Positions 1 through 64,000 of a DNA stretch of 64,000 nucleotides are shown one piece after another. The notes beneath the pieces were generated by a model. The model ran no database searches. It saw only the letters and a list, made by a program, of their open reading frames with translations, and was not told where the DNA came from. Location: the IMG/VR virus record IMGVR_UViG_3300029448_000015, positions 1-64,000 of that record; one strand, written 5' to 3'. Position 1 is the first letter of the stretch, and each line of letters begins with the position of its first letter. The DNA comes from a virus. The position numbers and the translations under genes are program-made.

Positions 1-77
1 AAAGTTTTAGAAACTATAAAATCTTGGATTCTATTAGCTTGGAAAACTGTAAGTTCTGCTGAGTTTTGGATAGTTCC
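1..77 (+). repeat. 77-bp exact direct repeat, copy 1
   Basis: Identical to 33189-33265. First mismatch at 78 (c) vs 33266 (t). Confidence 0.97.
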
Positions 78-309
78 CCCTAAAGAAACTTATAACACTC
101 CAGCTTTAGTTGTTGCTGATGGTGGCATAGAACCTGAAACTGGAGAGCTTTACATTAATTCTAAAACTAATACACCTCACATAAATCCTGATACTGGAGA
201 GATGTACTCAGAGTTACCTGAAACAATTAAAGAATCAACAAATTTTTCTAAAACAGAAATAGAAACTGCAAGAGAAAAAAGTAAAACTTGGTCTACTGAA
301 CAGGATTAA
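1..309 (+). CDS. 3' part of hypothetical protein (5' 11 codons at 33156-33188 on circularisation)
   Basis: Frame 1 KVLETIKSWILLAWKTVSSAEFWIVPPK...IEPETGELYI...EQD*, homologous to 33156-33431. Confidence 0.8.
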   Translation, partial: KVLETIKSWILLAWKTVSSAEFWIVPPKETYNTPALVVADGGIEPETGELYINSKTNTPHINPDTGEMYSELPETIKESTNFSKTEIETAREKSKTWSTEQD

Positions 310-317
310 TATTTTTT

Positions 318-701
318 ATGTCTTTAATTGGGAACATTTTAGGCAGTCTAGGTGGCAAAGTAGTTGATGCTGTAGACAACAGATCTGAAAGGAAACACGT
401 AGAAAAAGTACGTAAGTTAGAGATAGAAGAATTAAGACATAAAACTAAAATGGATATGCTTGCTAAAGGTCAAGAGATGGACAATAGTTGGGAACTAGAG
501 CAAATAAAAAACTCTGGTTGGAAAGATGAAGCAGTCTTGGTTACACTCCTGATACCACTTTGGCTGTGCTTTGTTCCTTACACAGTTGTTTACGTTGAGA
601 ATGGTTTTAACGCTTTGTCTCAAACACCCGATTGGTATCAATGGCTTATCTTAGTAATCTTTTGCGCTATTTACGGAGTTAGAATATGGCGCAGGAAATG
701 A
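318..701 (+). CDS. Putative holin (3TM/GTA-release holin-like)
   Basis: SGWKDE motif, two C-terminal TM segments, P.WYQ motif, basic tail. Homolog at 45394-45777. Confidence 0.6.
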   Translation: MSLIGNILGSLGGKVVDAVDNRSERKHVEKVRKLEIEELRHKTKMDMLAKGQEMDNSWELEQIKNSGWKDEAVLVTLLIPLWLCFVPYTVVYVENGFNALSQTPDWYQWLILVIFCAIYGVRIWRRK

Positions 702-919
702 GTATGGGAACAACTACTGAGATAGCTTTAGAAGCTCTTGAGCGTATTGCTCTACATGAAAAAGAATGTGGAGAACGCTGGGCCGAAGCAATCGTTGAAC
801 TAAGAGAACTAAAGAAAGCAACGGATACTCATGCACAAAGATGGGAGAAACTAGCTTGGTTATTTGTCGGCACAGCAGTTACTTGTACGATTACTGTTTT
901 AGCTGCTGTTTTAGTTTAA
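686..919 (+). CDS. Small coiled-coil protein with C-terminal TM (HEKECGERW family)
   Basis: Clear homolog at 33418-33642. Confidence 0.75.
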   Translation: MAQEMSMGTTTEIALEALERIALHEKECGERWAEAIVELRELKKATDTHAQRWEKLAWLFVGTAVTCTITVLAAVLV

Positions 920-928
920 GGGGTTAGC

Positions 929-2695
929 ATGTCGCAAAGAGCAAGATCATTACAAACTTTAACTGAAGCTTTAGGAAGACTTGGTGCAGGAGGTAATATA
1001 AGTTTTGGAAGGACTGTCGATCCTTCTATTTTTATGGGCTTTGATGAAAGAGAACTTTATCGTCGATACTATGAAGCTATGGCTGAAGCAGAACGTAAAA
1101 GACAAGAAGCACTTAATGAACAACAATCTTCAAATAATGAAGAACAACAAGAAGAAGAAGTAAATTTAGATCAAACTGGTTTAGAACCTCAAGTTCCTGT
1201 ATTAGACAATGAAACTCTTAGACAAGTTGATTTTGCTGTAAGAGGCTTTGAAAATGCACTAAGACTTTATTTAAGTGATGCTGGTGTTGATGACGTAAGT
1301 TCTAAAGAAATTTTAAATTCTTATACAGCCGTTAAAGATAAAGGACTTATTGACATAGCTTATGATTCTTTAGACAAGCTCAGCAAAGAACTAGAAAAAG
1401 ATCTCCTTAGAAAACAATTAGCTGGTGGAGGAATAGGTGTTAAAATTAATAAAAACGATGGCAGAGATGATGTATCTCTTGTAATAGGAATACCTCTTCT
1501 TGGTGGACTTGATCCTTTAGAAATACCAATAAAAAAACAGGGGAAATACGTTAATGTTATTCAGTCAACAAAAGATACAGCAAGAAAAGTATTTGAAGAC
1601 CTAACTTCGGTTCCTCAAGATATTTTAGATGAAATTAAAAAAGTTTTAGGGACTGATGAAGAAGTTGCTCCGTCTATATTTAGTACAGTAACAGATGAAA
1701 ACGGAAATATCTTTTTGACTATTGCTGGTATTGTTTTTGAATCAGATAGACTTAAAAACTTATTAGCAAAAAAACATCCATGGATACAAACTGAAATAGT
1801 TGGAACAATTATAGATGAAGCCCGTAATCAATTTTCTGGAATTGGGGGTGCTGATGATGTAGAAACTCTTGATAGGGATGGTGATAGTTATATTGATAGT
1901 GAAGATGCTTTCCCTGATGATCCAACTGAATGGGAAGATAGTGATGGAGATGGTGTAGGAGATAATTCCGATGCTTTCCCTAATGACCCTAATGAATCTT
2001 CAGATAGGGACGGAGATGGTATAGGGGATAATTCTGATCCTTTCCCTGATGACAGCACTAAGCCTTCTTCTGATGACGACTCTGATGATGATGATTCTGA
2101 TGATGACGACGATGATTCCGATGACGATGATTCCGATGACGATGATTCCGATGATGACGACTCTGATGATGATGACTCTGATGACGATTCCGATGACTCT
2201 AGCTCTGATGACTCTAGCTCTGATGACTCTAGCTCTGACGATTCTAGTTCAGACGATTCTAGTTCTGATGACTCTATCTTTGGAGATACAACTACTACAA
2301 CTACTGATGATACTGAAACTGATACCGAAGAAGGGACTGTTGATTTAAACGAAGAAGAAGAAGAAGAAGAAGGAATTGTAACTCCTGAAATAGACATTCC
2401 TCCAGAAAATATTGATAGTGGAGGTGGTGGAGGAGGAGTAGGTATTGCTGCTAGTCCTTTTAGTTTATTCAGCACTCAAGAAAGGAGAGCTTCTTTACCT
2501 TTTGAAGTTCCTAATGTTACTCCTTTACAATTTAATGTCCCTCAGAGTGGAAGTATTGTTGAAGGGTTATTTCCAGAATATGCTCCTAAAGTATCAAAAA
2601 TTGAACCATTACAAACAGTTTTAAATAATTTACGTAATGATTCTTTACAGCTAACAACTAAAGGTTTATTTGATGACTTACTTAAACTTGGTTAA
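929..2695 (+). CDS. Acidic putative virion protein with thrombospondin type-3-like Ca-binding repeats and Asp/Ser tract
   Basis: DxDGDGxGDNSDAFPxDP repeats followed by (SDDDD)n and (DDSSS)n. Confidence 0.75.
   Translation: MSQRARSLQTLTEALGRLGAGGNISFGRTVDPSIFMGFDERELYRRYYEAMAEAERKRQEALNEQQSSNNEEQQEEEVNLDQTGLEPQVPVLDNETLRQVDFAVRGFENALRLYLSDAGVDDVSSKEILNSYTAVKDKGLIDIAYDSLDKLSKELEKDLLRKQLAGGGIGVKINKNDGRDDVSLVIGIPLLGGLDPLEIPIKKQGKYVNVIQSTKDTARKVFEDLTSVPQDILDEIKKVLGTDEEVAPSIFSTVTDENGNIFLTIAGIVFESDRLKNLLAKKHPWIQTEIVGTIIDEARNQFSGIGGADDVETLDRDGDSYIDSEDAFPDDPTEWEDSDGDGVGDNSDAFPNDPNESSDRDGDGIGDNSDPFPDDSTKPSSDDDSDDDDSDDDDDDSDDDDSDDDDSDDDDSDDDDSDDDSDDSSSDDSSSDDSSSDDSSSDDSSSDDSIFGDTTTTTTDDTETDTEEGTVDLNEEEEEEEGIVTPEIDIPPENIDSGGGGGGVGIAASPFSLFSTQERRASLPFEVPNVTPLQFNVPQSGSIVEGLFPEYAPKVSKIEPLQTVLNNLRNDSLQLTTKGLFDDLLKLG
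2068..2275 (+). repeat. Imperfect 15-bp coding tandem repeats (SDDDD / DDSSS)
   Basis: ttccgatgacgatga and tgatgactctagctc units. Confidence 0.9.
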
Positions 2696-3320
2696 TGAAG
2701 TCTTACGAAGACTAAGAGAAGACACAGTTACGACTGTCTCTCAAACTACGTACTCAACAATGATAGGAGACATAATTAATGATGCTAAAACAGCAGTAGA
2801 GAGTGCGTGGGATTGGTCTGCATTAAGAGGCACTATCTCATTTAATACAACTGCTGATGATGCTACATATTCTTTGTCTGGAACTACAGATCAATTAAAA
2901 GTTATTGATGCAATTAACGATACATCTAATATATTTTTACATTATCAAACACCTACTTGGTTTAACAACAATAAGTACAATACTGGAACTGTTACTTCTA
3001 GTCCTGCTAACTACACTTTTATTGGGTTAGATGGAAGTGGAAGCACAGAGATAGAACTATGGCCTATCCCTGATGGGGTATACGCTTTAAAGTTTAATAT
3101 TATTAATCGAACTGGAGCGTTAAGTTCAGACAGTAGTACAACTGCTATTCCTCATATGCCTATTGTTCATTTAGCGTATGCCTATGCTGCAAGAGAAAGA
3201 GGAGAAACAGGAGGAAGAACAGCAGGAGAATTGTTATCTAACGCACAGTTATATTTGTCTGATGCAATCGCTTTAGATTCCGCAAAGAATCCAGAGGAGT
3301 TAATTTACAGAGCAGTTTAA
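2673..3320 (+). CDS. Tail tubular protein A / head-tail adaptor
   Basis: MTYLNLVNEVLRRLRE N-terminus and WP.PD motif typical of podovirus adaptors; lies before the nozzle-sized gene. Confidence 0.7.
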   Translation: MTYLNLVNEVLRRLREDTVTTVSQTTYSTMIGDIINDAKTAVESAWDWSALRGTISFNTTADDATYSLSGTTDQLKVIDAINDTSNIFLHYQTPTWFNNNKYNTGTVTSSPANYTFIGLDGSGSTEIELWPIPDGVYALKFNIINRTGALSSDSSTTAIPHMPIVHLAYAYAARERGETGGRTAGELLSNAQLYLSDAIALDSAKNPEELIYRAV

Positions 3321-3321
3321 T

Positions 3322-4842
3322 ATGGCAAATCCAAGACAAAACATTACTATTTCTGCACCTGCTTTTAAGGGGTTGAATACTCAGGATTCTCCTATAGACA
3401 TGGATCCTTCTTATGCTGCTATTGCAGAAAATTGTGTAATTGACGAGTTTGGAAGAATAGGCTCAAGAAAAGGATTTAAAATAAAAACGGCTGATGTCTC
3501 TTCTTTAGGAGGTAATTCTATTGAGGTCATTAAAGAGTTTATTAATTCAACAGGAACAAATGTTTTAATTTCTGCTGGTAATAATAAAATTTTTAGTGGT
3601 ACGACTAGCTTAACGGATGTCTCCCCAAGTAGTTACACTATTTCTGCAAACAACTGGAAGATGGTAAATTTAAACGATCATCTCTTTATGTTTCAGTCTG
3701 GGCATGAACCTTTAGTCTTTGCTGGTAGTGCAGTAGAAAAAATGTCTGCTCATTCAGGTTCTTCTGGAACTCCTCCTTTTGCTAATGAAGTATTGTCAGC
3801 TTACGGAAGATTGTTTGCTGCAAATACTACATCGAACAAAACATTAGTTTACTGGTCTGATCTTTTAGATGGCACAGCTTGGACAGGGGGTTCTTCTGGT
3901 TCTTTAGACATAACAAAAGTATGGCCTTCAGGATCAGATGAAATTATAGCGTTAGCTGCACACAATGGATTTTTAATTATATTTGGTAAACAATCCATTG
4001 TTGTTTATGCAGGAGCTACTGATCCAGCAAATATGACATTAAGTGATACTGTTGCTAATGTCGGTTGTATTGAAAGAGATTCGGTACAACATACAGGCAC
4101 AGATTTAATATTTTTGTCTGCTACTGGTGTTAGAAGCTTTGGGAGAACTATACAAGAAAAATCTTTGCCTCTTACTGATGTAAGTAAAAATGTAAGAAAT
4201 AAATTAATGGATATTCATGCAGAGCAATCTACACCTGTACGCTCTGTATTTAGTCCAGAAGAAGCTTTTTATTTATTGTCTCTTCCTGATTCTAATACTG
4301 TTTTTTGTTTTGATTTAAGAGGTACATTAGAAGACGGCAGCTATCGGGTAACTATGTGGTCAGCTACTGAGTTAAAAGCAATGGATAGACTACAAGATAC
4401 TACTTTGTATTTTGGAAATACCAATGGTTTGTTGGAGTACACTGGCTTTCAAGATTATGGTGGAGAGTATCAGTTAAGATACTTTAGTAACCCTTTAGCT
4501 TTTGGAGATTCTTCTAGGCTAAAGATGTTAAAAGAAATTATTGCAACAGTAATAGGTGGACAACAAGAAACCTTAACTTTTAATTGGGCTTATGACTACA
4601 GTGAAAGTTTTAATAAACAAGCAACAACAATTCAGTCTAATGCGAATACTGCATTTTTTAATGAGAGTGAGTTTAATGTAGCCACTTCAGAATTCACAGG
4701 TTCTATACTTGTTAGTAAAGTAAGCACTAAAACAACTGGTTCAGGTAATGTTGCTTCTATTGGATTTGAAGCTCAAATAAACAATAACCCGTTATCCCTT
4801 CAGGAAGTAAACATACAAGCTATTTTAGGCAGGATGAATTAA
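3322..4842 (+). CDS. Tail stabilisation / nozzle protein (tubular protein B, P22 gp10-like)
   Basis: F.GLNT N-terminus, N.VID..G.I..RKG motif, beta-rich 506 aa. Confidence 0.7.
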   Translation: MANPRQNITISAPAFKGLNTQDSPIDMDPSYAAIAENCVIDEFGRIGSRKGFKIKTADVSSLGGNSIEVIKEFINSTGTNVLISAGNNKIFSGTTSLTDVSPSSYTISANNWKMVNLNDHLFMFQSGHEPLVFAGSAVEKMSAHSGSSGTPPFANEVLSAYGRLFAANTTSNKTLVYWSDLLDGTAWTGGSSGSLDITKVWPSGSDEIIALAAHNGFLIIFGKQSIVVYAGATDPANMTLSDTVANVGCIERDSVQHTGTDLIFLSATGVRSFGRTIQEKSLPLTDVSKNVRNKLMDIHAEQSTPVRSVFSPEEAFYLLSLPDSNTVFCFDLRGTLEDGSYRVTMWSATELKAMDRLQDTTLYFGNTNGLLEYTGFQDYGGEYQLRYFSNPLAFGDSSRLKMLKEIIATVIGGQQETLTFNWAYDYSESFNKQATTIQSNANTAFFNESEFNVATSEFTGSILVSKVSTKTTGSGNVASIGFEAQINNNPLSLQEVNIQAILGRMN

Positions 4843-5042
4843 TGAGTAATTATACTAAAACGACTAATTTTACAGCTAAAGACAGCCTTCCTACAGGTGA
4901 CTCAGGTAAGATTATTAAAGGGACTGAGTTTGATACTGAGTTCAATAATATTGTTACTGCTGTTGCAACAAAAGCTGATTCATCAGGGCCAACATTTACA
5001 GGTACTTTGACTGCTGGCACTATTACTGGAGGGACATACTGA
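4842..5042 (+). CDS. Small tail-associated virion protein
   Basis: MSNYTKTTNF...EFDTEFNNI..AVATKAD resembles tail-fibre N-terminal anchors; translationally coupled. Confidence 0.55.
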   Translation: MSNYTKTTNFTAKDSLPTGDSGKIIKGTEFDTEFNNIVTAVATKADSSGPTFTGTLTAGTITGGTY

Positions 5043-6244
5043 TGGCTAATGGATTTTTTAATGAGGGTTTAGCCAAAAATTTAACTGAAGAAGCTATTAG
5101 AAATGCTCCTGTTCCTTTTGCTAATACTACTCCATCATTATTTTCTAACTTAAATTTTGGAAATTTGTTAGGAAGTTTAGTAGACACAGGTTTGCAGACT
5201 GCTGGTATTCAGAATCAACAACAAGCATTAAGAGAGTTTGGTGCAGGTGCTTTAGAAGGAATGGAGCGCATAGGAGGGCAAGCAAGAGAAGATGCTTCCT
5301 TTAAACCTTTTACTGTTACTTCTACGTTAGGCAATGTAGCAACTACTCCTGAAGGTGGCATTAATATAGGACTTTCTCCAGAGCAACAAGCTTTGCAGAA
5401 TACGTTATTTGGTGGTGCAAGTAATCTAGCGACTGCTGCAACACAAGCTGACAATCCCCTCTTTAACCAACTAGCTCAACAAGCTTATGGAGGTGTTTCA
5501 CCTTTATTGGCTCAAGCTCAAACTGCTGCTCAAGCTGTTGGAGCAATGGATAGACCTGCTAGAGAACAAGAAATATTTGATCGTTTACGGGCTATTCAAA
5601 CAGAAGATGAGAGAAATGCTAGAATATCTTTAGAGAATCGTTTAGCTGGACAGGGTAGATTAGGACTTCTTACTTCTCAGTTCGGAGGTTCTCCTGAATT
5701 ACTTGCCTTAGAAAAAGCACAAGCAGACGCTAGGAATAGAACTGCTTTAGCTGCTATGCAACAATCAGCAGCAGAGGAGACTAGAGATATTAATCTTGCT
5801 AAATCTTTACAGGATTTAACAGGAGGTATGTTTAACATAGGAACAACTGCTTCAACTACTCCTATGCAACTACGTGCTGGAGATTTAGCTAATTTACAAA
5901 CTACATTTGGTTTAGGGTATGCTCCAGAAACTCAAAGGTTAGGTGCATTAAGTCCTGCAACAAATGTTGCTGCTCTTGCTGATGCAGGAAGAAGAGAAGG
6001 TGCAGGTTTGTTTGGTGAATCTTCTGTTGCTGGATTAGAAGCAGCCTTAACTGCTCGATTAAAAGAAGCTGAGTTAGAACAAAATCTGTTACAAGCTTTA
6101 GCGGAGAGTGCTAATGCTAGTGCTCAGACTAGCGGGGGTTTGTTTGATTTCTTAGGAGGGGCTTTAGGTAGAGTGTTTGGACAAACTAAAGAAGAACAAG
6201 ATGCATTAAGAAATGCTGCTACTACTACTGCTAATGCTACATAA
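5042..6244 (+). CDS. Internal virion / DNA ejection protein
   Basis: A/Q/G-rich, helical, located after tail genes. Confidence 0.55.
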   Translation: MANGFFNEGLAKNLTEEAIRNAPVPFANTTPSLFSNLNFGNLLGSLVDTGLQTAGIQNQQQALREFGAGALEGMERIGGQAREDASFKPFTVTSTLGNVATTPEGGINIGLSPEQQALQNTLFGGASNLATAATQADNPLFNQLAQQAYGGVSPLLAQAQTAAQAVGAMDRPAREQEIFDRLRAIQTEDERNARISLENRLAGQGRLGLLTSQFGGSPELLALEKAQADARNRTALAAMQQSAAEETRDINLAKSLQDLTGGMFNIGTTASTTPMQLRAGDLANLQTTFGLGYAPETQRLGALSPATNVAALADAGRREGAGLFGESSVAGLEAALTARLKEAELEQNLLQALAESANASAQTSGGLFDFLGGALGRVFGQTKEEQDALRNAATTTANAT

Positions 6245-6246
6245 CT

Positions 6247-6702
6247 ATGCTGGCAGAAGTAGTTACTTGTATTTCACTTGTTAAAGGATTAAATGATGCT
6301 ATTTCAAGTGTAAAAGAAGCAGGAGCAAATGCGTCTTCATTTGCCAATATGATAGGCAAGTACGCTCAAGCTAATGACGCAGTTATGGAGACTGAGCAAA
6401 AACATATTGGTAAATTATCTGTTCAAGATTCTATGCAGATACAGGTAGCAAAGAGACAGTTATCTACCTTTAATCAACAGCTTAAAGATTTAATGCTAAT
6501 GCAGGGACTCTCTTCAGACTACAACGAGATAATGAATCGTGTAGAGGAAAGCAGATTAGAACATGAGAAAAGATTAAAAGAAATAAAACTTAAAAAAATA
6601 CGAAGAGATAAAGAATTAAAAGAAACTTTACATATTTTGTTTTATATTTCTTTAGTTGTTGGAGTAGGTTTTTTAGCCGTATGGCTTTACTCAATAATGT
6701 AA
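6247..6702 (+). CDS. Hypothetical membrane-anchored coiled-coil protein
   Basis: Close homolog at 45779-46234; C-terminal TM. Confidence 0.75.
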   Translation: MLAEVVTCISLVKGLNDAISSVKEAGANASSFANMIGKYAQANDAVMETEQKHIGKLSVQDSMQIQVAKRQLSTFNQQLKDLMLMQGLSSDYNEIMNRVEESRLEHEKRLKEIKLKKIRRDKELKETLHILFYISLVVGVGFLAVWLYSIM

Positions 6703-6718
6703 ATATAGGTACTGTAAA

Positions 6719-8131
6719 ATGGCAGATTTAAGATTCGGAAGTTCATTTCTTAGCAGAGTTAATCCTGCATTAGAAAACTTAACTCGTATAGGTGCTGCTC
6801 CTACAGAACAACAAAAAGCAGAAGAAGCATTGTATGGAACTAATGTTGGAACAAGAAATCCTTTAGCAAGAAGCATTGGAGGTTTAATGTCTGCTTTAGG
6901 TTCTCCTGTAGATGTTAGGACTTCACCAGAAAGATTAGCAGAATCAACTAAAAATTTGGATTTATCTTCTGTTGAAGATCAACAAAAGTATCTGTTAGAA
7001 CAGTTAAGATATGTTCAAGATCCTAAAAGTAAAGTTTTGTTAGCTACACAATTAGCAAAAATTAATGAAGAGCTTTCAAAAAAGAGCACTCAAGAAAAAA
7101 CTATAACTGAAGTTGCTTCTCAGTTAGAAGAGCTAGGGTTTATTCCATTAGCAGATAATTTACGAAATGGATTAATTCCATTAAGTTCTGCTCAAAGTGT
7201 AATTACAGAAGCACAAAAAAAAGAGGTGCTTAATCAACAAGAAAAAGGGGATCAACTAACAAAAAATTCTGAAAATGTAGCTTATTTACTTGCGTCAGGA
7301 GTTCCTTCAAATGTTATTAGTAGTGTACTTAGAATCCCTGATTTTGAAAGTAGATCAAAAGCTATAAACAAACTGGTCGAAGATATTCCTAGTAAAAAAA
7401 TTACGGAAATTAATAAAAAGAAAAACTGGGAAAACCTGTTTACAACAGAGATCTTAGAAAAAGACGGCATTTTACAAGTTTATGAACAGATTGGAATGGA
7501 TGCTAATGCTAATGTAGTTCTTACAAGAATTGAAGACATTATTTCAGGAAAATCTGAAAAACAAACTATTGGAAATATAACACAATCTTTAGTTTATAAC
7601 TCTCAAACTGATAGTATAATAAATACTAGAACAGGCATAGGGGATAATAACCAATTACTTTATTATAATACAGTAAGTAAACAATGGGAGCCTGTAGGTA
7701 ATAGTGTAACTGTTGTTGATTCTAAATCTGCAACACCTAATGCTAATGAAGTTAAAGCAGCTACAGTTGCTATTGGGAAAGATAGAAATTGGTATGAAGC
7801 ATTAAATCTGGATGAAAGAAGCACTATTAATCAAGATTTAGCTGCTATGGCAAAGGTTATAAATAATACAACTCAAATTCCTGAAAGAGAAAAACAAAAT
7901 ACTGTCCGTCAAATTGTTGACTTCATAAGTAATAAATTTTCTAATGAAACTGCTGCTTCTGGAAAAGGGGATCAAAAGTTTAGCAGAAGAACAATAGTAC
8001 CTGCAACAGAAATACTAGCTGCTATCAGCGAATATAGTGCGTCAATTAATGAAGAGCTTTCAAATAGTTCTTCTTCACAAGACAATTTAAATATTATAAC
8101 AAGATCCTTTAGTGATCTGAAAGATAACTAA
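6719..8131 (+). CDS. Putative internal virion protein
   Basis: 470-aa ORF in ejection-protein position. Confidence 0.5.
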   Translation: MADLRFGSSFLSRVNPALENLTRIGAAPTEQQKAEEALYGTNVGTRNPLARSIGGLMSALGSPVDVRTSPERLAESTKNLDLSSVEDQQKYLLEQLRYVQDPKSKVLLATQLAKINEELSKKSTQEKTITEVASQLEELGFIPLADNLRNGLIPLSSAQSVITEAQKKEVLNQQEKGDQLTKNSENVAYLLASGVPSNVISSVLRIPDFESRSKAINKLVEDIPSKKITEINKKKNWENLFTTEILEKDGILQVYEQIGMDANANVVLTRIEDIISGKSEKQTIGNITQSLVYNSQTDSIINTRTGIGDNNQLLYYNTVSKQWEPVGNSVTVVDSKSATPNANEVKAATVAIGKDRNWYEALNLDERSTINQDLAAMAKVINNTTQIPEREKQNTVRQIVDFISNKFSNETAASGKGDQKFSRRTIVPATEILAAISEYSASINEELSNSSSSQDNLNIITRSFSDLKDN

Positions 8132-8133
8132 TT

Positions 8134-11100
8134 ATGTCTCAAAATATCAAACTGCCTAATGGCAATATTATAACTGATGTTCCTTTAGACATAACTCAGG
8201 AAGAACTTAAACAATTAGTTCTTAAAAATAATTTAGCTACCGAAAAAGATTTCCAAACATCTAAAGAATCAGAAGGTGCTACTAAAAAATTACAAACTGT
8301 AGAAAAAGAAAAAACTCTTTTATATCCTGAAGTTCCTTCTCTTGATAAAGAGCTTGAACCTGTATTTCCTGAAGTTCCTACTTTAAAACAAGAAGAAAAA
8401 AAGACTGATCTTTCTTTTTGGGAAAACTTTAAATATAACTATGACAGTGCAAATACAGATGTATCAAATTTATCTCTTATAATTAAAGCTGCTGTTCCTG
8501 TTTTATCTGGTGGAATTGGATTTGATGGAACAATCGTTACTCCTTCAAAAGTTTTTGGTACTGAAAATTATAGTGATTTGTCTTTTGATGAAAGAAGAAA
8601 AATACTACTAGAGCAAAGACAATCAAAAGCAAATAAAGATAATCGTAAAGCAGCTACTTTATATGCAGAAAACCCTAATAAAAAATCTAACGAACTGTCT
8701 TCATTTTTAGGACAAGTAGCTGGATCGTTAATGTCTCCTACTACTCTTGCTCCGACATTAAGACTAACAAAAAGTGCTAGTGCAGCTTTAGCAGGACGGC
8801 CAGTATTAAAAAGAACTGCTGAAGATATTGGAACAGGGGCTATTTACGGAGGTCAATATAGTATATTAGATCAAGTTGCCAAAGAAGGAGAGGTAGACCC
8901 TTCAAAAACAATAAGAGATACAGGTGTAGGGGGATTAGCAGGACTTTTCCCAGTAGGAGTTTCTGGAGTTTCTCAAGTAGCTAAAGCTGCTGTAACTTCA
9001 AAACCAGTATCTTTTATTACGGATGCTGCTACTGTTCAAATTAAATTAAAAGCCGTACAAAACAAAACAAAAGTCTTACAAAAAGAAATAGCTGAAAGAA
9101 TAGTTACTCAAACTCCTGATGTTCCTGCTTCACAAATAATACAACAAGCTAAAAATTCTTTAGGAATGACTAATGCAGAATTAAGAGATATCTACGCTTA
9201 TGGAGATTTCCAATATCCTAGTGCGGAAGATGCTTTAAAAATTACTGCTGCAAAAGAAAATCCTATTTCTTCTAAAATAAAACTTGGAGAAACAATAGAC
9301 GAGTTTATAACTCCTATAAGTACAAGAATAAAAAATTTATCTCTTCCTGTTTTTGGAAGTTTAAGACAAATGGAATTTAACTTATCTGTCAATAAAGCAC
9401 GATACCTTAAACAAAGTGAAGACTTTATAGACAGTCTCACAAAACTTAAAAGATCTAAATTAATAGGTGGAGGCTCAACAAAAGTTAAAGAAAATTTAAA
9501 AAAATTTGAAGTTAAATTATTTAACGGAGATTTTGTTGGAGCTAAAAAAATAGCTTCAGATAATTTTCCAGAACTGTTAAAGCCTTTAGATAAAATTATT
9601 AATAATAAAACTGGAGTTTTGCCTAAATTATATAAAGCTTTAAAGAAGTCAGGCTCTTCCGTAGCGTTTAGAGAAAATTATTTTCCTAGAGTAGTAAAAG
9701 ATTTAAAAGGATTAAATTCTGTTTTAGAAAAAGATCCTAAAAATGATGCAGTTAAATTTTTAGATAAAATTGCTTTAGCTTCTAAAAGAACTAGTTGGAA
9801 AGAATTAACTAATGAGGAACAAATAGAAGGGTTAAATAAATTTTTTCAAGTTAGAAATTTACAAGCAGCAAAAAAAGGATTTAATGCACAAAGAAAAATA
9901 GAAACTCTTGATGAATCTTTGTCAGAATTTTATCACTCTCCTAGTGAATCTTTGTATATGTACATTAATTCAGCAGTTACCGATATTGAGTTAAGAAATT
10001 TTTTAGGGACAAAAAGCACTATAGAAGAAGGAGGTATTTTAAAAACACTAGATTTGAGTAAAAGTGTAGGTAGTAAAATTTTACAGACTGCTCCTAAAAT
10101 ATCTCAAGAAAATTTAGAAAAATTAAAACATCTTTTAGAAGTTAGACTTAACGCTGAAAAACTTAAAGCTTCTGATACTCTTATAAATATAAAAGATATT
10201 CAAACTATGGTAACTCTAGGACAAGTTGATTCTGCAATAACTCAGCTTGGAGATTTAGGAAGTGCTATTTATGTAAGTAATTTAGCTGCTGCTATTAAAG
10301 GATTAGCTAAAGCAGCTACTAATAAAACAAGAGTAAATGTTGAAGAATTAGGTTTAATAAATAATATAACAGCAGATTTAAACTCAAATGGATTTTTTAA
10401 TAAAGCTACTGATAATGTTTTAAAAGCAATTCAATTTAGAAGAGCAGATAGGTTAGGAAAAGAAACTTTAATAGAAGGTGCTTTAGAAGCTAATGCTAAA
10501 CTTGCTAGAACAAACCCTCAAAAAATAGTCTCTGAATGGGGAGAAATTTTTGGTAAAGACGTAAATAAACTTATTGGAGATTTACGATCTGAAACAATTA
10601 GTGAAGAAGTTAAATTATTTTTGTTCCACAAGTTAAGTGATATACAACCTATCACTCTTTCTGAAATGCCTGAAAAATATTTAAAGATGCCTAACGGCAG
10701 AATTTTTTATGCGTTAAAAAGTTTTACTTTAAAACAATTAGATGTTGTTAGAAGAGAAGGACTTTCTGAAATAGCTAAAGGAAATTATTCTAAAGGGTTT
10801 AAAAACTTAATGTCTTGGGGAGTTACCTTTGGATTAGTTAATGGCACAGTACAATCATTTAAAGATTCTCTTTTAAATTTAGAAATGGATGTAGGTATAG
10901 ACGCTATTTCAGATGAAGCGTTTGAATCTTTTGCTTCTTTGTTATTCTTAAACAAATACAGCAGAGAAAAATATTTTGGAGAAGGAATTATTCCTCAGGG
11001 AATAGATTTTGGACTTGGAGTTATTTCTCCACCAGCTTTAGATCTGGGAGAAGATGTAGGTAATTTTATTAATAACCTGTACAAAGAAGTAGATGAAGAT

Positions 11101-11259
11101 AGTGAAGCTGATCCAGAATATTTTGATAAATTTTTAACAGATAAAATCCCTCTTTTCGGAAGAGTTTGGTACAACTGGTTTGGCGGTGGATTAGAAAAAC
11201 GAGCAGAGCGTAAGAAAAAAGAGGAACAAAAAGAAACAAGAAAATACTTTGCTTTGTAA
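8134..11259 (+). CDS. Large internal virion (ejection) protein
   Basis: 1041 aa, last gene of the structural arm. ENYFPR motif resembles PNYLPR in 41435-45019. Confidence 0.6.
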   Translation: MSQNIKLPNGNIITDVPLDITQEELKQLVLKNNLATEKDFQTSKESEGATKKLQTVEKEKTLLYPEVPSLDKELEPVFPEVPTLKQEEKKTDLSFWENFKYNYDSANTDVSNLSLIIKAAVPVLSGGIGFDGTIVTPSKVFGTENYSDLSFDERRKILLEQRQSKANKDNRKAATLYAENPNKKSNELSSFLGQVAGSLMSPTTLAPTLRLTKSASAALAGRPVLKRTAEDIGTGAIYGGQYSILDQVAKEGEVDPSKTIRDTGVGGLAGLFPVGVSGVSQVAKAAVTSKPVSFITDAATVQIKLKAVQNKTKVLQKEIAERIVTQTPDVPASQIIQQAKNSLGMTNAELRDIYAYGDFQYPSAEDALKITAAKENPISSKIKLGETIDEFITPISTRIKNLSLPVFGSLRQMEFNLSVNKARYLKQSEDFIDSLTKLKRSKLIGGGSTKVKENLKKFEVKLFNGDFVGAKKIASDNFPELLKPLDKIINNKTGVLPKLYKALKKSGSSVAFRENYFPRVVKDLKGLNSVLEKDPKNDAVKFLDKIALASKRTSWKELTNEEQIEGLNKFFQVRNLQAAKKGFNAQRKIETLDESLSEFYHSPSESLYMYINSAVTDIELRNFLGTKSTIEEGGILKTLDLSKSVGSKILQTAPKISQENLEKLKHLLEVRLNAEKLKASDTLINIKDIQTMVTLGQVDSAITQLGDLGSAIYVSNLAAAIKGLAKAATNKTRVNVEELGLINNITADLNSNGFFNKATDNVLKAIQFRRADRLGKETLIEGALEANAKLARTNPQKIVSEWGEIFGKDVNKLIGDLRSETISEEVKLFLFHKLSDIQPITLSEMPEKYLKMPNGRIFYALKSFTLKQLDVVRREGLSEIAKGNYSKGFKNLMSWGVTFGLVNGTVQSFKDSLLNLEMDVGIDAISDEAFESFASLLFLNKYSREKYFGEGIIPQGIDFGLGVISPPALDLGEDVGNFINNLYKEVDEDSEADPEYFDKFLTDKIPLFGRVWYNWFGGGLEKRAERKKKEEQKETRKYFAL

Positions 11260-11261
11260 AG

Positions 11262-11435
11262 CTACTGAGTAACTACTATAGTTTTATTGTTTTTAGTTAA
11301 ACAAACAGCATTAACTTCGTATCTTTTTTCTAAATCTTTTAGAAGAGTTGTACATTGGTCAGTTTGATCTGGGCCTGTAAACACTTTAAATAAAAACCAA
11401 GTGCTTATTGTTACTAGATATAAGCTAGTAGTCAT
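11262..11435 (-). CDS. Hypothetical 57-aa protein (not in ORF track)
   Basis: MTTSLYLVTISTWFLFK...VVTQ*, start overlaps stop of upstream gene. Confidence 0.5.
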   Translation of the reverse strand: MTTSLYLVTISTWFLFKVFTGPDQTDQCTTLLKDLEKRYEVNAVCLTKNNKTIVVTQ

Positions 11436-11755
11436 TTAGAATCTTCAATCGTTGTAATCATTTTTTCTAAATAGTATTGAGCTTTCTTTAAATCTTTTAA
11501 ATGATCCTTATATCTCCATCTATGGAGGTACTTCATTACATTACCTTCGCAGTAAACAAAAAAGTTTTCCCCTAATTGCTGCTCAATGTATTTGATTGCC
11601 TCCATACCTCCTTTATTGTAGTGTTCGGGCCTAGTAATTACGTCAAATTTTTCTTCTTCTTCTTTTTCTTTAGTATCTACAATAGAGACATTCAAACTGT
11701 CTTGTTTATTTTTATCCCATTCTTCAGTAGTAACGTCATTTAATCTTTTTTTCAT
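11432..11755 (-). CDS. DUF3310 (SaV / T7 gp1.7-like nucleotide kinase-like) protein
   Basis: PEHYNKGGMEAI...GNVMKYLHRWRYK...DLKKAQYYL; SD aggag before MKKRL. Homolog at 48057-48410. Confidence 0.8.
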   Translation of the reverse strand: MKKRLNDVTTEEWDKNKQDSLNVSIVDTKEKEEEEKFDVITRPEHYNKGGMEAIKYIEQQLGENFFVYCEGNVMKYLHRWRYKDHLKDLKKAQYYLEKMITTIEDSK

Positions 11756-11759
11756 CGTG

Positions 11760-12161
11760 TTATTCTCCTGCGGTAGCATAGTCAATTAATTCTGGAATAG
11801 TATCTAAAGTAAAAAAAGGTATTCTTTCTTTTCGACACCAATTCCCCATTGTTAATTTACTTCCTTTCCGTACTTTTTTATTAGGGTCAGCCAGTAAAAA
11901 AATAAAATCTTTGCCTTCCTCAATAAACATATCTCTTACTGCTTTGTATTTTTGTACATCCCCTTCCCTAAAAAATCCTTTACACTCTACATATAACTTT
12001 TTGTTATAAACAAAGTCTGGAACATATATTCTAGGTATAACGTAAGGGAGGGCTTCAGGTTCAAACTTCATCCTTATTTTATTATGGATTGCTTCAGCAA
12101 AATTCTTTTCAAATTTAGATCTATACTTATTTTTAGGGCGTACAGATTTGCTTTTTTTCAT
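11760..12161 (-). CDS. Endonuclease I (T7 gp3-like Holliday junction resolvase)
   Basis: YRSKFE...YVPDF...VECKG motifs. Confidence 0.85.
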   Translation of the reverse strand: MKKSKSVRPKNKYRSKFEKNFAEAIHNKIRMKFEPEALPYVIPRIYVPDFVYNKKLYVECKGFFREGDVQKYKAVRDMFIEEGKDFIFLLADPNKKVRKGSKLTMGNWCRKERIPFFTLDTIPELIDYATAGE

Positions 12162-12162
12162 T

Positions 12163-12372
12163 TTAAATCCTAGCTATCCAATGAACTTTTGAAAGCTTTT
12201 GTTTTTTTAGTGCAGCAGAGTATTGCTCAAAATTAACATCTCTTGATTTTTCTGCTCTGCATTTCCGACACTCATAAAAAACTCCTGTAGTGAACTGTTC
12301 TATATCGTCACATTCACAAAATTTACATACGTACTTTTTTCTTTTTAAAGCTTTTTCTTTTTTAGAATTCAC
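12163..12372 (-). CDS. Small zinc-finger protein
   Basis: CKFC...CRKC. Confidence 0.6.
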   Translation of the reverse strand: MNSKKEKALKRKKYVCKFCECDDIEQFTTGVFYECRKCRAEKSRDVNFEQYSAALKKQKLSKVHWIARI

Positions 12373-13243
12373 TGGCTAACACCTTAAAATTTTGTTCTTG
12401 TACTTTAGGTTCTTTAACTACTTTCGTTAAAAACACTGGGCCTCTAGCATAGTTAAAGACTCTTAAATTAGGGTAACAATGATGTTTAAACTCACAATAA
12501 GAACACCCTATTGCTAATTTTCTATTTCCTAATTTACCTTCAGGGACATCTTCATAACAAAATTCTTTTGGTTCTGATTTACTAACTACTCTTTTAATAT
12601 GTTCAATCTGTTCTGCAATGTCTCCCTGAAGATTCTCATACATAGGATCTTTTTTATCTTTCAAGTCATGTTTTAAATAAGTAATGTGTCCATTCTGTTT
12701 ATCCATCGCTAACCAACCAAATTCAGTTTCATTCTCTGAATAGGCATAAGCTTTTATTTGTCCTATGTAACCAAAAGGATCGTCTTCAGCTACTTTTCTA
12801 TCTTTAAATTTTTTAAAACCAAATACTGAAGCTGATTTAACGTCAGTTAAGACACCATCTATCTTACAGTCCATAGAACCCTGAACACCTCTAACTTCAC
12901 AACGCTTTTGTTCATCAGTTACTTTATGTCCAGACATTCTAGTTAAAAACAAAAGCATTTCTTCTATGAGATGTCCGTACATAAATTTAAGTAAGGTGTA
13001 AGGCTGTAATTCTTCTGAAGGAGTTTCGTGGTATTTATTCCAAATGTATTTATCAGGTCTGCCAATTAAAGACATACGGAGTTTTCTTTTATCTTTATTA
13101 CGATCAACTAAAAATTGATTTCGCATTAACTCTTTAACTGATTCACCAAACAGTTCTATATTTTTTTCTATGTCTATTTCATCAGAAGTTTCTTTTGTAG
13201 AAAGAAGACTGTATATGTCTTCTACTAATGTGTCTGTTCCCAT
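12362..13243 (-). CDS. Cas4-like PD-(D/E)xK exonuclease
   Basis: LRMS.IG, GHL.E, G.MDC.IDG...DVKSAS, CSYCEFK..C. Homolog at 49179-50027. Confidence 0.85.
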   Translation of the reverse strand: MGTDTLVEDIYSLLSTKETSDEIDIEKNIELFGESVKELMRNQFLVDRNKDKRKLRMSLIGRPDKYIWNKYHETPSEELQPYTLLKFMYGHLIEEMLLFLTRMSGHKVTDEQKRCEVRGVQGSMDCKIDGVLTDVKSASVFGFKKFKDRKVAEDDPFGYIGQIKAYAYSENETEFGWLAMDKQNGHITYLKHDLKDKKDPMYENLQGDIAEQIEHIKRVVSKSEPKEFCYEDVPEGKLGNRKLAIGCSYCEFKHHCYPNLRVFNYARGPVFLTKVVKEPKVQEQNFKVLASEF

Positions 13244-14949
13244 GAGTCCCCCACTTTATATTCTCCGTCCAATGGACATTTTAAATTAAAACGATTACCT
13301 GCTGCTCTAATACAGCTAACTGCAAGCTTACCAAATTCTTCTGCTTTTTCTTCACTAACTTCAGATTGAATTTCATCGTGTATATTACCAACAAATTTAA
13401 AATCTATTCCCCAAAGCTTTGCATATTCATCCAACAGTACCAAAGCTTTTTTCATTACTAATGCACCTGCTGATTGTAGTAATGTATTTAATGCTGAGTG
13501 TTCTGAGCGTACAAAAAGCTGTCTCCCGTCTAACCCTTTTAGTGTTCCCTTTGATCTGACCTTTTGTACAACTCTGTCTCTAAGCTCTTTAAGTGACGGG
13601 ACACGATACAAAAATTGTTCTCTAAGAAATCTTCCATCCCCTTTGCTTCCTCCAACCACTGAACCAAGTCTTTCATCTCCTGCTCCGTACAAGAAGGCAT
13701 AGATAAAAGTTTTTGCTGTATCTCTTGATTTAAGTCCTGCAAGCTTTTGATTAAGGGAGTGTATATCTCCGTTAATAATTTCATTAGTGTACCCTTCATT
13801 ATTCATATAGTGGGCTAACATTCTCAGTTCTAAACCAGAGGCATCAACTCCGACTACTTTGTACCCTTCTTTAGCAATCCAACAAGAACGACATTCTTTC
13901 CCGTAAGGTGAATAGACTGCGGGGACTTGAGCCATATTTGGTTTAGAATGAGTAAATCTGCCAGTAACTGCACCATTAGTATTTACATACCCATGAACTC
14001 GATTGTCTTTATCTGCTACATCTAACCAACTTTGTACCTGCGCTTTTCTCTTTTGAATGGTAATGTATTCAGCAATCAGTTTAGCTTCTGGTATATCAAC
14101 ATTAGCTAACGTAGATTCATCTACAATAGGGTGATTATTATCTGTAAATTTATCAGGTTCCCATCCTGCTTTTTGTAAACAAACTGCTATCTGTTGCCTA
14201 GAAGATAAATTAAAGGGGCGATATTCTATCCTGCAAAAGTCCCCAGAAACAGTCTGCCAATCGTCACCTAAGAACTTTAAACCTACCTTACTAAACTCAT
14301 TAGTATTCTTTTTAATCTTTGGAGTAATGACTTTGATAAAAGTAAACATAGGTTTAAATGTTTTATGCACCTCATCTTCTATTGCGTATAGCTTCTCCTT
14401 AAATTCTGCTACTAAGGAAGTCGCTAAAGAGTGATCCAACAACCACCCATTGTTAATTTGTTCTTTAATTATGGACTGTACTTTGTGTTCTAGCTCGATG
14501 GAATCAGGATTAAATTCCCTTAACTCTAATTCTAATTTTTTTAGAACTTGCTCTGTAACTGCGACATCTTGCTCACAATATTTAATCATCTCACAAGATA
14601 ATTTTTCCCATTCATTATGCGAACCTTTAGGAAAGTTTAGTCTTTCTCCCCAAGCACGTAAGCTATGCCCTCCTTCTCTGGATGGGTTTGCTAGTCGAGA
14701 CAATACAAGACTGTCTAGTAATTGATAGGATGCCAGATCTACATTCCAAAGTTTCTGAAGAACAGGGAAATCAAAGGCAATGCCATTATGAGCAACAATA
14801 GTATCAACTTCGACAGTCGCTAAAGCAGCTTTAAATTCTGCTTCAGAATAAACTGTAGGAAATAGATTGGATGAACAACACCATATTCTTGTAGGTGTCA
14901 GCCCATCAGTTTCTATGTCAAGAATTAATGTGTTTAGTAATAAGTTCAT
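13225..14949 (-). CDS. polA: Family A DNA polymerase (T7-like, Tyr762 type)
   Basis: DIET exonuclease motif, DASGLELR (motif A), KTFIYAFLYG (motif B), HDE (motif C). Confidence 0.95.
   Translation of the reverse strand: MNLLLNTLILDIETDGLTPTRIWCCSSNLFPTVYSEAEFKAALATVEVDTIVAHNGIAFDFPVLQKLWNVDLASYQLLDSLVLSRLANPSREGGHSLRAWGERLNFPKGSHNEWEKLSCEMIKYCEQDVAVTEQVLKKLELELREFNPDSIELEHKVQSIIKEQINNGWLLDHSLATSLVAEFKEKLYAIEDEVHKTFKPMFTFIKVITPKIKKNTNEFSKVGLKFLGDDWQTVSGDFCRIEYRPFNLSSRQQIAVCLQKAGWEPDKFTDNNHPIVDESTLANVDIPEAKLIAEYITIQKRKAQVQSWLDVADKDNRVHGYVNTNGAVTGRFTHSKPNMAQVPAVYSPYGKECRSCWIAKEGYKVVGVDASGLELRMLAHYMNNEGYTNEIINGDIHSLNQKLAGLKSRDTAKTFIYAFLYGAGDERLGSVVGGSKGDGRFLREQFLYRVPSLKELRDRVVQKVRSKGTLKGLDGRQLFVRSEHSALNTLLQSAGALVMKKALVLLDEYAKLWGIDFKFVGNIHDEIQSEVSEEKAEEFGKLAVSCIRAAGNRFNLKCPLDGEYKVGDSWEQTH
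13539..13784 (-). CDS. Candidate nested gene in +1 frame of polA (81 aa, helical)
   Basis: SD-like GAAGGG 7 nt before ATG; same ORF with GAGGAG in phage B polA (50629-50880). Confidence 0.55.
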   Translation of the reverse strand: MKLLTEIYTPLIKSLQDLNQEIQQKLLSMPSCTEQEMKDLVQWLEEAKGMEDFLENNFCIVSRHLKSLETELYKRSDQREH

Positions 14950-15484
14950 TGATAGGGGTCAAGTCTCGAATTAGTACGCCATAAGTATCATTTACAAATT
15001 TAAAAGAGAGTCTATTTGGATCTCGTTCTCCCTTCTCAAAAAAATCCGCTTGATTGTAAAAGTCTTCTTTTAGCATAAACCCTAATAACCAACACTTCGT
15101 TAAATCCTTAGTGACTCTAGTAAACACATAAGCATCACAATTTTGTTGCGTATTAAAAGCAGATACTAAACAGTTGTAATGAGGCATAGGTTTAACATTT
15201 GTAACGGAAGATTTAACGTCTAATTTATTAATACTTTTTCCTTTTGAGTCTTCAACTTCTTCTATAAGAATGTCCCAATCATAACTATTGTTCCACTTTA
15301 CAGATACTCTATTGTCTGCAAGATATTTATAAACGACTCCTTCCCCTATAAAACCATAAATGTTACCTGCACCTTCAGTAAGACTATTCTTTAATGTCCC
15401 CATTGTTTCAGATTTTTCTGAGGCAATGTCTATGATGTCCTGAGAAACAGTTACTTCTACAATGTCAGCAAGTTTAAAAGTCAT
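14918..15484 (-). CDS. Hypothetical protein, restriction-endonuclease-like (PD-(D/E)xK) fold
   Basis: G.IGE...YDWDI...LDVKS pattern. Confidence 0.55.
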   Translation of the reverse strand: MTFKLADIVEVTVSQDIIDIASEKSETMGTLKNSLTEGAGNIYGFIGEGVVYKYLADNRVSVKWNNSYDWDILIEEVEDSKGKSINKLDVKSSVTNVKPMPHYNCLVSAFNTQQNCDAYVFTRVTKDLTKCWLLGFMLKEDFYNQADFFEKGERDPNRLSFKFVNDTYGVLIRDLTPINELITKHINS

Positions 15485-17132
15485 CTGAATTATCCCCAGT
15501 TGGTTTTTGTGTCTCCTGCATCCTACCTATTTCTTGATCGTACTTTAAGTAAGTCGCTGGCCCTGTTAAACCAGTGTATCTATTTTTTAATACTCTAACT
15601 GTTGTTACATTTCGTATATGTTCGGACTCATTTTGTTGATCTCGTTCTAATCCAATCACGATGTCCGATAACTGAGCAATAGCCTGAGATCCTCTTAGCT
15701 CACTAAGACTAATCCTACCTCCATCTTCATGCGCTGTTCCGTTAGATCGTCTTAAATGAGACACTAAAAACAATCCAATACCTAACTCCTGCACTAAAGA
15801 TCTGAGTTTAGTCATAATGGCATCAATGTTCTTACGCTCATCTCCTCCTTCCTGCGAGGAAACAACAATAGATAAATGATCTAAAACAATCCATTTGCAC
15901 TCCAAAGCTTTAGCCATGTATCTAACGTGAGACATTAAACTGTCTTCATTAGTCGATCCCCAGTGATCTAGGAGATAAAATCTGCCTGTTCCTAAAGTTG
16001 AATCCCAGTAAGGTTTAAAGTCTTCTGTATCTGTATCCTCGTCAAGATGAAGAGGTTTATTAGCAGCCATCGACATGATACCCAGTGCTGTTCTAGTAAT
16101 GGATTCCTCTAACGCCAATACACCAAGTTTATCTTCAGTCTCTGTAAAGAGATGGTGCTGTATTTCTCTAACCAAATGAGACTTACCCATGCCACTACCT
16201 GAAGTAACAGTAACTAACTCAAAGGGTCTAATTCCTTTTGTTAATTTATTCAACCCTCCCCACGGATACGGGATACTACTAATCTTTCTATCGCTAAGTA
16301 ATGTGCTCCAAGTTTCTTCTCCTGCAATAATCCCGTCTGGGCGGTACTGTTTAGCAGCCCACCAACAACTAACAAAATCCTTAATGCGATTCGCCATTAA
16401 CATTTCGTTAGCGTCTTTCATTGGTAACGTACAGATCTTTAGTTTGTTGGGACTGAATAAATCTTTAACGGAATCTAGTGCGGTTTTCCCTGCTGAATCA
16501 TTATCGAAACAAAGCACTACCTGTTCGTAGGATTCCTCCAACCATTTTAAATTCTCCTGCAATTCTTTCTTTGCTGCTTGCGCTCCATTGCGTAAAGAAA
16601 CTACATCCCATTTCCTATCAAACATTTCACTAATAGAAAGTGCATCTAGTTCCCCTTCACAAATAGTTATAAATTTCCCTCCACCAACAGCGCAAGTCTG
16701 GTGTCCAAAGAGTCCTAAATCTCTGTTCTCTCCTGAAAAAGAAAATTGTTTATCCGCTACATAGCGAGTCTTAACTGCTAGTTCCTGTAGGGATTCTCTG
16801 GAATAGTAAGGGTAATGGTGTTTATGGATTTCACCTGTAGAGGAATACTCTACTCGTACATTAAATTTTCTACAGGTTTCTTCCGATACCCTACGTGTTT
16901 GGATTTCGGCTATAACTCCTGACATTTCGTTTTTTTCTCCTGCAAATCGTTGGTAATTCGTCTGTTTTGTTAGTTCCTCATTTGTTGCGGGTTCAAAATA
17001 ATTGCAACCGGAGGAAAAACACCAAGCATGTCCATCACTATAACGTGCTAAGTTATTGGTGCTGTTACAGGACGGACACGCCTCATGTCTAACAAACACA
17101 CTCTCAGTGTTTGTTGACTCGTTCATTGGCAT
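15474..17132 (-). CDS. DNA primase-helicase (T7 gp4-like)
   Basis: CPSC zinc finger, EGELDA TOPRIM, FDND, GSGMGKS Walker A, LDHL, LRGS, KNRYTG. Confidence 0.95.
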   Translation of the reverse strand: MPMNESTNTESVFVRHEACPSCNSTNNLARYSDGHAWCFSSGCNYFEPATNEELTKQTNYQRFAGEKNEMSGVIAEIQTRRVSEETCRKFNVRVEYSSTGEIHKHHYPYYSRESLQELAVKTRYVADKQFSFSGENRDLGLFGHQTCAVGGGKFITICEGELDALSISEMFDRKWDVVSLRNGAQAAKKELQENLKWLEESYEQVVLCFDNDSAGKTALDSVKDLFSPNKLKICTLPMKDANEMLMANRIKDFVSCWWAAKQYRPDGIIAGEETWSTLLSDRKISSIPYPWGGLNKLTKGIRPFELVTVTSGSGMGKSHLVREIQHHLFTETEDKLGVLALEESITRTALGIMSMAANKPLHLDEDTDTEDFKPYWDSTLGTGRFYLLDHWGSTNEDSLMSHVRYMAKALECKWIVLDHLSIVVSSQEGGDERKNIDAIMTKLRSLVQELGIGLFLVSHLRRSNGTAHEDGGRISLSELRGSQAIAQLSDIVIGLERDQQNESEHIRNVTTVRVLKNRYTGLTGPATYLKYDQEIGRMQETQKPTGDNSDDF

Positions 17133-17554
17133 TAGAAATCAGCCGAAGTAACTGATTCCTCCTCCTCTGCTAATTCCAAGATTTTAACCGCTGACAAATA
17201 AGTAGGGACACCATGTTCAGGATTCTCTTTTCCAAGAGTAAACTTCACTCTAACCTTAGATCCTCTAGGCAAATTAGTCCCTACAAATTCAGTGTTATCT
17301 TCATTAAGAATCGGGAAGCTGTAGCGAGTTTGAAACTTTCTCTGCAAGATAGGATCTCCTGAAGGATTCCCGCTATCGTCAGTAGGTTGATAGGTTTTTA
17401 CTTTAACCTTCGCTGATTCCAACTCACTGACTGTCTCTTTTGATAGAGACAATGTGATGTTGAAATATTCAGTAGGTCTACCCATATAAGTATCAGTCTC
17501 CCAAAGATTCTGAAAGATTGATTCTCCTTCTGCTACTAAAAAGTTTTGAGCCAT
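17132..17554 (-). CDS. ssb: Single-stranded DNA-binding protein (gp2.5/DUF2815-like)
   Basis: GSKVRV...YLSAVKILELAE, acidic tail ending in Phe, adjacent to primase. Confidence 0.75.
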   Translation of the reverse strand: MAQNFLVAEGESIFQNLWETDTYMGRPTEYFNITLSLSKETVSELESAKVKVKTYQPTDDSGNPSGDPILQRKFQTRYSFPILNEDNTEFVGTNLPRGSKVRVKFTLGKENPEHGVPTYLSAVKILELAEEEESVTSADF

Positions 17555-17775
17555 ATCGTTTGTTCTCCTAGTTTACGTCTGTTTTCTATTGTAAAACTGC
17601 CGATTAACCTTAGTGAAGGTACGTCAGTCACCTTTCCTCCTACCATCCTTACATTTAGGGCTGATACGAAAAAACATTTTGTGCATAAATTTGATGGGGT
17701 ATTGTCGTTATGATCCACCAACTGCACTAATTCTTCTTCTGAGAGAATTGCATTACACCCTCTACATCTACTCAA
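17536..17775 (-). CDS. Small Zn-binding protein
   Basis: RCRGCN...LCTKC. Confidence 0.6.
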   Translation of the reverse strand: MSRCRGCNAILSEEELVQLVDHNDNTPSNLCTKCFFVSALNVRMVGGKVTDVPSLRLIGSFTIENRRKLGEQTIWLKTF

Positions 17776-17780
17776 AAGTC

Positions 17781-18053
17781 TTAAAAAGGAAAATCTCCTT
17801 CATCCTCATCAAAGTAATCATCAGCTATTGTCTTATCTCTTAGATTGAATAAAGCAATATCATCTAACGATTCATACTTCCTTCGCAAATTTTCTTTTGC
17901 ATTCATTAAAACTGCATTATGAGGCATGAATACTAATTCATCCTCCACTAATTCACAGATAGCTAAATTCCTAGATCGTTTAGGGAATGGACTGTCTTCT
18001 CTATCATCAGGAAGATTAACTAACTTTTTGTCTTTATAATCATCAAACGACAT
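17781..18053 (-). CDS. Hypothetical protein with acidic C-terminal tip (DEDEGDFPF)
   Basis: ORF track; coupled to neighbours. Confidence 0.65.
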   Translation of the reverse strand: MSFDDYKDKKLVNLPDDREDSPFPKRSRNLAICELVEDELVFMPHNAVLMNAKENLRRKYESLDDIALFNLRDKTIADDYFDEDEGDFPF

Positions 18054-18265
18054 TAGACACTAACCTCCCAGACTAAGATTACGGCCATAGTATAAACTGC
18101 TACTGCAATAACAAGCATTGGAATGGGCCTTTCTGAGTATTGCTCAAAAGTCCAATCAATCAAATCCATAAAAGAGTTGTACACTTCTTTCCCAAATTTT
18201 TTTACGATGTTCTTAGTCTCCAATTTTTTGATCCTCCAAATAATTTCTAAAATTGTCATTAGCAA
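18053..18265 (-). CDS. Hypothetical protein with C-terminal TM
   Basis: ORF track; start uncertain. Confidence 0.5.
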   Translation of the reverse strand: MLMTILEIIWRIKKLETKNIVKKFGKEVYNSFMDLIDWTFEQYSERPIPMLVIAVAVYTMAVILVWEVSV

Positions 18266-18710
18266 TATCCACCATCATTTGAACATCCCTCAAATTGGAA
18301 TGATGATAGTCCGTTGTAACTGGAATTGGTTGCCACAAAAAATATTCTTCACTAGGGATTTCATCCCAATCATTAAAATAAAATGCCACTGGGGAAACTG
18401 TCATGATTCTCGACGAAAAATACCCAACTGAATCATCAATCTCTTCATCTTCCTCTAAGCTAAAATCGAACATTAGTAGACCATCAACTGCTTGATTGGC
18501 AAACAATCCCATATCAATTTTCAATGATTCAAAATCTTCTTTTTTGAATTCAACTTCGCAAAAGTCTCGAAATTGGGACTGACACAACCAAGAATTGTGA
18601 TAGGACTTCAAAAGGTTTTTTTCGGTGATGTTCAATTTGCCGTTCTTGCACGCTAAGCTGAACGTCAAATGTTCCAAGATTGGTTTCATCAGTTTATTAG
18701 GGTGAGTCAT
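18213..18710 (-). CDS. Hypothetical acidic early protein
   Basis: SD aggag before MTHPNK at 18710. Confidence 0.6.
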   Translation of the reverse strand: MTHPNKLMKPILEHLTFSLACKNGKLNITEKNLLKSYHNSWLCQSQFRDFCEVEFKKEDFESLKIDMGLFANQAVDGLLMFDFSLEEDEEIDDSVGYFSSRIMTVSPVAFYFNDWDEIPSEEYFLWQPIPVTTDYHHSNLRDVQMMVDIANDNFRNYLEDQKIGD

Positions 18711-19042
18711 CGTTTGTTGCTCCTGCGCTTTGTCGTTAGTTTTTCGTCTGGTTTCTTTTCTTCTTAGAACTCTTAGAACAATATCCAATAATTAAATTAA
18801 ATATTATCCTTCGTGTTCTAAGAGAGTTTAAAACGATTTGATTGTCTTTTGCAATGCTTTTTTTTCTTTTTCTTTTTTGATACAATTTCATTTCCCCTCG
18901 GCTGAGATGATCGACTCCTGCATGAGCTTCAGATGGGCAAGCTTCAAATTCCTTAACAAATCTCAGCCCCTTTGCTGTTGAGGAATAGCCCATCACTTCG
19001 TTTGACGACAAAATAAGAGTAAAACTCAATGTCTCAATCTCT

Positions 19043-19207
19043 ATGGTTGCTTTGAATGAAATCTACTTAACTGAAAACCCTAATTTGTCTTTTAGGGAAG
19101 AACTTTTAGATCTTTTGGGACAACACATAGAAAAACTTGAAAGTAAAGCTAATGCTTCCATAGAAGAACGTCACAAGCTTTTCAGGGAGTCTTTGAAAAA
19201 AGAATAG
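19043..19207 (+). CDS. Counter-oriented 54-aa hypothetical protein (not in ORF track)
   Basis: MVALNEIYLTENPNLSFREELL...LKKE*; upstream extended -10 TGaTACAAT at 18878-18886. Confidence 0.4.
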   Translation: MVALNEIYLTENPNLSFREELLDLLGQHIEKLESKANASIEERHKLFRESLKKE

Positions 19208-19223
19208 TATAGGACTGCTAGAC

Positions 19224-19256
19224 AAAAAAAAGCCCCTAGAACTAATCTCAGGGGCT
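19224..19256 (-). terminator. Rho-independent terminator
   Basis: AGCCCCT/AGGGGCT stem followed by a T8 tract on the - strand. Confidence 0.75.
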
Positions 19257-19280
19257 ATAAAGAGGAATTAAAGTATTTGT

Positions 19281-19487
19281 CTATTGTTTCAATTTTATTC
19301 CGATGCTTTTTTGTTTCTCTTCAATCCCAAATAAGATTAAATCTCTAATCAACTGGGATCTATTTACTTTTGATGAAGGAGAGATTCTTTTGTACAACGA
19401 TTCCACCTCATTCGTGTAAGCTTCCACCTCACTCCATTGTTCCTCACTGAAATTTAGCAAGATACTTTTTTTATCACTCATCTCCAC
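19281..19487 (-). CDS. Ribbon-helix-helix-like DNA-binding protein
   Basis: KSILLNFSEE...VNRSQLIRDLI pattern. Confidence 0.55.
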   Translation of the reverse strand: MEMSDKKSILLNFSEEQWSEVEAYTNEVESLYKRISPSSKVNRSQLIRDLILFGIEEKQKSIGIKLKQ

Positions 19488-19654
19488 ACTCCCTTTTCTT
19501 TTCTATTCGATAAAATAACATTGCAAGCTTCTAGTCTTTTTGTTTCTTCCTCAGTGTTCAACCAAGTACACATACTTAAAGCTTTCTGCATATTTTTTAT
19601 GGCCCATCTTGGTTGGTTTTTTCCTACGATTTTTAACGCTTCCTGTTTATTCAT
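19478..19654 (-). CDS. Hypothetical 58-aa phage protein (not in ORF track)
   Basis: MNKQEALKIVGKNQPRWAIKNMQKALSMCTWLNTEEETKRLEAC...; overlaps both neighbours at start/stop. Confidence 0.6.
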   Translation of the reverse strand: MNKQEALKIVGKNQPRWAIKNMQKALSMCTWLNTEEETKRLEACNVILSNRKEKGVWR

Positions 19655-19853
19655 CATTTTGTAGTTCCTCCTCTAAGTCTTCTAAGAATTTATCCATGTC
19701 TGGAAGATTAGATATTTCCTTTGACACACTTGATACTGACCAGTCCATAATAAATGGTCTTATCATTTGTCCTCTTTTCCACATTTGATCTCTCGTCCCA
19801 GTCCCTTTGATTTTCCCTTTGACAATCAAGTGGTATTTTTTCCAATTAGTCAT
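19647..19853 (-). CDS. Hypothetical early protein
   Basis: ORF track, SD present. Confidence 0.55.
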   Translation of the reverse strand: MTNWKKYHLIVKGKIKGTGTRDQMWKRGQMIRPFIMDWSVSSVSKEISNLPDMDKFLEDLEEELQNDE

Positions 19854-19856
19854 CTT

Positions 19857-20051
19857 TTATTGCTCCCGTATTAAATATTTTTTTAAGTAACAAAAACCCT
19901 CATAAGAGATATCATCTTTAACGGTCATCCTTAAAAGTTCCTCCGTTAATTCCTTTGAGGTTAAGTCTTTACGGTCTCCATAAATTGCCTCAAATGTCAC
20001 TTGTAATTGTGCCAATTTGAGAGCTTCATCTGCCCAAATATTTCCTTCCAT
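19857..20051 (-). CDS. Hypothetical early protein
   Basis: ORF track, SD aggag. Confidence 0.55.
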   Translation of the reverse strand: MEGNIWADEALKLAQLQVTFEAIYGDRKDLTSKELTEELLRMTVKDDISYEGFCYLKKYLIREQ

Positions 20052-20153
20052 CTTTTATTACTCCTGCTATAAGTTTGTATCTGCCTACTCTTTAGAATAG
20101 ACAGATAAAAACTCCCCCTAATTAAAGAGGGAGAGTGTCTAGATAATGAAGCT

Positions 20154-20393
20154 TTATTTGAAAGAATTTTCTCCGACTAGTTGGTCTATAAAGTTTTGCT
20201 CAACTGCCCGACCAATAGCCTTACCCCCTAAATATTTATTAATGTGTCTAGTCGTTGTTTGACTGTACCATGCGTTAGTCCTGAAAGCTCCGCTATCGTC
20301 CCAACCTGCTACTGGTGTCTGATAGCTAAAGAGTATTGAGACCCCATTAATATTTAATTCGGTCATGTTTGATGCTAAAGGTTTAATGTTCAT
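20154..20393 (-). CDS. Conserved phage early protein (LFSYxTPVA...YSxTTxRHINK family)
   Basis: Motif recognisable from many phage first-early genes; directly downstream of a sigma70 promoter. Confidence 0.7.
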   Translation of the reverse strand: MNIKPLASNMTELNINGVSILFSYQTPVAGWDDSGAFRTNAWYSQTTTRHINKYLGGKAIGRAVEQNFIDQLVGENSFK

Positions 20394-20426
20394 TCTGTTA
20401 CTCGTCTGTTTGTTTAAGGTGGAACC

Positions 20427-20456
20427 AATATATAACTATATACATATATATGTCAA
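20427..20456 (-). promoter_or_regulatory. Sigma70-type early promoter
   Basis: TTGACA-N18-TATATT on the - strand. Confidence 0.6.
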
Positions 20457-20603
20457 CTAATATTTAAAATTATTTTATAGCGTTATTAACTGGGGAGTAT
20501 CTGGGAGGAACTTGAGGAAATATTCTTAGGGGGTTAATAGAGGTGCTAATGGCTCCCATTGCTCCACACTCATTGTCAATCTATGGATTCACTGAGTAGG
20601 TTA

Positions 20604-20615
20604 GTGAGCACTCAC
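20604..20615. promoter_or_regulatory. Palindrome GTGAGCACTCAC, SlmA-binding-site-like
   Basis: 11/12 match to the SlmA consensus GTGAGTACTCAC. Confidence 0.5.
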
Positions 20616-20860
20616 TGGGGCGATAGAGTCTATAGAAATACTAAGGCGGGGTCATTTGATGGATGGGGGGACACCTAGCATACTTAGTAATATTAGTAGG
20701 TGCTACCCAGATACAAGAAAGAGTAATTTTAGAAAAATAGGTCTAATGGGAATAACTCCGTTCCCTAAACAATTCTTTTATTTCATTAATAATCAATCTG
20801 TTATTCCTTCTAAGAATAAAAAGGGTTGATATTGAAAAAGGACAGTGTAGTTAAGGGGAA

Positions 20861-20872
20861 GTGAGTACTCAC
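20861..20872. promoter_or_regulatory. Palindrome GTGAGTACTCAC, exact SlmA-binding-site consensus
   Basis: Perfect 14-bp palindrome AGTGAGTACTCACT; forms a 17-bp inverted repeat (1 mismatch) with 20600-20616. Confidence 0.55.
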
Positions 20873-20958
20873 TAACTTAATCTTTTTATAAATTTAGTGT
20901 ACTTTTATTTGAATGTATGATAAAAGTCAGGGCATCTAAAGGTCTGCCCACAATAACT

Positions 20959-21360
20959 ATGGAAAACTTACCTAAGAAAAAAAGGGGTAGACCCAAAAAA
21001 TCTGAGTTGTCTTTAAATAAAGCAGGAAATCGAGGTCAAATAGGAAGACCTAAAGGCGATACTGCGATTATTAATGAATACAAGTCCAGAATGTTATCTT
21101 CCCCTAAGTCCAGAAAAGTATTGGACTCCATTATGGATGCTGCTTTAGACAACGAGCATAAGAATCAAGCAGCAGCATGGAAACTGTTAATGGACAGAAT
21201 GCTGCCGATTAGTTATTTTGAGAAAGACAAGACAACTGGAGGCAGGAGTAACATTTCAATTACTATCTCTGGGTTAGGAGTCAATGAGACTTCTAACGTA
21301 GAAGACTCTTTAAATTTAGAAGAAAGTGTAATTGAAGGGACTTACACGAATAATGTTTAA
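20959..21360 (+). CDS. Putative terminase small subunit
   Basis: KRGRPKK / GRPKG DNA-binding motifs, AWKLLMDRMLP; first gene of the late arm, upstream of terL. Confidence 0.65.
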   Translation: MENLPKKKRGRPKKSELSLNKAGNRGQIGRPKGDTAIINEYKSRMLSSPKSRKVLDSIMDAALDNEHKNQAAAWKLLMDRMLPISYFEKDKTTGGRSNISITISGLGVNETSNVEDSLNLEESVIEGTYTNNV

Positions 21361-21700
21361 ATACTTTGAGCTAGATGAGTTTACTTGTTCTGAAACAGGT
21401 AAAAATGAGATGCAGGAAGGATTTATTCATTTATTAGACTCTTTAAGAGAAAGTTGTGATTTCCCTTTTAAGATTACGTCAGGCTATAGAGACAGAACGC
21501 ACTCTGCTGAGAGTAATAAAACTACAGTAGGTCAGCATACATTAGGATGTGCAGCAGATATTTACATTGATAATGGTGTGAGAAGATACGAAATTGTCCA
21601 GCAAGCAATGTTATTAGGTTTTAAAGGGATCGGTATCGCTAAAACCTTTGTTCATGTCGATACTAGGGCATCAAACCATAAAGTTATTTGGACGTATTAA
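21353..21700 (+). CDS. Peptidase M15A endolysin (Zn D-Ala-D-Ala peptidase)
   Basis: KYF...EF.C, ITSGYR, H..G.AADI, FVHVD. Confidence 0.85.
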   Translation: MFKYFELDEFTCSETGKNEMQEGFIHLLDSLRESCDFPFKITSGYRDRTHSAESNKTTVGQHTLGCAADIYIDNGVRRYEIVQQAMLLGFKGIGIAKTFVHVDTRASNHKVIWTY

Positions 21701-21706
21701 TAAAAT

Positions 21707-21829
21707 ATGTCTCAATCTGAAGAAATTAAAAAACATTTAAAAAGATCAGTATCTCAAACAGAACTCTTAGAACGACAAAGAAAAGTAATTAAAGAACAAA
21801 CAGCATTAATTAATAAATTATTATCTTAG
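21707..21829 (+). CDS. Hypothetical 40-aa coiled-coil microprotein
   Basis: MSQSEEIKKHLKRS...LLS*. Confidence 0.4.
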   Translation: MSQSEEIKKHLKRSVSQTELLERQRKVIKEQTALINKLLS

Positions 21830-21860
21830 TAAATAAAAGTTGTTTGGACTTATTCGTAAA

Positions 21861-22013
21861 ATGTGGAAACTTTGGTGTCTTTCTTTAGGAGAAAAAGCAA
21901 GCGATAACTCTAAAGAAGCAGACATCGTAGCATTGTTTAGGACAGTTATTGTTTTACTTAATGCAGTAACTTGTTTATTTATTATTAGCGGTATTATTAG
22001 GCATTGGGGATAA
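21861..22013 (+). CDS. Conserved 50-aa membrane microprotein (W..SLGEKA...EAD.VA..RT family)
   Basis: Near-identical homolog at 57461-57619 (-). Confidence 0.75.
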   Translation: MWKLWCLSLGEKASDNSKEADIVALFRTVIVLLNAVTCLFIISGIIRHWG

Positions 22014-22096
22014 TGAAAAAAGATAAACCTAAAGATAAGCGTAAACTTAATCATATAAATTGGAAGATTAAACTTTGGGCTAGTAGTAGTAATTAA
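22013..22096 (+). CDS. 27-aa basic microprotein
   Basis: HINWKIKLW resembles HLNWKVNLW of 47468-47647; coupled start/stop. Confidence 0.4.
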   Translation: MKKDKPKDKRKLNHINWKIKLWASSSN

Positions 22097-22123
22097 ACTG
22101 ATTAATTTAAAAGCAATATAAAT

Positions 22124-23386
22124 ATGGCTGAAAGTGCATTAGACATTAAGCTGTTACCGTGGCAACAAGAGGTTTGGAATGATCCTGTACGCTTTAAAAT
22201 TGTTGCAGCAGGAAGACGTACAGGTAAATCACGTTTAGCAGCATGGCTTTTAATTGTTAACGCTTTACAGAAAGATCGCTCTATTGTTTTTTATGTCGCT
22301 CCAACTCAGGGGCAAGCTAGAGACATTATGTGGGATACGCTAATGGATTTAGGGCATCCCGTTATTTCTTCTAGTCATATAAACAATTTACAAATTAAAT
22401 TAATTAATGGTTCTACAATTTCATTAAAGGGTGGCGACAGGCCAGAAACTATGCGGGGTGTCTCGCTAAAGTTTTTAGTCTTAGATGAGTATGCAGACAT
22501 TAAATCTGAAGTCTGGGAACAGATCCTTAGACCAGCACTTGCTGACCAAAAAGGTCAGGCATTATTTATCGGGACACCTATGGGTAGAAATCATTTTTAT
22601 GAATTATATAAATATGGTGAATTTGAAGAAGACCCTTCCTATAAGTCTTGGCACTTTACAAGTTATGACAATCCTCTTTTAGACAAAGAGGAAATTAATT
22701 CAGCAAAGAAATCTATGTCAAGTTATGCGTTTCGACAGGAATTTATGGCTTCCTTTGAAGCAAGAGGCTCTGAAGTATTTAAAGAAGATTGGGTTAAATT
22801 TAGTGAAGAAAAACCAGAGAACTTTGATTGTTATGTTGCAGTAGATATTTCTGGTTTTCAAGATTTAATTAAAAAGAAAACAAAAAATAAACGCTTGGAC
22901 AATACATCAATATGTGTTGTTTTTGTTAATGAGGATGGTTGGTACGTAGAAAATATAGTGTATGGTAGATGGACAGTTGAAGAAACAGCACAAAAGATTT
23001 TTCAAGTCGTAAAGGATTATAAACCTTTATGTGTCGGTATTGAGAGGTGTATTTCGTATCAAGCTGTTATGCCTCCTCTATTAGACATGATGAGAAGAAA
23101 CAATTTCTTTTTTCATATTGAAGAACTTTTACACAACAACGTCAAAAAAATTGATAGAGTTATTTGGGCTTTACAGGGTAGGTTTGAAAACGGCATTATT
23201 ACGTTAAATAAAGGGGCATGGAATAGTCGCTTTTTAGATGAGTTATTTCAGTTTCCTGATATATTAACGCATGATGATTTAGTGGATTCTTTAGCGTACA
23301 TAGATCAATTAGCAAAAGTAACTTATAGCGGTAATTATGAAGAATTATCAGACTTTGAAATAATTGATTCTGTCGCGGGGTATTAA
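22124..23386 (+). CDS. terL: Terminase large subunit
   Basis: AAGRRTGKS Walker A, LVLDE Walker B, GTP.G.N.FY, RNase H D(ISG), HDDLVDSLAY. Confidence 0.95.
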   Translation: MAESALDIKLLPWQQEVWNDPVRFKIVAAGRRTGKSRLAAWLLIVNALQKDRSIVFYVAPTQGQARDIMWDTLMDLGHPVISSSHINNLQIKLINGSTISLKGGDRPETMRGVSLKFLVLDEYADIKSEVWEQILRPALADQKGQALFIGTPMGRNHFYELYKYGEFEEDPSYKSWHFTSYDNPLLDKEEINSAKKSMSSYAFRQEFMASFEARGSEVFKEDWVKFSEEKPENFDCYVAVDISGFQDLIKKKTKNKRLDNTSICVVFVNEDGWYVENIVYGRWTVEETAQKIFQVVKDYKPLCVGIERCISYQAVMPPLLDMMRRNNFFFHIEELLHNNVKKIDRVIWALQGRFENGIITLNKGAWNSRFLDELFQFPDILTHDDLVDSLAYIDQLAKVTYSGNYEELSDFEIIDSVAGY

Positions 23387-23389
23387 AAT

Positions 23390-25501
23390 ATGGCTTATGG
23401 TGATGATAATAAACCTTCAATGATGCAAGAGTCATTGGAGAGTTGGGTAATATATAAGTGTGACCAGTGGAGAGATCACTTTGAATCGAATTACTCAGAA
23501 AAGTTTGATGAGTATTATCGGTTATGGCGAGGCATCTGGGCAAAAGAAGATGTTACTAGAGATTCAGAGAGATCTAAAATTATTTCTCCTGCATTGCAAC
23601 AGGCAGTTGAAAGCTCTGTTGCTGAAATAGAAGAAGCTACTTTCGGAAGAGGAAAGTTTTTTGACATTAGAGATGACGCTGGTGATCCCGAAAATAGAGA
23701 CATTGTTTTTTTAAGGGAACAATTACATAAAGACTTTCAAAAAAGTAAAGTTAGAAAGTCAGTAGCAGAGTGTTTAATTAACTCTGCTGTATTTGGTACA
23801 GGAATTGGAGAAGTTGTTTTAGAGGAAGAAAAAGAAATGACTCCTGCTACTCAGCCCATTATGGGAGGTGAGTTAACCGCAGTAGGAGTTAATGTTAGGG
23901 ATAGAATCACCTGTAAGTTACGCCCTGTCATGCCTCAAAATTTCCTCATTGATCCTGTTGCTACTTCAATTGAGGAAGCCTCTGGTGTAGCGATTGATGA
24001 GTTTGTCTCCCTACATACAGTAGAGCAACTACAAGAATCAGGTGTCTATCGTAAAGTAAATGTTGCATCTGCTTCTTCTGATTATGACATCGAGCCAGAT
24101 CAAGATTTAACTATTTACCCAGATGATAAAGTCCGTCTGACAAAATACTATGGTTTAGTCCCTCGTTATTTATTTTTAGATGCTCAAGCACAACTAGAGT
24201 TTCTTGAGGAGCAAGAAGAATTAGGGGAAGAAGGTTTAGCAGAGTTAGAACAACGTGAACAAGAAGAAGGTTTAGAAAACGAAGAAGGAACGGAAGAAGA
24301 AAGCTATTACGTAGAAGCAGTTGTTGTTATTGCAAACAATGGTACGTTATTAAAAGTTGAAATAAACCCATACATGATGGGAGATAGACCTGTTGTAGCT
24401 TTCCCGTGGGATGTTGTTCCTTCTCGTTTTTGGGGCAGAGGGGTTTGTGAAAAAGGATACAACAGTCAAAAAGCATTAGACGCAGAAATTAGAGCACGTA
24501 TTGATGCTTTAGCTTTAACAGTACACCCTATGTTAGCAATGGACGCTACCCGAATACCTAGAGGGTCTAGGCCGGAAGTAAAAGCAGGTAAAGTTATTTT
24601 AACTAATGGTAATCCTGCTGAAGTCTTACAGCCTTTTAACTTTGGACAAGTAAATCAAATTACTTTTGCACAGGCTGATGCTTTGCAAAAGATGGTACAG
24701 ACTGCTACAGGGGCTATTGATTCTGCTGGTTTTGCTGGCTCAGTCAATAAAGACTCTACAGCAGCAGGGATTAGTATGTCTTTAGGTGCGATTATTAAAC
24801 GCCACAAAAGAACGCTAATCAATTTCCAAGAATCTTTCTTAATTCCTTTTGTTACTAAAGCAGCCCATCGCTACATGCAGTTTGATCCTGAGAACTATCC
24901 TGTAGCAGACTATCGGTTTGATGCGGTATCTACGTTAGGGCTAATGGCAAGAGAGTACGAAGTAACTCAATTAGTCCAGTTGTTACAAACTATGCAAGCA
25001 GATTCACCTATCTATGGTCAGTTAGTAGAAGCTATTATTGATAATATGAATCTCAGTAATCGGGAAGAATTGTTGAGTCGTATACAGCAAGCTTCTCAAA
25101 GTTCTCCAGAAGAACAACAAGCGGCTGCACTTTCACAACAATCTCAGATTGCTTTCCAAGAAGCTCAAACTTCTGCTCTTTCTGGACAAGCAGCAGAATC
25201 TCAAGCTAGAGCTAGGAAGATAGTTACAGAGACAGAATTAATGCCTGAAGAATTACAAATTGATCGTTTAAAAGCAGTCACTACTAATTTAAGAGCAGGT
25301 ACTGAGGACGATAAAGAGTTTGAAAGAAGGCTTAAAGTAGCTAATTTATTAATTAAAGAAGGTTCTCAAACATCTTCTCCTCCTAATGGTATTGTTTCGC
25401 AACAATTTACAGAACAGCCAGAACAGCCAGAACAGCCAGAACAATCTCTTCCAGATAATATAATGGAGTTTGCTCCCGATGGTCAGCCACAGAGAACTTA
25501 A
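23390..25501 (+). CDS. Portal protein (P22-like)
   Basis: 703 aa after terL; FWGRGV, NF.IDP.A motifs. Confidence 0.85.
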   Translation: MAYGDDNKPSMMQESLESWVIYKCDQWRDHFESNYSEKFDEYYRLWRGIWAKEDVTRDSERSKIISPALQQAVESSVAEIEEATFGRGKFFDIRDDAGDPENRDIVFLREQLHKDFQKSKVRKSVAECLINSAVFGTGIGEVVLEEEKEMTPATQPIMGGELTAVGVNVRDRITCKLRPVMPQNFLIDPVATSIEEASGVAIDEFVSLHTVEQLQESGVYRKVNVASASSDYDIEPDQDLTIYPDDKVRLTKYYGLVPRYLFLDAQAQLEFLEEQEELGEEGLAELEQREQEEGLENEEGTEEESYYVEAVVVIANNGTLLKVEINPYMMGDRPVVAFPWDVVPSRFWGRGVCEKGYNSQKALDAEIRARIDALALTVHPMLAMDATRIPRGSRPEVKAGKVILTNGNPAEVLQPFNFGQVNQITFAQADALQKMVQTATGAIDSAGFAGSVNKDSTAAGISMSLGAIIKRHKRTLINFQESFLIPFVTKAAHRYMQFDPENYPVADYRFDAVSTLGLMAREYEVTQLVQLLQTMQADSPIYGQLVEAIIDNMNLSNREELLSRIQQASQSSPEEQQAAALSQQSQIAFQEAQTSALSGQAAESQARARKIVTETELMPEELQIDRLKAVTTNLRAGTEDDKEFERRLKVANLLIKEGSQTSSPPNGIVSQQFTEQPEQPEQPEQSLPDNIMEFAPDGQPQRT
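25410..25444 (+). repeat. 9-bp tandem repeat (EQP)x3 in portal C-terminus
   Basis: agaacagcc x3. Confidence 0.85.
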
Positions 25502-25649
25502 TGATATTGTTGCTCAAATTAACAAACATTTTGATTTAATTTTTAGTAAACTAGAAGCATTAGAAAATGAAGTCAAACAACAAAAAACAAGATCCAAGAC
25601 TAAAAAAACTAGGTCTAAACTCCTACAATCAAACGAAGAGGACTCCTAA
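25479..25649 (+). CDS. Small coiled-coil protein following portal
   Basis: MVSHRELNDIVAQINKHF..., SD ggag upstream. Confidence 0.5.
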   Translation: MVSHRELNDIVAQINKHFDLIFSKLEALENEVKQQKTRSKTKKTRSKLLQSNEEDS

Positions 25650-25866
25650 CCATGCTACAAAGTCACACGTTGTTGTCGCAAAGGAGGGTGATAAAATCAA
25701 GACAATCCGCTTTGGTCAACAGGGGGCGAAGACGGCAGGGTCTTATAAGAAGGGAGAAAGCAAAGCCACTACTGCTAAACGAAAAAGTTTTAAATCCCGA
25801 CACGCTAAAAATATAGCTAGAGGGAAGATGTCAGCAGCTTGGTGGGCAAATCGTGAAAAATGGTAG
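25567..25866 (+). CDS. Small basic protein (K.IRFGQQG family)
   Basis: Homolog at 47146-47439. Confidence 0.8.
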   Translation: MKSNNKKQDPRLKKLGLNSYNQTKRTPNHATKSHVVVAKEGDKIKTIRFGQQGAKTAGSYKKGESKATTAKRKSFKSRHAKNIARGKMSAAWWANREKW

Positions 25867-26056
25867 TATTTAAAATTAACTTTAATGAAATGGAGGAAAG
25901 TAATAACTAAATGGTATTTGACATTATTTGTTTTATTGGATTATTAGGAGTAGTAGGACTAGCGTTTTTACCGGAAGAATTGAGCAGACAACAGAAGTTC
26001 AGATCAAATCCATTTAATTTTTATTTTCATAATTATTTTTAGATAGGAGAAGATAA

Positions 26057-26161
26057 ATGCCAAAAGGTAAAGGAACTTATGGTTCAACCAGAGGAAGACC
26101 GCCAATGAAAGGTACAAAGAAAAAGAATAAAAAGAAAAAAATGATTAATCGGACTTACTAA
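26057..26161 (+). CDS. 34-aa basic microprotein (MPKGKGTYGS..GRPP)
   Basis: SD aggag; coupled to the next gene. Confidence 0.65.
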   Translation: MPKGKGTYGSTRGRPPMKGTKKKNKKKKMINRTY

Positions 26162-26319
26162 TGGCTACAACAAAGTTAACTGCTAGACAAAAAACTACGT
26201 TAGAAAAACATTCTAAACATCATTCTGCTAAACACATGGCGATGATGAGAAAAGAAATGAAAGCAGGTCTAACTTTTACACAGGCGCATAAGAAAGCTCA
26301 AAAGAAAGTAGGGACATAA
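26161..26319 (+). CDS. 52-aa basic His-rich protein
   Basis: KHSKHHSAKHM..MRKEMKAG.TFTQAHKKA; TAATG coupling at both ends. Confidence 0.7.
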   Translation: MATTKLTARQKTTLEKHSKHHSAKHMAMMRKEMKAGLTFTQAHKKAQKKVGT

Positions 26320-26525
26320 TGACTAGAACAAAAACCCCAGTTAAAAAGAAAAGTAAATCTAGGGTTAATGAAGCTGGTAATTATACAAAACCTACTATGC
26401 GTAAAAACTTGTTTAATAAAATTAAAGCAGGTTCTAAAGGAGGGAGTGCTGGTCAATGGTCTGGGCGTAAAGCACAAATGTTAGCAAAAGAATACAAAGC
26501 TAAAGGTGGAGGTTACAGGAGTTAA
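26319..26525 (+). CDS. Small basic protein (GNYTKPTMRK...GQWS.RKAQ)
   Basis: Homolog at 46577-46765. Confidence 0.8.
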   Translation: MTRTKTPVKKKSKSRVNEAGNYTKPTMRKNLFNKIKAGSKGGSAGQWSGRKAQMLAKEYKAKGGGYRS

Positions 26526-26779
26526 TGACTCTTAAAAAATCTCAAAAAAGTCTTAAAAACTGGACTTCCCAAAATTGGAAGACTAAAAGCGGAAAACCTA
26601 GCACTCAGGGTAAGTCTGCTACTGGAGAGAGATACCTTCCTGCTGCTGCGATTAAGTCTTTGTCGGATAAAGAGTACGCTGCTACTACAAGAAAAAAACG
26701 TGCTGATACTAAAAAAGGTAAAAAGACTAGCAAGCAACCTAAGAAGATTGCAAAGAAAACGAGATCTTACAGAAAATAA
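26525..26779 (+). CDS. Small basic protein (DUF5872-like)
   Basis: SQKSLK.WT.Q.W.TKSGK...ERYLP; homolog at 46765-47013. Confidence 0.8.
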   Translation: MTLKKSQKSLKNWTSQNWKTKSGKPSTQGKSATGERYLPAAAIKSLSDKEYAATTRKKRADTKKGKKTSKQPKKIAKKTRSYRK

Positions 26780-26783
26780 AAGC

Positions 26784-26812
26784 TTTACAGGGTATTTTCT
26801 TTTTGGTAGGCT
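26784..26812 (+). promoter_or_regulatory. Sigma70-like late promoter for the head operon
   Basis: TTTACA-N17-TAGGCT with extended -10 TG. Confidence 0.5.
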
Positions 26813-26854
26813 CGGCTAAATCTAACTTATCTGTCCTTTGTAGGAAAAACGGAT

Positions 26855-27118
26855 ATGGAACAAGTAGAAGAAGACAAGAAATTTGAAGAATACGTGTTTG
26901 AAATGCGTAACTTATTTAGATCTGAAGGGTGGAAGTATTTTATAAATGATGTAGAAACATCTATAAAAAATATAAACTCTTTAGAAACAACTAAAGATTC
27001 AGAAGATTTATTTTTTAAGAAAGGGCAACTCTTAGTAATGAATAACTGCCTTAATCTTGAAACTCAACTTGAAACTTTAGTAACGCAAAGAAACTCTGAA
27101 CCCTCAGAAGAGGTATAA
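26855..27118 (+). CDS. Conserved hypothetical head-module protein
   Basis: LF.SEGWK.F...L.F.KGQL pattern, upstream of scaffold. Confidence 0.7.
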   Translation: MEQVEEDKKFEEYVFEMRNLFRSEGWKYFINDVETSIKNINSLETTKDSEDLFFKKGQLLVMNNCLNLETQLETLVTQRNSEPSEEV

Positions 27119-27352
27119 ATGAGAATGTTGTTTGACTTCAGGTGTTCTGAAGGTCATGTAACAGAACATTTTACTACTAAGGATACTTCAGAAGTTTCCT
27201 GTCTTATTTGTGGTAAAGCTGCAAATAGGATTATATCTCCTGTTAGGAGTGTTTTAGACCCAATAAGCGGTGATTTTTTAGGTGCTACACGTAAATGGGC
27301 AAAGCACAGAGAGCAGCAGATTAAAAAAGAACGTAAGGAAGAGTACCAATAA
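27119..27352 (+). CDS. FmdB-like zinc-ribbon protein
   Basis: FDFRC..GH..E...C..CG..A.RIIS. Confidence 0.7.
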   Translation: MRMLFDFRCSEGHVTEHFTTKDTSEVSCLICGKAANRIISPVRSVLDPISGDFLGATRKWAKHREQQIKKERKEEYQ

Positions 27353-27403
27353 CTTCCTTATTTATTCCACAATACTCTTTAGAAGTACGGAATCCTATAA
27401 ATT

Positions 27404-28225
27404 ATGGCTAGATTCATAGACGATAATATTGCAGAGCGTCCTGAACAAGAGGAACTAACTTTAAATTCTCCAGAAGAAAACACTGAACCTGTAGATATAG
27501 CGCAGCAAATTCAGCAAGATAGTGAAGAACAGCCCACTGAGCTAGGACTTCCTGATAAATACCAAGATAAATCGGTACAGGATTTAGTTCAGATGCACCA
27601 AGAAGCTGAAAAGCTTTTAGGTAGACAAAGTTCTGAAGTAGGAGAATTAAGAAAAGTAGTTGATACTTATATTCAGACACAACTCTCAGAACAACAGAAA
27701 GCACCAGAAACCACTCCTGTTGAAGAAGAGATTGATTATTTTTCTGATCCAGAGAAAGCAGTAAATAAAGCTATTGAGAATCATCCTAAGATTCGAGAAG
27801 CAGAGGAATTAAGCCAACAGTACAAAAAAACAAATGCTTTGGCTACATTATCTCAAAAACATCCTGATATGGAGAATATCCTAAAGGATGATGGCTTTGC
27901 GAAATGGATTAAAGATTCTAGTATTCGTACTAAGCTTTATGTACAAGCAGACAAGCAGTTTGATTATGAAGCTGCTGATGAGCTTTTCTCGCTTTGGAAA
28001 GATAGGAAACAAGTAGTTGCTCAGACTGTTCAGAATGAAAAGAACACTAGGAAGCAAGCATTAAAGACTGCTTCTACTGGTTCAGTTTCTGGAAGTTCAG
28101 AGAAACCTACGAGAAAAATCTATCGAAGACAGGATATTATTGATCTAATGAAAAATGATCCTGACCGATATATGGCTTTATCAGATGAAATCTTAACGGC
28201 ATATGCGGAAAAAAGGGTCAAGTAA
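27404..28225 (+). CDS. Capsid scaffolding protein
   Basis: Acidic helical protein, PDKYQ.KS...M..EAEK..GRQ..EVGELRK, C-terminal AYAE.RVK; precedes MCP. Confidence 0.85.
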   Translation: MARFIDDNIAERPEQEELTLNSPEENTEPVDIAQQIQQDSEEQPTELGLPDKYQDKSVQDLVQMHQEAEKLLGRQSSEVGELRKVVDTYIQTQLSEQQKAPETTPVEEEIDYFSDPEKAVNKAIENHPKIREAEELSQQYKKTNALATLSQKHPDMENILKDDGFAKWIKDSSIRTKLYVQADKQFDYEAADELFSLWKDRKQVVAQTVQNEKNTRKQALKTASTGSVSGSSEKPTRKIYRRQDIIDLMKNDPDRYMALSDEILTAYAEKRVK

Positions 28226-28248
28226 CCAGTTATAGGAGAAATTAACTA

Positions 28249-29202
28249 ATGGCTACTTCAACTTATCCTGCTACTGGCGGGTTCGTCGGTAATACAGATG
28301 CTGCTACTTTTATCCCTGAAATTTGGAGTGATGAAGTTGTAGCTGCATATCAAGCTAATCTTGTTCTTGCAAATCTTGTTAAAAAGATTTCAATGCAGGG
28401 CAAGAAAGGTGACACTCTTCATATACCAAAACCTGTTCGTGGTTCAGCTAATGCTAAAGCTGAGAACACAGCAGTTACAGTACAAAATGCTACTGAAGGT
28501 GAAGTACAAGTTTCAGTAAATAAGCACTTTGAATACTCTCGTATTATTGAAGACATTACTGAAGCTCAAGCTTTGTCTTCCCTCCGTCAATTCTACACTG
28601 GTGATGCTGGCTATGCTTTGGCAAAACAAGTAGACACTGATATTTTTGCTTTAGGCAAAGACTTAGGTGACAGCGATGGAGCAGACTACGTACACTCCGC
28701 TTCTTTTTACATTGACGCTTCCAGTGGTTTGTCTGCTTATGCAGTAGATACTGTAGCGGCTGCTGATGTATTCACAGATGCAGGGTTTCGTGCTTTGATT
28801 CAAAAGATGGATGATGCTGATGTCCCTATGGACAACAGAGCGTTTGTCGTTCCTCCCTCATTACGTAATGCTATCATGGGCATTGATCGTTACGTATCTT
28901 CCGACTTTGTAGATAACAGAGGTGTTGATAGCGGTAAAATCGGTAATCTTTATGGTATCGATATTTACGTATCTACTAATGTACCGATTATCGAAACTGC
29001 GTCTGCTAACAGTGCTGGCGGTGACGTTAAAGGTGCAATGTTAATCCACAAAGATACTTTTGTTCTTGCAGAGCAACAGGGCATACGCTCTCAAACTCAG
29101 TACAAGCAAGAGTGGCTTGGAACTTTGTATACTGCGGATATGTTGTATGGCGTTAAAGTCTTACGAACAGACGCAGGTTTTGTTTTGGCTGTTAACGGCT
29201 AA
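28249..29202 (+). CDS. Major capsid protein
   Basis: FIPEIWS, KKGDTLHIP, GKIGNLYG, D.LYG.K.LR; strong SD. Confidence 0.9.
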   Translation: MATSTYPATGGFVGNTDAATFIPEIWSDEVVAAYQANLVLANLVKKISMQGKKGDTLHIPKPVRGSANAKAENTAVTVQNATEGEVQVSVNKHFEYSRIIEDITEAQALSSLRQFYTGDAGYALAKQVDTDIFALGKDLGDSDGADYVHSASFYIDASSGLSAYAVDTVAAADVFTDAGFRALIQKMDDADVPMDNRAFVVPPSLRNAIMGIDRYVSSDFVDNRGVDSGKIGNLYGIDIYVSTNVPIIETASANSAGGDVKGAMLIHKDTFVLAEQQGIRSQTQYKQEWLGTLYTADMLYGVKVLRTDAGFVLAVNG

Positions 29203-29224
29203 GACTTTCTCTTTATAGAGATTA

Positions 29225-29260
29225 AGTGTGGAGAGAATTTTTATGGTTCTCTCTGCACTA
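29225..29260 (+). terminator. Stem-loop after MCP
   Basis: agtgtggagagaa / ttctctctgcact inverted repeat; weak U tract. Confidence 0.45.
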
Positions 29261-29298
29261 CTCTATAAATAATAATCTGATAGTTTTAGGATGTTTTA

Positions 29299-30705
29299 AT
29301 GCCTACTCAAATTATTACTAAAAACTCTAGTACAGGTTCCTCCGTACCTTCTGCCTCTGATCTAGTTCAGGGAGAACTTGCAGTTAATGTTACTGACAAG
29401 AGATTATTTACAGAAAATTCTAGTGGAGCAGTTGTAGAGTTAGCGACTAATCCTTCTACCTTAACAATAGGTTCTGTTTCCGTAACCGCTATTCTTGATG
29501 AAGATAATTTTGCTAGTAATTCAGCAACATCATTAGCTACCCAACAATCTATAAAAGCTTATGTAGACAGCACTGGTTCTGGAACAATGACTAGCTGGAT
29601 ACTAGAAGATGGAGATGGTACTGAAGTATCAGTTTCAAATGCTAAAGAAGTTAAGTTTGTTGAAGGTGGCGGTTTAGACATTAATTGGACTGATACTGAT
29701 AATGGCACAGACGGAGATCCCTACGATTTAACTTTTACTGTCAATGCTGCTCAAACTGGAATTACAAGTCTTCTTGCTACGGATATAAAAATCGGTGAAG
29801 ACGATCAAACTAAGATTGACTTTGAAACAGCAGACACAATTAATTTTTATGCAGGAAATACAAAACAACTTTCTTTGACTGATGGTGCTTTAAACATTAT
29901 GGCACAGGGGGATCTAAGGTTAGAAGATTCCAGTGGCGGTGAATACGTCGCTCTGCAAGCCCCATCAAGTTTAAGCTCGTCATATACCTTAACGCTGCCA
30001 GCAGATGATGGGGCGAGTTCTCAAATTCTTAGCACTGACGGCTCTGGGGTCTTATCGTGGGCTAGTGTGTCCACCGCAGGATTAACAGACGGTTCTGTCA
30101 CTACAGCAAAACTAGCTGATGACGCAGTTACTTCTGCAAAACTCGCTCATGCTTTAGACATTACTACTTCTGTATCTGTTGGAGGAAGTTCTGACGGTGT
30201 AGCAATTAGTCAAGGCGCAATAGCTCTAAAGAATGGTGGCGCTCAGTCCCGTATAGATTTTTATTGTGAAAGCAGTAATGCTCACTATACAAGAGTACAA
30301 GCGGCTGCTCATAGTGCCTACTCAGGAAATATAACCCTAACTTTGCCAGCTTCAACGGGTACGTCTGGACAAGCAATGGTTACAGATGGATCAGGAAATC
30401 TTAGTTTTGCTACAGTAGAAGGAGCGTATAGTGCGTGGGCTATTAAAGCTGCAAGCGATCATCCTTATACCGCATCTCACAAAGATCAATTAATTATTAA
30501 CAGTGCTTCTGCATTTACAGTGACACTACCAGCAGGATCATCAGGAAACACAGTCATTATATGTAATGCTGGGGCTGGGGCTGTAACAATAGGAAGAAAC
30601 GGTAGTGAAAAAATAAATTCAGCAGCAGAAGACGGTTCATTACCACAGGGTAATTCAGTTCAACTTGTTTATGTCGATGGTACTATCGGCTGGTTTGAGA
30701 TTTAG
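29299..30705 (+). CDS. Tail fibre protein
   Basis: L..GELAVN.TDKRLF, QQSIKAYVD, TLTLP..DG..GQ.L.TDGSG.LSW modules, VT.AKLA repeats. Confidence 0.8.
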   Translation: MPTQIITKNSSTGSSVPSASDLVQGELAVNVTDKRLFTENSSGAVVELATNPSTLTIGSVSVTAILDEDNFASNSATSLATQQSIKAYVDSTGSGTMTSWILEDGDGTEVSVSNAKEVKFVEGGGLDINWTDTDNGTDGDPYDLTFTVNAAQTGITSLLATDIKIGEDDQTKIDFETADTINFYAGNTKQLSLTDGALNIMAQGDLRLEDSSGGEYVALQAPSSLSSSYTLTLPADDGASSQILSTDGSGVLSWASVSTAGLTDGSVTTAKLADDAVTSAKLAHALDITTSVSVGGSSDGVAISQGAIALKNGGAQSRIDFYCESSNAHYTRVQAAAHSAYSGNITLTLPASTGTSGQAMVTDGSGNLSFATVEGAYSAWAIKAASDHPYTASHKDQLIINSASAFTVTLPAGSSGNTVIICNAGAGAVTIGRNGSEKINSAAEDGSLPQGNSVQLVYVDGTIGWFEI

Positions 30706-30714
30706 GAGAAGAGT

Positions 30715-32688
30715 ATGGCAGTTTTAGGTGGTGGTGGTGGAGCAGGTGATACCTACACAGCTTCAACAGCAGTAGCAGACATTCCTGTAGAAAGCGGTAA
30801 AAGTTATGCTTTATCGTCAGATGGCAAACTTGTCCCCTCTGATTTAATAGTTACAAAAAGACAAGCACTAACTGTTCCTGCAAGCAATGTTTATGGTGGT
30901 TCGGGCTATGCCTATGCTTTTAACGTATATGGCGACATGGTTACTCCAGATGGAAAAGCAACTTTTCACTTTATTGGTGATAACGGTAACGGTAATTACG
31001 GCATATTTTATATTTCTTTAGATAGAGGACTCACCAGCAATGGCCCTGTAATGGATTCTACTACAGGAAATCCATTTGATAGAAGTATCGGATGGGGTGG
31101 TAGTACGGGTGCTAGGATGTATATGAGATTGCTTGGTGAAGATGATACTTATTACTATTATACTTTGTTCTGTGATTTTTATGAAGCTTCAACGTCTTCT
31201 ACTAACTATAGTGTTGGTAGAGGTATTATGGTTAAAAAAGCTGACTATACCTTTAATACTACTGGAACAGATGATGTAGCAGGTGCTCAATCTCCTATAT
31301 GGCGAACAAGAACTGCAACTAATGTAAGCAACTATCAACACGATCACGACTATTCAAGACAAAGTAAACAATTCTTTTTTACCTGTAGAAATAAAGATAT
31401 TTTTGTTTGGACAGAAGGGCTTAATTCAGTGTCTGAATATGGATTCGTTTTAAATGCGGTAGACACTTATAGATCAAGTGATAGTACATATTGGGGTGGA
31501 ACAAGCATGGGGCTTCCAAAAACCTCTGGTGTTGAACAGTCAAATAATACTCATAGAGATAACGTAACAGCACAACAACATCTGCCTTTATTTAAAGTAG
31601 ATGATGCCAATGGTATATTTATAGCTCAGTATTATGCTGCCAGTGGAAGCAATAGTGGTCAGCATGTATTTTTAAAGTACACCATAGCTGCTGACCATAC
31701 AATTACAACATCCTCTGAAGTCCTTATAGGAGGAACTGATCCTGCTCAAGGTCAAGCAGGAAACGGACATTGGATAGCAACTTCAAATCCTTTAATTTAC
31801 TACTACCTTTACCATGATAGTGGGTCTTCTTTGTATTATACCCCATGTACTTGGAACTCAGATTGGACTACTGCTACATGGGGAACACAGGTTCAACTTA
31901 CTCTGCCAATAGCAATGACTGATGGTTATGGAACGAGTAATTGGGCTAACGATTACGATGATATATTGATGGGTGTAAAACACAGCGTTCCTGAAAAAGA
32001 ACTCTTTTTTATGACAGGTAATAGTGGTCACACAGATAGATCAGCACTTGCTCTTTCTTTTCCTGCTTCAGGTACTCCCTCAGTTTTAGGTACAGTTGCT
32101 CTTAATAAAGTACTTGATCATTCTTCTGCTGATTATAATGCTATGCACATGCAGTCTATGAACAATGGCACTATGTTTTCAGTTCAAGCTCAGGGAGGAA
32201 CTCATGAAACCTATGGGTATGCTATTCATTACACAGATTACTGGAATCCTAACTTTAAAAAAACTACGTCTAAACCTGCCATTGCAAGAGCAGACGGAGA
32301 CATAGGAGATACAGTAAATATTGATTTAAAGACAGGGGATACTGCTACTGCTACTTTATCTAGTAATTTTTATCTAACGAAAGAAAATATGTCTTATCCT
32401 CTGGATTCTGGAGATACATCCCCAGACCAGCCTAGTGTTATTAAATCTATTCAACGTGGTATAGCTTATCTTGATAACAATACTCAAGTTGGATACGCAG
32501 GAGCAAACATAACAATATCGCCAGTTAATACAAGTAAAGCTTTTCTTAATGTAAGTATGGGGCCAACATATAATAATGTTACTTCTATAGGAAGAGGGTT
32601 TTTATCTGGTTCTAATACAATTACATTTAATTTAGTTGCAGATAATACTGCTGCTTACTGGAACTGGGAGGTAATTGAGTATGTCTAG
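30715..32688 (+). CDS. Putative receptor-binding / tail protein
   Basis: Beta-rich, Y/G/S/T-rich; C-terminal IKSIQRG...W.V.EY domain. Confidence 0.65.
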   Translation: MAVLGGGGGAGDTYTASTAVADIPVESGKSYALSSDGKLVPSDLIVTKRQALTVPASNVYGGSGYAYAFNVYGDMVTPDGKATFHFIGDNGNGNYGIFYISLDRGLTSNGPVMDSTTGNPFDRSIGWGGSTGARMYMRLLGEDDTYYYYTLFCDFYEASTSSTNYSVGRGIMVKKADYTFNTTGTDDVAGAQSPIWRTRTATNVSNYQHDHDYSRQSKQFFFTCRNKDIFVWTEGLNSVSEYGFVLNAVDTYRSSDSTYWGGTSMGLPKTSGVEQSNNTHRDNVTAQQHLPLFKVDDANGIFIAQYYAASGSNSGQHVFLKYTIAADHTITTSSEVLIGGTDPAQGQAGNGHWIATSNPLIYYYLYHDSGSSLYYTPCTWNSDWTTATWGTQVQLTLPIAMTDGYGTSNWANDYDDILMGVKHSVPEKELFFMTGNSGHTDRSALALSFPASGTPSVLGTVALNKVLDHSSADYNAMHMQSMNNGTMFSVQAQGGTHETYGYAIHYTDYWNPNFKKTTSKPAIARADGDIGDTVNIDLKTGDTATATLSSNFYLTKENMSYPLDSGDTSPDQPSVIKSIQRGIAYLDNNTQVGYAGANITISPVNTSKAFLNVSMGPTYNNVTSIGRGFLSGSNTITFNLVADNTAAYWNWEVIEYV

Positions 32689-32908
32689 TTATACAATGGT
32701 TGTTAAAAACATGGAGTATGAAATAGGTGAAGGCGAAGATAAAGTTAAAAAAACCTATCCAACTGTTGTTGAAGTAAAAGATACAGTTAGTAATTTAAGC
32801 AGTCAAAGTGAACATTATGCACTTGACAGTTATGACATTACACTAGTTTCTAAAATCTATATAGATGGTAAATTTTACGATACAGCAGCAGACGTTCCAA
32901 CGGAGTAA
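32681..32908 (+). CDS. Small tail-associated protein / chaperone
   Basis: Coupled to the preceding gene, SD ggagg. Confidence 0.55.
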   Translation: MSSYTMVVKNMEYEIGEGEDKVKKTYPTVVEVKDTVSNLSSQSEHYALDSYDITLVSKIYIDGKFYDTAADVPTE

Positions 32909-32911
32909 TTA

Positions 32912-32947
32912 ATGCTGGCAGAAGTAGCAACCTGTATTGAAGACTGA
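32912..32947 (+). pseudogene. 5' remnant of the MLAEV..CIS gene family
   Basis: ATGCTGGCAGAAGTAGCAACCTGTATT matches the starts of 6247 and 45779, then stops after 11 codons. Confidence 0.6.
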
Positions 32948-32950
32948 CTA

Positions 32951-33142
32951 ATGAAAGTTGCTAATACACCTATGCAAATTAACTGGAAGCAAGTTGCTAT
33001 ACAAAAGCAACAAAGGCTTGAGACAGGAGGTAAAGGAGAAACATTGAAGCAAATGTCTGATATTCAAATAGATGTTTATAGTAAGCAAGCTAAAAAGATA
33101 GAAGTGCATAGTATGCCTTCTTCTGTTAATTATTCTGTTTAA
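32951..33142 (+). CDS. Hypothetical protein
   Basis: ORF track. Confidence 0.55.
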   Translation: MKVANTPMQINWKQVAIQKQQRLETGGKGETLKQMSDIQIDVYSKQAKKIEVHSMPSSVNYSV

Positions 33143-33155
33143 AGGTAGCTATTAA

Positions 33156-33431
33156 ATGTATACACAATTAGTTATAGATTTTTTTAAAAAAGTTTTAGAA
33201 ACTATAAAATCTTGGATTCTATTAGCTTGGAAAACTGTAAGTTCTGCTGAGTTTTGGATAGTTCCTCCTAAAGATATAGAAGTTTGTACTACTCCTTTAG
33301 AAGTAATTGCAGATAAAGGAATAGAGCCTGAAACAGGTGAATTATATATAGATCCTAAAACTAATGCTCCTTATATAGATCCTATGACTAATAAACCTTA
33401 TCCAGAGATTAATTTAAATGGAAAAGATTGA
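33156..33431 (+). CDS. Hypothetical protein spanning the A/B junction
   Basis: Shares 26 identical codons with 1-309, then diverges. Confidence 0.75.
   Translation: MYTQLVIDFFKKVLETIKSWILLAWKTVSSAEFWIVPPKDIEVCTTPLEVIADKGIEPETGELYIDPKTNAPYIDPMTNKPYPEINLNGKD
33189..33265 (+). repeat. 77-bp exact direct repeat, copy 2
   Basis: Identical to 1-77. Confidence 0.97.
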
Positions 33432-33642
33432 AGCTTTAGAAGTGGCCTTAGAAGCCCTTGAAAAAATCGCTAAACATGAAAAAGAGTGTGGCGAAAGATG
33501 GGCAGAGGCTTTAACAGAATTAAAAAATTTAAAAGTAGCTACTGACAATCATGCACAAAGATGGGAAAAAGTAGCATGGCTTGTTATAGGTACAGTTATT
33601 ACTACTGGTGCTGCTGCATCAGTTACATTATTAAGTATTTAA
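33418..33642 (+). CDS. Small coiled-coil protein with C-terminal TM (HEKECGERW family)
   Basis: Homolog of 686-919. Confidence 0.75.
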   Translation: MEKIEALEVALEALEKIAKHEKECGERWAEALTELKNLKVATDNHAQRWEKVAWLVIGTVITTGAAASVTLLSI

Positions 33643-33654
33643 ACGGAGTAAATT

Positions 33655-33924
33655 ATGCAACCTAGTAATCCTAATACACCTAGTTCTATTTCAAATAAAT
33701 TATCTGGTGGAGTTAACGATATTTATTTATCAGAAAATTCTAAAGTTTCTGGAGGAAACAGTAATATATATCTTACAGATGGGCAACAAGTTCCCGGTGG
33801 GGCTAACGATATTTATATTACTGAAAATATTAAAATAGCAGGAGGAGCTAACGATATTTATCTTTCTGATAATCAAGCTACTCCTCGTTCAGGTATTTAT
33901 TTACAAGATAATAAACCTGTATAA
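33655..33924 (+). CDS. 89-aa protein made of 15-aa GGxNDIYLxxN repeats
   Basis: 4-5 tandem 45-nt units; SD ggag. Confidence 0.7.
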   Translation: MQPSNPNTPSSISNKLSGGVNDIYLSENSKVSGGNSNIYLTDGQQVPGGANDIYITENIKIAGGANDIYLSDNQATPRSGIYLQDNKPV

Positions 33925-33941
33925 GTAAAAAGGTTAAAGTT

Positions 33942-36900
33942 ATGGCTAGAAAGTCTGCAAAAAATAAAAAAGCTTTAAAAAGAAAAAATGAAGCTATGAA
34001 GCGTAGTCGTGTTTTAAGACAGGATTATACTGTGGGTGGCAGAGTAAAAGCCTTTAATGGTCTTCCAGATGGTGTTCAGGAAGCTATAGATGCTGCACGG
34101 AAAGCAGAAGAGGAAGCAAGAAGAAAAGCTTCTGTAGATCAAGATAAGTCACCTCAAGAAGCACAACAAGCTCAAGTGCAACCTATTTCTACCCCCACAG
34201 CAACTCCTGTTACACGCCAAGTACAAGAAGATATTACACCTACTCCTTTTACGCAAAGAGTAGTTCCTGTTCGTAGAAAGCCTACTATTGTTTCAGATCC
34301 TAGAAAAGAGTTTATTCCTGATGAAACAATTATAAATCCAAGAACAGGACAAAGTGTAACGCCTCCTCCAATTACTACTAGACGTACTACTACACCTACT
34401 ACATCTACTACATCTACTACAGAAGATTCTGATACTACAACAGTAAAAAAAGATGAACAAACAATATTACCAGTAGAACCTGACGATTATGGTTCTAGAT
34501 ATGATGGTAAACAATATTCGGAAGGTGACTACGATATTATTAGGCGTGGTGGTGGAGATAAAAATTCTGATAATTTTATTACAGAAGAAGAGTGGGCTAC
34601 GTGGATGCTTAATAAAGGCCCAACTCCCGGTTTTGAAGAAGGATGGACAAATAAATTAAAAGAAGTTGCTGCACAAGGAGATTTAAGACCTTCAACTGTT
34701 ACAGCTATTTATGAAAAATTAGGTATTGCTAATGAAGATAGACCATTAATAGATTTCAGTGGGCCTTACCCTGTTACTGCATTAACTAGAAAAGATTTTA
34801 ATTCTGACTCAGCTTTTGGTACTTATAAAGACGAGTATGATAAAACTGTAAAAGTTTGGGAAAATATGACTCCTTTAAGGAGAACTCAATATTTTTCATC
34901 TTTAGGCCCACCTGACAGAGATAAACTTGATGTAACTTTAGAAGGTAGAAAAGTAGTTGGTGATCCTGCTAAAGACGTTTTAAAAAGAATAAAAGATGAT
35001 TTACCTAAAGTAGATGATCCTGAAGCTATTGATACAACAAAAACTGATTTAGATACAGATAAAAGTACATTAACTTCTGATGAACAAATTCAAAAAATAA
35101 GTGCTCCTGTTGATGTAGGCACACGAACAATAAGTCCCGGTAGTATTGATGTTACTACTGCAGAAGTTAGTCAAGCAAGTGATCCTACAATAGATGCTAT
35201 TTCTAAATTAAATATTGATAGAAGTACAACTAGTAAAACTCCTTTTGCTACAACTGAATTTGAAAGAGAAGCTGAAGCTATCAGAGGTGATTTATCAGAA
35301 CGTGCTTCTCCTGCTGAAATAGATGCTATTAGAGAAGAATTATCTAAAGGTCAAAGAGTAGTTTTTAGAGGAGAACCTGTTGTTGTAGATCCTGTTACAG
35401 GCAACCCTGTTGTAATGTCTCCTGTAACTGCAGCAGAAAAACAAAGAAGAGAAGCAATTTTAGATGAAACTCCTGCTGAAGGGGAAGAAGCTATTATAGT
35501 AAATAACTTAGGTTATGAAGCTTCTCAAAGAAGAGAGTTAACAGGTGAAGCTGCTAAAGGTGATGCAGTTTCTTTTATAGAAGATATTTCATCTAGAGGT
35601 GATGTTTCTGCTATTCCTTCAAGAATAGTAGAGACTATTCTAGACAATCCTGCTCAAGTAACTGCTCAAATAGATCAAAATCCTGTAGAAGTACAAGCAG
35701 CTATAGCAGCTTTACCCGAAGAAGCTTTAGTATCTGCACAACTTGAAAATCTTTTAGCAGGAATTGATGAAGGTGTTACTCCTGCATGGGCTAGACCTGC
35801 TGTTCAATTAGTAGAATCTAGGATGAGTGCTAGAGGTTTAAGTGTTTCTACAGTAGGAAGAGATGCATTATTTAATGCTATTATTCAAACAGCTTTACCT
35901 ATAGCTCAAAGTAATGCAACAGCTTTACAACAAAGAGCTACTCAAAATTTATCTAATGAGCAGCAAGCTAATATACAGCAAGCTTCTCAAGATATGCAAT
36001 TAAGACTTACTAATTTAGGTAATAGACAAGCATCGGGATCTCAAACTGCTCAGTTAGCACAACAAATAAATTTAGCTCAAGGTGACATTACTAAACAAAC
36101 TGTTTTAACTGAAGCTCAACAAACACAACAATTAAGATTACAAAGTCTTCAAAATGAGCAACAAGCAGCTATAGCTAATTTAGGTAATGATCAACAAATA
36201 GAAGTAGCTAATTTACAAGTAGAGGCAGCTAGACTTGGAGCTAACCAAAGTGCAGTAAATCAAGAAAGACTTGCTGAAATGCAAGTAGCTGCTAATTTCT
36301 TACAAAAGAATGGTGAGTTTGCTCAACAAATGGAAGTAGCTAACTTATCTAACGATCAACAAATGAGGTTAGCTTTTCTTACATCTAAGAATCAAGCGGA
36401 GTCTCAGAACCTTACTGCTGCACAACAAACAGAATTAGCAAATCTTAATAGTCGTTTAGAGTTAAATAAAATAAATTCAAATTTAGCTCAACAGATGGGA
36501 TTAGCTCAGTTAAATGTTGATCAACAACAAGCAATGCAGAATGCTTCTGTAGTAGCTAATATGGACTTATCGGAGTTCAATGCTGAACAACAAATGGAAA
36601 TAGCTAATAGTAAGTTTATGCAGACTATATCTTTGCAAGATTTTTCTCAAAGACAACAATCTACTATGCAAAATGCAACAACATTAGCTTCTATGGATTT
36701 ACAAGTTGCAGATGCATTAACTAAAGTAAGTATTGAAAATGCTAGAAACTTTTTACAAGTAGATATGGCTAATTTAAATACTGAACAACAAGCTTATATA
36801 TTAGATTCTCAACAATCACAGCAAGTAATGTTAAGTAATACGGCTGCTGAAAATGCTGCAAGACAATTTAATGCTACTAGTGATAATCAAAGAGATCAAT

Positions 36901-37505
36901 TCATGACTAGTTTAGGAGCACAACTAGAACAATTTAATACTAGTCAAAATAATGCTATGTCACAATTTAATGCTACTGAAGCTAATCGTTTAGCTGCAAT
37001 TGATGCCGGGAATATTTTGGATGCTTCAAAAGCTGAAGCAAGTTTGAATAGCCAAATAGATCAATTTAATACTCAAATGGATTTACAAAGAGATCAATGG
37101 AATGCTCAGAATGAGCAAGCTGTTATTCAATCTAATATAAACTGGAGAAGACAACTTAACTTAGCTGAAACTGCTGCTGAGAATGGTGCGAATCAACAAG
37201 CAGCTAATCAAACTTTTCAATTAAGTGCTGCTGAACAATCTTTTGTATGGCAAACTTTAAGAGATGAAGCTACTTATCTAAGACAACAATATGAGTCTGA
37301 AGAAACTAGAAAAACTAATTTATATGCTACTGCTCTTAGCAATGAGTCAGATAAAGCTATAAACGCTCAAAATAGTACATTTAGTAGAATTGATAATTTA
37401 ATAGGTGTTAGTGGTTCAAATACAAGCCCTAGATCAAATTATAGTCCTGCTATTGATACTATGAGCAATGAAGATTTAGAAAGAATAAAACAATTTACAG
37501 GATAA
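33942..37505 (+). CDS. Large Q/A/N-rich internal virion protein
   Basis: 1187 aa; TP.WARPAV motif, long Q/N/A helical repeats, EF-hand-like DKNSDNFITEEE. Confidence 0.6.
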   Translation: MARKSAKNKKALKRKNEAMKRSRVLRQDYTVGGRVKAFNGLPDGVQEAIDAARKAEEEARRKASVDQDKSPQEAQQAQVQPISTPTATPVTRQVQEDITPTPFTQRVVPVRRKPTIVSDPRKEFIPDETIINPRTGQSVTPPPITTRRTTTPTTSTTSTTEDSDTTTVKKDEQTILPVEPDDYGSRYDGKQYSEGDYDIIRRGGGDKNSDNFITEEEWATWMLNKGPTPGFEEGWTNKLKEVAAQGDLRPSTVTAIYEKLGIANEDRPLIDFSGPYPVTALTRKDFNSDSAFGTYKDEYDKTVKVWENMTPLRRTQYFSSLGPPDRDKLDVTLEGRKVVGDPAKDVLKRIKDDLPKVDDPEAIDTTKTDLDTDKSTLTSDEQIQKISAPVDVGTRTISPGSIDVTTAEVSQASDPTIDAISKLNIDRSTTSKTPFATTEFEREAEAIRGDLSERASPAEIDAIREELSKGQRVVFRGEPVVVDPVTGNPVVMSPVTAAEKQRREAILDETPAEGEEAIIVNNLGYEASQRRELTGEAAKGDAVSFIEDISSRGDVSAIPSRIVETILDNPAQVTAQIDQNPVEVQAAIAALPEEALVSAQLENLLAGIDEGVTPAWARPAVQLVESRMSARGLSVSTVGRDALFNAIIQTALPIAQSNATALQQRATQNLSNEQQANIQQASQDMQLRLTNLGNRQASGSQTAQLAQQINLAQGDITKQTVLTEAQQTQQLRLQSLQNEQQAAIANLGNDQQIEVANLQVEAARLGANQSAVNQERLAEMQVAANFLQKNGEFAQQMEVANLSNDQQMRLAFLTSKNQAESQNLTAAQQTELANLNSRLELNKINSNLAQQMGLAQLNVDQQQAMQNASVVANMDLSEFNAEQQMEIANSKFMQTISLQDFSQRQQSTMQNATTLASMDLQVADALTKVSIENARNFLQVDMANLNTEQQAYILDSQQSQQVMLSNTAAENAARQFNATSDNQRDQFMTSLGAQLEQFNTSQNNAMSQFNATEANRLAAIDAGNILDASKAEASLNSQIDQFNTQMDLQRDQWNAQNEQAVIQSNINWRRQLNLAETAAENGANQQAANQTFQLSAAEQSFVWQTLRDEATYLRQQYESEETRKTNLYATALSNESDKAINAQNSTFSRIDNLIGVSGSNTSPRSNYSPAIDTMSNEDLERIKQFTG

Positions 37506-37508
37506 TGT

Positions 37509-38558
37509 ATGGGATTTTTTAAAAAAATTTTTAAAGGTATTGGTAAATTTTTCAAGAAAATTGGAAAAGGTATAAAGAAAACCTTTAAAGGTTTTGGAAA
37601 ATTTATGGACAAGATAGGCATCGTAGGCCAAATAGGTATGATGTTTATTTTACCTCACATGGCAGGTGCTTTATTTAAAGGTATAGGTGGTGCAGCTTCT
37701 TATGTAGGTACAGGTATTACAGGTGCTGCAGGACAAGGAACAGGATTGCTTTCTCAGTTAGCTAGAGGAGCAGGGCATGTCATTAATGGAGCAGGTAAGT
37801 TTGCAACAAACATAGGAGCTAAATTTACTAGTATTGGAAATGGAATAAGAGAGTTTGGAAAAACTGCTGCAAATGCACTTCTTCCCGGTAAGCCTTTTGA
37901 AGCAGCTAGTAGTAATTTTTTTGGAGCTAATAGTGCGTGGGGTAAAGCAGTAGCAGATTTTCAAGCTACTCCCGATTTATTTAGTGGTGTTTTTAAACAA
38001 GGAGCTAAAGTTGGAGTTGATACAGCTACTGAAAGTTTAATAGATGTTGCAGTAAGTCCTTCAAGAATTACTCCACCAGAATTTTTATCTAAAGATCCAC
38101 TTACATTAACTGGATCAAAAGATGCTTTAGCACAATTTTCTTTCGATTATGCAGATGCTGCTACAACAGGACTTTCTAAAACTAGTGAAGAAGTTTCTAA
38201 ATCTTTATTAACCAAAGGATTTGATAAATTAAAAACTAATTTTCAAGAAGCTCCAATTAAAACAGTTAAAGATGCTGTAAGTACAGCAGGTCTAGTAAGC
38301 CAAGCTATAGGGGGATCAGATGAAGTAATCATGGATGATGATTATGATTATGGATATGGAAGTGGCTCAGTTTCTCTTACTGCGAATCCTATAGTAACAG
38401 AAGCAGAGTCTGTAGATAATTCTCTTCTTAATCAATACGCTCTTACAACAGTAAATAATTCTTATAATCCAAATTATTATGGTGGTAATTCACCAAGTCC
38501 TTCAGATCCTTATTGGCTTCAGTGGATGAACTCAAACGGGAATCTTTCTTATGGATAA
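37509..38558 (+). CDS. Putative DNA-ejection / pilot protein
   Basis: Amphipathic K/F/G N-terminus followed by Gly/Ala-rich hydrophobic segments. Confidence 0.55.
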   Translation: MGFFKKIFKGIGKFFKKIGKGIKKTFKGFGKFMDKIGIVGQIGMMFILPHMAGALFKGIGGAASYVGTGITGAAGQGTGLLSQLARGAGHVINGAGKFATNIGAKFTSIGNGIREFGKTAANALLPGKPFEAASSNFFGANSAWGKAVADFQATPDLFSGVFKQGAKVGVDTATESLIDVAVSPSRITPPEFLSKDPLTLTGSKDALAQFSFDYADAATTGLSKTSEEVSKSLLTKGFDKLKTNFQEAPIKTVKDAVSTAGLVSQAIGGSDEVIMDDDYDYGYGSGSVSLTANPIVTEAESVDNSLLNQYALTTVNNSYNPNYYGGNSPSPSDPYWLQWMNSNGNLSYG

Positions 38559-39063
38559 TATTACAAAAAAATATTTTTCAAATATGGCAAGACCTATACC
38601 CGGTCAAGGTTTACTAAATGATCCTGAAAATCCGTACCCTTGGGAAAAACCTCCAAGATTTACAGATATTACAAGGGCTTCAGAGTATATATTTGAAACA
38701 TTCATAGATGAAGAATTGTATCCCGATTTAATTGAATCCTTAGATAATGATGTACCTATAATGGATATTACAAGGTTTATGTTATTTAAAGGGTTTACAG
38801 AAGGTTTATGGAATCCTGATTTACTATTAAGGTTAATAGAGCCTACAGGTTATATTCTTCTTGCGTTAGCTGAAAGGTGTTCTATAGATCCTATTTTTTA
38901 TGCAGAAGAAATGGAAGATGAAGCTATTGAAGAAGCTGAAAATCCAACTTTATTTTCTGAATATAAAGAAACAAAAAAAATACCTGCAGGTAAGCTATCT
39001 AAAGATATAGAAGAAAAAATTAAAGACTTACCATCTCCATCTCTTCTAGCGAGGGAAGAATAA
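38551..39063 (+). CDS. Conserved virion-module hypothetical protein
   Basis: PIPGQ.L..DP....PWE.PP, G.WNPDL..LL.EP motifs. Confidence 0.65.
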   Translation: MDNITKKYFSNMARPIPGQGLLNDPENPYPWEKPPRFTDITRASEYIFETFIDEELYPDLIESLDNDVPIMDITRFMLFKGFTEGLWNPDLLLRLIEPTGYILLALAERCSIDPIFYAEEMEDEAIEEAENPTLFSEYKETKKIPAGKLSKDIEEKIKDLPSPSLLAREE

Positions 39064-41429
39064 TGGCAACAGGAATAGATAATTTAGGCCAAAGTTTACT
39101 TGTTGGTCGAGATCAAGGAAGGGCTGAAAAGGAAGAAAGAAAAGAAGCTCAAAGAAGAACTAGAGCTAGAGAAAGAGATCAAGCAGCTAGGAAAGGTGCT
39201 TTACTTACGTTAGGAGGTAACTTACTTAATAGTTACTTTTCTAATAAATATGAAGACTTTTCAAAACGAGAAGAGTTACAGATAGCAAAACGATTATCTG
39301 ATCAAAATAAAAAAGAAAGAGATAAGTTTGAAAATATTGCTATAGCAGCACAATCAGCTAATTTAACAGTGCCTGAGTATTTAGTACAAAATACTAAAGA
39401 AAATTATAATACATTAAAAGATAAAGGTCTTATTAATTCAACTACACTTATGGGGCCAGACCAAGATAAATTATTTGAAACAACTGTAGATAGACACGTA
39501 AATAATTATGTTTATGGAGAAAACTATGAAGTTGGAAAAGACGATACTATAGATTCAAATAGTTTATTTGGTAAATATAAAGCAACTCAAGAAGCTTTAA
39601 AGGGAGTAGATCCTGAAGATTTTAATACATCTGCTGACCTTCTAAAACAAATGCAAGAATCTAATCCGAATGCTAAAAATGTACAACAAAAGTTTTTAAG
39701 ACTTTTAAATTTTAAAGGTATGAATAGCACTGATAGAAAAGAAGCTGCTGAACAAATTATTGCAACTAATTTAGGAGATTTAAAATCTAGGAACGAAGCT
39801 TTAACATTATTTAATCAAGGTTTTAGTCTTCAAGATAGTGTAGGAATGGCTCAAGCAGAAAAAGATTTTATAAATTCTAATATACCTCTAAAAAAAGATG
39901 TGACCAAAACAGAAATAGTTCCTCAACATACAATATATATTGGAGGTAAACCTGTTATTGTACGTGCATTAAAAACAGAATCTAGGTTGTTAAATGGTGC
40001 TATAGCAATAGATTTTAGTGCAGATGAAACATCTAAACGATCAGTGGCAGCTTTTAATTCTCAAGATAAAAGTCTTACTACAACTGAAAAAAAAGAATTT
40101 GATATATTTGGTAGAGAACTAAAAGTTGAAACTACTCATAAACTTGTTGAAAAGCCAGATGGAACTTCTAGTCTTGTTGCTGTTAAACAAACTAAAAACT
40201 ATCTCCCTGTAACACCGGGTAATTTAATATCTGATCAAAAGTTACAAGCACAAGCATTTCTAGATTATGACAACGCAAAGCCCTTATTGCCTGAAGATAC
40301 TAGGGACATATTAACAAATAACCTTACTAAAACAGCAGAGGGTATTATAAATTATAATTCAAATATTGTAAAAGAGGAAATAGCTGCACAAAGAGGAAGT
40401 ATTCACATGGGTGCAAGATTTTTAAATCTTTCAGAATATGTTCCTCAAATTGTTGAAGGTCAAGATACAGCACTTTCTGCAATAATGATGTCTCTTGATA
40501 TGAATTATAAGCAAGGAATTTTAAGTGGTTCTAATCCTATGCGACAATTTTTAGCAAAAGTTAATGAAGCTTATCAAACTAAAACAAGTATTTCACAAGA
40601 AGATTTTCAAGACGTAACTATTAATCCTTTTGTAATGTTAGCTGCACTAGATCAATTACAATTAAAATTAAATAATCCTGAGAAATCACAAATTTTAAAA
40701 ACTTTTATTGAAGAAAATAAAACTAAATTTGGGTTAGAAGGTAATCCAAATGAATACTTTGCTAATTCTTCTCTTCAAGAAAGAGAGTATATGTTGAGCA
40801 TAGTTAAAGCACAGAGTATGAATGAAAATTCTATTTTTAATAACGAAATAATTTCTGGAAGAACTGCTGATGGTACTGACATATCTCTTCCTATAGGTAT
40901 TCAACTTTTAGGTGCAGAAGCAAGTAATCCAGTTGTAGAAGAAGAAAAAGATTTTATTGATTCAATCACTGATTATTTCTCTGGTTCAGATGACACACAG
41001 GGAACAGAAAAGAAAATAGAAAATAAAAAGGTAGAAACAACACAGGTAGAAAATACTTCAAATACTTCACTATTAAATCCTACATCTAATCAAAGTGATT
41101 ATAGTGCAGAAGATTATAAACGCTTTTCAAGACCTGTAACTGGGAGTGCAAAAAAAGTACCTGCAGATGAATATTTTGTAAATAGGGATGGAGATTTAGT
41201 ATATGAAACTGGTAGAGGAACAAAAAGAGTTTATACAGCCAGAACTTCACCTGCATTAAGATTTTTTGAAAGAAAGAAAGAAAAAATAAATGAAAAATCT
41301 CCAGAAGAACTTTTTAAATCTTTTGAATCTTACTTAAAGGAAGGTGATTTTTCTATTCAAGAAATGGAATCTATGGGCTATCCACCTAATTATATCCAAT
41401 ACGCTATTGATTATGTAAAAGGAAGATAG
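39063..41429 (+). CDS. Putative internal virion protein
   Basis: 788-aa ORF in ejection-gene block. Confidence 0.5.
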   Translation: MATGIDNLGQSLLVGRDQGRAEKEERKEAQRRTRARERDQAARKGALLTLGGNLLNSYFSNKYEDFSKREELQIAKRLSDQNKKERDKFENIAIAAQSANLTVPEYLVQNTKENYNTLKDKGLINSTTLMGPDQDKLFETTVDRHVNNYVYGENYEVGKDDTIDSNSLFGKYKATQEALKGVDPEDFNTSADLLKQMQESNPNAKNVQQKFLRLLNFKGMNSTDRKEAAEQIIATNLGDLKSRNEALTLFNQGFSLQDSVGMAQAEKDFINSNIPLKKDVTKTEIVPQHTIYIGGKPVIVRALKTESRLLNGAIAIDFSADETSKRSVAAFNSQDKSLTTTEKKEFDIFGRELKVETTHKLVEKPDGTSSLVAVKQTKNYLPVTPGNLISDQKLQAQAFLDYDNAKPLLPEDTRDILTNNLTKTAEGIINYNSNIVKEEIAAQRGSIHMGARFLNLSEYVPQIVEGQDTALSAIMMSLDMNYKQGILSGSNPMRQFLAKVNEAYQTKTSISQEDFQDVTINPFVMLAALDQLQLKLNNPEKSQILKTFIEENKTKFGLEGNPNEYFANSSLQEREYMLSIVKAQSMNENSIFNNEIISGRTADGTDISLPIGIQLLGAEASNPVVEEEKDFIDSITDYFSGSDDTQGTEKKIENKKVETTQVENTSNTSLLNPTSNQSDYSAEDYKRFSRPVTGSAKKVPADEYFVNRDGDLVYETGRGTKRVYTARTSPALRFFERKKEKINEKSPEELFKSFESYLKEGDFSIQEMESMGYPPNYIQYAIDYVKGR

Positions 41430-41434
41430 CTTAA

Positions 41435-44400
41435 ATGACTCCTGAACAATTAAAATATTTAAAAGAAAATCAAAAAAGTAGTTCTTATTCTTCCTCAAGT
41501 TCTTCTTACTCATCTCCTAGTAAAATTATGAGTGTTACTGAATTTAATAAAAATAAAAAAGTTCAAAGGTTAGCTGATAGTGTTTTTGGTTATTTAAGTT
41601 CAGAAAATAAAATTCCATTTAGAGAAAGTTCTGCTTTTAAAGAAGATATTGCAGAAGCAATGCGAGATGATTATGACTTAACTGTACTAGCACAAAGAGC
41701 TTTAACTCTTTCAAATGCTCCAGATAAAGTTAAAAAAGACTATGCTGAATTACTAGACATCTGGAATAATAAAACTGAAGTTAAAGGATGGTTAGAAAGT
41801 TTAGATGCTGCTAAAGATATAGGAATAGATTTAATAACTGATCCTACTGTTGCTTTATCACTAGCTTCTGGAACTGTTGTTGCTAGGACAGCAGCACAAA
41901 GAGCTTTGCAAGGTAAAGCACAATCAGCTATAGGTAAATTTATACTCTCTGATTCTATTAAAAGTAATACTGCTAAAGCAGGGTTAGCAGGTGCAACTTG
42001 GGGAGGAGGTGAAAACTTCTTAGAACAGTGGAGAGATGTTTCTATAGAAGAAAAAGAAAAGATAGATAAAGGAGAAGTTTTAGAAAGTGCTTTAATAGTA
42101 GGAGCAGTAGGTGCTGCAATCCCCGGAGCAGGTAAAGCAATTTCTAAAAGTTATAAAAAGGTTAAAGAGTTAGGTCAAAAACCTAAAACTAAAAAAACTG
42201 ATGAAGCTTCTAATGTAGGAGAGTCTCCAAGACCTGTTAGAAAAATAATAGAAGAAGAAGAAGTTGAACCTTTACAAGCTAGTACAGATGGAAAAGTTAC
42301 CCCCGAAGTAGAAAAGTTATCTTCTAAAGTTGGAGGAGGTACAAAGACTGCTGAAGAACTTCAAGATGTTGTAGATGAATCTTCTAGAACTAAAGATCCT
42401 AATTTATTTGAAGAAACTCAAAGACTTTTGTTAAAAACAGGAACTTCTTTACTTTTAAAACCTTCTTCATATTTAAATACACCTACTTTAAAAGGTTCTG
42501 CAACAGTTAAAATGCTGCAGAGTCTTTTTCGTTATGACGTAGGTAAAGGTGCTAAAGGTGGAGAAAAGGTAGGCAAAGATTTTAATGAAAATTATGTAAG
42601 TATTCAGGGAAGTTTTTTAACTCCTTTTAAAAAACTTATAGATCCTCTTAAAAGCACTGGTTTTATACGTGGTAGATTTAATTTTAGAGATAAAGTTACA
42701 GACGATACTATTATGAAAGGTCTAAGAGGTGGAGATATTTCAAAGGCAGACTCTCAAATACAAGAAGCTACAGTAGGCGTTAGAAGTATTTTAAATGTTT
42801 TAGGACAAGAGTTAAAAAAATCAGGTTTTATAGAAGAAGTTTTACCTAACTATCTTCCTAGAATGTGGAGTCGCAAAGCAATAAAAAAGAATGAAAGAGG
42901 GTTTAGAGAAATTTTAATTAAATCTAAACAAGCTAAAAATGAAGAAGAAGCAAAAGAAATAATAAATGGTATGCTTGATATTAAAAATAATTTAGATGGT
43001 AATGGAGCATCTAACAATTTTTTTTACAACAGATCGTTAGGTAAAGTTGATGATATTGATGCTGAAGAATTTATAATTGATACACCTTTAGATGAATTAG
43101 TTACAGATTATATTATGCATGCTTCTAAGCATTTAGCTAAAACAAAAACTTTTGGAGTTAGAAATTTAGACGAGTTTCAAAAAAAATATTTACCTATGAT
43201 TGAGAATGAACTTGCTGCAAAAAATAAAACTTTTATAGGAGAAGATAAAGAAAATATTCTTCATTTATATAAGATGGCTACAGGAGAAGGGATTACTGGT
43301 GAAAGATTTTTGGGTGGTCATCCTGCAGATGCGTATTCTACTTTAACAAGAATGGCTTTACTTCCTTTATCTACAATTTCTAGTATTACAGAAATATTTC
43401 TTAACTTTCAAAAAGCAGGAATATTCAATACTGCTGCGTATAAAGGATTTGGAAAAGCTTTAGCTGTTTCTAGTAAAAGTTTAAAAGACTCTACTTTTCA
43501 AGTATTACTAAACAAAAAATATACAAAACAAGAAGCTTGGAGAGAACTAGAAGAATTTTCAATGGCTTTAGATTCTGCAGCTTTAGATGTTGGAGAAAGA
43601 TTAGGTGGATATATACAAGGTAAAGGCTATCAAAAAGCCAATAATCTTTTCTTTAAAACAAATTTACTAGATCAATGGACTAGATTTGTTCAATTAGCTT
43701 CCTTTGGTACTGGAAAAAATTTAATAAAAAGGAATTTAGAATCTATTGCACGAAGAAGAAAGTCAGGGTTAGAACCTTCAGGACGAATTGAAAAACAAAT
43801 AGAGGAACTAAACGAACTTAATATTGATATAGATGCAGGAGTGTCTTGGATAAATAAAGGAGCTAACGTAGATGACTCTTTTTATAAAGATTTAAAATTT
43901 GGAGCAGCTAGATATACAGGAGAAGTTATTTTACAACCTACAGCTACTTCAGGTATTAAACCTGCTTTACAAGCTAATCCAAACACACAGTTATTTTTTC
44001 AATTGCTTTCTTATCCAACTGCTTTTACTAATACAGTTTTATACAATGTAGGTAAAGACCTAGCAAGAGATCCTTTAGGTAAACTTCCCGGTACACTTGC
44101 TGCAGGTTTAATAATGACTGAAACTGCTAGGTACACTAATTGGGTTAGAAGTAGAGGAGAATCAGAAAAAAATAAAACTGAAGCTGAAATATATGAAGAT
44201 GCTATAAGACGATGGGGCGGTAATGGAGTTCTTTTTGATATGCATGAAAGAGCTACTAGAGGAGCACAAGCGTGGCAAAATCCTATTATGTATCCTACAG
44301 GAATGTTTGGCCCAGTTGTAGGAGATGTAGCTACCTCATTATTAACTAGGTCAGTAGGAACTGTATTAGCTGATAAAGTTCCCGGCATGTCAGCTTTTAA

Positions 44401-45019
44401 TACAGTTGAAAAATTTACAGGTTTTAATCCTAGAGAACCTATTGATGAATACTTTGCTGATCCTTTAGATGAATTTTTAAAAGCTCAAGTTCCTGAAAGA
44501 AAAAAGAAAGTTAATCAATCTAATTACAGACCTTTTAAAATAGGTGGAGAAGTAAATGTTCCTAATGCCCCTAAAGAACCTGATGAAAGAATAGATAAAT
44601 TTACTGGCTTGCCTTATAACGAACAGGCAGGAATAGCTTTTAAAGATGAAGAAGATCCTCTTAAAAGACTAGGACTTGCAGGTGGAGGAACTCTAGACTC
44701 TTTAGAAAGGTTAGGATTTAAAGAAGGTTCAGAGGTTACAGGAAAAGTTACACTTGCAGGAAGACCTGTATTTAAAAATAAAAAAGGTGAAATTTATTCT
44801 GAAGTAACCACTACTCTACAACTTGAAAAAAATAAATGGGTTACTTTTCCTACTGTAGATGAGAAAGGAGAATCTTTATCAGATGCAAAGGTTATGAAGT
44901 ATTTAAAAGAAAATGGGCCTATTGACCCTATTACAGGAGAAGAGTTCCCTGTATTTGAAAATGAAAAAGAAGCTTCTGAATATGCAAGAATTAGAACTAA
45001 AGTTCTTCTGGATAATTAA
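41435..45019 (+). CDS. Large internal virion (ejection) protein
   Basis: 1194 aa; NYLPR.W, Q..SYPTAF motifs; distant counterpart of 8134-11259. Confidence 0.6.
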   Translation: MTPEQLKYLKENQKSSSYSSSSSSYSSPSKIMSVTEFNKNKKVQRLADSVFGYLSSENKIPFRESSAFKEDIAEAMRDDYDLTVLAQRALTLSNAPDKVKKDYAELLDIWNNKTEVKGWLESLDAAKDIGIDLITDPTVALSLASGTVVARTAAQRALQGKAQSAIGKFILSDSIKSNTAKAGLAGATWGGGENFLEQWRDVSIEEKEKIDKGEVLESALIVGAVGAAIPGAGKAISKSYKKVKELGQKPKTKKTDEASNVGESPRPVRKIIEEEEVEPLQASTDGKVTPEVEKLSSKVGGGTKTAEELQDVVDESSRTKDPNLFEETQRLLLKTGTSLLLKPSSYLNTPTLKGSATVKMLQSLFRYDVGKGAKGGEKVGKDFNENYVSIQGSFLTPFKKLIDPLKSTGFIRGRFNFRDKVTDDTIMKGLRGGDISKADSQIQEATVGVRSILNVLGQELKKSGFIEEVLPNYLPRMWSRKAIKKNERGFREILIKSKQAKNEEEAKEIINGMLDIKNNLDGNGASNNFFYNRSLGKVDDIDAEEFIIDTPLDELVTDYIMHASKHLAKTKTFGVRNLDEFQKKYLPMIENELAAKNKTFIGEDKENILHLYKMATGEGITGERFLGGHPADAYSTLTRMALLPLSTISSITEIFLNFQKAGIFNTAAYKGFGKALAVSSKSLKDSTFQVLLNKKYTKQEAWRELEEFSMALDSAALDVGERLGGYIQGKGYQKANNLFFKTNLLDQWTRFVQLASFGTGKNLIKRNLESIARRRKSGLEPSGRIEKQIEELNELNIDIDAGVSWINKGANVDDSFYKDLKFGAARYTGEVILQPTATSGIKPALQANPNTQLFFQLLSYPTAFTNTVLYNVGKDLARDPLGKLPGTLAAGLIMTETARYTNWVRSRGESEKNKTEAEIYEDAIRRWGGNGVLFDMHERATRGAQAWQNPIMYPTGMFGPVVGDVATSLLTRSVGTVLADKVPGMSAFNTVEKFTGFNPREPIDEYFADPLDEFLKAQVPERKKKVNQSNYRPFKIGGEVNVPNAPKEPDERIDKFTGLPYNEQAGIAFKDEEDPLKRLGLAGGGTLDSLERLGFKEGSEVTGKVTLAGRPVFKNKKGEIYSEVTTTLQLEKNKWVTFPTVDEKGESLSDAKVMKYLKENGPIDPITGEEFPVFENEKEASEYARIRTKVLLDN

Positions 45020-45393
45020 TGTATAAATACTTTAAAACCTCTGAATTAATTTGTAGCCATACTGGTGAAGATGGTATGCAAGAAGACTTTATGTTAAAGC
45101 TTGATGCATTACGAGAAGAACTTGGCTTTCCTTTTAAAATAAGTAGTGCTTATCGTTCTCCTAAACATCCTATAGAAAGTGCTAAGAAAACACCGGGAGC
45201 ACATACAGAAGGTAGAGCAGTAGATATTAGAGTTTATGGTTCTAATGCTATTAAGCTTGTAGAGGCAGGTATAAAAGCAGGTATGACAGGAGTAGGTATA
45301 AGTCAAAAAGGAAGTATAGGTTTAAGATTTATACATCTAGATGATCTTGAAGAAGGAGGTACTAGACCTAGACCTTGGATATGGAGTTATTGA
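45019..45393 (+). CDS. Peptidase M15A endolysin
   Basis: ISSAYRS..H, H..GRAVDI, FIHLD; homolog of 21353-21700. Confidence 0.85.
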   Translation: MYKYFKTSELICSHTGEDGMQEDFMLKLDALREELGFPFKISSAYRSPKHPIESAKKTPGAHTEGRAVDIRVYGSNAIKLVEAGIKAGMTGVGISQKGSIGLRFIHLDDLEEGGTRPRPWIWSY

Positions 45394-45777
45394 ATGGTTA
45401 ATATTTTAAGTACTATTCTTGGCCCTGTAGGTAATGTAGCTACTACGTTTCTTAAAAATAAAGCTGCTCAGAGTCAGGCTAAACATGATGCTAAAATGTC
45501 TGTTATTCAGAACAATGCTGATTGGGAAGCTAAGATGGCTGACGCTTCAGCAAACTCATGGAAAGACGAATTTTGGACTCTTGTGTTAAGTGCTCCTATT
45601 TTTATGATTAGTTACTCTATTATTGTAGACGATCCATCAGTTATAGATAGAACTAAACAAGCTTTTACAGTTTTATCTGAGCTTCCAGAATGGTATCAAT
45701 ATTTACTTTTTGTATGTATCTCAGCTTCATTTGGAATTAAAGGTGTTGATCGTCTTCTTTCGTTAAAGAAGAAATAA
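45394..45777 (+). CDS. Putative holin (3TM/GTA-release holin-like)
   Basis: SWKDE, LPEWYQ, ASFG; adjacent to the endolysin. Confidence 0.65.
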   Translation: MVNILSTILGPVGNVATTFLKNKAAQSQAKHDAKMSVIQNNADWEAKMADASANSWKDEFWTLVLSAPIFMISYSIIVDDPSVIDRTKQAFTVLSELPEWYQYLLFVCISASFGIKGVDRLLSLKKK

Positions 45778-45778
45778 A

Positions 45779-46234
45779 ATGATAGCAGAAGTAGCAGCCT
45801 GTATTTCGCTTGTTAAAGGTTTAAACGATGCTATATCAGTAGCTAAAGAAGCTAGTGGAAATGCTTCTGCTTTTGCAAATATTGTAGGAAAGTTTGCTAA
45901 AGCTAATGATGCAGTTTTAGAAACAGAAGCAAAGCATGTTGGAAAGATGACTGTTCAAGATTCTTTACAACTTCAAGTAGCTAAAAGACAACTTACTACT
46001 TTTAATCAACAGTTAAAAGATATGATGTTAATGCAAGGATTAGCAGGTGATTATCAAGAGATAATGAATCGTGTTGAAGAATCTAGACTTGCTCACGAAA
46101 AACGTATTAAACAACTTAAACTAGCAAAGCTTAAAAGAGATAAAGAACTTAAAGAAGTACTACAAGTTTTAGGTTATTTTACTTTAATTGTTTCTCTTAT
46201 TGGATCTATTATTTTTATTTATATGGTAGTTTAA
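45779..46234 (+). CDS. Hypothetical membrane-anchored coiled-coil protein
   Basis: Close homolog of 6247-6702. Confidence 0.75.
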   Translation: MIAEVAACISLVKGLNDAISVAKEASGNASAFANIVGKFAKANDAVLETEAKHVGKMTVQDSLQLQVAKRQLTTFNQQLKDMMLMQGLAGDYQEIMNRVEESRLAHEKRIKQLKLAKLKRDKELKEVLQVLGYFTLIVSLIGSIIFIYMVV

Positions 46235-46236
46235 AT

Positions 46237-46587
46237 ATGAACCCACCTAAACAACTTGAACCCGGCTCTAGTTACGCTAAGTATGATACAGATGGTGATG
46301 GTATTGTAAGTGATGATGAACTAAAAGCTTCTGAAAAACTTATGCAATTAGAATTACAAAATGAAAAAGCTGATGCTCAAAAGAATATGTGTTGGATAAC
46401 TTTATTGGGTATGATGTTATATCCTTTATTAGTTGTAATAGCAGATTTTTTAGGACTAGATAAGTCTAGTGATATTTTAGGAGCAATGAGTAGTATTTAT
46501 TATGTTAGTGCAGCAGGTATCTTATCAGTATGGTTTGGATCTACCGCCTATACAAATACTAAGAATGGAAATAAAAATGGCAACTAA
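46237..46587 (+). CDS. EF-hand plus two-TM membrane protein (holin-like)
   Basis: DTDGDGIVSDDE loop followed by two hydrophobic helices. Confidence 0.65.
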   Translation: MNPPKQLEPGSSYAKYDTDGDGIVSDDELKASEKLMQLELQNEKADAQKNMCWITLLGMMLYPLLVVIADFLGLDKSSDILGAMSSIYYVSAAGILSVWFGSTAYTNTKNGNKNGN

Positions 46588-46765
46588 AAAGAAGAAGAGT
46601 ACAGTTAATAAAGCAGGTAATTATACTAAACCTACGATGCGTAAAAGATTATTTAATAAAATTAAATCAGGCACTAAAGGTGGTAAGGCAGGACAGTGGA
46701 GTGCAAGAAAGGCACAGATGCTTGCCAAGCAATATAAAGACGCAGGTGGAGGATATAAAAGTTAA
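46577..46765 (+). CDS. Small basic protein
   Basis: Homolog of 26319-26525; start at MATKKK. Confidence 0.8.
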   Translation: MATKKKKSTVNKAGNYTKPTMRKRLFNKIKSGTKGGKAGQWSARKAQMLAKQYKDAGGGYKS

Positions 46766-47013
46766 TGGCTCTTAAAAAATCTCAGAAGTCTTTAAAGGAT
46801 TGGACTAAGCAGAAGTGGCGTACTAAATCAGGTAAGCCTAGTGCTAAGACAGGTGAAAGATATCTACCTGAGAAAGCAATCAAAGCACTTAGTAATAAAG
46901 AGTATGCAGCTACTACTAAAAAGAAAAGAGAAGATACAAAGAAAGGTAAGCAACACTCTAAGCAACCTAAGAAAGTAGCAGCTAAAACTAGAAAGTATCG
47001 TAAAAAAAGATGA
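46765..47013 (+). CDS. Small basic protein (DUF5872-like)
   Basis: Homolog of 26525-26779. Confidence 0.8.
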   Translation: MALKKSQKSLKDWTKQKWRTKSGKPSAKTGERYLPEKAIKALSNKEYAATTKKKREDTKKGKQHSKQPKKVAAKTRKYRKKR

Positions 47014-47156
47014 CAGAAGTTACTAAACAACAAAAAGAAAGAATTAAGTTTCAAGATAAAAAAATAAAACACCAAGCTTATTTAATTGAAATACAACAAA
47101 ACCAAATTAAAGAGTGGATAGAAAAACAAAAAGAGGATAGAATACATGGCTCATGA
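47010..47156 (+). CDS. 48-aa coiled-coil microprotein
   Basis: ATGA overlap with upstream gene; fills the gap exactly. Confidence 0.45.
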   Translation: MTEVTKQQKERIKFQDKKIKHQAYLIEIQQNQIKEWIEKQKEDRIHGS

Positions 47157-47439
47157 GGATAGAAAAAAAGCTATGCTTAAAAAGCATAGACTTAAAGGAG
47201 TTAATAAACCTAAAAGAACTCCTGATCATAAAACTAAATCTCATGTTGTTTTAGCTCAAGATGGTCATAAGCTAAAATTAATACGCTTCGGTCAGCAAGG
47301 CGTTAGAGGGGCAGGTAAAAACCCTCAGACTGCTAAAGACAAAGCTAGAAAAAAATCATACTATGCTAGACATAATGCTCAAGATGCAAAGCCATCTAAG
47401 ATGAGTGCTCGTTATTGGTCGCATAGAACTAAATGGTAA
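47146..47439 (+). CDS. Small basic protein (K.IRFGQQG family)
   Basis: Homolog of 25567-25866. Confidence 0.8.
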   Translation: MAHEDRKKAMLKKHRLKGVNKPKRTPDHKTKSHVVLAQDGHKLKLIRFGQQGVRGAGKNPQTAKDKARKKSYYARHNAQDAKPSKMSARYWSHRTKW

Positions 47440-47467
47440 TTTAATTATAGGAGATAAGTAAAAGTAA

Positions 47468-47647
47468 GTGGAAAGAACTAATAACCCCCTACCCGAAACA
47501 GAAAATAAATTTTATATACCTTCAGAACAACAAAGACTTTTAAAATCTAATTCTTTAGAAATTAAAAAATCTAATAGAACAAATAAGATTAATCGTAGAC
47601 CTACCCATTTAAATTGGAAAGTTAATCTTTGGACGGCTTATTTGTAA
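47468..47647 (+). CDS. 59-aa hypothetical protein
   Basis: GTG start; C-terminal HLNWKVNLW resembles 22013-22096. Confidence 0.35.
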   Translation: MERTNNPLPETENKFYIPSEQQRLLKSNSLEIKKSNRTNKINRRPTHLNWKVNLWTAYL

Positions 47648-47648
47648 C

Positions 47649-47861
47649 TTACTTAACTCTTTTAAGATGAAGTTTAGTAGTAGCAGATATTTGCTTAGAT
47701 GTTTCAAGAATAAATTCAGAGTGTGCGTTTATTCTTTCTACCATCAAAGGGAATAAATCTTCATAGCAATCCATATTAGTTAAATGTTTTATTACTTCAG
47801 CATTCACTCTAAGTGAAGAAACTACTGGATGTTCAAAACTTAATATTTCATCATCTATCAT
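47649..47861 (-). CDS. Hypothetical protein
   Basis: ORF track, coupled. Confidence 0.6.
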   Translation of the reverse strand: MIDDEILSFEHPVVSSLRVNAEVIKHLTNMDCYEDLFPLMVERINAHSEFILETSKQISATTKLHLKRVK

Positions 47862-48067
47862 AATAAAGCATTTAACTCATTTTCTAGTTTTTTATGTAAT
47901 GCATTAAAAGCTATTGTGCTTTCTCGCACTATTGTTTTAACACGCTGTTGAGAATACACATCTTTAAAAACTGTATCTACTTTATCTATAGGCAGCATAG
48001 ATATTTCTGTTACTAGTTTATTTTTACTAGTAATAACAATTTTACAACTTGCTAAGTTAGCTTCCAT
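47858..48067 (-). CDS. Hypothetical protein
   Basis: ORF track, coupled. Confidence 0.6.
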   Translation of the reverse strand: MEANLASCKIVITSKNKLVTEISMLPIDKVDTVFKDVYSQQRVKTIVRESTIAFNALHKKLENELNALL

Positions 48068-48410
48068 TTTCTTCTGAAGGAGAATATTTTTCTCTTAATT
48101 TTATTAACAATTTTCTTTCATAAAATTCAGCTTTATATATATCTTTCATACCATGCTTGTAAGGAAACCTCCATCTATACTTTAAAGAGTTTCCACGTAG
48201 ATAACCTATGTATTCTTCTGGAGTTAACATAGCTTCAATGCCTTCAATACATTCCACATTACCTTGATTATAATGTAAAGGTTTTTGTATCTCAGCATCA
48301 GTACGTTTAACTTCTTGAGTTTCAGGAAAGAGATCAGGCTGCATTTGTTTAGCTCTATCTAAGATAGTTATCTCATTCCACTCTTCAGGTGTTGCATCAT
48401 TTATTGACAT
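48057..48410 (-). CDS. DUF3310 protein
   Basis: P.HYNQG.VECI..I...GYLRGN.LKYRWR..YK...D..KA.FY. Confidence 0.85.
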   Translation of the reverse strand: MSINDATPEEWNEITILDRAKQMQPDLFPETQEVKRTDAEIQKPLHYNQGNVECIEGIEAMLTPEEYIGYLRGNSLKYRWRFPYKHGMKDIYKAEFYERKLLIKLREKYSPSEENGS

Positions 48411-48428
48411 AAGGTTTCCTTTTTATTT

Positions 48429-48932
48429 TTACTCTGATTCTTCTGGATAATCTTCATTTTCTAAAATAATACTTTTAGGGTCTATCCACTCTGGAGGTAA
48501 AGAATATTTACCAAACCATCTAAATCCATTAGCTTCTGCCCACTCTGCATGGCTACGTTTAGTACCATCTTTTCTTCTTTTAGCTTGAGGCATAGGGGCT
48601 GAAGGATTAGCAAATAAAAATACTAATTCTGTATTTTTAGGTAAAGCTTTTCTTATCCATACATATTTATTGTACTCTTGATAATCCCAAAAACGTCCTT
48701 TGGCTTCTAAATAAATTAATTTATCATCTAACTTTTTAATAAAGTCAGGAGTATAAGAATGATTGGTAACGTAATATACTTTATCAGTATGGATACTCCA
48801 ATCTTTTAATGGGCCTACATGAAGTTCATATTCCCAATTAGAGTCATAACCAGTAATTAAATTCTTTTCCACTGGTCTTTTAACTCTACGTTTCCTTGCA
48901 CCAGATTTAACTTTTCTTTTAGGTTGCGTCAT
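48429..48932 (-). CDS. Endonuclease I (T7 gp3-like)
   Basis: YDS.WE, YTPDF, LEAKGRF, WAE.NGF.W. Confidence 0.85.
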   Translation of the reverse strand: MTQPKRKVKSGARKRRVKRPVEKNLITGYDSNWEYELHVGPLKDWSIHTDKVYYVTNHSYTPDFIKKLDDKLIYLEAKGRFWDYQEYNKYVWIRKALPKNTELVFLFANPSAPMPQAKRRKDGTKRSHAEWAEANGFRWFGKYSLPPEWIDPKSIILENEDYPEESE

Positions 48933-49189
48933 ATTATTTCAATAACTACCTTTGTTGTTACTGGTCTATATTTAAATTCTTTTTTTAATTGGTTTACAGC
49001 CCACTTAGGAGTGTAAAAATTATTGCATCTAGAACCTTCAGCATTAATAAAATATCTATCTTTAGGTAAGTAAGACTTTATATTTTTTATATTTATTTCT
49101 GTAGAGTCTGTAGGTAATTTATTTTTTAATCCTTCTAGTAATAAATCTAATGCAATATTCCTAATTTTTTTAGCTTTTTTACCATTCAT
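48929..49189 (-). CDS. Hypothetical protein (MNGKKAKKIR)
   Basis: Start overlapping exonuclease stop. Confidence 0.6.
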   Translation of the reverse strand: MNGKKAKKIRNIALDLLLEGLKNKLPTDSTEINIKNIKSYLPKDRYFINAEGSRCNNFYTPKWAVNQLKKEFKYRPVTTKVVIEII

Positions 49190-50027
49190 AAATTTCTTCA
49201 ACATTTGGAGTTGATCTAACATTTGTCAAGTATACTAAACCTCTAGCATATTTAAAAACTCTAAGTCCTTCTCCACCATTTGAATCTTTGTAACATTCTT
49301 TTTTGAATGAACAGTACGCACAATTTTTATGTATTTTTCTGTTACCTTTCTTTCCTTCTTCTACAGTAGGATAACAATAATCAGGTGGTTGCTCCCTATC
49401 TAACATAACTTTTAAATCTTTAATAGTTTCAGCAGCATTAGGTTTATCTAACTCTTCTGGAGTATACGTACATAACTCACCAGTTTCTTTGTCGATAACT
49501 AAGAAATAACTGTCTTCTCCTTCTTCTGCTTGTTCATAAGCAGCTAACTGTGTTATGTATCCAAAGGGGTCATCATCTCTTAAACCACCACTTTTAAATT
49601 TATTAAAAGAAAACTTAGAAGCAGATTTAATATCTACTACTTTGTTATTTATTTTACAATCCATGTGACCTTTAATACCGCCTATCTCTACCTCTTTCTG
49701 TTCTGCAGAAATTCCATTACCTGAAAGCTTTACTAAAAATAAAAGTAGTTGTTCTAGTAAATGTCCGTATAAAAATTTAATTTGTAAAGTAGGTGAGGGT
49801 TGATTTTGTTTTGCAGGACTTCTTTTTTCAAACCATAATTGTCTAGCAGGTTTACCAATGTTAGAAAACCTAAGTGTAAAGTCTTTGTTTTCTCTGGGCT
49901 TTGACCATTCTAATAAAGCTTGACCCATAGATTCTGAAAACTCTGTTATATATTTCTCAGGTATATGTAAAGAATTAGAATTAATCTCATCAATTTTTTT
50001 ATAAATATCTTCTACAATTTCTTTCAT
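49179..50027 (-). CDS. Cas4-like PD-(D/E)xK exonuclease
   Basis: LRFSNIG, GHLLE, GHMDCKI...DIKSAS, CAYCSFK..C. Confidence 0.85.
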   Translation of the reverse strand: MKEIVEDIYKKIDEINSNSLHIPEKYITEFSESMGQALLEWSKPRENKDFTLRFSNIGKPARQLWFEKRSPAKQNQPSPTLQIKFLYGHLLEQLLLFLVKLSGNGISAEQKEVEIGGIKGHMDCKINNKVVDIKSASKFSFNKFKSGGLRDDDPFGYITQLAAYEQAEEGEDSYFLVIDKETGELCTYTPEELDKPNAAETIKDLKVMLDREQPPDYCYPTVEEGKKGNRKIHKNCAYCSFKKECYKDSNGGEGLRVFKYARGLVYLTNVRSTPNVEEIYEW

Positions 50028-50040
50028 TTAGTTACTTCCT

Positions 50041-50373
50041 TTATTTCTTGTGATGTTTTATAAAATGAAATCCTCCTTTTGCAGAGGGTCTTAATGCAAC
50101 AACACCTAATTCTTTTTGTATCTCTGAGCGTTTCTTGGGCTTATAATTAGTTTTAACATCTATAAATTTAATTTCTCCTGTATCTGAAATAGCAATTAAA
50201 TCTATAGGGCCAGTACATTCACTGTTTTTAAATACTTTAAAATTATTTTCTATTAACCATATAACAGCTTTATACTCAGTAATATCTCCTATAGAGCAAG
50301 TAGATAGTTTACTTGAAGGTTCAGTAATCTTAGTGAGTTTCACTCCAGTTTTTCCCAACCTTATACTCCCCAT
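50041..50373 (-). CDS. Small PD-(D/E)xK nuclease (possible free-standing homing-type endonuclease)
   Basis: GD.TE..A..WL....F.VF.N....GPIDLI.......DVKT. Confidence 0.65.
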   Translation of the reverse strand: MGSIRLGKTGVKLTKITEPSSKLSTCSIGDITEYKAVIWLIENNFKVFKNSECTGPIDLIAISDTGEIKFIDVKTNYKPKKRSEIQKELGVVALRPSAKGGFHFIKHHKK

Positions 50374-52072
50374 CTAAAGGACATCTAAGCTTTAAAAGCT
50401 CACCTGCTTGTATAATACATTCTACTCCTAACTTACCTACAGTATCAGCCATATCTTCTTTTACTTCTATTTGCCATTCATCATGAACATTAGCTACAAA
50501 ATGAGCATCTATATTATGTAACTTTTCATTTAAAAGAATTAAAGCTTTCTTCATTACAATAGAACCTGCTCCCTGTAGTAAAGTATTCAAAGCTGAATGT
50601 TCACTTCTAATTATTAACTTGCGTCCATCTAATGCTTTAATGAATCCTTTCCGTGCTTCTCTGCTAACTCTTGTTTTAAGATCATTGAATGATGGGAGAT
50701 TATTAATAAATGATTTTCTAAGGTGTGCACCAGTACGTTTAGTTCCTCCGAGAATCTCCCCAAGTCTTGAATCTCCTGCTCCGTAGAGTAATGCATAGAT
50801 GAAAGTCTTTGCCTGATTTCTTGATTCAAGCCCTGCAAGTCTTTGATTAGTGGAGTGTATGTCTCCATTAACGATTTCATTTACATACTCCTCATCATTC
50901 ATGTAGTGAGCTAACATTCTTAATTCTAATCCACTAGCGTCTACACCAACTAATTTATAATTAGGTTTAACAATCCAACAAGATCTACATTCTTTACCAT
51001 ACTTACTATACACACTAGGAGTTTGTGCTAGGTTAGGATTTCTATGGGTCATCCTACCAGTAATAGTTCCATTATGATTTACAAACCCTCTAACTCTATT
51101 ATCATCTTCTACATCAGATAACCAAGAATCTACTTGGGCTATTCTTTTTTGGAGCATTAAAAACTCAGCTAATATTTTAGCTTCTTTAATATTTTTAATA
51201 GATGCTAATATTTTTTCATCTACTTTAGCTTGTCCGGTAGGCGTAAATTCTTTTGGTTTCCATCCTAAATCTTGTAGACGTTCACCAATTTGTTTTCGTG
51301 AACCGGGATTAAATTCTGTTTCTATTACTCTCGTAATAAAAGTTTGTTGTTCAATTAAATTAAATTCTTTATCTGTTAATCGTACATTAGTACCATAATT
51401 AGTCTTACCTGTTTTTAATAACTTTTTAAGTTTATTATGGCGTGGGAATATTTTTAATACTTCTTTAGCAGGTAAAAATACTTTTCTTATTTGTCTTTGA
51501 ATCTCACTCATTCTTTCATTTAAAGTAGCAACTAACTTCATAGCTTCTTCTATGTTAAAAAGAAAACCATAGTTTCTTTGTTCATTCATAATCTTAGCTA
51601 CTGCGTGCTCTATCTCAACACTTTGTCGAGAGAACCCTAGAGATTCTTGCTTTAATCTTTCATAGACTTTGTAATTCAATAAGACATCTTGTTCGCAATA
51701 CTTCAGCATATCAGGAGTAAACTTACTGTATTCATGAAAATCTATTTTGTGACTCTTTAATATATACCCCCATCTTTCTAACCCATGTCCCCCTTCTCTT
51801 ACTGGATTAAAAAGACGGGATAAAACTAATGTATCTACTATTATTTTATTTGATAAATCTATAGAGGTAAGATTTTTTATTACAGGTATATCATATCCTA
51901 TAATGTTATGACCAATTAAAGTACCTGCCTCCATTAAAGCAGAAAGCCCTTGTTCTAATTCAGAAGGGCCATAAGATTTTTGTTCTTGAGTAGAGGTGTC
52001 TAAAATAGAAAGACACCAAAGTTTAGTAGCTTCTATGCCATCTGTTTCTATATCAAATACTAAAGATTTCAT
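50330..52072 (-). CDS. polA: Family A DNA polymerase (T7-like, Tyr762 type)
   Basis: FDIET, DASGLELR, KTFIYALLYG, HDE. Confidence 0.95.
   Translation of the reverse strand: MKSLVFDIETDGIEATKLWCLSILDTSTQEQKSYGPSELEQGLSALMEAGTLIGHNIIGYDIPVIKNLTSIDLSNKIIVDTLVLSRLFNPVREGGHGLERWGYILKSHKIDFHEYSKFTPDMLKYCEQDVLLNYKVYERLKQESLGFSRQSVEIEHAVAKIMNEQRNYGFLFNIEEAMKLVATLNERMSEIQRQIRKVFLPAKEVLKIFPRHNKLKKLLKTGKTNYGTNVRLTDKEFNLIEQQTFITRVIETEFNPGSRKQIGERLQDLGWKPKEFTPTGQAKVDEKILASIKNIKEAKILAEFLMLQKRIAQVDSWLSDVEDDNRVRGFVNHNGTITGRMTHRNPNLAQTPSVYSKYGKECRSCWIVKPNYKLVGVDASGLELRMLAHYMNDEEYVNEIVNGDIHSTNQRLAGLESRNQAKTFIYALLYGAGDSRLGEILGGTKRTGAHLRKSFINNLPSFNDLKTRVSREARKGFIKALDGRKLIIRSEHSALNTLLQGAGSIVMKKALILLNEKLHNIDAHFVANVHDEWQIEVKEDMADTVGKLGVECIIQAGELLKLRCPLDGEYKVGKNWSETH
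50629..50880 (-). CDS. Candidate nested gene in +1 frame of polA (83 aa)
   Basis: GAGGAG 7 nt before ATG; C-ending polA codons concentrated across the overlap; homolog in phage A. Confidence 0.6.
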   Translation of the reverse strand: MKSLMETYTPLIKDLQGLNQEIRQRLSSMHYSTEQEIQDLGRFSEELNVLVHTLENHLLIISHHSMILKQELAEKHGKDSLKH

Positions 52073-53742
52073 AATTCAAACTCATCATTATCATCATTAT
52101 CATCTAAGAAAACTTCAAGTAATCTCCCTGTAGTTTTGTCATATCTTAGATGTGCAGCCATACCAACATCTCCAGTGTATCTAGACTTTAATATTCTTAA
52201 ATGTGTAGTTAAAGCTTCAACTGGATCATCAGCTTGCTGATTTCTTTCTAAAGCTATAACACAATCTGATATCTGTGCTATACCTCCAGAGCCTCTTAGA
52301 TGACTAAGCCCTACAGTAGCTCCATTCTCATGTCCTCTATTACCTTCTAGACGTTTTAAATGAGAGACTAGTAAAACACCTGCTCCAGTTTCTTCTACTA
52401 TCTTACGGAGATCAGTCATCATTCTATCTATTAATGCACGTTCATTAGTTTGTTCAGCACTGGCAGATACAATCATTTGTAAGTGATCTAAAATAATCCA
52501 TTTACAATCACAACCTACAATCATATATTTTATTTTGGCTAAGATGTCATCAAAGTCACTAGCTCCAAAATGTGCATGAACCCACATTCTATTTTTATTA
52601 TTACCACCTAATACTTTTTGAGCTAACTTTTCATAATTCTCCTGACCATATTCATCTCTAATATGTTCTATATCTAATTTTTTATTAGCTTCTATAGATA
52701 GAATACCATCAGCAGTTCTTGTCCAATCTTCTTCTAGAGCTACAATACCAAGATTGTCTTCAGTTCTAGTAATAAGCCAGTGTTCTATTTCTCTAATAAT
52801 ACTTGTCTTACCTAGCCCTGTACCTCCAGTAAATGTAACTAACTCTCCTTGTCTAAGACCAAATAATTTTTCATTTAAACCCTGCCAAGGGTAAGGAATA
52901 GAATCTTTCTTTTCACGTTTAAATAACTTATCAAAGTTATCTGATATGTTTAATACTCCAGAAGGAGTGTAGATACTTGAAGCCCACCAAGAACTTACAT
53001 ATAAATTATGTAACCCTTGGCGTAGCATATCATTAGCATCTTTATACTCTTCAGGCATTTGAAGTATCTTTGCTTTGCCGGGAGTAATTAACTTAGCTAC
53101 TGCTCTAGCAGCTTTTCTACCTTCCTTATCATTATCAAAGGAAATAATAATAGTTTGAAACTTTTCAATAAATTCTAAGTTAGCTTTGAAATCTCTTTCG
53201 GCCCCTGCAGCACCATTCTTAATTGATACTACTGGATACTGACTACCCATTAATTCATAAGCAGCCATTGCATCACATTCACCTTCAACTACTGTTAGAA
53301 ATCTACCTCCTTCTTGGCATAGCTGTTGACCAAAGAACCCTGTACTTCTACTATCACCTTCCCAAGCAAAGTTTTTAGGATCAGTGCCTATAGTCTTTCT
53401 AACTTTATAACCTGAAATTTCATTTGCGGTATAGTAAGGATAGTAATGTTTAACTACTTCACCATCTTCTTTAATGGCTTTAACTCCATACTTCTTAGCA
53501 GTTTGTAAGCTAATAGATCTATCAGTTAGTTCTATAAACTCACCTTCAACAACATTAACTTTATTATTTTTATATTGTTTAAAGTCTGCTACAGAGTTAT
53601 CTCCATTCATTGATTCCTCATAATTTTTAAATCTTGTATTACAAGAAAAACAAAATGCAGAACCATCATCATTAATTCCACAAGCATCACTACTTGCACA
53701 ATCAGGACTAGGACAGGGTTGATGTCTTTTTATAAAAGCCAT
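52069..53742 (-). CDS. DNA primase-helicase (T7 gp4-like)
   Basis: C..C zinc finger, EGECDA, FDND, GGTGLGKT, LDHL, LRGS. Confidence 0.95.
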   Translation of the reverse strand: MAFIKRHQPCPSPDCASSDACGINDDGSAFCFSCNTRFKNYEESMNGDNSVADFKQYKNNKVNVVEGEFIELTDRSISLQTAKKYGVKAIKEDGEVVKHYYPYYTANEISGYKVRKTIGTDPKNFAWEGDSRSTGFFGQQLCQEGGRFLTVVEGECDAMAAYELMGSQYPVVSIKNGAAGAERDFKANLEFIEKFQTIIISFDNDKEGRKAARAVAKLITPGKAKILQMPEEYKDANDMLRQGLHNLYVSSWWASSIYTPSGVLNISDNFDKLFKREKKDSIPYPWQGLNEKLFGLRQGELVTFTGGTGLGKTSIIREIEHWLITRTEDNLGIVALEEDWTRTADGILSIEANKKLDIEHIRDEYGQENYEKLAQKVLGGNNKNRMWVHAHFGASDFDDILAKIKYMIVGCDCKWIILDHLQMIVSASAEQTNERALIDRMMTDLRKIVEETGAGVLLVSHLKRLEGNRGHENGATVGLSHLRGSGGIAQISDCVIALERNQQADDPVEALTTHLRILKSRYTGDVGMAAHLRYDKTTGRLLEVFLDDNDDNDEFEL

Positions 53743-53825
53743 AAGAGATTCCTATTAAATAAGTGAATACCTAGCTTTGGCTCTACTGCTAGGCAAAGTA
53801 GTTCACAAGGGAAGGAAATAACCCT

Positions 53826-54071
53826 TTAGCCAGTAGTCTTTTCTTCTGTAGTTTCGCTTTCAGCTATTACTGCAGTATCATCCAAGAAACTTTCTAATTG
53901 ATTTTGTAGAGTTTCTTGGGCTGCAGTTAATATAAAAGCTTCCTTTTGATATGAATTTTTTTTAGCCAATACATTTTTTAAAGCTTCAAAGATTAATAAA
54001 GCTTGTTCAGAGTTAGGTAACTTAGAAATATCGTAAGTTATATCTCCTTTGGTATAAGTTGCATTAGTCAC
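53826..54071 (-). CDS. Hypothetical protein
   Basis: Likely GTG start at 54071 after GGAGG (ORF track extends to 54140). Confidence 0.55.
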   Translation of the reverse strand: MTNATYTKGDITYDISKLPNSEQALLIFEALKNVLAKKNSYQKEAFILTAAQETLQNQLESFLDDTAVIAESETTEEKTTG

Positions 54072-54498
54072 CGAATATTGCCTCCCCATCTTCTTCTTCA
54101 ACTTCAAACTCTGAACCATCAGGAGCATCATATTGTACAAGATCTAGTATCTGAACAGCTTGAAGTTCTAGACCTTGGAATGCTTTACCTTTCCAATTAG
54201 ATTCCCATTCTTTATATTGAACTTTAACAGTAGATCCATTACCTACCATAACATCTACTGCTTTATTAAACTTATCTACAAGTCTAGGTGCAGGTCTAAC
54301 CTTACCATTAGCTTGATTAACTTTACGTTTAATTACAATGGTAGGCCCATATTCTTTATCTTTAACTACATACCCTTTTGATCTAAAGCCATCTGCAGTT
54401 TTTTCATCTACTACTAGATCTACTGTATAGACAGGATCAAAGCGAGTGTTAGGTGATGTTATGGAAGCCCAATAAGCAGTCCCATTTACTGTAGCCAT
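54064..54498 (-). CDS. ssb: Single-stranded DNA-binding protein
   Basis: G.AYWA.I..PNT.F, VGNGS.V.VQY, L.AVQ..DLV.Y, acidic tail. Confidence 0.8.
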   Translation of the reverse strand: MATVNGTAYWASITSPNTRFDPVYTVDLVVDEKTADGFRSKGYVVKDKEYGPTIVIKRKVNQANGKVRPAPRLVDKFNKAVDVMVGNGSTVKVQYKEWESNWKGKAFQGLELQAVQILDLVQYDAPDGSEFEVEEEDGEAIFGD

Positions 54499-54533
54499 AA
54501 ATATTTACCTCTTCTCTTTTTGTTTGTTAATTT

Positions 54534-54561
54534 ATTATACCAATGTCAACTAGAGTGTCAA
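54534..54561 (-). promoter_or_regulatory. Sigma70 promoter for the replication operon
   Basis: TTGACA-N16-TATAAT with extended -10 TG; a second TTGACA lies in the spacer. Confidence 0.75.
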
Positions 54562-54881
54562 CTTCTTAATCCATAAACCTTACGCCAGTTCTTAGGTTTG
54601 CGATCTATTTCTCCATGAAGAACTTGTCTACCTAACTCAGCCCTAACTGCATTCTCATATGTTATATATAAATCTTTTTTTAATGCAGATAAGTTAAAAG
54701 TTTTGGTAGGACTATTCCCATACAAAGGTTTAACTTTTGCCTTTTTATTTCCAATAGTAAAAGAACATACTCTCCATCCTGAAAGATAAAAAAAAGATTC
54801 AAACCTATCAGATCTTTTAGGGGTTAAAAAATAATTTCTTTTTGAAATTATGTCGGCTGATATATTTTTAATTTTATTCAT
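54558..54881 (-). CDS. Hypothetical protein
   Basis: ORF track. Confidence 0.6.
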   Translation of the reverse strand: MNKIKNISADIISKRNYFLTPKRSDRFESFFYLSGWRVCSFTIGNKKAKVKPLYGNSPTKTFNLSALKKDLYITYENAVRAELGRQVLHGEIDRKPKNWRKVYGLRS

Positions 54882-55095
54882 GCATACCTCTAAACTTTTC
54901 TAAAGCTTGTAAACCTTCAACAGAAATATCTAAATTAGTACAATCAGAAAAAATTAAATTTACATAACTATCATCTTTAGTTCTTACACCTATTCGTAGA
55001 TCTGTTAACCCTTCTTTATTAGAAAAATAATCTTTAACTAATTCAAATTGTATTCTTGCTGCATCATAAATAAATATGTTGTCGCTGATTGCCAT
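54874..55095 (-). CDS. Hypothetical protein
   Basis: Start MAISD after aagga. Confidence 0.55.
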   Translation of the reverse strand: MAISDNIFIYDAARIQFELVKDYFSNKEGLTDLRIGVRTKDDSYVNLIFSDCTNLDISVEGLQALEKFRGMHE

Positions 55096-55105
55096 TTCAT
55101 TTCCT

Positions 55106-55264
55106 TCATTTTGATGAATATTCTTCGTTACAAAATTCACATTTTTCTTTTTTATCTAGAATTAAATATAATCGTTTAACTTCACAATCATGTTCCCAAG
55201 ACTCTATTATTTTTGGTTTTGGATTAAACAATTCTTTTATGTAGTCAAAGATTATATTTAACAT
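55106..55264 (-). CDS. 52-aa protein with HxC...CxxC motif (not in ORF track)
   Basis: SD aggag; WEHDC...CEFC. Confidence 0.5.
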   Translation of the reverse strand: MLNIIFDYIKELFNPKPKIIESWEHDCEVKRLYLILDKKEKCEFCNEEYSSK

Positions 55265-55273
55265 AACTAACTC

Positions 55274-56212
55274 CTATGCTGCTATTTGAGTTTCAAAAGT
55301 TTTAGTTACTTGCTTTTTAACTTTTTGACTTCTTAGATAAACAATATTAGAAGTATTATTAGAAGCTCTAGTAGGAGCATGAGTAGACCAATCGGTAAAT
55401 GTATTAAACAAAGCCCACCGATTCTTACCCATTCTTGAAGAGTAATTAATCCACTTTTCTAACAGATATTTAAAAGCTTTGTTAGGTTTATAATCTCCTT
55501 GAAAATACTTTAGTGATACATCTAATGATTTTTGAAACTTAAAAAAGTCTTTAGCTTCAGTACAATTAGATAGAGTTGCTATTTCTCTAGCCGCATCTAG
55601 ATCTGTAATTACTTTATCACTCCACTCAAACCATTTATTTACTTCAGATTGGAATGTTTCAGTAACTTCTAGTATTAACTTAGCTCCATGATCTATATCT
55701 AAAAGTCTGTTATGTCTATTTTTATATAGAGTAGCAGCACCAGATATAAACACTTGTCCATTTAAACAAGCTCCTTGTTCAGCCCCTGCTGACATTATAA
55801 AAGGTAATGTTCCATCTAAAGAAGTTGCAGATAAAAATGATAAAGATGCTCTATCACCATCAGGAGTAATTAAAGTTTCTTCAGGTAAGACATTGGTAAC
55901 AAAACATCTTTTACCATTTCCTGATACAGCTATATTTTCTTTCATATTAGTAGTATTTAAATTAGCTTTCTCAAAAATACTACGTTGATTATCAATCATT
56001 CTTTTATAAGATAACTGACTAGGATCAGAATAATTTTTACCATGAACTCCTAACTCTTCACCTGTATCAGTTCTATAAATACTATGTTTAGCAGACTCTC
56101 TAGAGTTACCTTCATTGTCTACATAAAACAAAGGACTTGAATCAATTTCAAAATCTGCATTACCATAAGATGATTTTTTATTTATTGGGAAATCTAAAAT
56201 AATTTTACTCAT
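55274..56212 (-). CDS. DUF932-family protein
   Basis: R.DT.E.LG.HG.NY, S.DG, C.NG, N.WA.FN..TDWSTH. Confidence 0.75.
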   Translation of the reverse strand: MSKIILDFPINKKSSYGNADFEIDSSPLFYVDNEGNSRESAKHSIYRTDTGEELGVHGKNYSDPSQLSYKRMIDNQRSIFEKANLNTTNMKENIAVSGNGKRCFVTNVLPEETLITPDGDRASLSFLSATSLDGTLPFIMSAGAEQGACLNGQVFISGAATLYKNRHNRLLDIDHGAKLILEVTETFQSEVNKWFEWSDKVITDLDAAREIATLSNCTEAKDFFKFQKSLDVSLKYFQGDYKPNKAFKYLLEKWINYSSRMGKNRWALFNTFTDWSTHAPTRASNNTSNIVYLRSQKVKKQVTKTFETQIAA

Positions 56213-56352
56213 GTTTTACTTTCCTTTTTTGTGTTTTCTAAATGTTTATAAACAGCTTGATCTTTTAAAGCTTCTTTAATTTCATACTCCTCCCTTTCTT
56301 TTTGTGACATACTTTCTAGTTTTTTAATATATAAATCATTAACCTTACCCAT
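56209..56352 (-). CDS. 47-aa hypothetical protein
   Basis: MGKVNDLYI..., SD gagg, ATGA overlap with downstream gene. Confidence 0.5.
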   Translation of the reverse strand: MGKVNDLYIKKLESMSQKEREEYEIKEALKDQAVYKHLENTKKESKT

Positions 56353-56369
56353 ACTTTGCTACCTCTCTA

Positions 56370-56429
56370 AGTCTCTCTAAGCTTTAAAGACTTTCACTAT
56401 CGTTAAAGTCTTTAAAGCTAAGAGAGACT
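56370..56429. repeat. Long intergenic hairpin, family member 1
   Basis: ~24-bp stem ...aagacttt / aaagtctt..., loop cactatcgtt. Confidence 0.85.
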
Positions 56430-56850
56430 AAAAGCTTCCCTCTGCTACTTGTAAACAAGTTAGATTTAAATTTCTCCACATTTGTACTACAGAATTTCTA
56501 TCTTCAAATACATATTCAATATCATAGTAATCTGCAATATCTTCTCTATATATTCTTTCTTTAACTGTACAATCTCTTTCGTTATTACCTTCAGGACGAG
56601 AAAAACATAGATCAAAATTAATTTTATTTTCATCTAACCATTCAATAGTTAAGTGTTCGTACTTTGAATCTCTAGCAGTAATAATTAAAACTTTAAACCC
56701 TTTTGAATATAAATTGTTTACTAAATCTACAATTGGTTTATTAGGTAAGTCTTCATTTACTCTAGCCCAATCATAAGGTGTTCTACAATTTTCTAATGCT
56801 GTATTTCTTAAAGCTAATGTACCATCTACATCTACAATTAATCCTTTCAT
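56428..56850 (-). CDS. HAD phosphatase (PseT/PNK 3'-phosphatase-like)
   Basis: DVDGTLA, TAR, R..G..E.D...K, FEDR..VV.MWR...L.CLQV..G.F. Confidence 0.85.
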   Translation of the reverse strand: MKGLIVDVDGTLALRNTALENCRTPYDWARVNEDLPNKPIVDLVNNLYSKGFKVLIITARDSKYEHLTIEWLDENKINFDLCFSRPEGNNERDCTVKERIYREDIADYYDIEYVFEDRNSVVQMWRNLNLTCLQVAEGSF

Positions 56851-56851
56851 T

Positions 56852-57172
56852 TTATTTACCATTAACATTTCCCCTTTGTTTTTTTGACAAATAACTAGGT
56901 TTATCTACTGGTTTTAATAAACCTTTTTGTAAGGTATAAACACTATGAACTTCTTCAAATTGATTTTTTTCTGAATGAATATTATTTAAGTAAACATAAA
57001 TTCTTTTATTTGTTTTCTTTGATTGCCAAAAATTACATACATCATTCATATCTTTATGAATGTAAAAAGTTCTTTTAGGTTTTTCAAAAGTAGGACGCAA
57101 ATCTAAAGTTGATTTATAATAATTTTTAGTAGGCATAAGATTCATCCTCATATAAAGGCGACCAAGAATCAT
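56852..57172 (-). CDS. Hypothetical protein
   Basis: ORF track; start uncertain. Confidence 0.5.
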   Translation of the reverse strand: MILGRLYMRMNLMPTKNYYKSTLDLRPTFEKPKRTFYIHKDMNDVCNFWQSKKTNKRIYVYLNNIHSEKNQFEEVHSVYTLQKGLLKPVDKPSYLSKKQRGNVNGK

Positions 57173-57449
57173 TGTAATTTTTAATGATTTGTTCTTTTAA
57201 AAAGACTTCATCACTTTCAAAAATTATTATTGAGGATGCATCATAGTTACCATGAGTTTCATCTTCTATATATCTGTATTGAATAGGATTAATTTCAATT
57301 TCATTTATATCGTTCATAGCAGCATTAGGATTTAATCTTAAATATTCTTTCAAATATTCAGAAGGTTCCCATTCATAATCTAGATCTACATCTACCCATG
57401 AGTTATGTATTTTTTTATTCTTTATACGAATATCTAGTTCTGTATCCAT
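57126..57449 (-). CDS. Hypothetical acidic protein
   Basis: SD aaggag before MDTEL. Confidence 0.6.
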   Translation of the reverse strand: MDTELDIRIKNKKIHNSWVDVDLDYEWEPSEYLKEYLRLNPNAAMNDINEIEINPIQYRYIEDETHGNYDASSIIIFESDEVFLKEQIIKNYNDSWSPLYEDESYAY

Positions 57450-57460
57450 TAAAATCTCCT

Positions 57461-57619
57461 TTACCAGTGACGAAAAATTCCTGACATAATAAAAAAACAA
57501 GTTACAAAATTAACTAAAACTATTATTGTTCTAAATAAAGCTACGATATCTGCTTCCTTACTATTATCAGATGCTTTTTCACCTAAAGATTTACACCATA
57601 AGCTCCATAGTTTTTTCAT
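57461..57619 (-). CDS. Conserved 52-aa membrane microprotein
   Basis: LWCKSLGEKASDNSKEADIVALFRT..., near-identical to 21861-22013. Confidence 0.75.
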   Translation of the reverse strand: MKKLWSLWCKSLGEKASDNSKEADIVALFRTIIVLVNFVTCFFIMSGIFRHW

Positions 57620-57632
57620 TTTTATACCCTCA

Positions 57633-57822
57633 AATAAAAAGGCAGGTGGTACTAAATATATACAGGGGAAGGAATTTATATATTTAATACCTTTAGGACT
57701 CTGCCTAGCCCTTTATTAATTAGTGGTAGAGTGATACTTTAACCATTATGATAAGGTTCTTATTAAGTTAAAGTATCTAAAGAGATCTACCAATCCCTGC
57801 AGGAGGTCAATAAGAACCTTTA
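57633..57822 (-). ncRNA. Candidate structured ncRNA / leader
   Basis: Own promoter, several 6-15 bp helices with G-U wobbles favouring the - strand, ends in a U tract. Confidence 0.45.
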
Positions 57823-57825
57823 AAT

Positions 57826-57856
57826 ATTATAATCATGTAAGTATGTAACTTGTCAA
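57826..57856 (-). promoter_or_regulatory. Sigma70-like promoter
   Basis: TTGACA-N19-TATAAT. Confidence 0.55.
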
Positions 57857-57859
57857 CTA

Positions 57860-58501
57860 CTATAAAGAATTATTTAACATCCTTTCTCTGCTTAATATCC
57901 TGTCAATATAGTTAATAGATTTTAAAGAAATAATTTTATTTTTACTTACTTTAGTTGGCCCTTCAAAGTAAGCTGCTAAAGCTAATAATTTACTATTAAA
58001 TCTATCTTCAAGCATTGCTAGATATTTAGCTCCTAAGTCTATGTTTTTACAAGGATTATATAACTCTTCTATGTTAGTAATCCCTAACTCTTGGGCAGTT
58101 ATGGGCCATTTAATTTGCATTAACCCAATAGCATTTGCAGAGGATTTTGCTAAAGGATTAAAACTACTCTCTACACTTGCAATAGCTGCTAAATATTCTG
58201 GATCCATCCCATATCTTTCAGCAGTAATTACAAAACATTTTTTATATGGGTAAGTGTTAACAATAGGGTCAGGTATAGAAATTAAACAAGGTTTTCCGTG
58301 TATACTTTCCAATTTTTCTATTGTTAAACCTTTCCAATTTGGAATAGCTGTATTACAAACATTATCAGCGTAGATTTTTTCCATTAAAACTTCATGTTTA
58401 TAATCAGATTCGCACCCACTTAGTAAAAAAAAAATTAATAAAACTAAAACAGTTAATGGGTAAATAGATAAAGCTATTTTAAAAACATTTTTAGTTTTCA
58501 T
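57860..58501 (-). CDS. Lipoprotein lytic transglycosylase (SLT domain)
   Basis: Signal peptide with lipobox LSGC; AIA.VES.FNP.A.S...A.GLMQI, NI..GA.YL, ALAAY. Confidence 0.85.
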   Translation of the reverse strand: MKTKNVFKIALSIYPLTVLVLLIFFLLSGCESDYKHEVLMEKIYADNVCNTAIPNWKGLTIEKLESIHGKPCLISIPDPIVNTYPYKKCFVITAERYGMDPEYLAAIASVESSFNPLAKSSANAIGLMQIKWPITAQELGITNIEELYNPCKNIDLGAKYLAMLEDRFNSKLLALAAYFEGPTKVSKNKIISLKSINYIDRILSRERMLNNSL

Positions 58502-58766
58502 TATTCCCCCTCATAAGTTGTTGTTGTTCTGTTGGCGTTAAACATTCTTCGTGAACTCGCCATGCTTGATCCTCGAACGCTTCTACTCCGCATTGGTTCG
58601 CGGTGATGTCTTCGTCTAATGGAATCAGCTTGTCACATCTGTCACAGTCTAGTTCCATGCATTTTGCACATGAATACCCATTGTCCGAAGGGATGCGATT
58701 AACAAATCGACCATTACCAAACGAAGTATCTTCTCCGCAATGCACACAGTTGTTATCCATTTTCAT
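58491..58766 (-). CDS. Cys-rich zinc-binding protein
   Basis: CVHCG.DT.FG.GRFVNRIP, CxxC x3. Confidence 0.7.
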   Translation of the reverse strand: MKMDNNCVHCGEDTSFGNGRFVNRIPSDNGYSCAKCMELDCDRCDKLIPLDEDITANQCGVEAFEDQAWRVHEECLTPTEQQQLMRGNNEN

Positions 58767-58897
58767 CTTAGTTCTTCCTCATCTGGATTTTCATCTAGAA
58801 CAAAACAAATTTTTATTTCTGGCATATTATCACCTTCTATAAACCATGTTTTATCTGGACAGGTTCCCATCCATTCCCATAATTCGGATCTGGTCAT
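58763..58897 (-). CDS. 44-aa hypothetical protein
   Basis: SD ggaggt; MTRSELWEWM.TCP. Confidence 0.55.
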   Translation of the reverse strand: MTRSELWEWMGTCPDKTWFIEGDNMPEIKICFVLDENPDEEELR

Positions 58898-58922
58898 ATT
58901 ATTACCTCCATTAAATTAAAGG

Positions 58923-58951
58923 GCGTTACTAGGGAGTTAACCTAGTAACGC
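58923..58951 (-). terminator. Stem-loop / probable terminator
   Basis: 11-bp perfect stem gcgttactagg / cctagtaacgc. Confidence 0.6.
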
Positions 58952-58959
58952 TTTAGAAT

Positions 58960-59334
58960 TTAAATATTAATCTGTGTACCATCCGGCATTGAGCCATTAT
59001 TAAAATCAGTATTCAGACTTACTGTGTTACCATTCCAAGGTAATACTTCATCAGCAGTTGATACAAACCATTGCCAATTTTTTTGGAATATACCTACATT
59101 AGGAGCAAATTCAGAACATATAGCGTTTAATCTAGATTTAGTAGTATTACTTTGAAAACCCCCATCTACTAGCCAGATCTCATTGTTATTACAATCAAAT
59201 TCAGCTATTAAATTATCATGTAAAAATACTTTAGTACCATCATCATTAGGTAATATTTCAACCCTAGTATTATTTAAACTAAAGTTTGTTCTAGATTTTA
59301 TTGCCATATTCATCATCTTTTCTATTAATCTCAT
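58960..59334 (-). CDS. Conserved phage hypothetical early protein
   Basis: V.LH.N.IA...DGG.QS.TTKSRLNA...FQK.W.W family pattern. Confidence 0.75.
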   Translation of the reverse strand: MRLIEKMMNMAIKSRTNFSLNNTRVEILPNDDGTKVFLHDNLIAEFDCNNNEIWLVDGGFQSNTTKSRLNAICSEFAPNVGIFQKNWQWFVSTADEVLPWNGNTVSLNTDFNNGSMPDGTQINI

Positions 59335-59351
59335 AATCAGCCTCCACAGCT

Positions 59352-59407
59352 TAAAAGGATTTATGTAAGTCTTTCACTACGTAAAAGACTTACTAAATCT
59401 TTTATAT
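59352..59407. repeat. Intergenic hairpin, family member 2
   Basis: 59358-59407 is identical over 50 bp to 59987-60036. Confidence 0.9.
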
Positions 59408-59617
59408 TTATTTAACTTTAACAATTACATCGTCTTTTAAAGTAACTTGACCAAACCATTCTCTCCCTAGTCCAGTCATATGAGGTCTATTACATACAGT
59501 AAGCTCCCCATTAGATTGATATTCAAGACCAAACATAGAAGTCTCTTCATAGCTAAGTCGCTGACCTATGTGTTCCTTCATGTTTTTCTTAGATGGATAT
59601 AGTGCTAGTAATGTCAT
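59408..59617 (-). CDS. Conserved small phage protein (YPSKK..KE.IG..L.Y.ETSMFG.EY)
   Basis: Strong SD; recognisable motif. Confidence 0.7.
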   Translation of the reverse strand: MTLLALYPSKKNMKEHIGQRLSYEETSMFGLEYQSNGELTVCNRPHMTGLGREWFGQVTLKDDVIVKVK

Positions 59618-59638
59618 ACTTTGCCTCCTACGGCTTAT

Positions 59639-59809
59639 TTAAATTAATTGATCTATATCTTGCATGATATCTTCCGCTTCACTTTGAAGCTTTCTAATTT
59701 TATTTATTAAAATATCACTATCCCTAATATTATTAAGTAAGTCTTGATACAGTTCTTCACAGTATGCTTGTAAATTTTCAAGGTTTTCTTGATCTTGATG
59801 ATTACTCAT
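59639..59809 (-). CDS. Hypothetical coiled-coil protein
   Basis: SD aggag before MSNHQ. Confidence 0.6.
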   Translation of the reverse strand: MSNHQDQENLENLQAYCEELYQDLLNNIRDSDILINKIRKLQSEAEDIMQDIDQLI

Positions 59810-59825
59810 AATTGCTCCTAATGAA

Positions 59826-59963
59826 TTAGTGATTAATAACCTTACGATCTGCATGGATATTAACAGGACAGTCATTAGGTTTATTTCTAATTTCATCAAT
59901 AGAAAATAAATCTATAACAGCATTGTCTGCAAATATTTCTTCTTGGATTTCTTCTATACTCAT
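59826..59963 (-). CDS. 45-aa hypothetical protein (not in ORF track)
   Basis: Preceded by the family hairpin and GCCGTAGGAGGC RBS. Confidence 0.6.
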   Translation of the reverse strand: MSIEEIQEEIFADNAVIDLFSIDEIRNKPNDCPVNIHADRKVINH

Positions 59964-59986
59964 AATTTGCCTCCTACGGCTTAAAT

Positions 59987-60036
59987 GATTTATGTAAGTC
60001 TTTCACTACGTAAAAGACTTACTAAATCTTTTATAT
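59987..60036. repeat. Intergenic hairpin, family member 3
   Basis: Identical to 59358-59407. Confidence 0.9.
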
Positions 60037-60044
60037 ATATATAT

Positions 60045-60317
60045 TTAAATAATACTAATATGACCAGTAAGTTTTACGTATTGTTTATTGAAATTAATAC
60101 ATTCTTTTTTTGGCAATTTTTCCTTTATTAAAAATAAACGATTGAATAACTTTTCTTCTTTTCTGTCTTGACGTTCCTTTTTTCTGTAACCAGAGGCACT
60201 ATATTCATCTTCGGTATCCCAAACTCTTAGGTGTTCATCTAAGAGATTCTCGTACTGACAATGTAATTTATACAGGCGATTAATTTTGTTTGTATACTTT
60301 GGATTTAATGCTTCCAT
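60045..60317 (-). CDS. Hypothetical early protein
   Basis: Strong SD and promoter. Confidence 0.65.
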   Translation of the reverse strand: MEALNPKYTNKINRLYKLHCQYENLLDEHLRVWDTEDEYSASGYRKKERQDRKEEKLFNRLFLIKEKLPKKECINFNKQYVKLTGHISII

Positions 60318-60347
60318 AATTGCCTCCTACGGCATTTGCGTTGAATT

Positions 60348-60378
60348 ATTATAAACACAGTTAAATGTAATATGTCAA
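60348..60378 (-). promoter_or_regulatory. Sigma70-like early promoter
   Basis: TTGACA-N19-TATAAT. Confidence 0.55.
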
Positions 60379-60386
60379 CTACCTAA

Positions 60387-60590
60387 TTAATGAAATATGC
60401 CAGAATTAAATCCAACAAATAAAACTGATACTGTAAAAATTATTGGCAATATAATTGATACTAAAAACTGTTCTCTGTATCTTTCAGCTTTACATCGAAC
60501 AGCAAAACGAGGTGAAGTTTTTATTACAAAATAAACTGTAGCCATTGTTATTGAAAATGTAACCAGTGAACATAATATTAATTCGATCAT
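60387..60590 (-). CDS. Two-TM membrane protein
   Basis: Two hydrophobic helices; SD in hairpin. Confidence 0.6.
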   Translation of the reverse strand: MIELILCSLVTFSITMATVYFVIKTSPRFAVRCKAERYREQFLVSIILPIIFTVSVLFVGFNSGIFH

Positions 60591-60612
60591 ATCGGTAAAA
60601 CTCCTGCAGTTT

Positions 60613-60664
60613 TAAAAGGATTTAATAAGTCTTTCACTACGTAAAAGACTTATAAAATCTTTTA
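60613..60664. repeat. Intergenic hairpin, family member 4
   Basis: taagtctttcactacgtaaaagactta core shared with members 2 and 3. Confidence 0.9.
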
Positions 60665-60667
60665 TTA

Positions 60668-60703
60668 ATTAAAATTTGGGAGGCTATCAAAGGATAACCT
60701 CCC
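60668..60703 (-). terminator. Probable terminator after the first early gene
   Basis: gggagg(t)tatc / gata(g)cctccc stem followed by an AT run. Confidence 0.55.
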
Positions 60704-60711
60704 GTTTAAAG

Positions 60712-61128
60712 CTACTTTGTTAGTAGCTTCTGAAGAAGATCTTTAATATCGTTTTGTGTTTCTTCGATATTATTCATTCGTTCTTCTAGACCTTTGAGTC
60801 GGCCTGTGGGTGAAGTTTTCACTTCTTGAACTTCTTGAACTTCTTGAACCTTCGCTTTCGCTTTGGAAGCTTTCGGAGTTGATTTTAATTTCACGGGGAT
60901 TAATTCTTTATTTGAAATCGCAAGGAACTCTTTAATATCACCCTGAGTAACAAATTGGTTATTGTTACTTGCATTTGCAATCAAACCTGCCCGAAATGAG
61001 CGTGAAGTCCAATATCTCTTAGGATCATTTTGTTTGATTCCGATCAAATCACAAAAGTGATGAGCTACCAACCATACAGCTTTTTGGTTTGCAGGATATG
61101 ACGAGTAATCGATTGTTGAATTTTCCAT
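60712..61128 (-). CDS. First early protein, hypothetical (VQE x3 repeat)
   Basis: Strong SD; A..KAVW.VA.HF motif. Confidence 0.65.
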   Translation of the reverse strand: MENSTIDYSSYPANQKAVWLVAHHFCDLIGIKQNDPKRYWTSRSFRAGLIANASNNNQFVTQGDIKEFLAISNKELIPVKLKSTPKASKAKAKVQEVQEVQEVKTSPTGRLKGLEERMNNIEETQNDIKDLLQKLLTK

Positions 61129-61163
61129 AATTTGCCTCCTTCGGCAGTTTTAAAAGTTACTAA

Positions 61164-61211
61164 GTCTTTTTACGCTCTTCTTACATAAAGAGTAAGAAGA
61201 GCTAAAAAGAC
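61164..61211. repeat. Intergenic hairpin, divergent family member 5
   Basis: gtcttttta.gctcttcttac / gtaagaagagctaaaaagac. Confidence 0.75.
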
Positions 61212-61249
61212 GTAAGGCTCCAGAGCATCGTCATCGTCATGGGGGAATC

Positions 61250-61760
61250 AAAGGGGGAAAGGTTTTAAAGATCAGTTAATCTTGGTAAATCTTTAGAACC
61301 TAAAAGAATTGATCAAAAGAAAAAAGAAAATCTTTTAAGTTTTTGAAACTTAAAAGATTTTAGAAGTTTTAAAGTAATTTAAGTTTACATTTAAATTCTT
61401 TAAAACTTTATCAAGTTCTTAAAAACTTTTACTTTAAAAGTTTTTAAAACTTTAAAAGATTATAAATCTTTTAAATCTTGAACTCTGTCTCAGAAATTTT
61501 AAAAGACTTGAAAGACTTTTAAGTATTAAAAGTCTTTCAAAGGCTTCCAAAGTTTAAAGGGGTAGGCAGGTGACCATGCCCCCACCCTACTATATATACT
61601 AATACTCATACATTTTTAGAAACTTTGAAATGTCAACAAGACTACAAAGACTACAAGGGGAGGAGGAAGGTTTTATAAGTTTATAGATTTATAAGATTTT
61701 TGTCGGGGCTTTTAAAGTCTTTAAAGTCTTAATTAACTTACTACTAAATTAACTTACACA
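61250..61760. repeat. Low-complexity TTTAAAAG / AAGTCTTT array in the divergent non-coding region (probable genome end or origin)
   Basis: Many imperfect tttaaa(a)g, aaagactt and aagtcttt units between the two arms. Confidence 0.6.
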
Positions 61761-61807
61761 AGCTGTTTGCGTATTGTAGAGTCATAATTGAGAATTGTCA
61801 ATACAAG

Positions 61808-61836
61808 TTGACAGATCTCAATTATATCTCTATAAT
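61808..61836 (+). promoter_or_regulatory. Consensus sigma70 promoter for the late arm
   Basis: TTGACA-N17-TATAAT. Confidence 0.8.
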
Positions 61837-61845
61837 TTATCCATA

Positions 61846-62235
61846 ATGTCTAAAAAAGAATTAACAACTAAACAACAATGTTTCTTAGACCATCTTGTTA
61901 AAACAGGAGGTGATCCAAAGTCTGCTGCGGAGTTGGCTGGATATAGTAATCATTATCAAGTTGTACATTCCTTAAAAAGGGAAATATTAGACTTAGCTGA
62001 AGGTATTTTAGCTCAGTCGGCTCCCCAAGCGGCTTTTAGACTTGTTCATGTAATGAACTCTGATACACCTATACCTCAAGCTAATATGCGTTTACAAGCA
62101 GCACAAACTATATTAGATAGAGTAGGTTTAGCTAAAACAGATCGAGTAGATGTTACTCATAAAACTGAAAATGGTTTATTTATTTTACCTGCTAAGAAGG
62201 ACACAGTTATTGATGGAGAATACAAGGAAGCTTAA
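61846..62235 (+). CDS. Terminase small subunit
   Basis: LT.KQ..FL......G....AAELAGYS HTH; AA..ILDRVG. Confidence 0.8.
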   Translation: MSKKELTTKQQCFLDHLVKTGGDPKSAAELAGYSNHYQVVHSLKREILDLAEGILAQSAPQAAFRLVHVMNSDTPIPQANMRLQAAQTILDRVGLAKTDRVDVTHKTENGLFILPAKKDTVIDGEYKEA

Positions 62236-62440
62236 AGGTCGAATACCTTTTGGATATGAAAAAGATCCAGAAGATATAAAACTTTTACAGCCCATACCAG
62301 AACAACTAGAAGTTTTAGAAGAAATAAAAAGTATGGTTAAAAATAAAGTTTTATCCCTACGTGAGGGTTCTTCTTGGATAGAGCATAAAACAGGTAGAAG
62401 TCTAAGTTATCAAGGCTTAAAAAATCTTATTGATGGATAA
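62213..62440 (+). CDS. Small HTH DNA-binding protein
   Basis: IPFGY...L.PIP.QL..L...SLRE...W....TGR.LS..GL. Confidence 0.65.
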   Translation: MENTRKLKGRIPFGYEKDPEDIKLLQPIPEQLEVLEEIKSMVKNKVLSLREGSSWIEHKTGRSLSYQGLKNLIDG

Positions 62441-64000
62441 TTGGGAAAGTAATCCTGAAAGATATTTAAAGGATGAAGAAGGTAATTTCCTTTTAAAGAA
62501 GGATGGAACCCCTAAGAAGAAAGCAGGGAGGCTAAAAGGTTCTAAAGGTCGGGGATATAATTACCATAGTAAAACTAAAGCTGAGTTAAGTGCTAAACGA
62601 TCCATCCGTTATAAAGAAAAAAAGATATCTCAAGCAGAATCTAAACTTAAAGCATATAAAAAGTCTTTAAAGAATACTAAAGAGACTATAAATAAATTAA
62701 ATAATAATGATGCTCCAAAAATTACAACGCCTGAAGAGTTGTCAAATACTCCTGAAAGTGTTCAAGAAGATGCGAATGTTATTTTTTCTCCTAATAAAGG
62801 GCCACAAGAAGATTTCTTAGCTGCAGGAGAGACAGATGTTTTATATGGTGGAGCAGCAGGAGGGGGTAAGTCTTATGCTATGTTGGTCGATCCACTCAGG
62901 TATGCACATAGGTCAGCACATAGGGCATTAATTCTTAGACGTTCTATGCCAGAACTTCGTGAGTTAATAGATAAATCGAGGGAGTTATATCCCAAAGCTT
63001 TTCCGGGTTGTAAATATAGAGAAGTAGAGAAGCTTTGGAATTTTCCTTCAGGGTCTAAAATAGAGTTTGGGTTTCTTGAGCGAGATGCAGATGTTTATCG
63101 TTACCAAGGACAAGCATACAGTTGGATAGGTTTTGATGAAATTACTCACCTACCTACTGAATTTTCTTGGAACTATCTAGCATCTAGGCTACGTACAACC
63201 GATAGTGAAATTGTACCTTATATGCGGTGTACGGCAAACCCCGGTGGGGTGGGGGCGCATTGGGTCAAAAAAAGGTACATTGACTCAGCCCCACCTAACC
63301 AAAGCTTTGAAGGTGAAGATGGACTTACAAGAAAGTTCATTCCTGCACGTTTAGAAGATAATCCTTACCTAGCTTATGATGGCAGGTATGAGCAAATGTT
63401 GAAAGCTCTACCACCTACACAACGTAGACAGCTATTAGAAGGTAATTGGGATGTTAATGAAGGGGCTGCATTTACTGAATTTAATTTAGATCACCATGTT
63501 ATTCCTCCTTTTGAAATACCTATAAATTGGGAAAGACTTAAAGGGATTGACTATGGCTATGCAAGTGAATCTGCTTGTGTATGGGTTGCAATAGATCCTA
63601 GCGATAGTACATTAATAGTATATCGTGAATTATATCGTAAAAATTTGACAGGTTTAGATTTGGCTCGTATACTATCAGAGATGGAGATTCCTGATCCTTT
63701 TTCTGTATCAGGAGTCTTAGACACAGCAGCTTGGAACAGAACAGGAACTACTGGCCCTACAGTAGGTGAAACCTTAGTACGTTACGGGCATAAACTGCGT
63801 AGATCAGATAAAAATAGAATACAGGGAAAGATTCAGATACACGAATACTTAAAATTACAACCTAGTGGCAGACCAAGATTACAAATATTTAATAGTTGCC
63901 CTAGTTTAATAAAAGAATTACAAAGTATTCCATTAGATAAATCTAACCCTGAAGATGTAGATACTAAAGCTCCAGATCATGCTTATGATGCTTTAAGGTA
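62433..64000 (+). CDS. terL: Terminase large subunit (3' truncated by window), with ~115-aa basic N-terminal extension
   Basis: Open frame from ATG 62433: GGAAGGGKS, GFDE.TH, TANPGG.G..WVK, GIDYGY, DHAYDALR. Confidence 0.92.
   Translation, partial: MDNWESNPERYLKDEEGNFLLKKDGTPKKKAGRLKGSKGRGYNYHSKTKAELSAKRSIRYKEKKISQAESKLKAYKKSLKNTKETINKLNNNDAPKITTPEELSNTPESVQEDANVIFSPNKGPQEDFLAAGETDVLYGGAAGGGKSYAMLVDPLRYAHRSAHRALILRRSMPELRELIDKSRELYPKAFPGCKYREVEKLWNFPSGSKIEFGFLERDADVYRYQGQAYSWIGFDEITHLPTEFSWNYLASRLRTTDSEIVPYMRCTANPGGVGAHWVKKRYIDSAPPNQSFEGEDGLTRKFIPARLEDNPYLAYDGRYEQMLKALPPTQRRQLLEGNWDVNEGAAFTEFNLDHHVIPPFEIPINWERLKGIDYGYASESACVWVAIDPSDSTLIVYRELYRKNLTGLDLARILSEMEIPDPFSVSGVLDTAAWNRTGTTGPTVGETLVRYGHKLRRSDKNRIQGKIQIHEYLKLQPSGRPRLQIFNSCPSLIKELQSIPLDKSNPEDVDTKAPDHAYDALR

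What the first reader, a model, noticed from the sequence alone, without database searches (positions are those of the whole stretch)
13539..13784. Hidden gene nested in the +1 frame of DNA polymerase A (phage A copy)
Seen: an 81-codon ORF (MKLLTEIYTPLIKSLQDLNQEIQQKLLSM...) overlaps polA motif B. It has an SD-like GAAGGG exactly 7 nt before its ATG. The diverged polA of phage B has an ORF at the same position, with the same start, SD spacing and nearly the same stop. In this AT-rich genome the +1 frame is normally closed quickly by NTA-R codon pairs, yet here polA switches to CTT/GTG/ATC-type codons. Inference: a genuine overprinted gene for an amphipathic helical protein, co-expressed with the replisome (host-enzyme inhibitor or polymerase cofactor). 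I know of no described equivalent.
Basis: partly seen in the sequence, partly recalled or inferred. Interest (0 to 1): 0.85.

Follow-up and report, generated by a model that had tools for sequence, protein, structure and literature searches.

The report
Hidden gene inside phage DNA polymerase

Summary
Both polymerase (polA) genes in the window carry a +1-frame ORF at the same place: A 13539-13784 (81 aa), B 50629-50880 (83 aa). Each has a Shine-Dalgarno motif 7 nt before its ATG.

- **Chance is excluded.** Synonymous-codon resampling expects 6-7 stops in the interval; none occur (0 of 5000 resamplings).
- **The ORF is conserved.** Of 82 polA genes at 44-82% identity, 71 keep it and 11 lack it. 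In those 11, stops occur at the expected rate and the SD is absent.
- **The start is under selection.** The ATG is kept by an xAT polA codon in 62 of 62 sequences (35 expected). Nine sequences moved the start downstream, each with a new SD.
- **Synonymous variation in polA is suppressed only across the overlap**, and only in ORF-bearers (1.51 versus 1.08).
- **Only the +1 frame is open**.
- **Distribution.** Cultured Pelagibacter phages HTVC104P and HTVC115P carry it unannotated. Outgroups lack it. The tree implies one origin and five losses.
- **Product.** A soluble helical hairpin (pLDDT 89) with no known family.

Translation is not shown and the function is unknown. This scan has noted other polymerase-nested genes on other DNA.

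The parts
13539..13784 (-). Nested +1-frame gene of phage A, 81 codons plus stop. It begins at the ATG that is conserved across relatives.
   Evidence: No stops where 6.8 are expected.
13792..13797 (-). Shine-Dalgarno-like GAAGGG, 7 nt before the ATG at 13784. It is made from polA codons Glu-Gly.
   Evidence: Read. An SD core is present in 62 of 62 relatives with this start and in 0 of 11 that lack the ORF.
13797..13799 (-). Upstream in-frame ATG that would give an 86-aa form. It is not the conserved start and has no SD of its own.
13225..14949 (-). Host gene: family A (T7 gp5-like) DNA polymerase of phage A, 574 aa. The nested gene covers its codons 389-470 (fingers, motif B region).
   Evidence: T7 DNA polymerase, E 3e-87.
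50629..50880 (-). Nested +1-frame gene of phage B, 83 codons plus stop.
   Evidence: No stops where 6.3 are expected.
50888..50893 (-). Shine-Dalgarno GAGGAG, 7 nt before the ATG at 50880. It is made from polA codons Glu-Glu, using the rarer GAG codon.
50330..52072 (-). Host gene: DNA polymerase of phage B, 580 aa.

Best explanation
**What it is.** This is a real protein-coding gene created by overprinting. An 80-107-codon reading frame lies wholly inside the fingers-domain (motif B) part of a T7-like family A DNA polymerase gene, shifted by +1.

**How it is expressed (inferred from sequence signals, not shown).** Ribosomes start on the polA messenger at an internal Shine-Dalgarno motif and ATG, both built from polA codons, and read to a +1 stop about 250 nt downstream. 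The protein would therefore be made whenever polA is transcribed.

**Product (predicted).** A soluble, mildly acidic protein of 9-12 kDa that forms a two-helix antiparallel hairpin.

**Origin (inferred).** The gene arose once at the base of a clade of marine podophages that includes the HTVC103P-type Pelagibacter phages, and it was lost about five times since.

**Function (guess).** It most likely acts by binding another protein. Candidates are a host factor, as with the small early and middle proteins of T7-like phages (about 0.3); the phage replisome (about 0.2); or something else. Nothing here decides between these.
For: 1. **Frame-specific stop depletion.** Over 82 polA genes there are 55 +1 stops in the interval against 393 expected from each gene's own protein and codon usage. 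Outside the interval the figures are 3333 against 3452. 64 of 82 genes have none. In 40 non-redundant carriers (under 85% identity), +1 is stop-free in 39; the other four alternative frames are stop-free in 0, 1, 0 and 0.
2. **Natural control.** The 11 of 82 genes with two or more stops have as many as expected (for example 5 against 3.9, 5 against 4.4, 7 against 5.9). None has an SD core.
3. **Start signals kept by synonymous and restricted codon choice.**
   - The polA residue at the start column varies (Asn 46, His 8, Tyr 6, Asp 2), but its codon ends in T in 62 of 62 (35.0 expected).
   - An SD core lies 7-9 nt before the ATG in 62 of 62.
   - Glu codons in the SD are GAG in 75 of 86 (31.6 expected).
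   - In the window, 27 of 49 gene starts have such a core, against 11% of 739 internal out-of-frame ATGs.
4. **Start migration.** Eight sequences without the usual ATG use an ATG four codons downstream, and one uses an ATG eight codons downstream. Each has its own SD 6-8 nt upstream.
5. **Synonymous constraint.** The observed/expected ratio of identical codons at identical residues is as follows:
   - carriers, inside 1.51, outside 1.08 (780 pairs), with sharp edges at polA codons about 388 and 470;
   - non-carriers, 1.12 and 1.09;
   - carrier against non-carrier, 0.97 and 1.08;
   - alternative-start against carrier, 1.37 and 1.06.
6. **Selection on the product.** In 21 independent close pairs:
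   - dNN/dNS for the nested frame is 0.53 (bootstrap 0.43-0.64) inside, against 0.71 (0.64-0.77) for the same frame elsewhere in polA;
   - polA-synonymous changes that alter the nested protein run at 0.22 against 0.41 per site.
7. **Phylogeny.** Carriers form one clade of 84 tips (node support 0.994). The ancestral state is 'present', with five losses by Fitch parsimony. The sister lineage (Pseudoalteromonas phage Slicky01) and more distant Autographiviridae lack the ORF.
8. **Breadth.** A second scan found 446 of 487 candidate IMG/VR stretches encoding a relative. Of the 80 kept, all lie inside a longer ORF in the polA frame and 76 have the canonical ATG and SD.
9. **Fold.** AlphaFold2 on 45 sequences gives helices 2-31 and 34-80, pLDDT 89, pTM 0.60. 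The protein has GRAVY -0.6, median pI 5.8 and no membrane-spanning stretch.
Against: - No direct evidence of translation exists: no ribosome profiling and no peptide data.
- The only RNA-library material is one contig covering 13225-13590. It could be DNA carry-over and shows nothing about the nested frame.
- The product-level selection signal is modest. The control ratio is itself below 1, and the two bootstrap intervals just touch at 0.64.
- polA is more conserved than the nested protein throughout the overlap (0.43-0.90 against 0.24-0.56 per-column pairwise identity). Part of the nested protein's conservation is therefore inherited from polA.
- The sequences are related. The counts of 62 of 62 and 71 of 82 are not independent events, although pairwise polA identity among the non-redundant set goes down to 44%.
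- Five lineages did without the gene, so it is dispensable in some settings.
- AlphaFold confidence for a helical hairpin built on an alignment constrained by a second frame may be inflated.
- No family, fold match or partner supports any particular function.
Confidence: 0.88

Rival explanations
1. The frame is translated, but the act of translation is what matters, not the protein. Internal initiation on the polA messenger might tune polymerase synthesis or messenger stability, and the peptide would be a by-product.
For: - The nested protein evolves fast (per-column identity 0.24-0.56).
- The product-level selection signal is only moderate.
- No family or partner was found.
- Five lineages lost it.
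Against: - A by-product peptide would not need about 80 codons kept open to nearly the same stop position in sequences as low as 44% identical.
- polA-synonymous changes that alter the peptide are halved across the whole overlap, not only near the start.
- The predicted fold is confident and uniform.
Confidence: 0.06
2. The +1 frame is reached by programmed ribosomal frameshifting from polA. This would make a truncated polymerase (exonuclease and thumb) with a new helical tail, as dnaX makes gamma.
For: - SD-like motifs can stimulate frameshifting (recalled: prfB, dnaX).
- Some database proteins run from the polA frame into the nested frame, for example P0042 and P0055. Assembly indels would give the same result.
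Against: - In 47 of 62 sequences a +1-frame stop lies within six codons upstream of the ATG, and in 10 it is directly adjacent, leaving almost no room for a shift site.
- The ATG itself is conserved by codon choice (62 of 62).
- When the ATG is lost, a new ATG with its own SD appears.
- I did not run a systematic search for a conserved slippery motif.
Confidence: 0.03
3. No translation at all: a chance ORF, or a nucleotide-level element (RNA structure, internal promoter, replication signal) that constrains synonymous sites.
For: Synonymous constraint alone does not prove coding.
Against: - Stop depletion is specific to one of five alternative frames.
- It coincides with a conserved ATG and SD.
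- Resampling never reproduces it.
- Non-carriers with the same motif B protein sequence show normal stops and normal synonymous variation.
- The 81 nt around the start fold no better than shuffles (z -0.02).
- The promoter and terminator scan found fewer sites than shuffles.
Confidence: 0.02

Closest known systems
Phage lambda Rz1 embedded in Rz
   Same: A small gene lies wholly inside a larger gene of a tailed dsDNA phage, in the +1 frame, with its own ribosome-binding site.
   Different: Rz1 is an outer-membrane lipoprotein that works with its host gene's product in lysis. The protein here has no signal peptide or membrane segment, and its host gene is a replication enzyme. No functional link between the two products is shown.
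phiX174 gene E nested within gene D (review PMC8227390, passages seen)
   Same: An 'internal overlap': a de novo gene of about 90 codons inside an older gene, recognisable by codon usage and reduced variation.
   Different: phiX174 is a tiny ssDNA genome where compression is usual, and E is a membrane lysis protein. Here the genome is a dsDNA phage of tens of kilobases with ordinary gene spacing, and the product is soluble.
Hepadnavirus polymerase / surface-protein overlap (review PMC8227390, passages seen)
   Same: A second gene is overprinted on a polymerase gene, with both frames under selection.
   Different: It is an animal virus with a reverse transcriptase, and the overlap covers a spacer and catalytic domains over hundreds of codons. 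There is no homology.
Small accessory genes next to T7-type DNA polymerase genes (T7 5.5, 5.7, 5.9; recalled). In LUZ100 the gene after polA is annotated 'Similar to phage T7 Gp5.7'.
   Same: Small proteins expressed with the replication genes of T7-like phages, several of which bind host proteins. This is the functional analogy behind my leading guess.
   Different: Those genes are free-standing. No sequence or fold similarity to them was found or tested specifically.
Other polymerase-nested genes noted by this scan on other DNA (e1-5981658, a basic coiled-coil gene in a polymerase loop; e1-6206615, a 135-aa gene over the exonuclease domain). These are AI notes, unchecked by me.
   Same: The same kind of layout in phage DNA polymerase genes.
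   Different: A look-up by sequence found no look-alike of this protein in other genomes beyond a few shared words.

Membership tests
Overprinted (embedded, out-of-frame) protein-coding gene | ORF wholly inside another gene, same strand, different frame | tested here: met
   All 80 of the second set of loci lie inside a longer ORF in the polA frame.
Overprinted (embedded, out-of-frame) protein-coding gene | Stop codons depleted in that frame beyond what the host protein and codon usage give | tested here: met
   55 observed against 393 expected inside; 3333 against 3452 outside. 0 of 5000 resamplings were stop-free. Only +1 is open.
Overprinted (embedded, out-of-frame) protein-coding gene | Conserved start codon with ribosome-binding site | tested here: met
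   ATG in 62 of 62 through xAT codons (35 expected). SD in 62 of 62 carriers and 0 of 11 non-carriers. Nine relocated starts each have their own SD.
Overprinted (embedded, out-of-frame) protein-coding gene | Reduced synonymous variation of the host gene, confined to the overlap | tested here: met
   1.51 inside against 1.08 outside in carriers; 1.12 against 1.09 in non-carriers.
Overprinted (embedded, out-of-frame) protein-coding gene | Purifying selection on the nested product | tested here: inconclusive
   dNN/dNS is 0.53 (0.43-0.64) against a control of 0.71 (0.64-0.77). dSN is 0.22 against 0.41. The direction is right, but the intervals touch and the method is my own simplified version.
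Overprinted (embedded, out-of-frame) protein-coding gene | Translation demonstrated | not testable with these tools
   No ribosome profiling or proteomics is available. The RNA-library contig covers only 13225-13590.
Programmed frameshift product (dnaX-like) | Alternative frame open upstream to a conserved slippery site, with no independent start needed | tested here: not met
   A +1 stop lies within six codons upstream in 47 of 62 sequences and is adjacent in 10. The ATG and SD are conserved.
Embedded lysis genes (Rz1-type lipoprotein, phiX174 E-type membrane protein) | Signal peptide with lipobox, or a transmembrane helix | tested here: not met
   The maximum 19-residue Kyte-Doolittle mean is 0.13-1.43 in 45 sequences, and GRAVY has a median of -0.60.
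Any curated protein family (Pfam, PHROGs) | Profile match at or above the curated threshold | tested here: not met
   Four proteins were scanned. The best Pfam hit scored 19.3 bits against a cut-off of 30, and the best PHROG E-value was 0.057.
Known helical-hairpin folds (WXG100/Esx, SMC coiled coil and others) | Structural match standing above the background for helical models | tested here: inconclusive
   The best Z was 8.3, and 7.3-7.4 for Esx proteins. This is within the range the tool calls common for helical models. Foldseek found nothing at E of 0.001 or better.

The most novel reading that the evidence does not exclude
The hairpin protein is a dedicated partner of the polymerase it is written inside, for example a clamp-like or helicase-coupling accessory that stands in for the host thioredoxin used by T7. 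Enzyme and cofactor would then be physically inseparable in recombination, and this would be an unrecognised subunit of the replisome of one of the ocean's most abundant phage groups.
Probability: 0.15. Interest if true: 0.88.

Novelty: new member of a known kind. Interest (0 to 1): 0.74.

Why it matters
- **A missing gene in an abundant phage group.** The carriers include the HTVC103P-type pelagiphages. The preprint that describes them ranks the group among the five most abundant in most marine viromes (10.1101/2019.12.14.876532, passages seen). A conserved gene is therefore missing from the annotation of hundreds of marine phage contigs and of cultured isolates.
- **A rare type of gene.** Long out-of-frame embedded genes are rarely documented in tailed dsDNA phages.
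- **A well-resolved evolutionary history.** This gene has a datable single origin, a migrating start codon and five independent losses. That makes it a good model for gene birth by overprinting.
- **A caveat for polA analyses.** The overlap covers motif B of polA, a segment used as a marker and for biochemical inference in viromics. Dual coding distorts substitution rates there.
- **It is testable.** Cultured hosts and phages exist, and polA-synonymous knock-outs can be designed.

Tried and rejected
- **Complex prediction.** polA (alignment A4) with the nested protein (A3) gave 'no answer': score 0.00, mark 0.32, controls not run. This is not evidence either way.
- **Family scans.** Pfam and PHROGs gave nothing near threshold.
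- **Fold searches.** Foldseek against PDB and BFVD found nothing at E of 0.001 or better. VIA-align wide gave only generic helical hairpins, with Z of 8.3 or less. The ESM Atlas feature search gave a best score of 0.89, a lead only, with no family.
- **Profile search of 1.84 billion representatives.** There were 171 hits at E of 0.001 or better. I inspected 20 of them.
  - Most are the same polA +1 frame.
  - Several switch between the polA frame and the nested frame (for example P0042, P0052, P0055, P0070, P0101, P0102, P0106, P0115, P0116).
  - Three continue into unrelated sequence (P0021, P0082, P0095).
  - P0075, P0111, P0117, P0120, P0121, P0147 and P0149 were printed but their context was not checked.
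  - I saw no clear free-standing homologue, but the other 151 hits were not inspected.
- **Exact look-up.** The window's and the cultured phages' nested proteins are not in the 15-billion collection. P0001 and P0002 come from contigs of 666 and 511 bases.
- **Search for a relocated copy.** In five records of lineages that lost the gene, only the polA relic was found, with 4-5 stops. These records are 18-59% complete, so absence is not shown.
- **Promoter, terminator and RNA fold.** The promoter and terminator scan and the RNA fold of the start region showed nothing above shuffles.
- **Sequencing runs.**
  - Phage A polA occurs in marine metagenomes dated 2013-2025.
  - One independent 2023 contig spans polA with 12 differences; 11 are listed. 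I classed those 11: 8 are polA-synonymous and all 8 lie outside the overlap, where about 1.1 of 8 would be expected inside, so this is not significant.
  - The RNA-library contigs do not cover the start of the nested gene.
- **Motif B comparison.** The motif B protein sequence does not differ between carriers and non-carriers.
- **Literature.** Searches (listings and abstracts) and passages of 10.1101/2019.12.14.876532 (no occurrence of 'overlap' or 'nested') turned up no description. Supplementary annotation tables of that paper could not be seen and might list extra ORFs. HTVC103P itself was not examined.
Full report
**Setting.** The window holds two sets of T7-like podophage genes in one 72,476-base virus record. 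Each set has a family A DNA polymerase gene on the minus strand. polA-A lies at 13225..14949 (574 aa) and polA-B at 50330..52072 (580 aa). The two are 52% identical. The closest solved relative is T7 DNA polymerase, with E 3e-87.

**The observation.**
- In A, a +1-frame ORF runs 13539..13799.
- In B, an 83-codon +1 ORF (50629..50880) starts at the same alignment column after GAGGAG-N7, and stops three columns later.
- The two products are 49% identical.
- Both overlap the RxxAKTFIYAFLYGAG segment, which I recall as motif B / O-helix of the fingers. It aligns to T7 gp5 around residues 518-535.
NTA codons among Leu/Ile/Val codons fall from 56 of 114 to 3 of 20 in A, and from 83 of 124 to 3 of 18 in B. 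The few NTA codons left inside are followed by a pyrimidine, except the one in each gene whose TA begins the ORF's own stop codon.

**Is it chance?** I kept each polymerase protein fixed and redrew synonymous codons in three ways: phage-wide usage, gene usage, and permutation within the gene, with 5000 draws each.
- The interval then holds 6.0-6.9 +1 stops on average and was never stop-free.
- An open +1 run as long as the observed one arose in 0.4-1.1% of draws for A and in 0.04% or fewer for B.
- An exact dynamic-programming calculation gives 9e-6 for A and 2.5e-5 for B.

**Relatives.** A scan of IMG/VR with the two polymerases returned 80 loci at 48-61% identity to A, from 561 confirmed candidates. 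I extracted the polA ORFs, aligned the 82 proteins and mapped +1 stops onto the alignment.
- 64 of 82 have no stop in the interval.
- Summed over all 82, 55 stops occur where 393 are expected. Outside the interval the same model predicts 3452 and 3333 occur, so it is calibrated.
- The sequences fall into two classes:
  - 11 have two or more stops, about as many as expected, and no SD.
  - 71 keep the frame.
- Of these 71, 62 start at the column used in A and B. Eight start at an ATG four codons downstream and one at an ATG eight codons downstream. Each relocated start has its own SD-like motif 6-8 nt upstream and, in most cases, a stop just before the new ATG.

**Start signals.**
- In the 62 sequences, the polA residue that supplies 'AT' of the ATG is Asn, His, Tyr or Asp, and its codon ends in T in 62 of 62 against 35.0 expected.
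- An SD core (AGGAG, GAGGA, GAGG, AAGGAG, AAGG) ends 7-9 nt before the ATG in 62 of 62, and in 0 of the 11 non-carriers.
- Glu codons there are GAG in 75 of 86 against 31.6 expected.
- The phages use SD motifs: 27 of 49 gene starts in the window have one, against 11% of 739 internal out-of-frame ATGs.
- A +1 stop lies within six codons upstream of the ATG in 47 of 62 sequences and directly adjacent in 10. This leaves little room for a frameshift from polA.

**Synonymous constraint.** I used 40 non-redundant carriers (under 85% identity; mean pairwise 56%, minimum 44%). For every pair I counted how often the same residue uses the same codon, relative to expectation from codon usage.
- The ratio is 0.99-1.17 in 15-codon windows along polA.
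- It rises to 1.44-1.66 between codons 391 and 465, with edges at about 388 and 470.
- Overall it is 1.51 inside against 1.08 outside.
- Controls:
  - non-carrier pairs, 1.12 against 1.09;
  - carrier against non-carrier, 0.97 against 1.08;
  - alternative-start against carrier, 1.37 against 1.06.
- Of the five alternative frames, only +1 is open: 39 of 40, against 0, 1, 0 and 0 for the other four.

**Selection on the product.** I applied a simplified OLGenie-type count to 21 independent close pairs.
- dNN/dNS for the nested frame is 0.53 (0.43-0.64) inside, against 0.71 (0.64-0.77) for the same frame elsewhere.
- polA-synonymous changes that alter the nested protein run at 0.22 against 0.41 per site.
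- Stop-creating synonymous changes run at 0.05 against 0.40.
- The direction fits purifying selection on the peptide, but the intervals touch, so I call this supportive rather than decisive.
- polA is the more conserved partner throughout, as expected if polA is ancestral and the nested frame is younger.

**Distribution and history.**
- Among named phages, the cultured Pelagibacter phages HTVC104P and HTVC115P carry the gene (99 and 107 aa, with AAGGA/AAGGAG-N7-ATG). Their GenBank records annotate only the polymerase there.
- Other named phages:
  - Slicky01, CRP-804, LUZ100, RsoP1EGY, HTVC168P and HTVC200P have 2-11 stops.
  - MedDCM-OCT-S45-C18 has one stop and no ATG at that column.
  - CRP-143 is open but has no ATG or SD.
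- In a FastTree of 92 polymerases, carriers form one clade of 84 tips (support 0.994) with Slicky01 as sister. Fitch parsimony gives 'present' at its base and five losses.
- A second scan with one nested protein found 446 of 487 candidate stretches encoding a relative. All 80 kept lie inside a longer ORF in the polA frame, and 76 have the canonical ATG and SD. The other four match only from residue 6-8.
- In five records of loss lineages, only the degraded relic was found, but those records are fragments.

**The product.**
- The 45 aligned proteins are 75-107 aa and rich in Leu, Glu, Ser, Gln and Lys. Median pI is 5.8, GRAVY is -0.6, and there is no membrane segment.
- AlphaFold2 predicts two long helices (2-31 and 34-80) packed as a hairpin, with pLDDT 89 and pTM 0.60.
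- The turn is encoded by the motif B codons. The second helix lies over a variable part of polA.
- No Pfam or PHROG family, no Foldseek match and only generic helical matches were found.
- A profile search of 1.84 billion proteins found 171 hits. Of the 20 I inspected, most were this same frame of polA genes, several were assembly chimeras, and a few were left unchecked. None of the three clusters I looked up (P0001, P0002, P0013) has a name.

**Mechanism.**
- Shown by sequence comparison: one reading frame, its start codon and its ribosome-binding site are maintained by selection at the cost of polA codon choice.
- Inferred: internal initiation on the polA messenger, so the protein appears with the replication proteins.
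- Predicted: a soluble helical hairpin.
- Guessed: it binds another protein, either a host factor (about 0.3) or the phage replisome (about 0.2).

**Literature.** Four searches (listings and abstracts) gave no description of this gene. Passages of the HTVC103P preprint have no occurrence of 'overlap' or 'nested', and neither they nor passages of a review of viral overlapping genes describe it. The paper's supplements could not be seen. Earlier notes of this scan report other polymerase-nested genes on other DNA. A look-up by sequence found none like this one.

**Verdict.** The finding is a real, conserved, unannotated overlapping gene. It is a new member of a known kind, with unusually complete comparative evidence and cultured systems available for testing. 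Translation and function remain to be shown.

Noticed in passing
window 1-64000 (record of 72,476 bases): One virus record holds two different sets of T7-like replication genes: two polA genes at 52% identity and two primase-helicases (15474..17132 and 52069..53742). It looks like two phage genomes joined in one record, which could be a chimeric assembly or a concatenation.
   Followed up: no
proteins P0042, P0052, P0055, P0070, P0115, P0116: Database proteins switch between the polA frame and the nested frame within one predicted gene. Assembly indels are the simple explanation, and a real frameshift was not excluded.
   Followed up: no
L084 (Roseobacter phage CRP-143), polA 280-2076: The homologous +1 interval is stop-free but has no ATG or SD at the usual place. 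This could be chance at 46% GC, or a differently started relative.
   Followed up: no
L087 (Pseudomonas phage LUZ100) 1565-1664: The GenBank record annotates a transcription terminator (T10) inside the polA gene, at about codons 474-507. That is close to the 3' part of the interval that carries the nested gene in the marine clade.
   Followed up: no
window 13225-13590: A contig from a marine metatranscriptome library matches the 3' end of polA-A at 100% identity. It covers only the last ~50 nt of the nested ORF, and DNA carry-over is not excluded.
   Followed up: partly
nested protein residue 29 (Met), window about 13698-13700: A conserved internal Met of the nested protein is built from the motif B Tyr codon TAT plus the G of the next codon. 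Several database proteins of 52-56 aa start there (P0079, P0090, P0091), so a shorter isoform is conceivable.
   Followed up: no
L037, L074: Two loss lineages still keep 43 and 53 open codons with only two stops, which suggests recent decay of the nested gene.
   Followed up: partly

Follow-up and report, generated by a model that had tools for sequence, protein, structure and literature searches.

A probable overprinted gene in the motif-B region of family A DNA polymerase genes of marine phages

The window analysed here, which spans the first 64 kb of an IMG/VR virus record of 72,476 bases, contains two diverged T7-like replication modules, both on the minus strand and each with one family A DNA polymerase gene (polA), referred to below as copies A and B. 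Within copy B, a second reading frame is open over a stretch that includes motif B of the polymerase, which raises the question whether this frame encodes a protein of its own or is a by-product of the conserved polymerase sequence in which it lies. PolA ranks among the marker genes most often employed for marine viruses. A first-pass annotation of this DNA proposed a dual-coding, undescribed conserved element, on the basis of an internal start with a strong Shine-Dalgarno (SD) sequence, a local shift in codon usage, and a second occurrence in the other polymerase gene. These proposals were evaluated by comparison of polA relatives from IMG/VR and cultured phages, by synonymous-codon shuffling, and by profile searches and structure prediction of the putative nested product.

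Two polymerase genes with nested +1-frame ORFs

The features of the two loci are collected in Table 1. The closest cultured match of polA copy B is the DNA polymerase of Pelagibacter phage HTVC115P (49% identity, E 1e-177, tblastn), and its nearest cultured relatives, at 49% identity, are the Pelagibacter phages HTVC115P, HTVC104P, and HTVC103P. The nested ORF overlaps polA codons 398-481, motif B (RNQAKTFIYALLYGAG) included, and is in the +1 frame relative to polA, as (52072-50880) mod 3 = 1. The arrangement of GAGGAG, a seven-nucleotide spacer, and an ATG that opens an 83-aa ORF was confirmed from the minus-strand sequence, with a matching translation. This ORF stands out in its frame: the +1 frame of polA copy B contains 74 stops in 1743 nt, and its longest open run measures 249 nt, the second longest 75 nt. 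The corresponding values for copy A are 261 nt and 126 nt.

Table 1. Positions of the two polymerase genes, their nested ORFs, and the associated translation signals in the window.
Feature	Position	Strand	Remarks
polA copy B, host gene, family A (T7-like) DNA polymerase, 580 aa	50330..52072	-	ORF list; tblastn
Nested +1-frame ORF, copy B, 83 aa	50629..50880	-	Sequence, translation, shuffles
Shine-Dalgarno GAGGAG of copy B ORF	50893..50888	-	Read in polA as Glu-Glu (GAG GAG)
Spacer TATGTAA, 7 nt, between GAGGAG and nested ATG	50887..50881	-	
Start codon ATG, copy B nested ORF	50880..50878	-	+1-frame TAA directly before ATG
Stop codon TAG, copy B nested ORF	50631..50629	-	Formed by polA Leu-Asp (TTA GAT)
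polA copy A, second family A DNA polymerase, 574 aa	13225..14949	-	51% identical to copy B
Homologous nested +1-frame ORF, copy A, 86 aa from first ATG	13539..13799	-	Same frame, homologous place
SD-like GAAGGG, copy A nested ORF	13792..13797	-	7 nt upstream of ATG 13784

That the other polymerase gene also bears the nested ORF held as well, and over 75 aa the two products share 50.7% identity (E 2e-19). The first ATG of copy A lacks an SD sequence, and the aligned, conserved start is the second; since GAAGGG precedes the second ATG and no such sequence precedes the first, the copy A product is probably 81 aa in length. The copies had been presented as independent occurrences, which they are not: they are orthologues and belong to a single large polA lineage that bears the ORF.

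The proposed shift in codon usage was only partly recovered. In copy B, C-ending codons are more frequent inside the stretch (14/84) than outside it (31/496; Fisher p=0.003), and they drop to 0-3% in windows beyond codon 496, as had been noted; in copy A no such rise is seen (12/87 versus 52/487, p=0.46). GC3 overall, which the first-pass annotation had proposed to compute as a check, is not higher in the copy B stretch (20/84 versus 90/496, p=0.23), nor in that of copy A (p=1). The codon anomaly is thus real but small, and confined to copy B. Moreover, GC3 is not a valid test for refuting dual coding, since copy A has no GC3 or C3 anomaly and yet contains the same conserved ORF.

Stop avoidance, start signals, and conservation in the +1 frame

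The comparative set was derived from 159 IMG/VR loci and 9 stretches of cultured phages, with the polA frame chosen by BLASTP. After exclusion of two loci without a usable ORF (L146 and L155), 166 polA genes were aligned, of which 164 had a residue at the reference column. The +1 frame is open across aligned columns 657-782 in 128 of these 164 relatives and contains stops in 30 full-length genes, some of them close neighbours of ORF-bearing genes; the 6 remaining, partial genes were left unclassed for ORF presence. Reduction to genes sharing less than 75% polymerase amino acid identity gave a non-redundant set of 57 genes, 41 with and 16 without the ORF. Expected values were obtained by shuffling synonymous codons within each gene, which holds the polymerase protein and the codon usage constant.

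None of 1000 shuffles of either window gene was stop-free over the stretch, in which 4.6 (copy B) and 5.9 (copy A) stops are expected. Among the 57 non-redundant genes, 41 are stop-free, against 0.9 expected from the shuffles; this is the unbiased figure, because the 41 ORF-bearing genes, with 0 stops against 144.7 expected, were themselves selected for the absence of stops. The 16 genes without the ORF contain 80 stops where 84.5 are expected, and neither the +2 frame nor any of the three antisense frames is open over the stretch in the non-redundant set. At the level of single genes, the shuffle probability of zero stops is at most 0.05 in 39 of the 43 ORF-bearing genes tested, the exceptions being L060 (0.051), L077 (0.061), L157 (0.21), and L063 (0.26), and outside the stretch the rest of each tested gene fits the shuffle null. 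The 19 ORF-lacking genes tested have 2-11 stops in the stretch, versus 2.6-8.6 expected.

The avoidance is most directly visible in codons that, when placed before a purine-initial codon, are at risk of creating a +1 stop. Stop-making synonyms occupy none of the 313 at-risk codons inside the stretch of ORF-bearing genes (0/176 Leu, 0/54 Ile, 0/83 Val), versus 38-53% outside the stretch in the same genes (Leu 734/1385, Ile 345/917, Val 360/875) and 39-57% inside the stretch in genes without the ORF (Leu 40/70, Ile 16/41, Val 17/38). A stop is present at the end column of the nested ORF in 22 of the 31 clade I and II genes, against 14.1 expected from the shuffles. The median terminal branch of the polymerase tree measures 0.39 changes per site, which, together with a codon identity of about 0.41 at identical residues outside the stretch, indicates that synonymous sites are saturated; inheritance from one lucky ancestor is therefore unable to explain the stop-free pattern. 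The open +1 frame is not a chance effect.

The signals expected at the start of a gene are conserved along with the open frame. A +1 ATG is found at the aligned start column in 35 of the 41 non-redundant genes with the ORF, versus 2 of the 16 without it, and while the polA residue at this column varies (N, H, Y, or D), its codon is always NAT, followed by G. Four codons upstream, polA encodes a Glu that is specified by GAG in 28 and by GAA in 2 of the non-redundant ORF-bearing genes, at a gene-wide GAG share of 44%; five genes have Lys at this position, with AAG in three of the five. The resulting SD sequences, GAGGAG, GAGGAA, or AAGGAG, lie 7-8 nt from the ATG, and that of copy B is one of the best matches among 38 starts inspected in the window.

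These observations bear on the simplest alternative, which is that the open frame, without being translated, merely follows from the conserved amino acid sequence of the polymerase combined with its codon bias. Conservation of polA is highest in this region (0.59-0.76 amino acid identity), and some of the apparent start signals are set by the polymerase's own residues: the upstream +1 stop TGA is forced by Met-Asn (ATG AAY), and part of the ATG frequency is accounted for in the same way, as ATG arises easily from AAT-G. However, shuffles in which both protein and codon usage are fixed still produce 1.3-5.9 stops per gene across the 43 ORF-bearing genes, relatives with a similar motif-B sequence hold multiple stops at the same place, and neither the complete absence of stop-making synonyms at the at-risk codons nor the strong preference for GAG at the SD position is accounted for. 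This explanation is strongly disfavoured.

Because position 3 of polA codons is position 2 of the nested codons, selection on a nested protein must appear as synonymous constraint on polA. In a pairwise comparison, which is not tree-aware, codon identity at identical residues of ORF-bearing genes amounts to 0.514 in the stretch versus 0.411 in the rest of the gene, and in genes without the ORF to 0.367 versus 0.365. The +1 translation of the ORF-bearing genes likewise exceeds its null, with a pairwise identity of 0.352 versus 0.246+-0.003 in shuffles and a BLOSUM62 score per column of 1.17 versus 0.18; genes without the ORF are close to theirs (identity 0.218 versus 0.210, BLOSUM62 -0.18 versus -0.19). 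A scan along polA located the excess of +1 conservation only at amino acids 381-494 (z 8-26 for identity, 17-24 for BLOSUM62), versus z values of 1-7 and 0.8-3.7, respectively, elsewhere; as the shuffles remove phylogenetic relatedness from synonymous sites, and background windows reach z 1-7, all these z values are inflated to some degree by residual relatedness. Between the deep clades I and II, which hold the two copies of the window, +1 conservation is 0.389 versus 0.251 (z 29), and toward the HTVC103P type it is weaker (z 5-8). Moreover, several columns show stronger conservation of the nested residue than of the polA one, such as Leu in 29/31 versus Leu in 16/31, Asn in 21/31 versus Glu in 10/31, and His in 27/31 versus Ser in 20/31. 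Frame openness, start codon, SD sequence, and nested amino acid sequence are thus kept by purifying selection, while polA synonymous sites are otherwise saturated.

Synonymous constraint could also stem from an element of polA that acts at the nucleotide level, such as an RNA structure, an internal promoter or terminator, an origin, or a packaging signal, the open frame then being incidental. DNA-level conservation is strong here, as many other phages' contigs pile up on positions 50743-50919 at 85% likeness or more, and the identity of the +2 frame is raised by the synonymous constraint as well. However, RNAalifold applied to 32 sequences gave no common fold (-0.22 kcal/mol, 4 pairs), and folding of the single sequence yielded a z of only -0.99. 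A nucleotide element would, in addition, leave unexplained why stops are avoided in one particular frame over some 85 codons, why substitutions are conservative in the +1 frame (BLOSUM62 gain in the 3' window z 18.6, versus 5.6 in the +2 frame), and why the ATG is kept through the N/H/Y/D changes in the polymerase. Such an element is a very unlikely cause of the pattern as a whole.

The dual-coding constraint postulated in the first-pass annotation is accordingly borne out by the avoidance of stops in this one frame, by the local reduction of synonymous variation, and by the conservation of the +1 protein, the ATG, and the SD sequence, with the ORF-lacking relatives as controls. Taken together, these comparative data argue, with a probability of roughly 0.85, that the nested ORF is a genuine protein-coding gene made by overprinting in the fingers/motif-B part of polA, in the +1 frame. 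It would represent a new protein family that arose by a known kind of mechanism.

Distribution, origin, and predicted product of the putative nested gene

Presence of the ORF was mapped on a polymerase tree obtained by an IQ-TREE quick search with SH-aLRT support only and a midpoint root. In this quick tree, the 36-row marine clade that holds both window copies includes 32 genes with and 4 without the ORF; both HTVC103P and HTVC115P contain it (2 with, 0 without), the clade IV group is divided (8 with, 4 without), and the clade of HTVC019P, HTVC031P, CRP-804, CRP-113, LUZ100, and S2B lacks it altogether (0 with, 6 without). The quick tree forces at least six gains or losses, a pattern consistent with an early origin and several subsequent losses. 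One of these losses looks like the replacement of a segment, as the genes concerned (L158 and L159) are 85.7% identical over polA and 67.8% identical in the segment of the nested ORF.

Searches with a profile of the nested protein found relatives in at least 431 of 597 pattern-matched IMG/VR stretches, and the best 80 profile loci were all (80/80) located inside polA, in the +1 frame. Runs from 15 studies, most of them marine and viral metagenomes, contain near-identical copies of polA copy B, and the single RNA run found contributes 4 small contig pieces. A search of 5.8 billion proteins with the nested product gave 9 matches of 76-86 aa, and a profile search over 1.84 billion representatives yielded a list of 150 matches, of which 16, longer than the query or matching away from their own N-terminus, were read. 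Two of these run from polA into the nested sequence (P0031 and P0051) and four from the nested sequence back into polA (P0046, P0082, P0114, and P0103); P0143 starts as polA and then continues off-frame, P0021 and P0075 continue downstream into sequence unlike either polA or the nested ORF, and the seven others look like longer off-frame translations. No free-standing copy of the nested gene was found among the best 80 IMG/VR loci and the 16 matches read of the 150 listed, which, with all best loci lying in polA, fits birth in place by overprinting.

The two proteins that join the N-terminal part of polA to the nested sequence would be expected if the +1 frame were entered by ribosomes already translating the polymerase. 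In prfB, an internal SD-like element lies upstream of the frame change, and the GAGGAG in polA resembles it; as a stimulator of programmed +1 frameshifting, it would direct the synthesis of a truncated polymerase with a new C-terminus. However, the joins run both ways (P0031 and P0051 versus P0046 and P0082), for which reason both kinds look like assembly indel errors. At the site itself, polA has no in-frame stop and no codon recognisable as slippery or hungry, the ATG persists through changes of the polA residue, and the SD sequence is positioned 7 nt from that ATG, against a distance of about 3 nt from the shift-prone codon in a prfB-type site. As a +1-frame TAA directly precedes the ATG of copy B, any shift would have to fall inside the ORF. 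A prfB-type programmed frameshift was therefore rejected as an assignment, and a trans-frame product in general is very unlikely.

Under the preferred reading, that of an overprinted gene, translation would start by internal ribosome initiation on the polA mRNA at the SD-N7-ATG signal, independently of the translation of polA. Initiation on the polA message implies that the product would be made together with the replication proteins, and its level would probably be set by ribosome traffic on polA. The predicted products of about 80-90 aa have a pI of 4.9-8.1 in the six cases computed and a GRAVY of about -0.6; their Leu/Ile/Val/Met content amounts to 24-33% with a heptad-like pattern, a hydrophobic N-terminus is absent, and the copy B product contains no Cys. 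AlphaFold2, applied to 41 sequences, modelled a two-helix hairpin (helices 4-31 and 34-82) with a mean pLDDT of 93 and a pTM of 0.71, values to be read in the light of the polA-imposed covariation that the alignment carries and of the ease with which long amphipathic helices are predicted with confidence. Clade IV, which is higher in GC, has in the same frame a 114-codon, very basic ORF, for which AlphaFold2 gave a different, beta-rich model with a pLDDT of 70.8, so that high confidence is not automatic for +1-frame alignments of this region; the clade IV ORF may encode a different protein or none at all. These properties suggest that the product is a soluble, mildly acidic, two-helix coiled-coil hairpin.

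Database comparisons placed the product in no existing family. Pfam and PHROGs returned no family above threshold, and membership of Pfam DUF7491 (coiled-coil region) was rejected, as the score of 19.3 bits (E 0.0014) falls short of the cut-off of 30. Foldseek searches with the model against PDB and BFVD gave no match at E<=0.001, the best ESM Atlas score was 0.89, under the 0.9 lead level, with a HisKA cluster at 0.88, and a tblastn search of 50,697 phage records with the 83-aa product gave no match at E<=1, the closest cultured polA being just 49% identical.

Repeated loss is typical of accessory proteins that act on the replisome or the host, and not of core enzymes. The product appears dispensable, since it disappeared several times from lineages that kept an intact polA, and these losses, together with the lack of a catalytic-looking motif, argue against a core replication enzyme. 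Fold type and loss pattern hint that it might act by protein-protein binding, perhaps as an accessory factor that tunes the replisome or is directed at the host. A more elaborate scenario, which we consider improbable in its entirety, would make the gene older than the split of HTVC103P-type pelagiphages from the large uncultured marine polA clades, and would have its coiled-coil product bind the polymerase or the primase-helicase, with which it would share expression, as a built-in regulator or a processivity or assembly factor; under this scenario, the shared frame would have influenced how the motif-B fingers evolved, and clade IV would have turned the frame into a different protein, basic and rich in beta structure.

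The element is also undescribed as far as the sources consulted reach. In addition to the lack of a Pfam or PHROG family, the GenBank records of HTVC115P and HTVC103P have no CDS at the site of the nested ORF, a term search of the paper describing these phages turned up no mention of an overlap (10.1101/2019.12.14.876532), and full-text searches of the literature outside subscription journals yielded no description of the gene. Its absence from the records of cultured pelagiphages can be attributed to standard gene callers, which forbid nested genes. HTVC103P and HTVC115P are carriers of the ORF that are cultured on Pelagibacter HTCC7211, which makes its translation and function directly testable. 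Moreover, about 85 codons around motif B would be under double constraint, so that synonymous-site clocks and dN/dS estimates are expected to be biased in this stretch, which matters wherever motif B of polA serves as a marker or as a basis for inferring selection.

Comparison with known overlapping genes

The textbook case of a phage gene nested within another in the +1 frame is Rz1 in Rz (in lambda; 18.7 in 18.5 in T7). Rz1 is an outer-membrane lipoprotein of the lysis cassette and acts together with the protein that its host gene encodes. The polA-nested ORF is similar in being a short gene wholly contained in a longer one, in the +1 frame, with its own SD sequence and start, and conserved alongside its host gene. 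Unlike Rz1, its product has neither a signal peptide nor a lipobox, and its host gene encodes a replication enzyme. An Rz/Rz1-type embedded spanin was considered and rejected, given the copy B product without Cys or a hydrophobic N-terminus and the identity of the host gene as polA.

In influenza A virus, PB1-F2 is a protein of about 87-90 aa encoded in the +1 frame of the polymerase gene PB1; it forms an amphipathic helix, is accessory, and is often truncated. The putative polA-nested product resembles it as an accessory protein of about 85 aa, here predicted to be helical, that is encoded in the +1 frame of a polymerase gene and has repeatedly been lost in some lineages. PB1-F2 belongs to an animal RNA virus and is reached by leaky scanning, whereas SD-driven internal initiation is proposed here, and homology is not claimed. 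In its predicted two-helix coiled-coil character the product is also like Pfam DUF7491 and HisKA-like helical hairpins, although it is a member of neither.

Finally, overprinted genes of phiX174 and other Microviridae (B in A, E in D, and K) and further viral overlapping genes have been reviewed (PMC8227390). The likeness is that a new protein is derived from an alternative frame of an older gene, with both frames constrained and the synonymous rate of the older gene reduced. The setting differs: Microviridae have very small genomes with packaging limits, whereas the polA-nested ORF occurs in dsDNA podophages of 40-55 kb, within the region that encodes the catalytic domain of the polymerase. 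It would offer a clean and well-controlled example of how a protein can arise de novo within an essential replication gene of dsDNA phages, in the very part that codes for the catalytic domain, with lineages that have lost it as natural controls.

Conservation and replacement of the nested segment

Public marine virome contigs were compared with the polA gene of copy B at a threshold of at least 85% likeness, and positions 50743-50919 were the only place where contig pieces of many other phages stacked. Summed depth in run X2 reached up to about 1700 in this stretch versus about 13 over most of polA. Because the stacking is confined to 50743-50919, nucleotide conservation within the polA gene is highest across the nested ORF's 5' half. 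The polA genes of two loci fetched from IMG/VR, L158 and L159, share 85.7% identity overall versus 67.8% in the nested-ORF segment (the part aligned to window positions 50620-50910); the nested ORF is intact in L159 and carries four stops in L158. Judged from this alignment, it looks like the nested-ORF segment alone was swapped by recombination in this pair.

Possible other products of the same frame

The higher-GC relatives that make up clade IV (including loci L095-L143) have the same +1 frame open for approximately 114 codons, and the predicted product is very basic. Its AlphaFold2 model is beta-rich (pLDDT 70.8, pTM 0.65), in contrast to the helical hairpin modeled for the nested product. 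The clade IV ORF may encode a second, different protein out of the same frame, or be no gene. Public protein sets also contain chimeras (P0031, P0051, P0046, and P0082) in which the reading changes from the polA frame to the nested one or the other way round. These are most simply explained as indel errors in assemblies, and they illustrate how gene callers are misled at the polA/nested-ORF locus.

Replication modules of the record

Coordinates of the features discussed, with overlaps or identity
Feature	Positions	Overlap or identity
110-aa ORF	50041-50373	44-nt overlap with polA 3' end
polA, copy B	50330-52072	4-nt overlap with primase-helicase
Primase-helicase	52069-53742	end overlaps polA by 4 nt
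Shared structural gene pair (example)	6247-6702 and 45779-46234	67%
Clade IV +1-frame ORF (example)	L109:2573-2914	

The window lies within a viral record of 72,476 bases that holds two diverged replication modules. Between these modules the polA genes are about 50% identical, and identity is 40% both for the primase-helicase and for a 282/293-aa protein; structural genes in common are few. Either two related phages were assembled into a chimera, or the record consists of two genomes that are joined. Within the copy B module, tight translational coupling among the replication genes is suggested by their arrangement, because adjoining genes share 44 nt and 4 nt at their ends.
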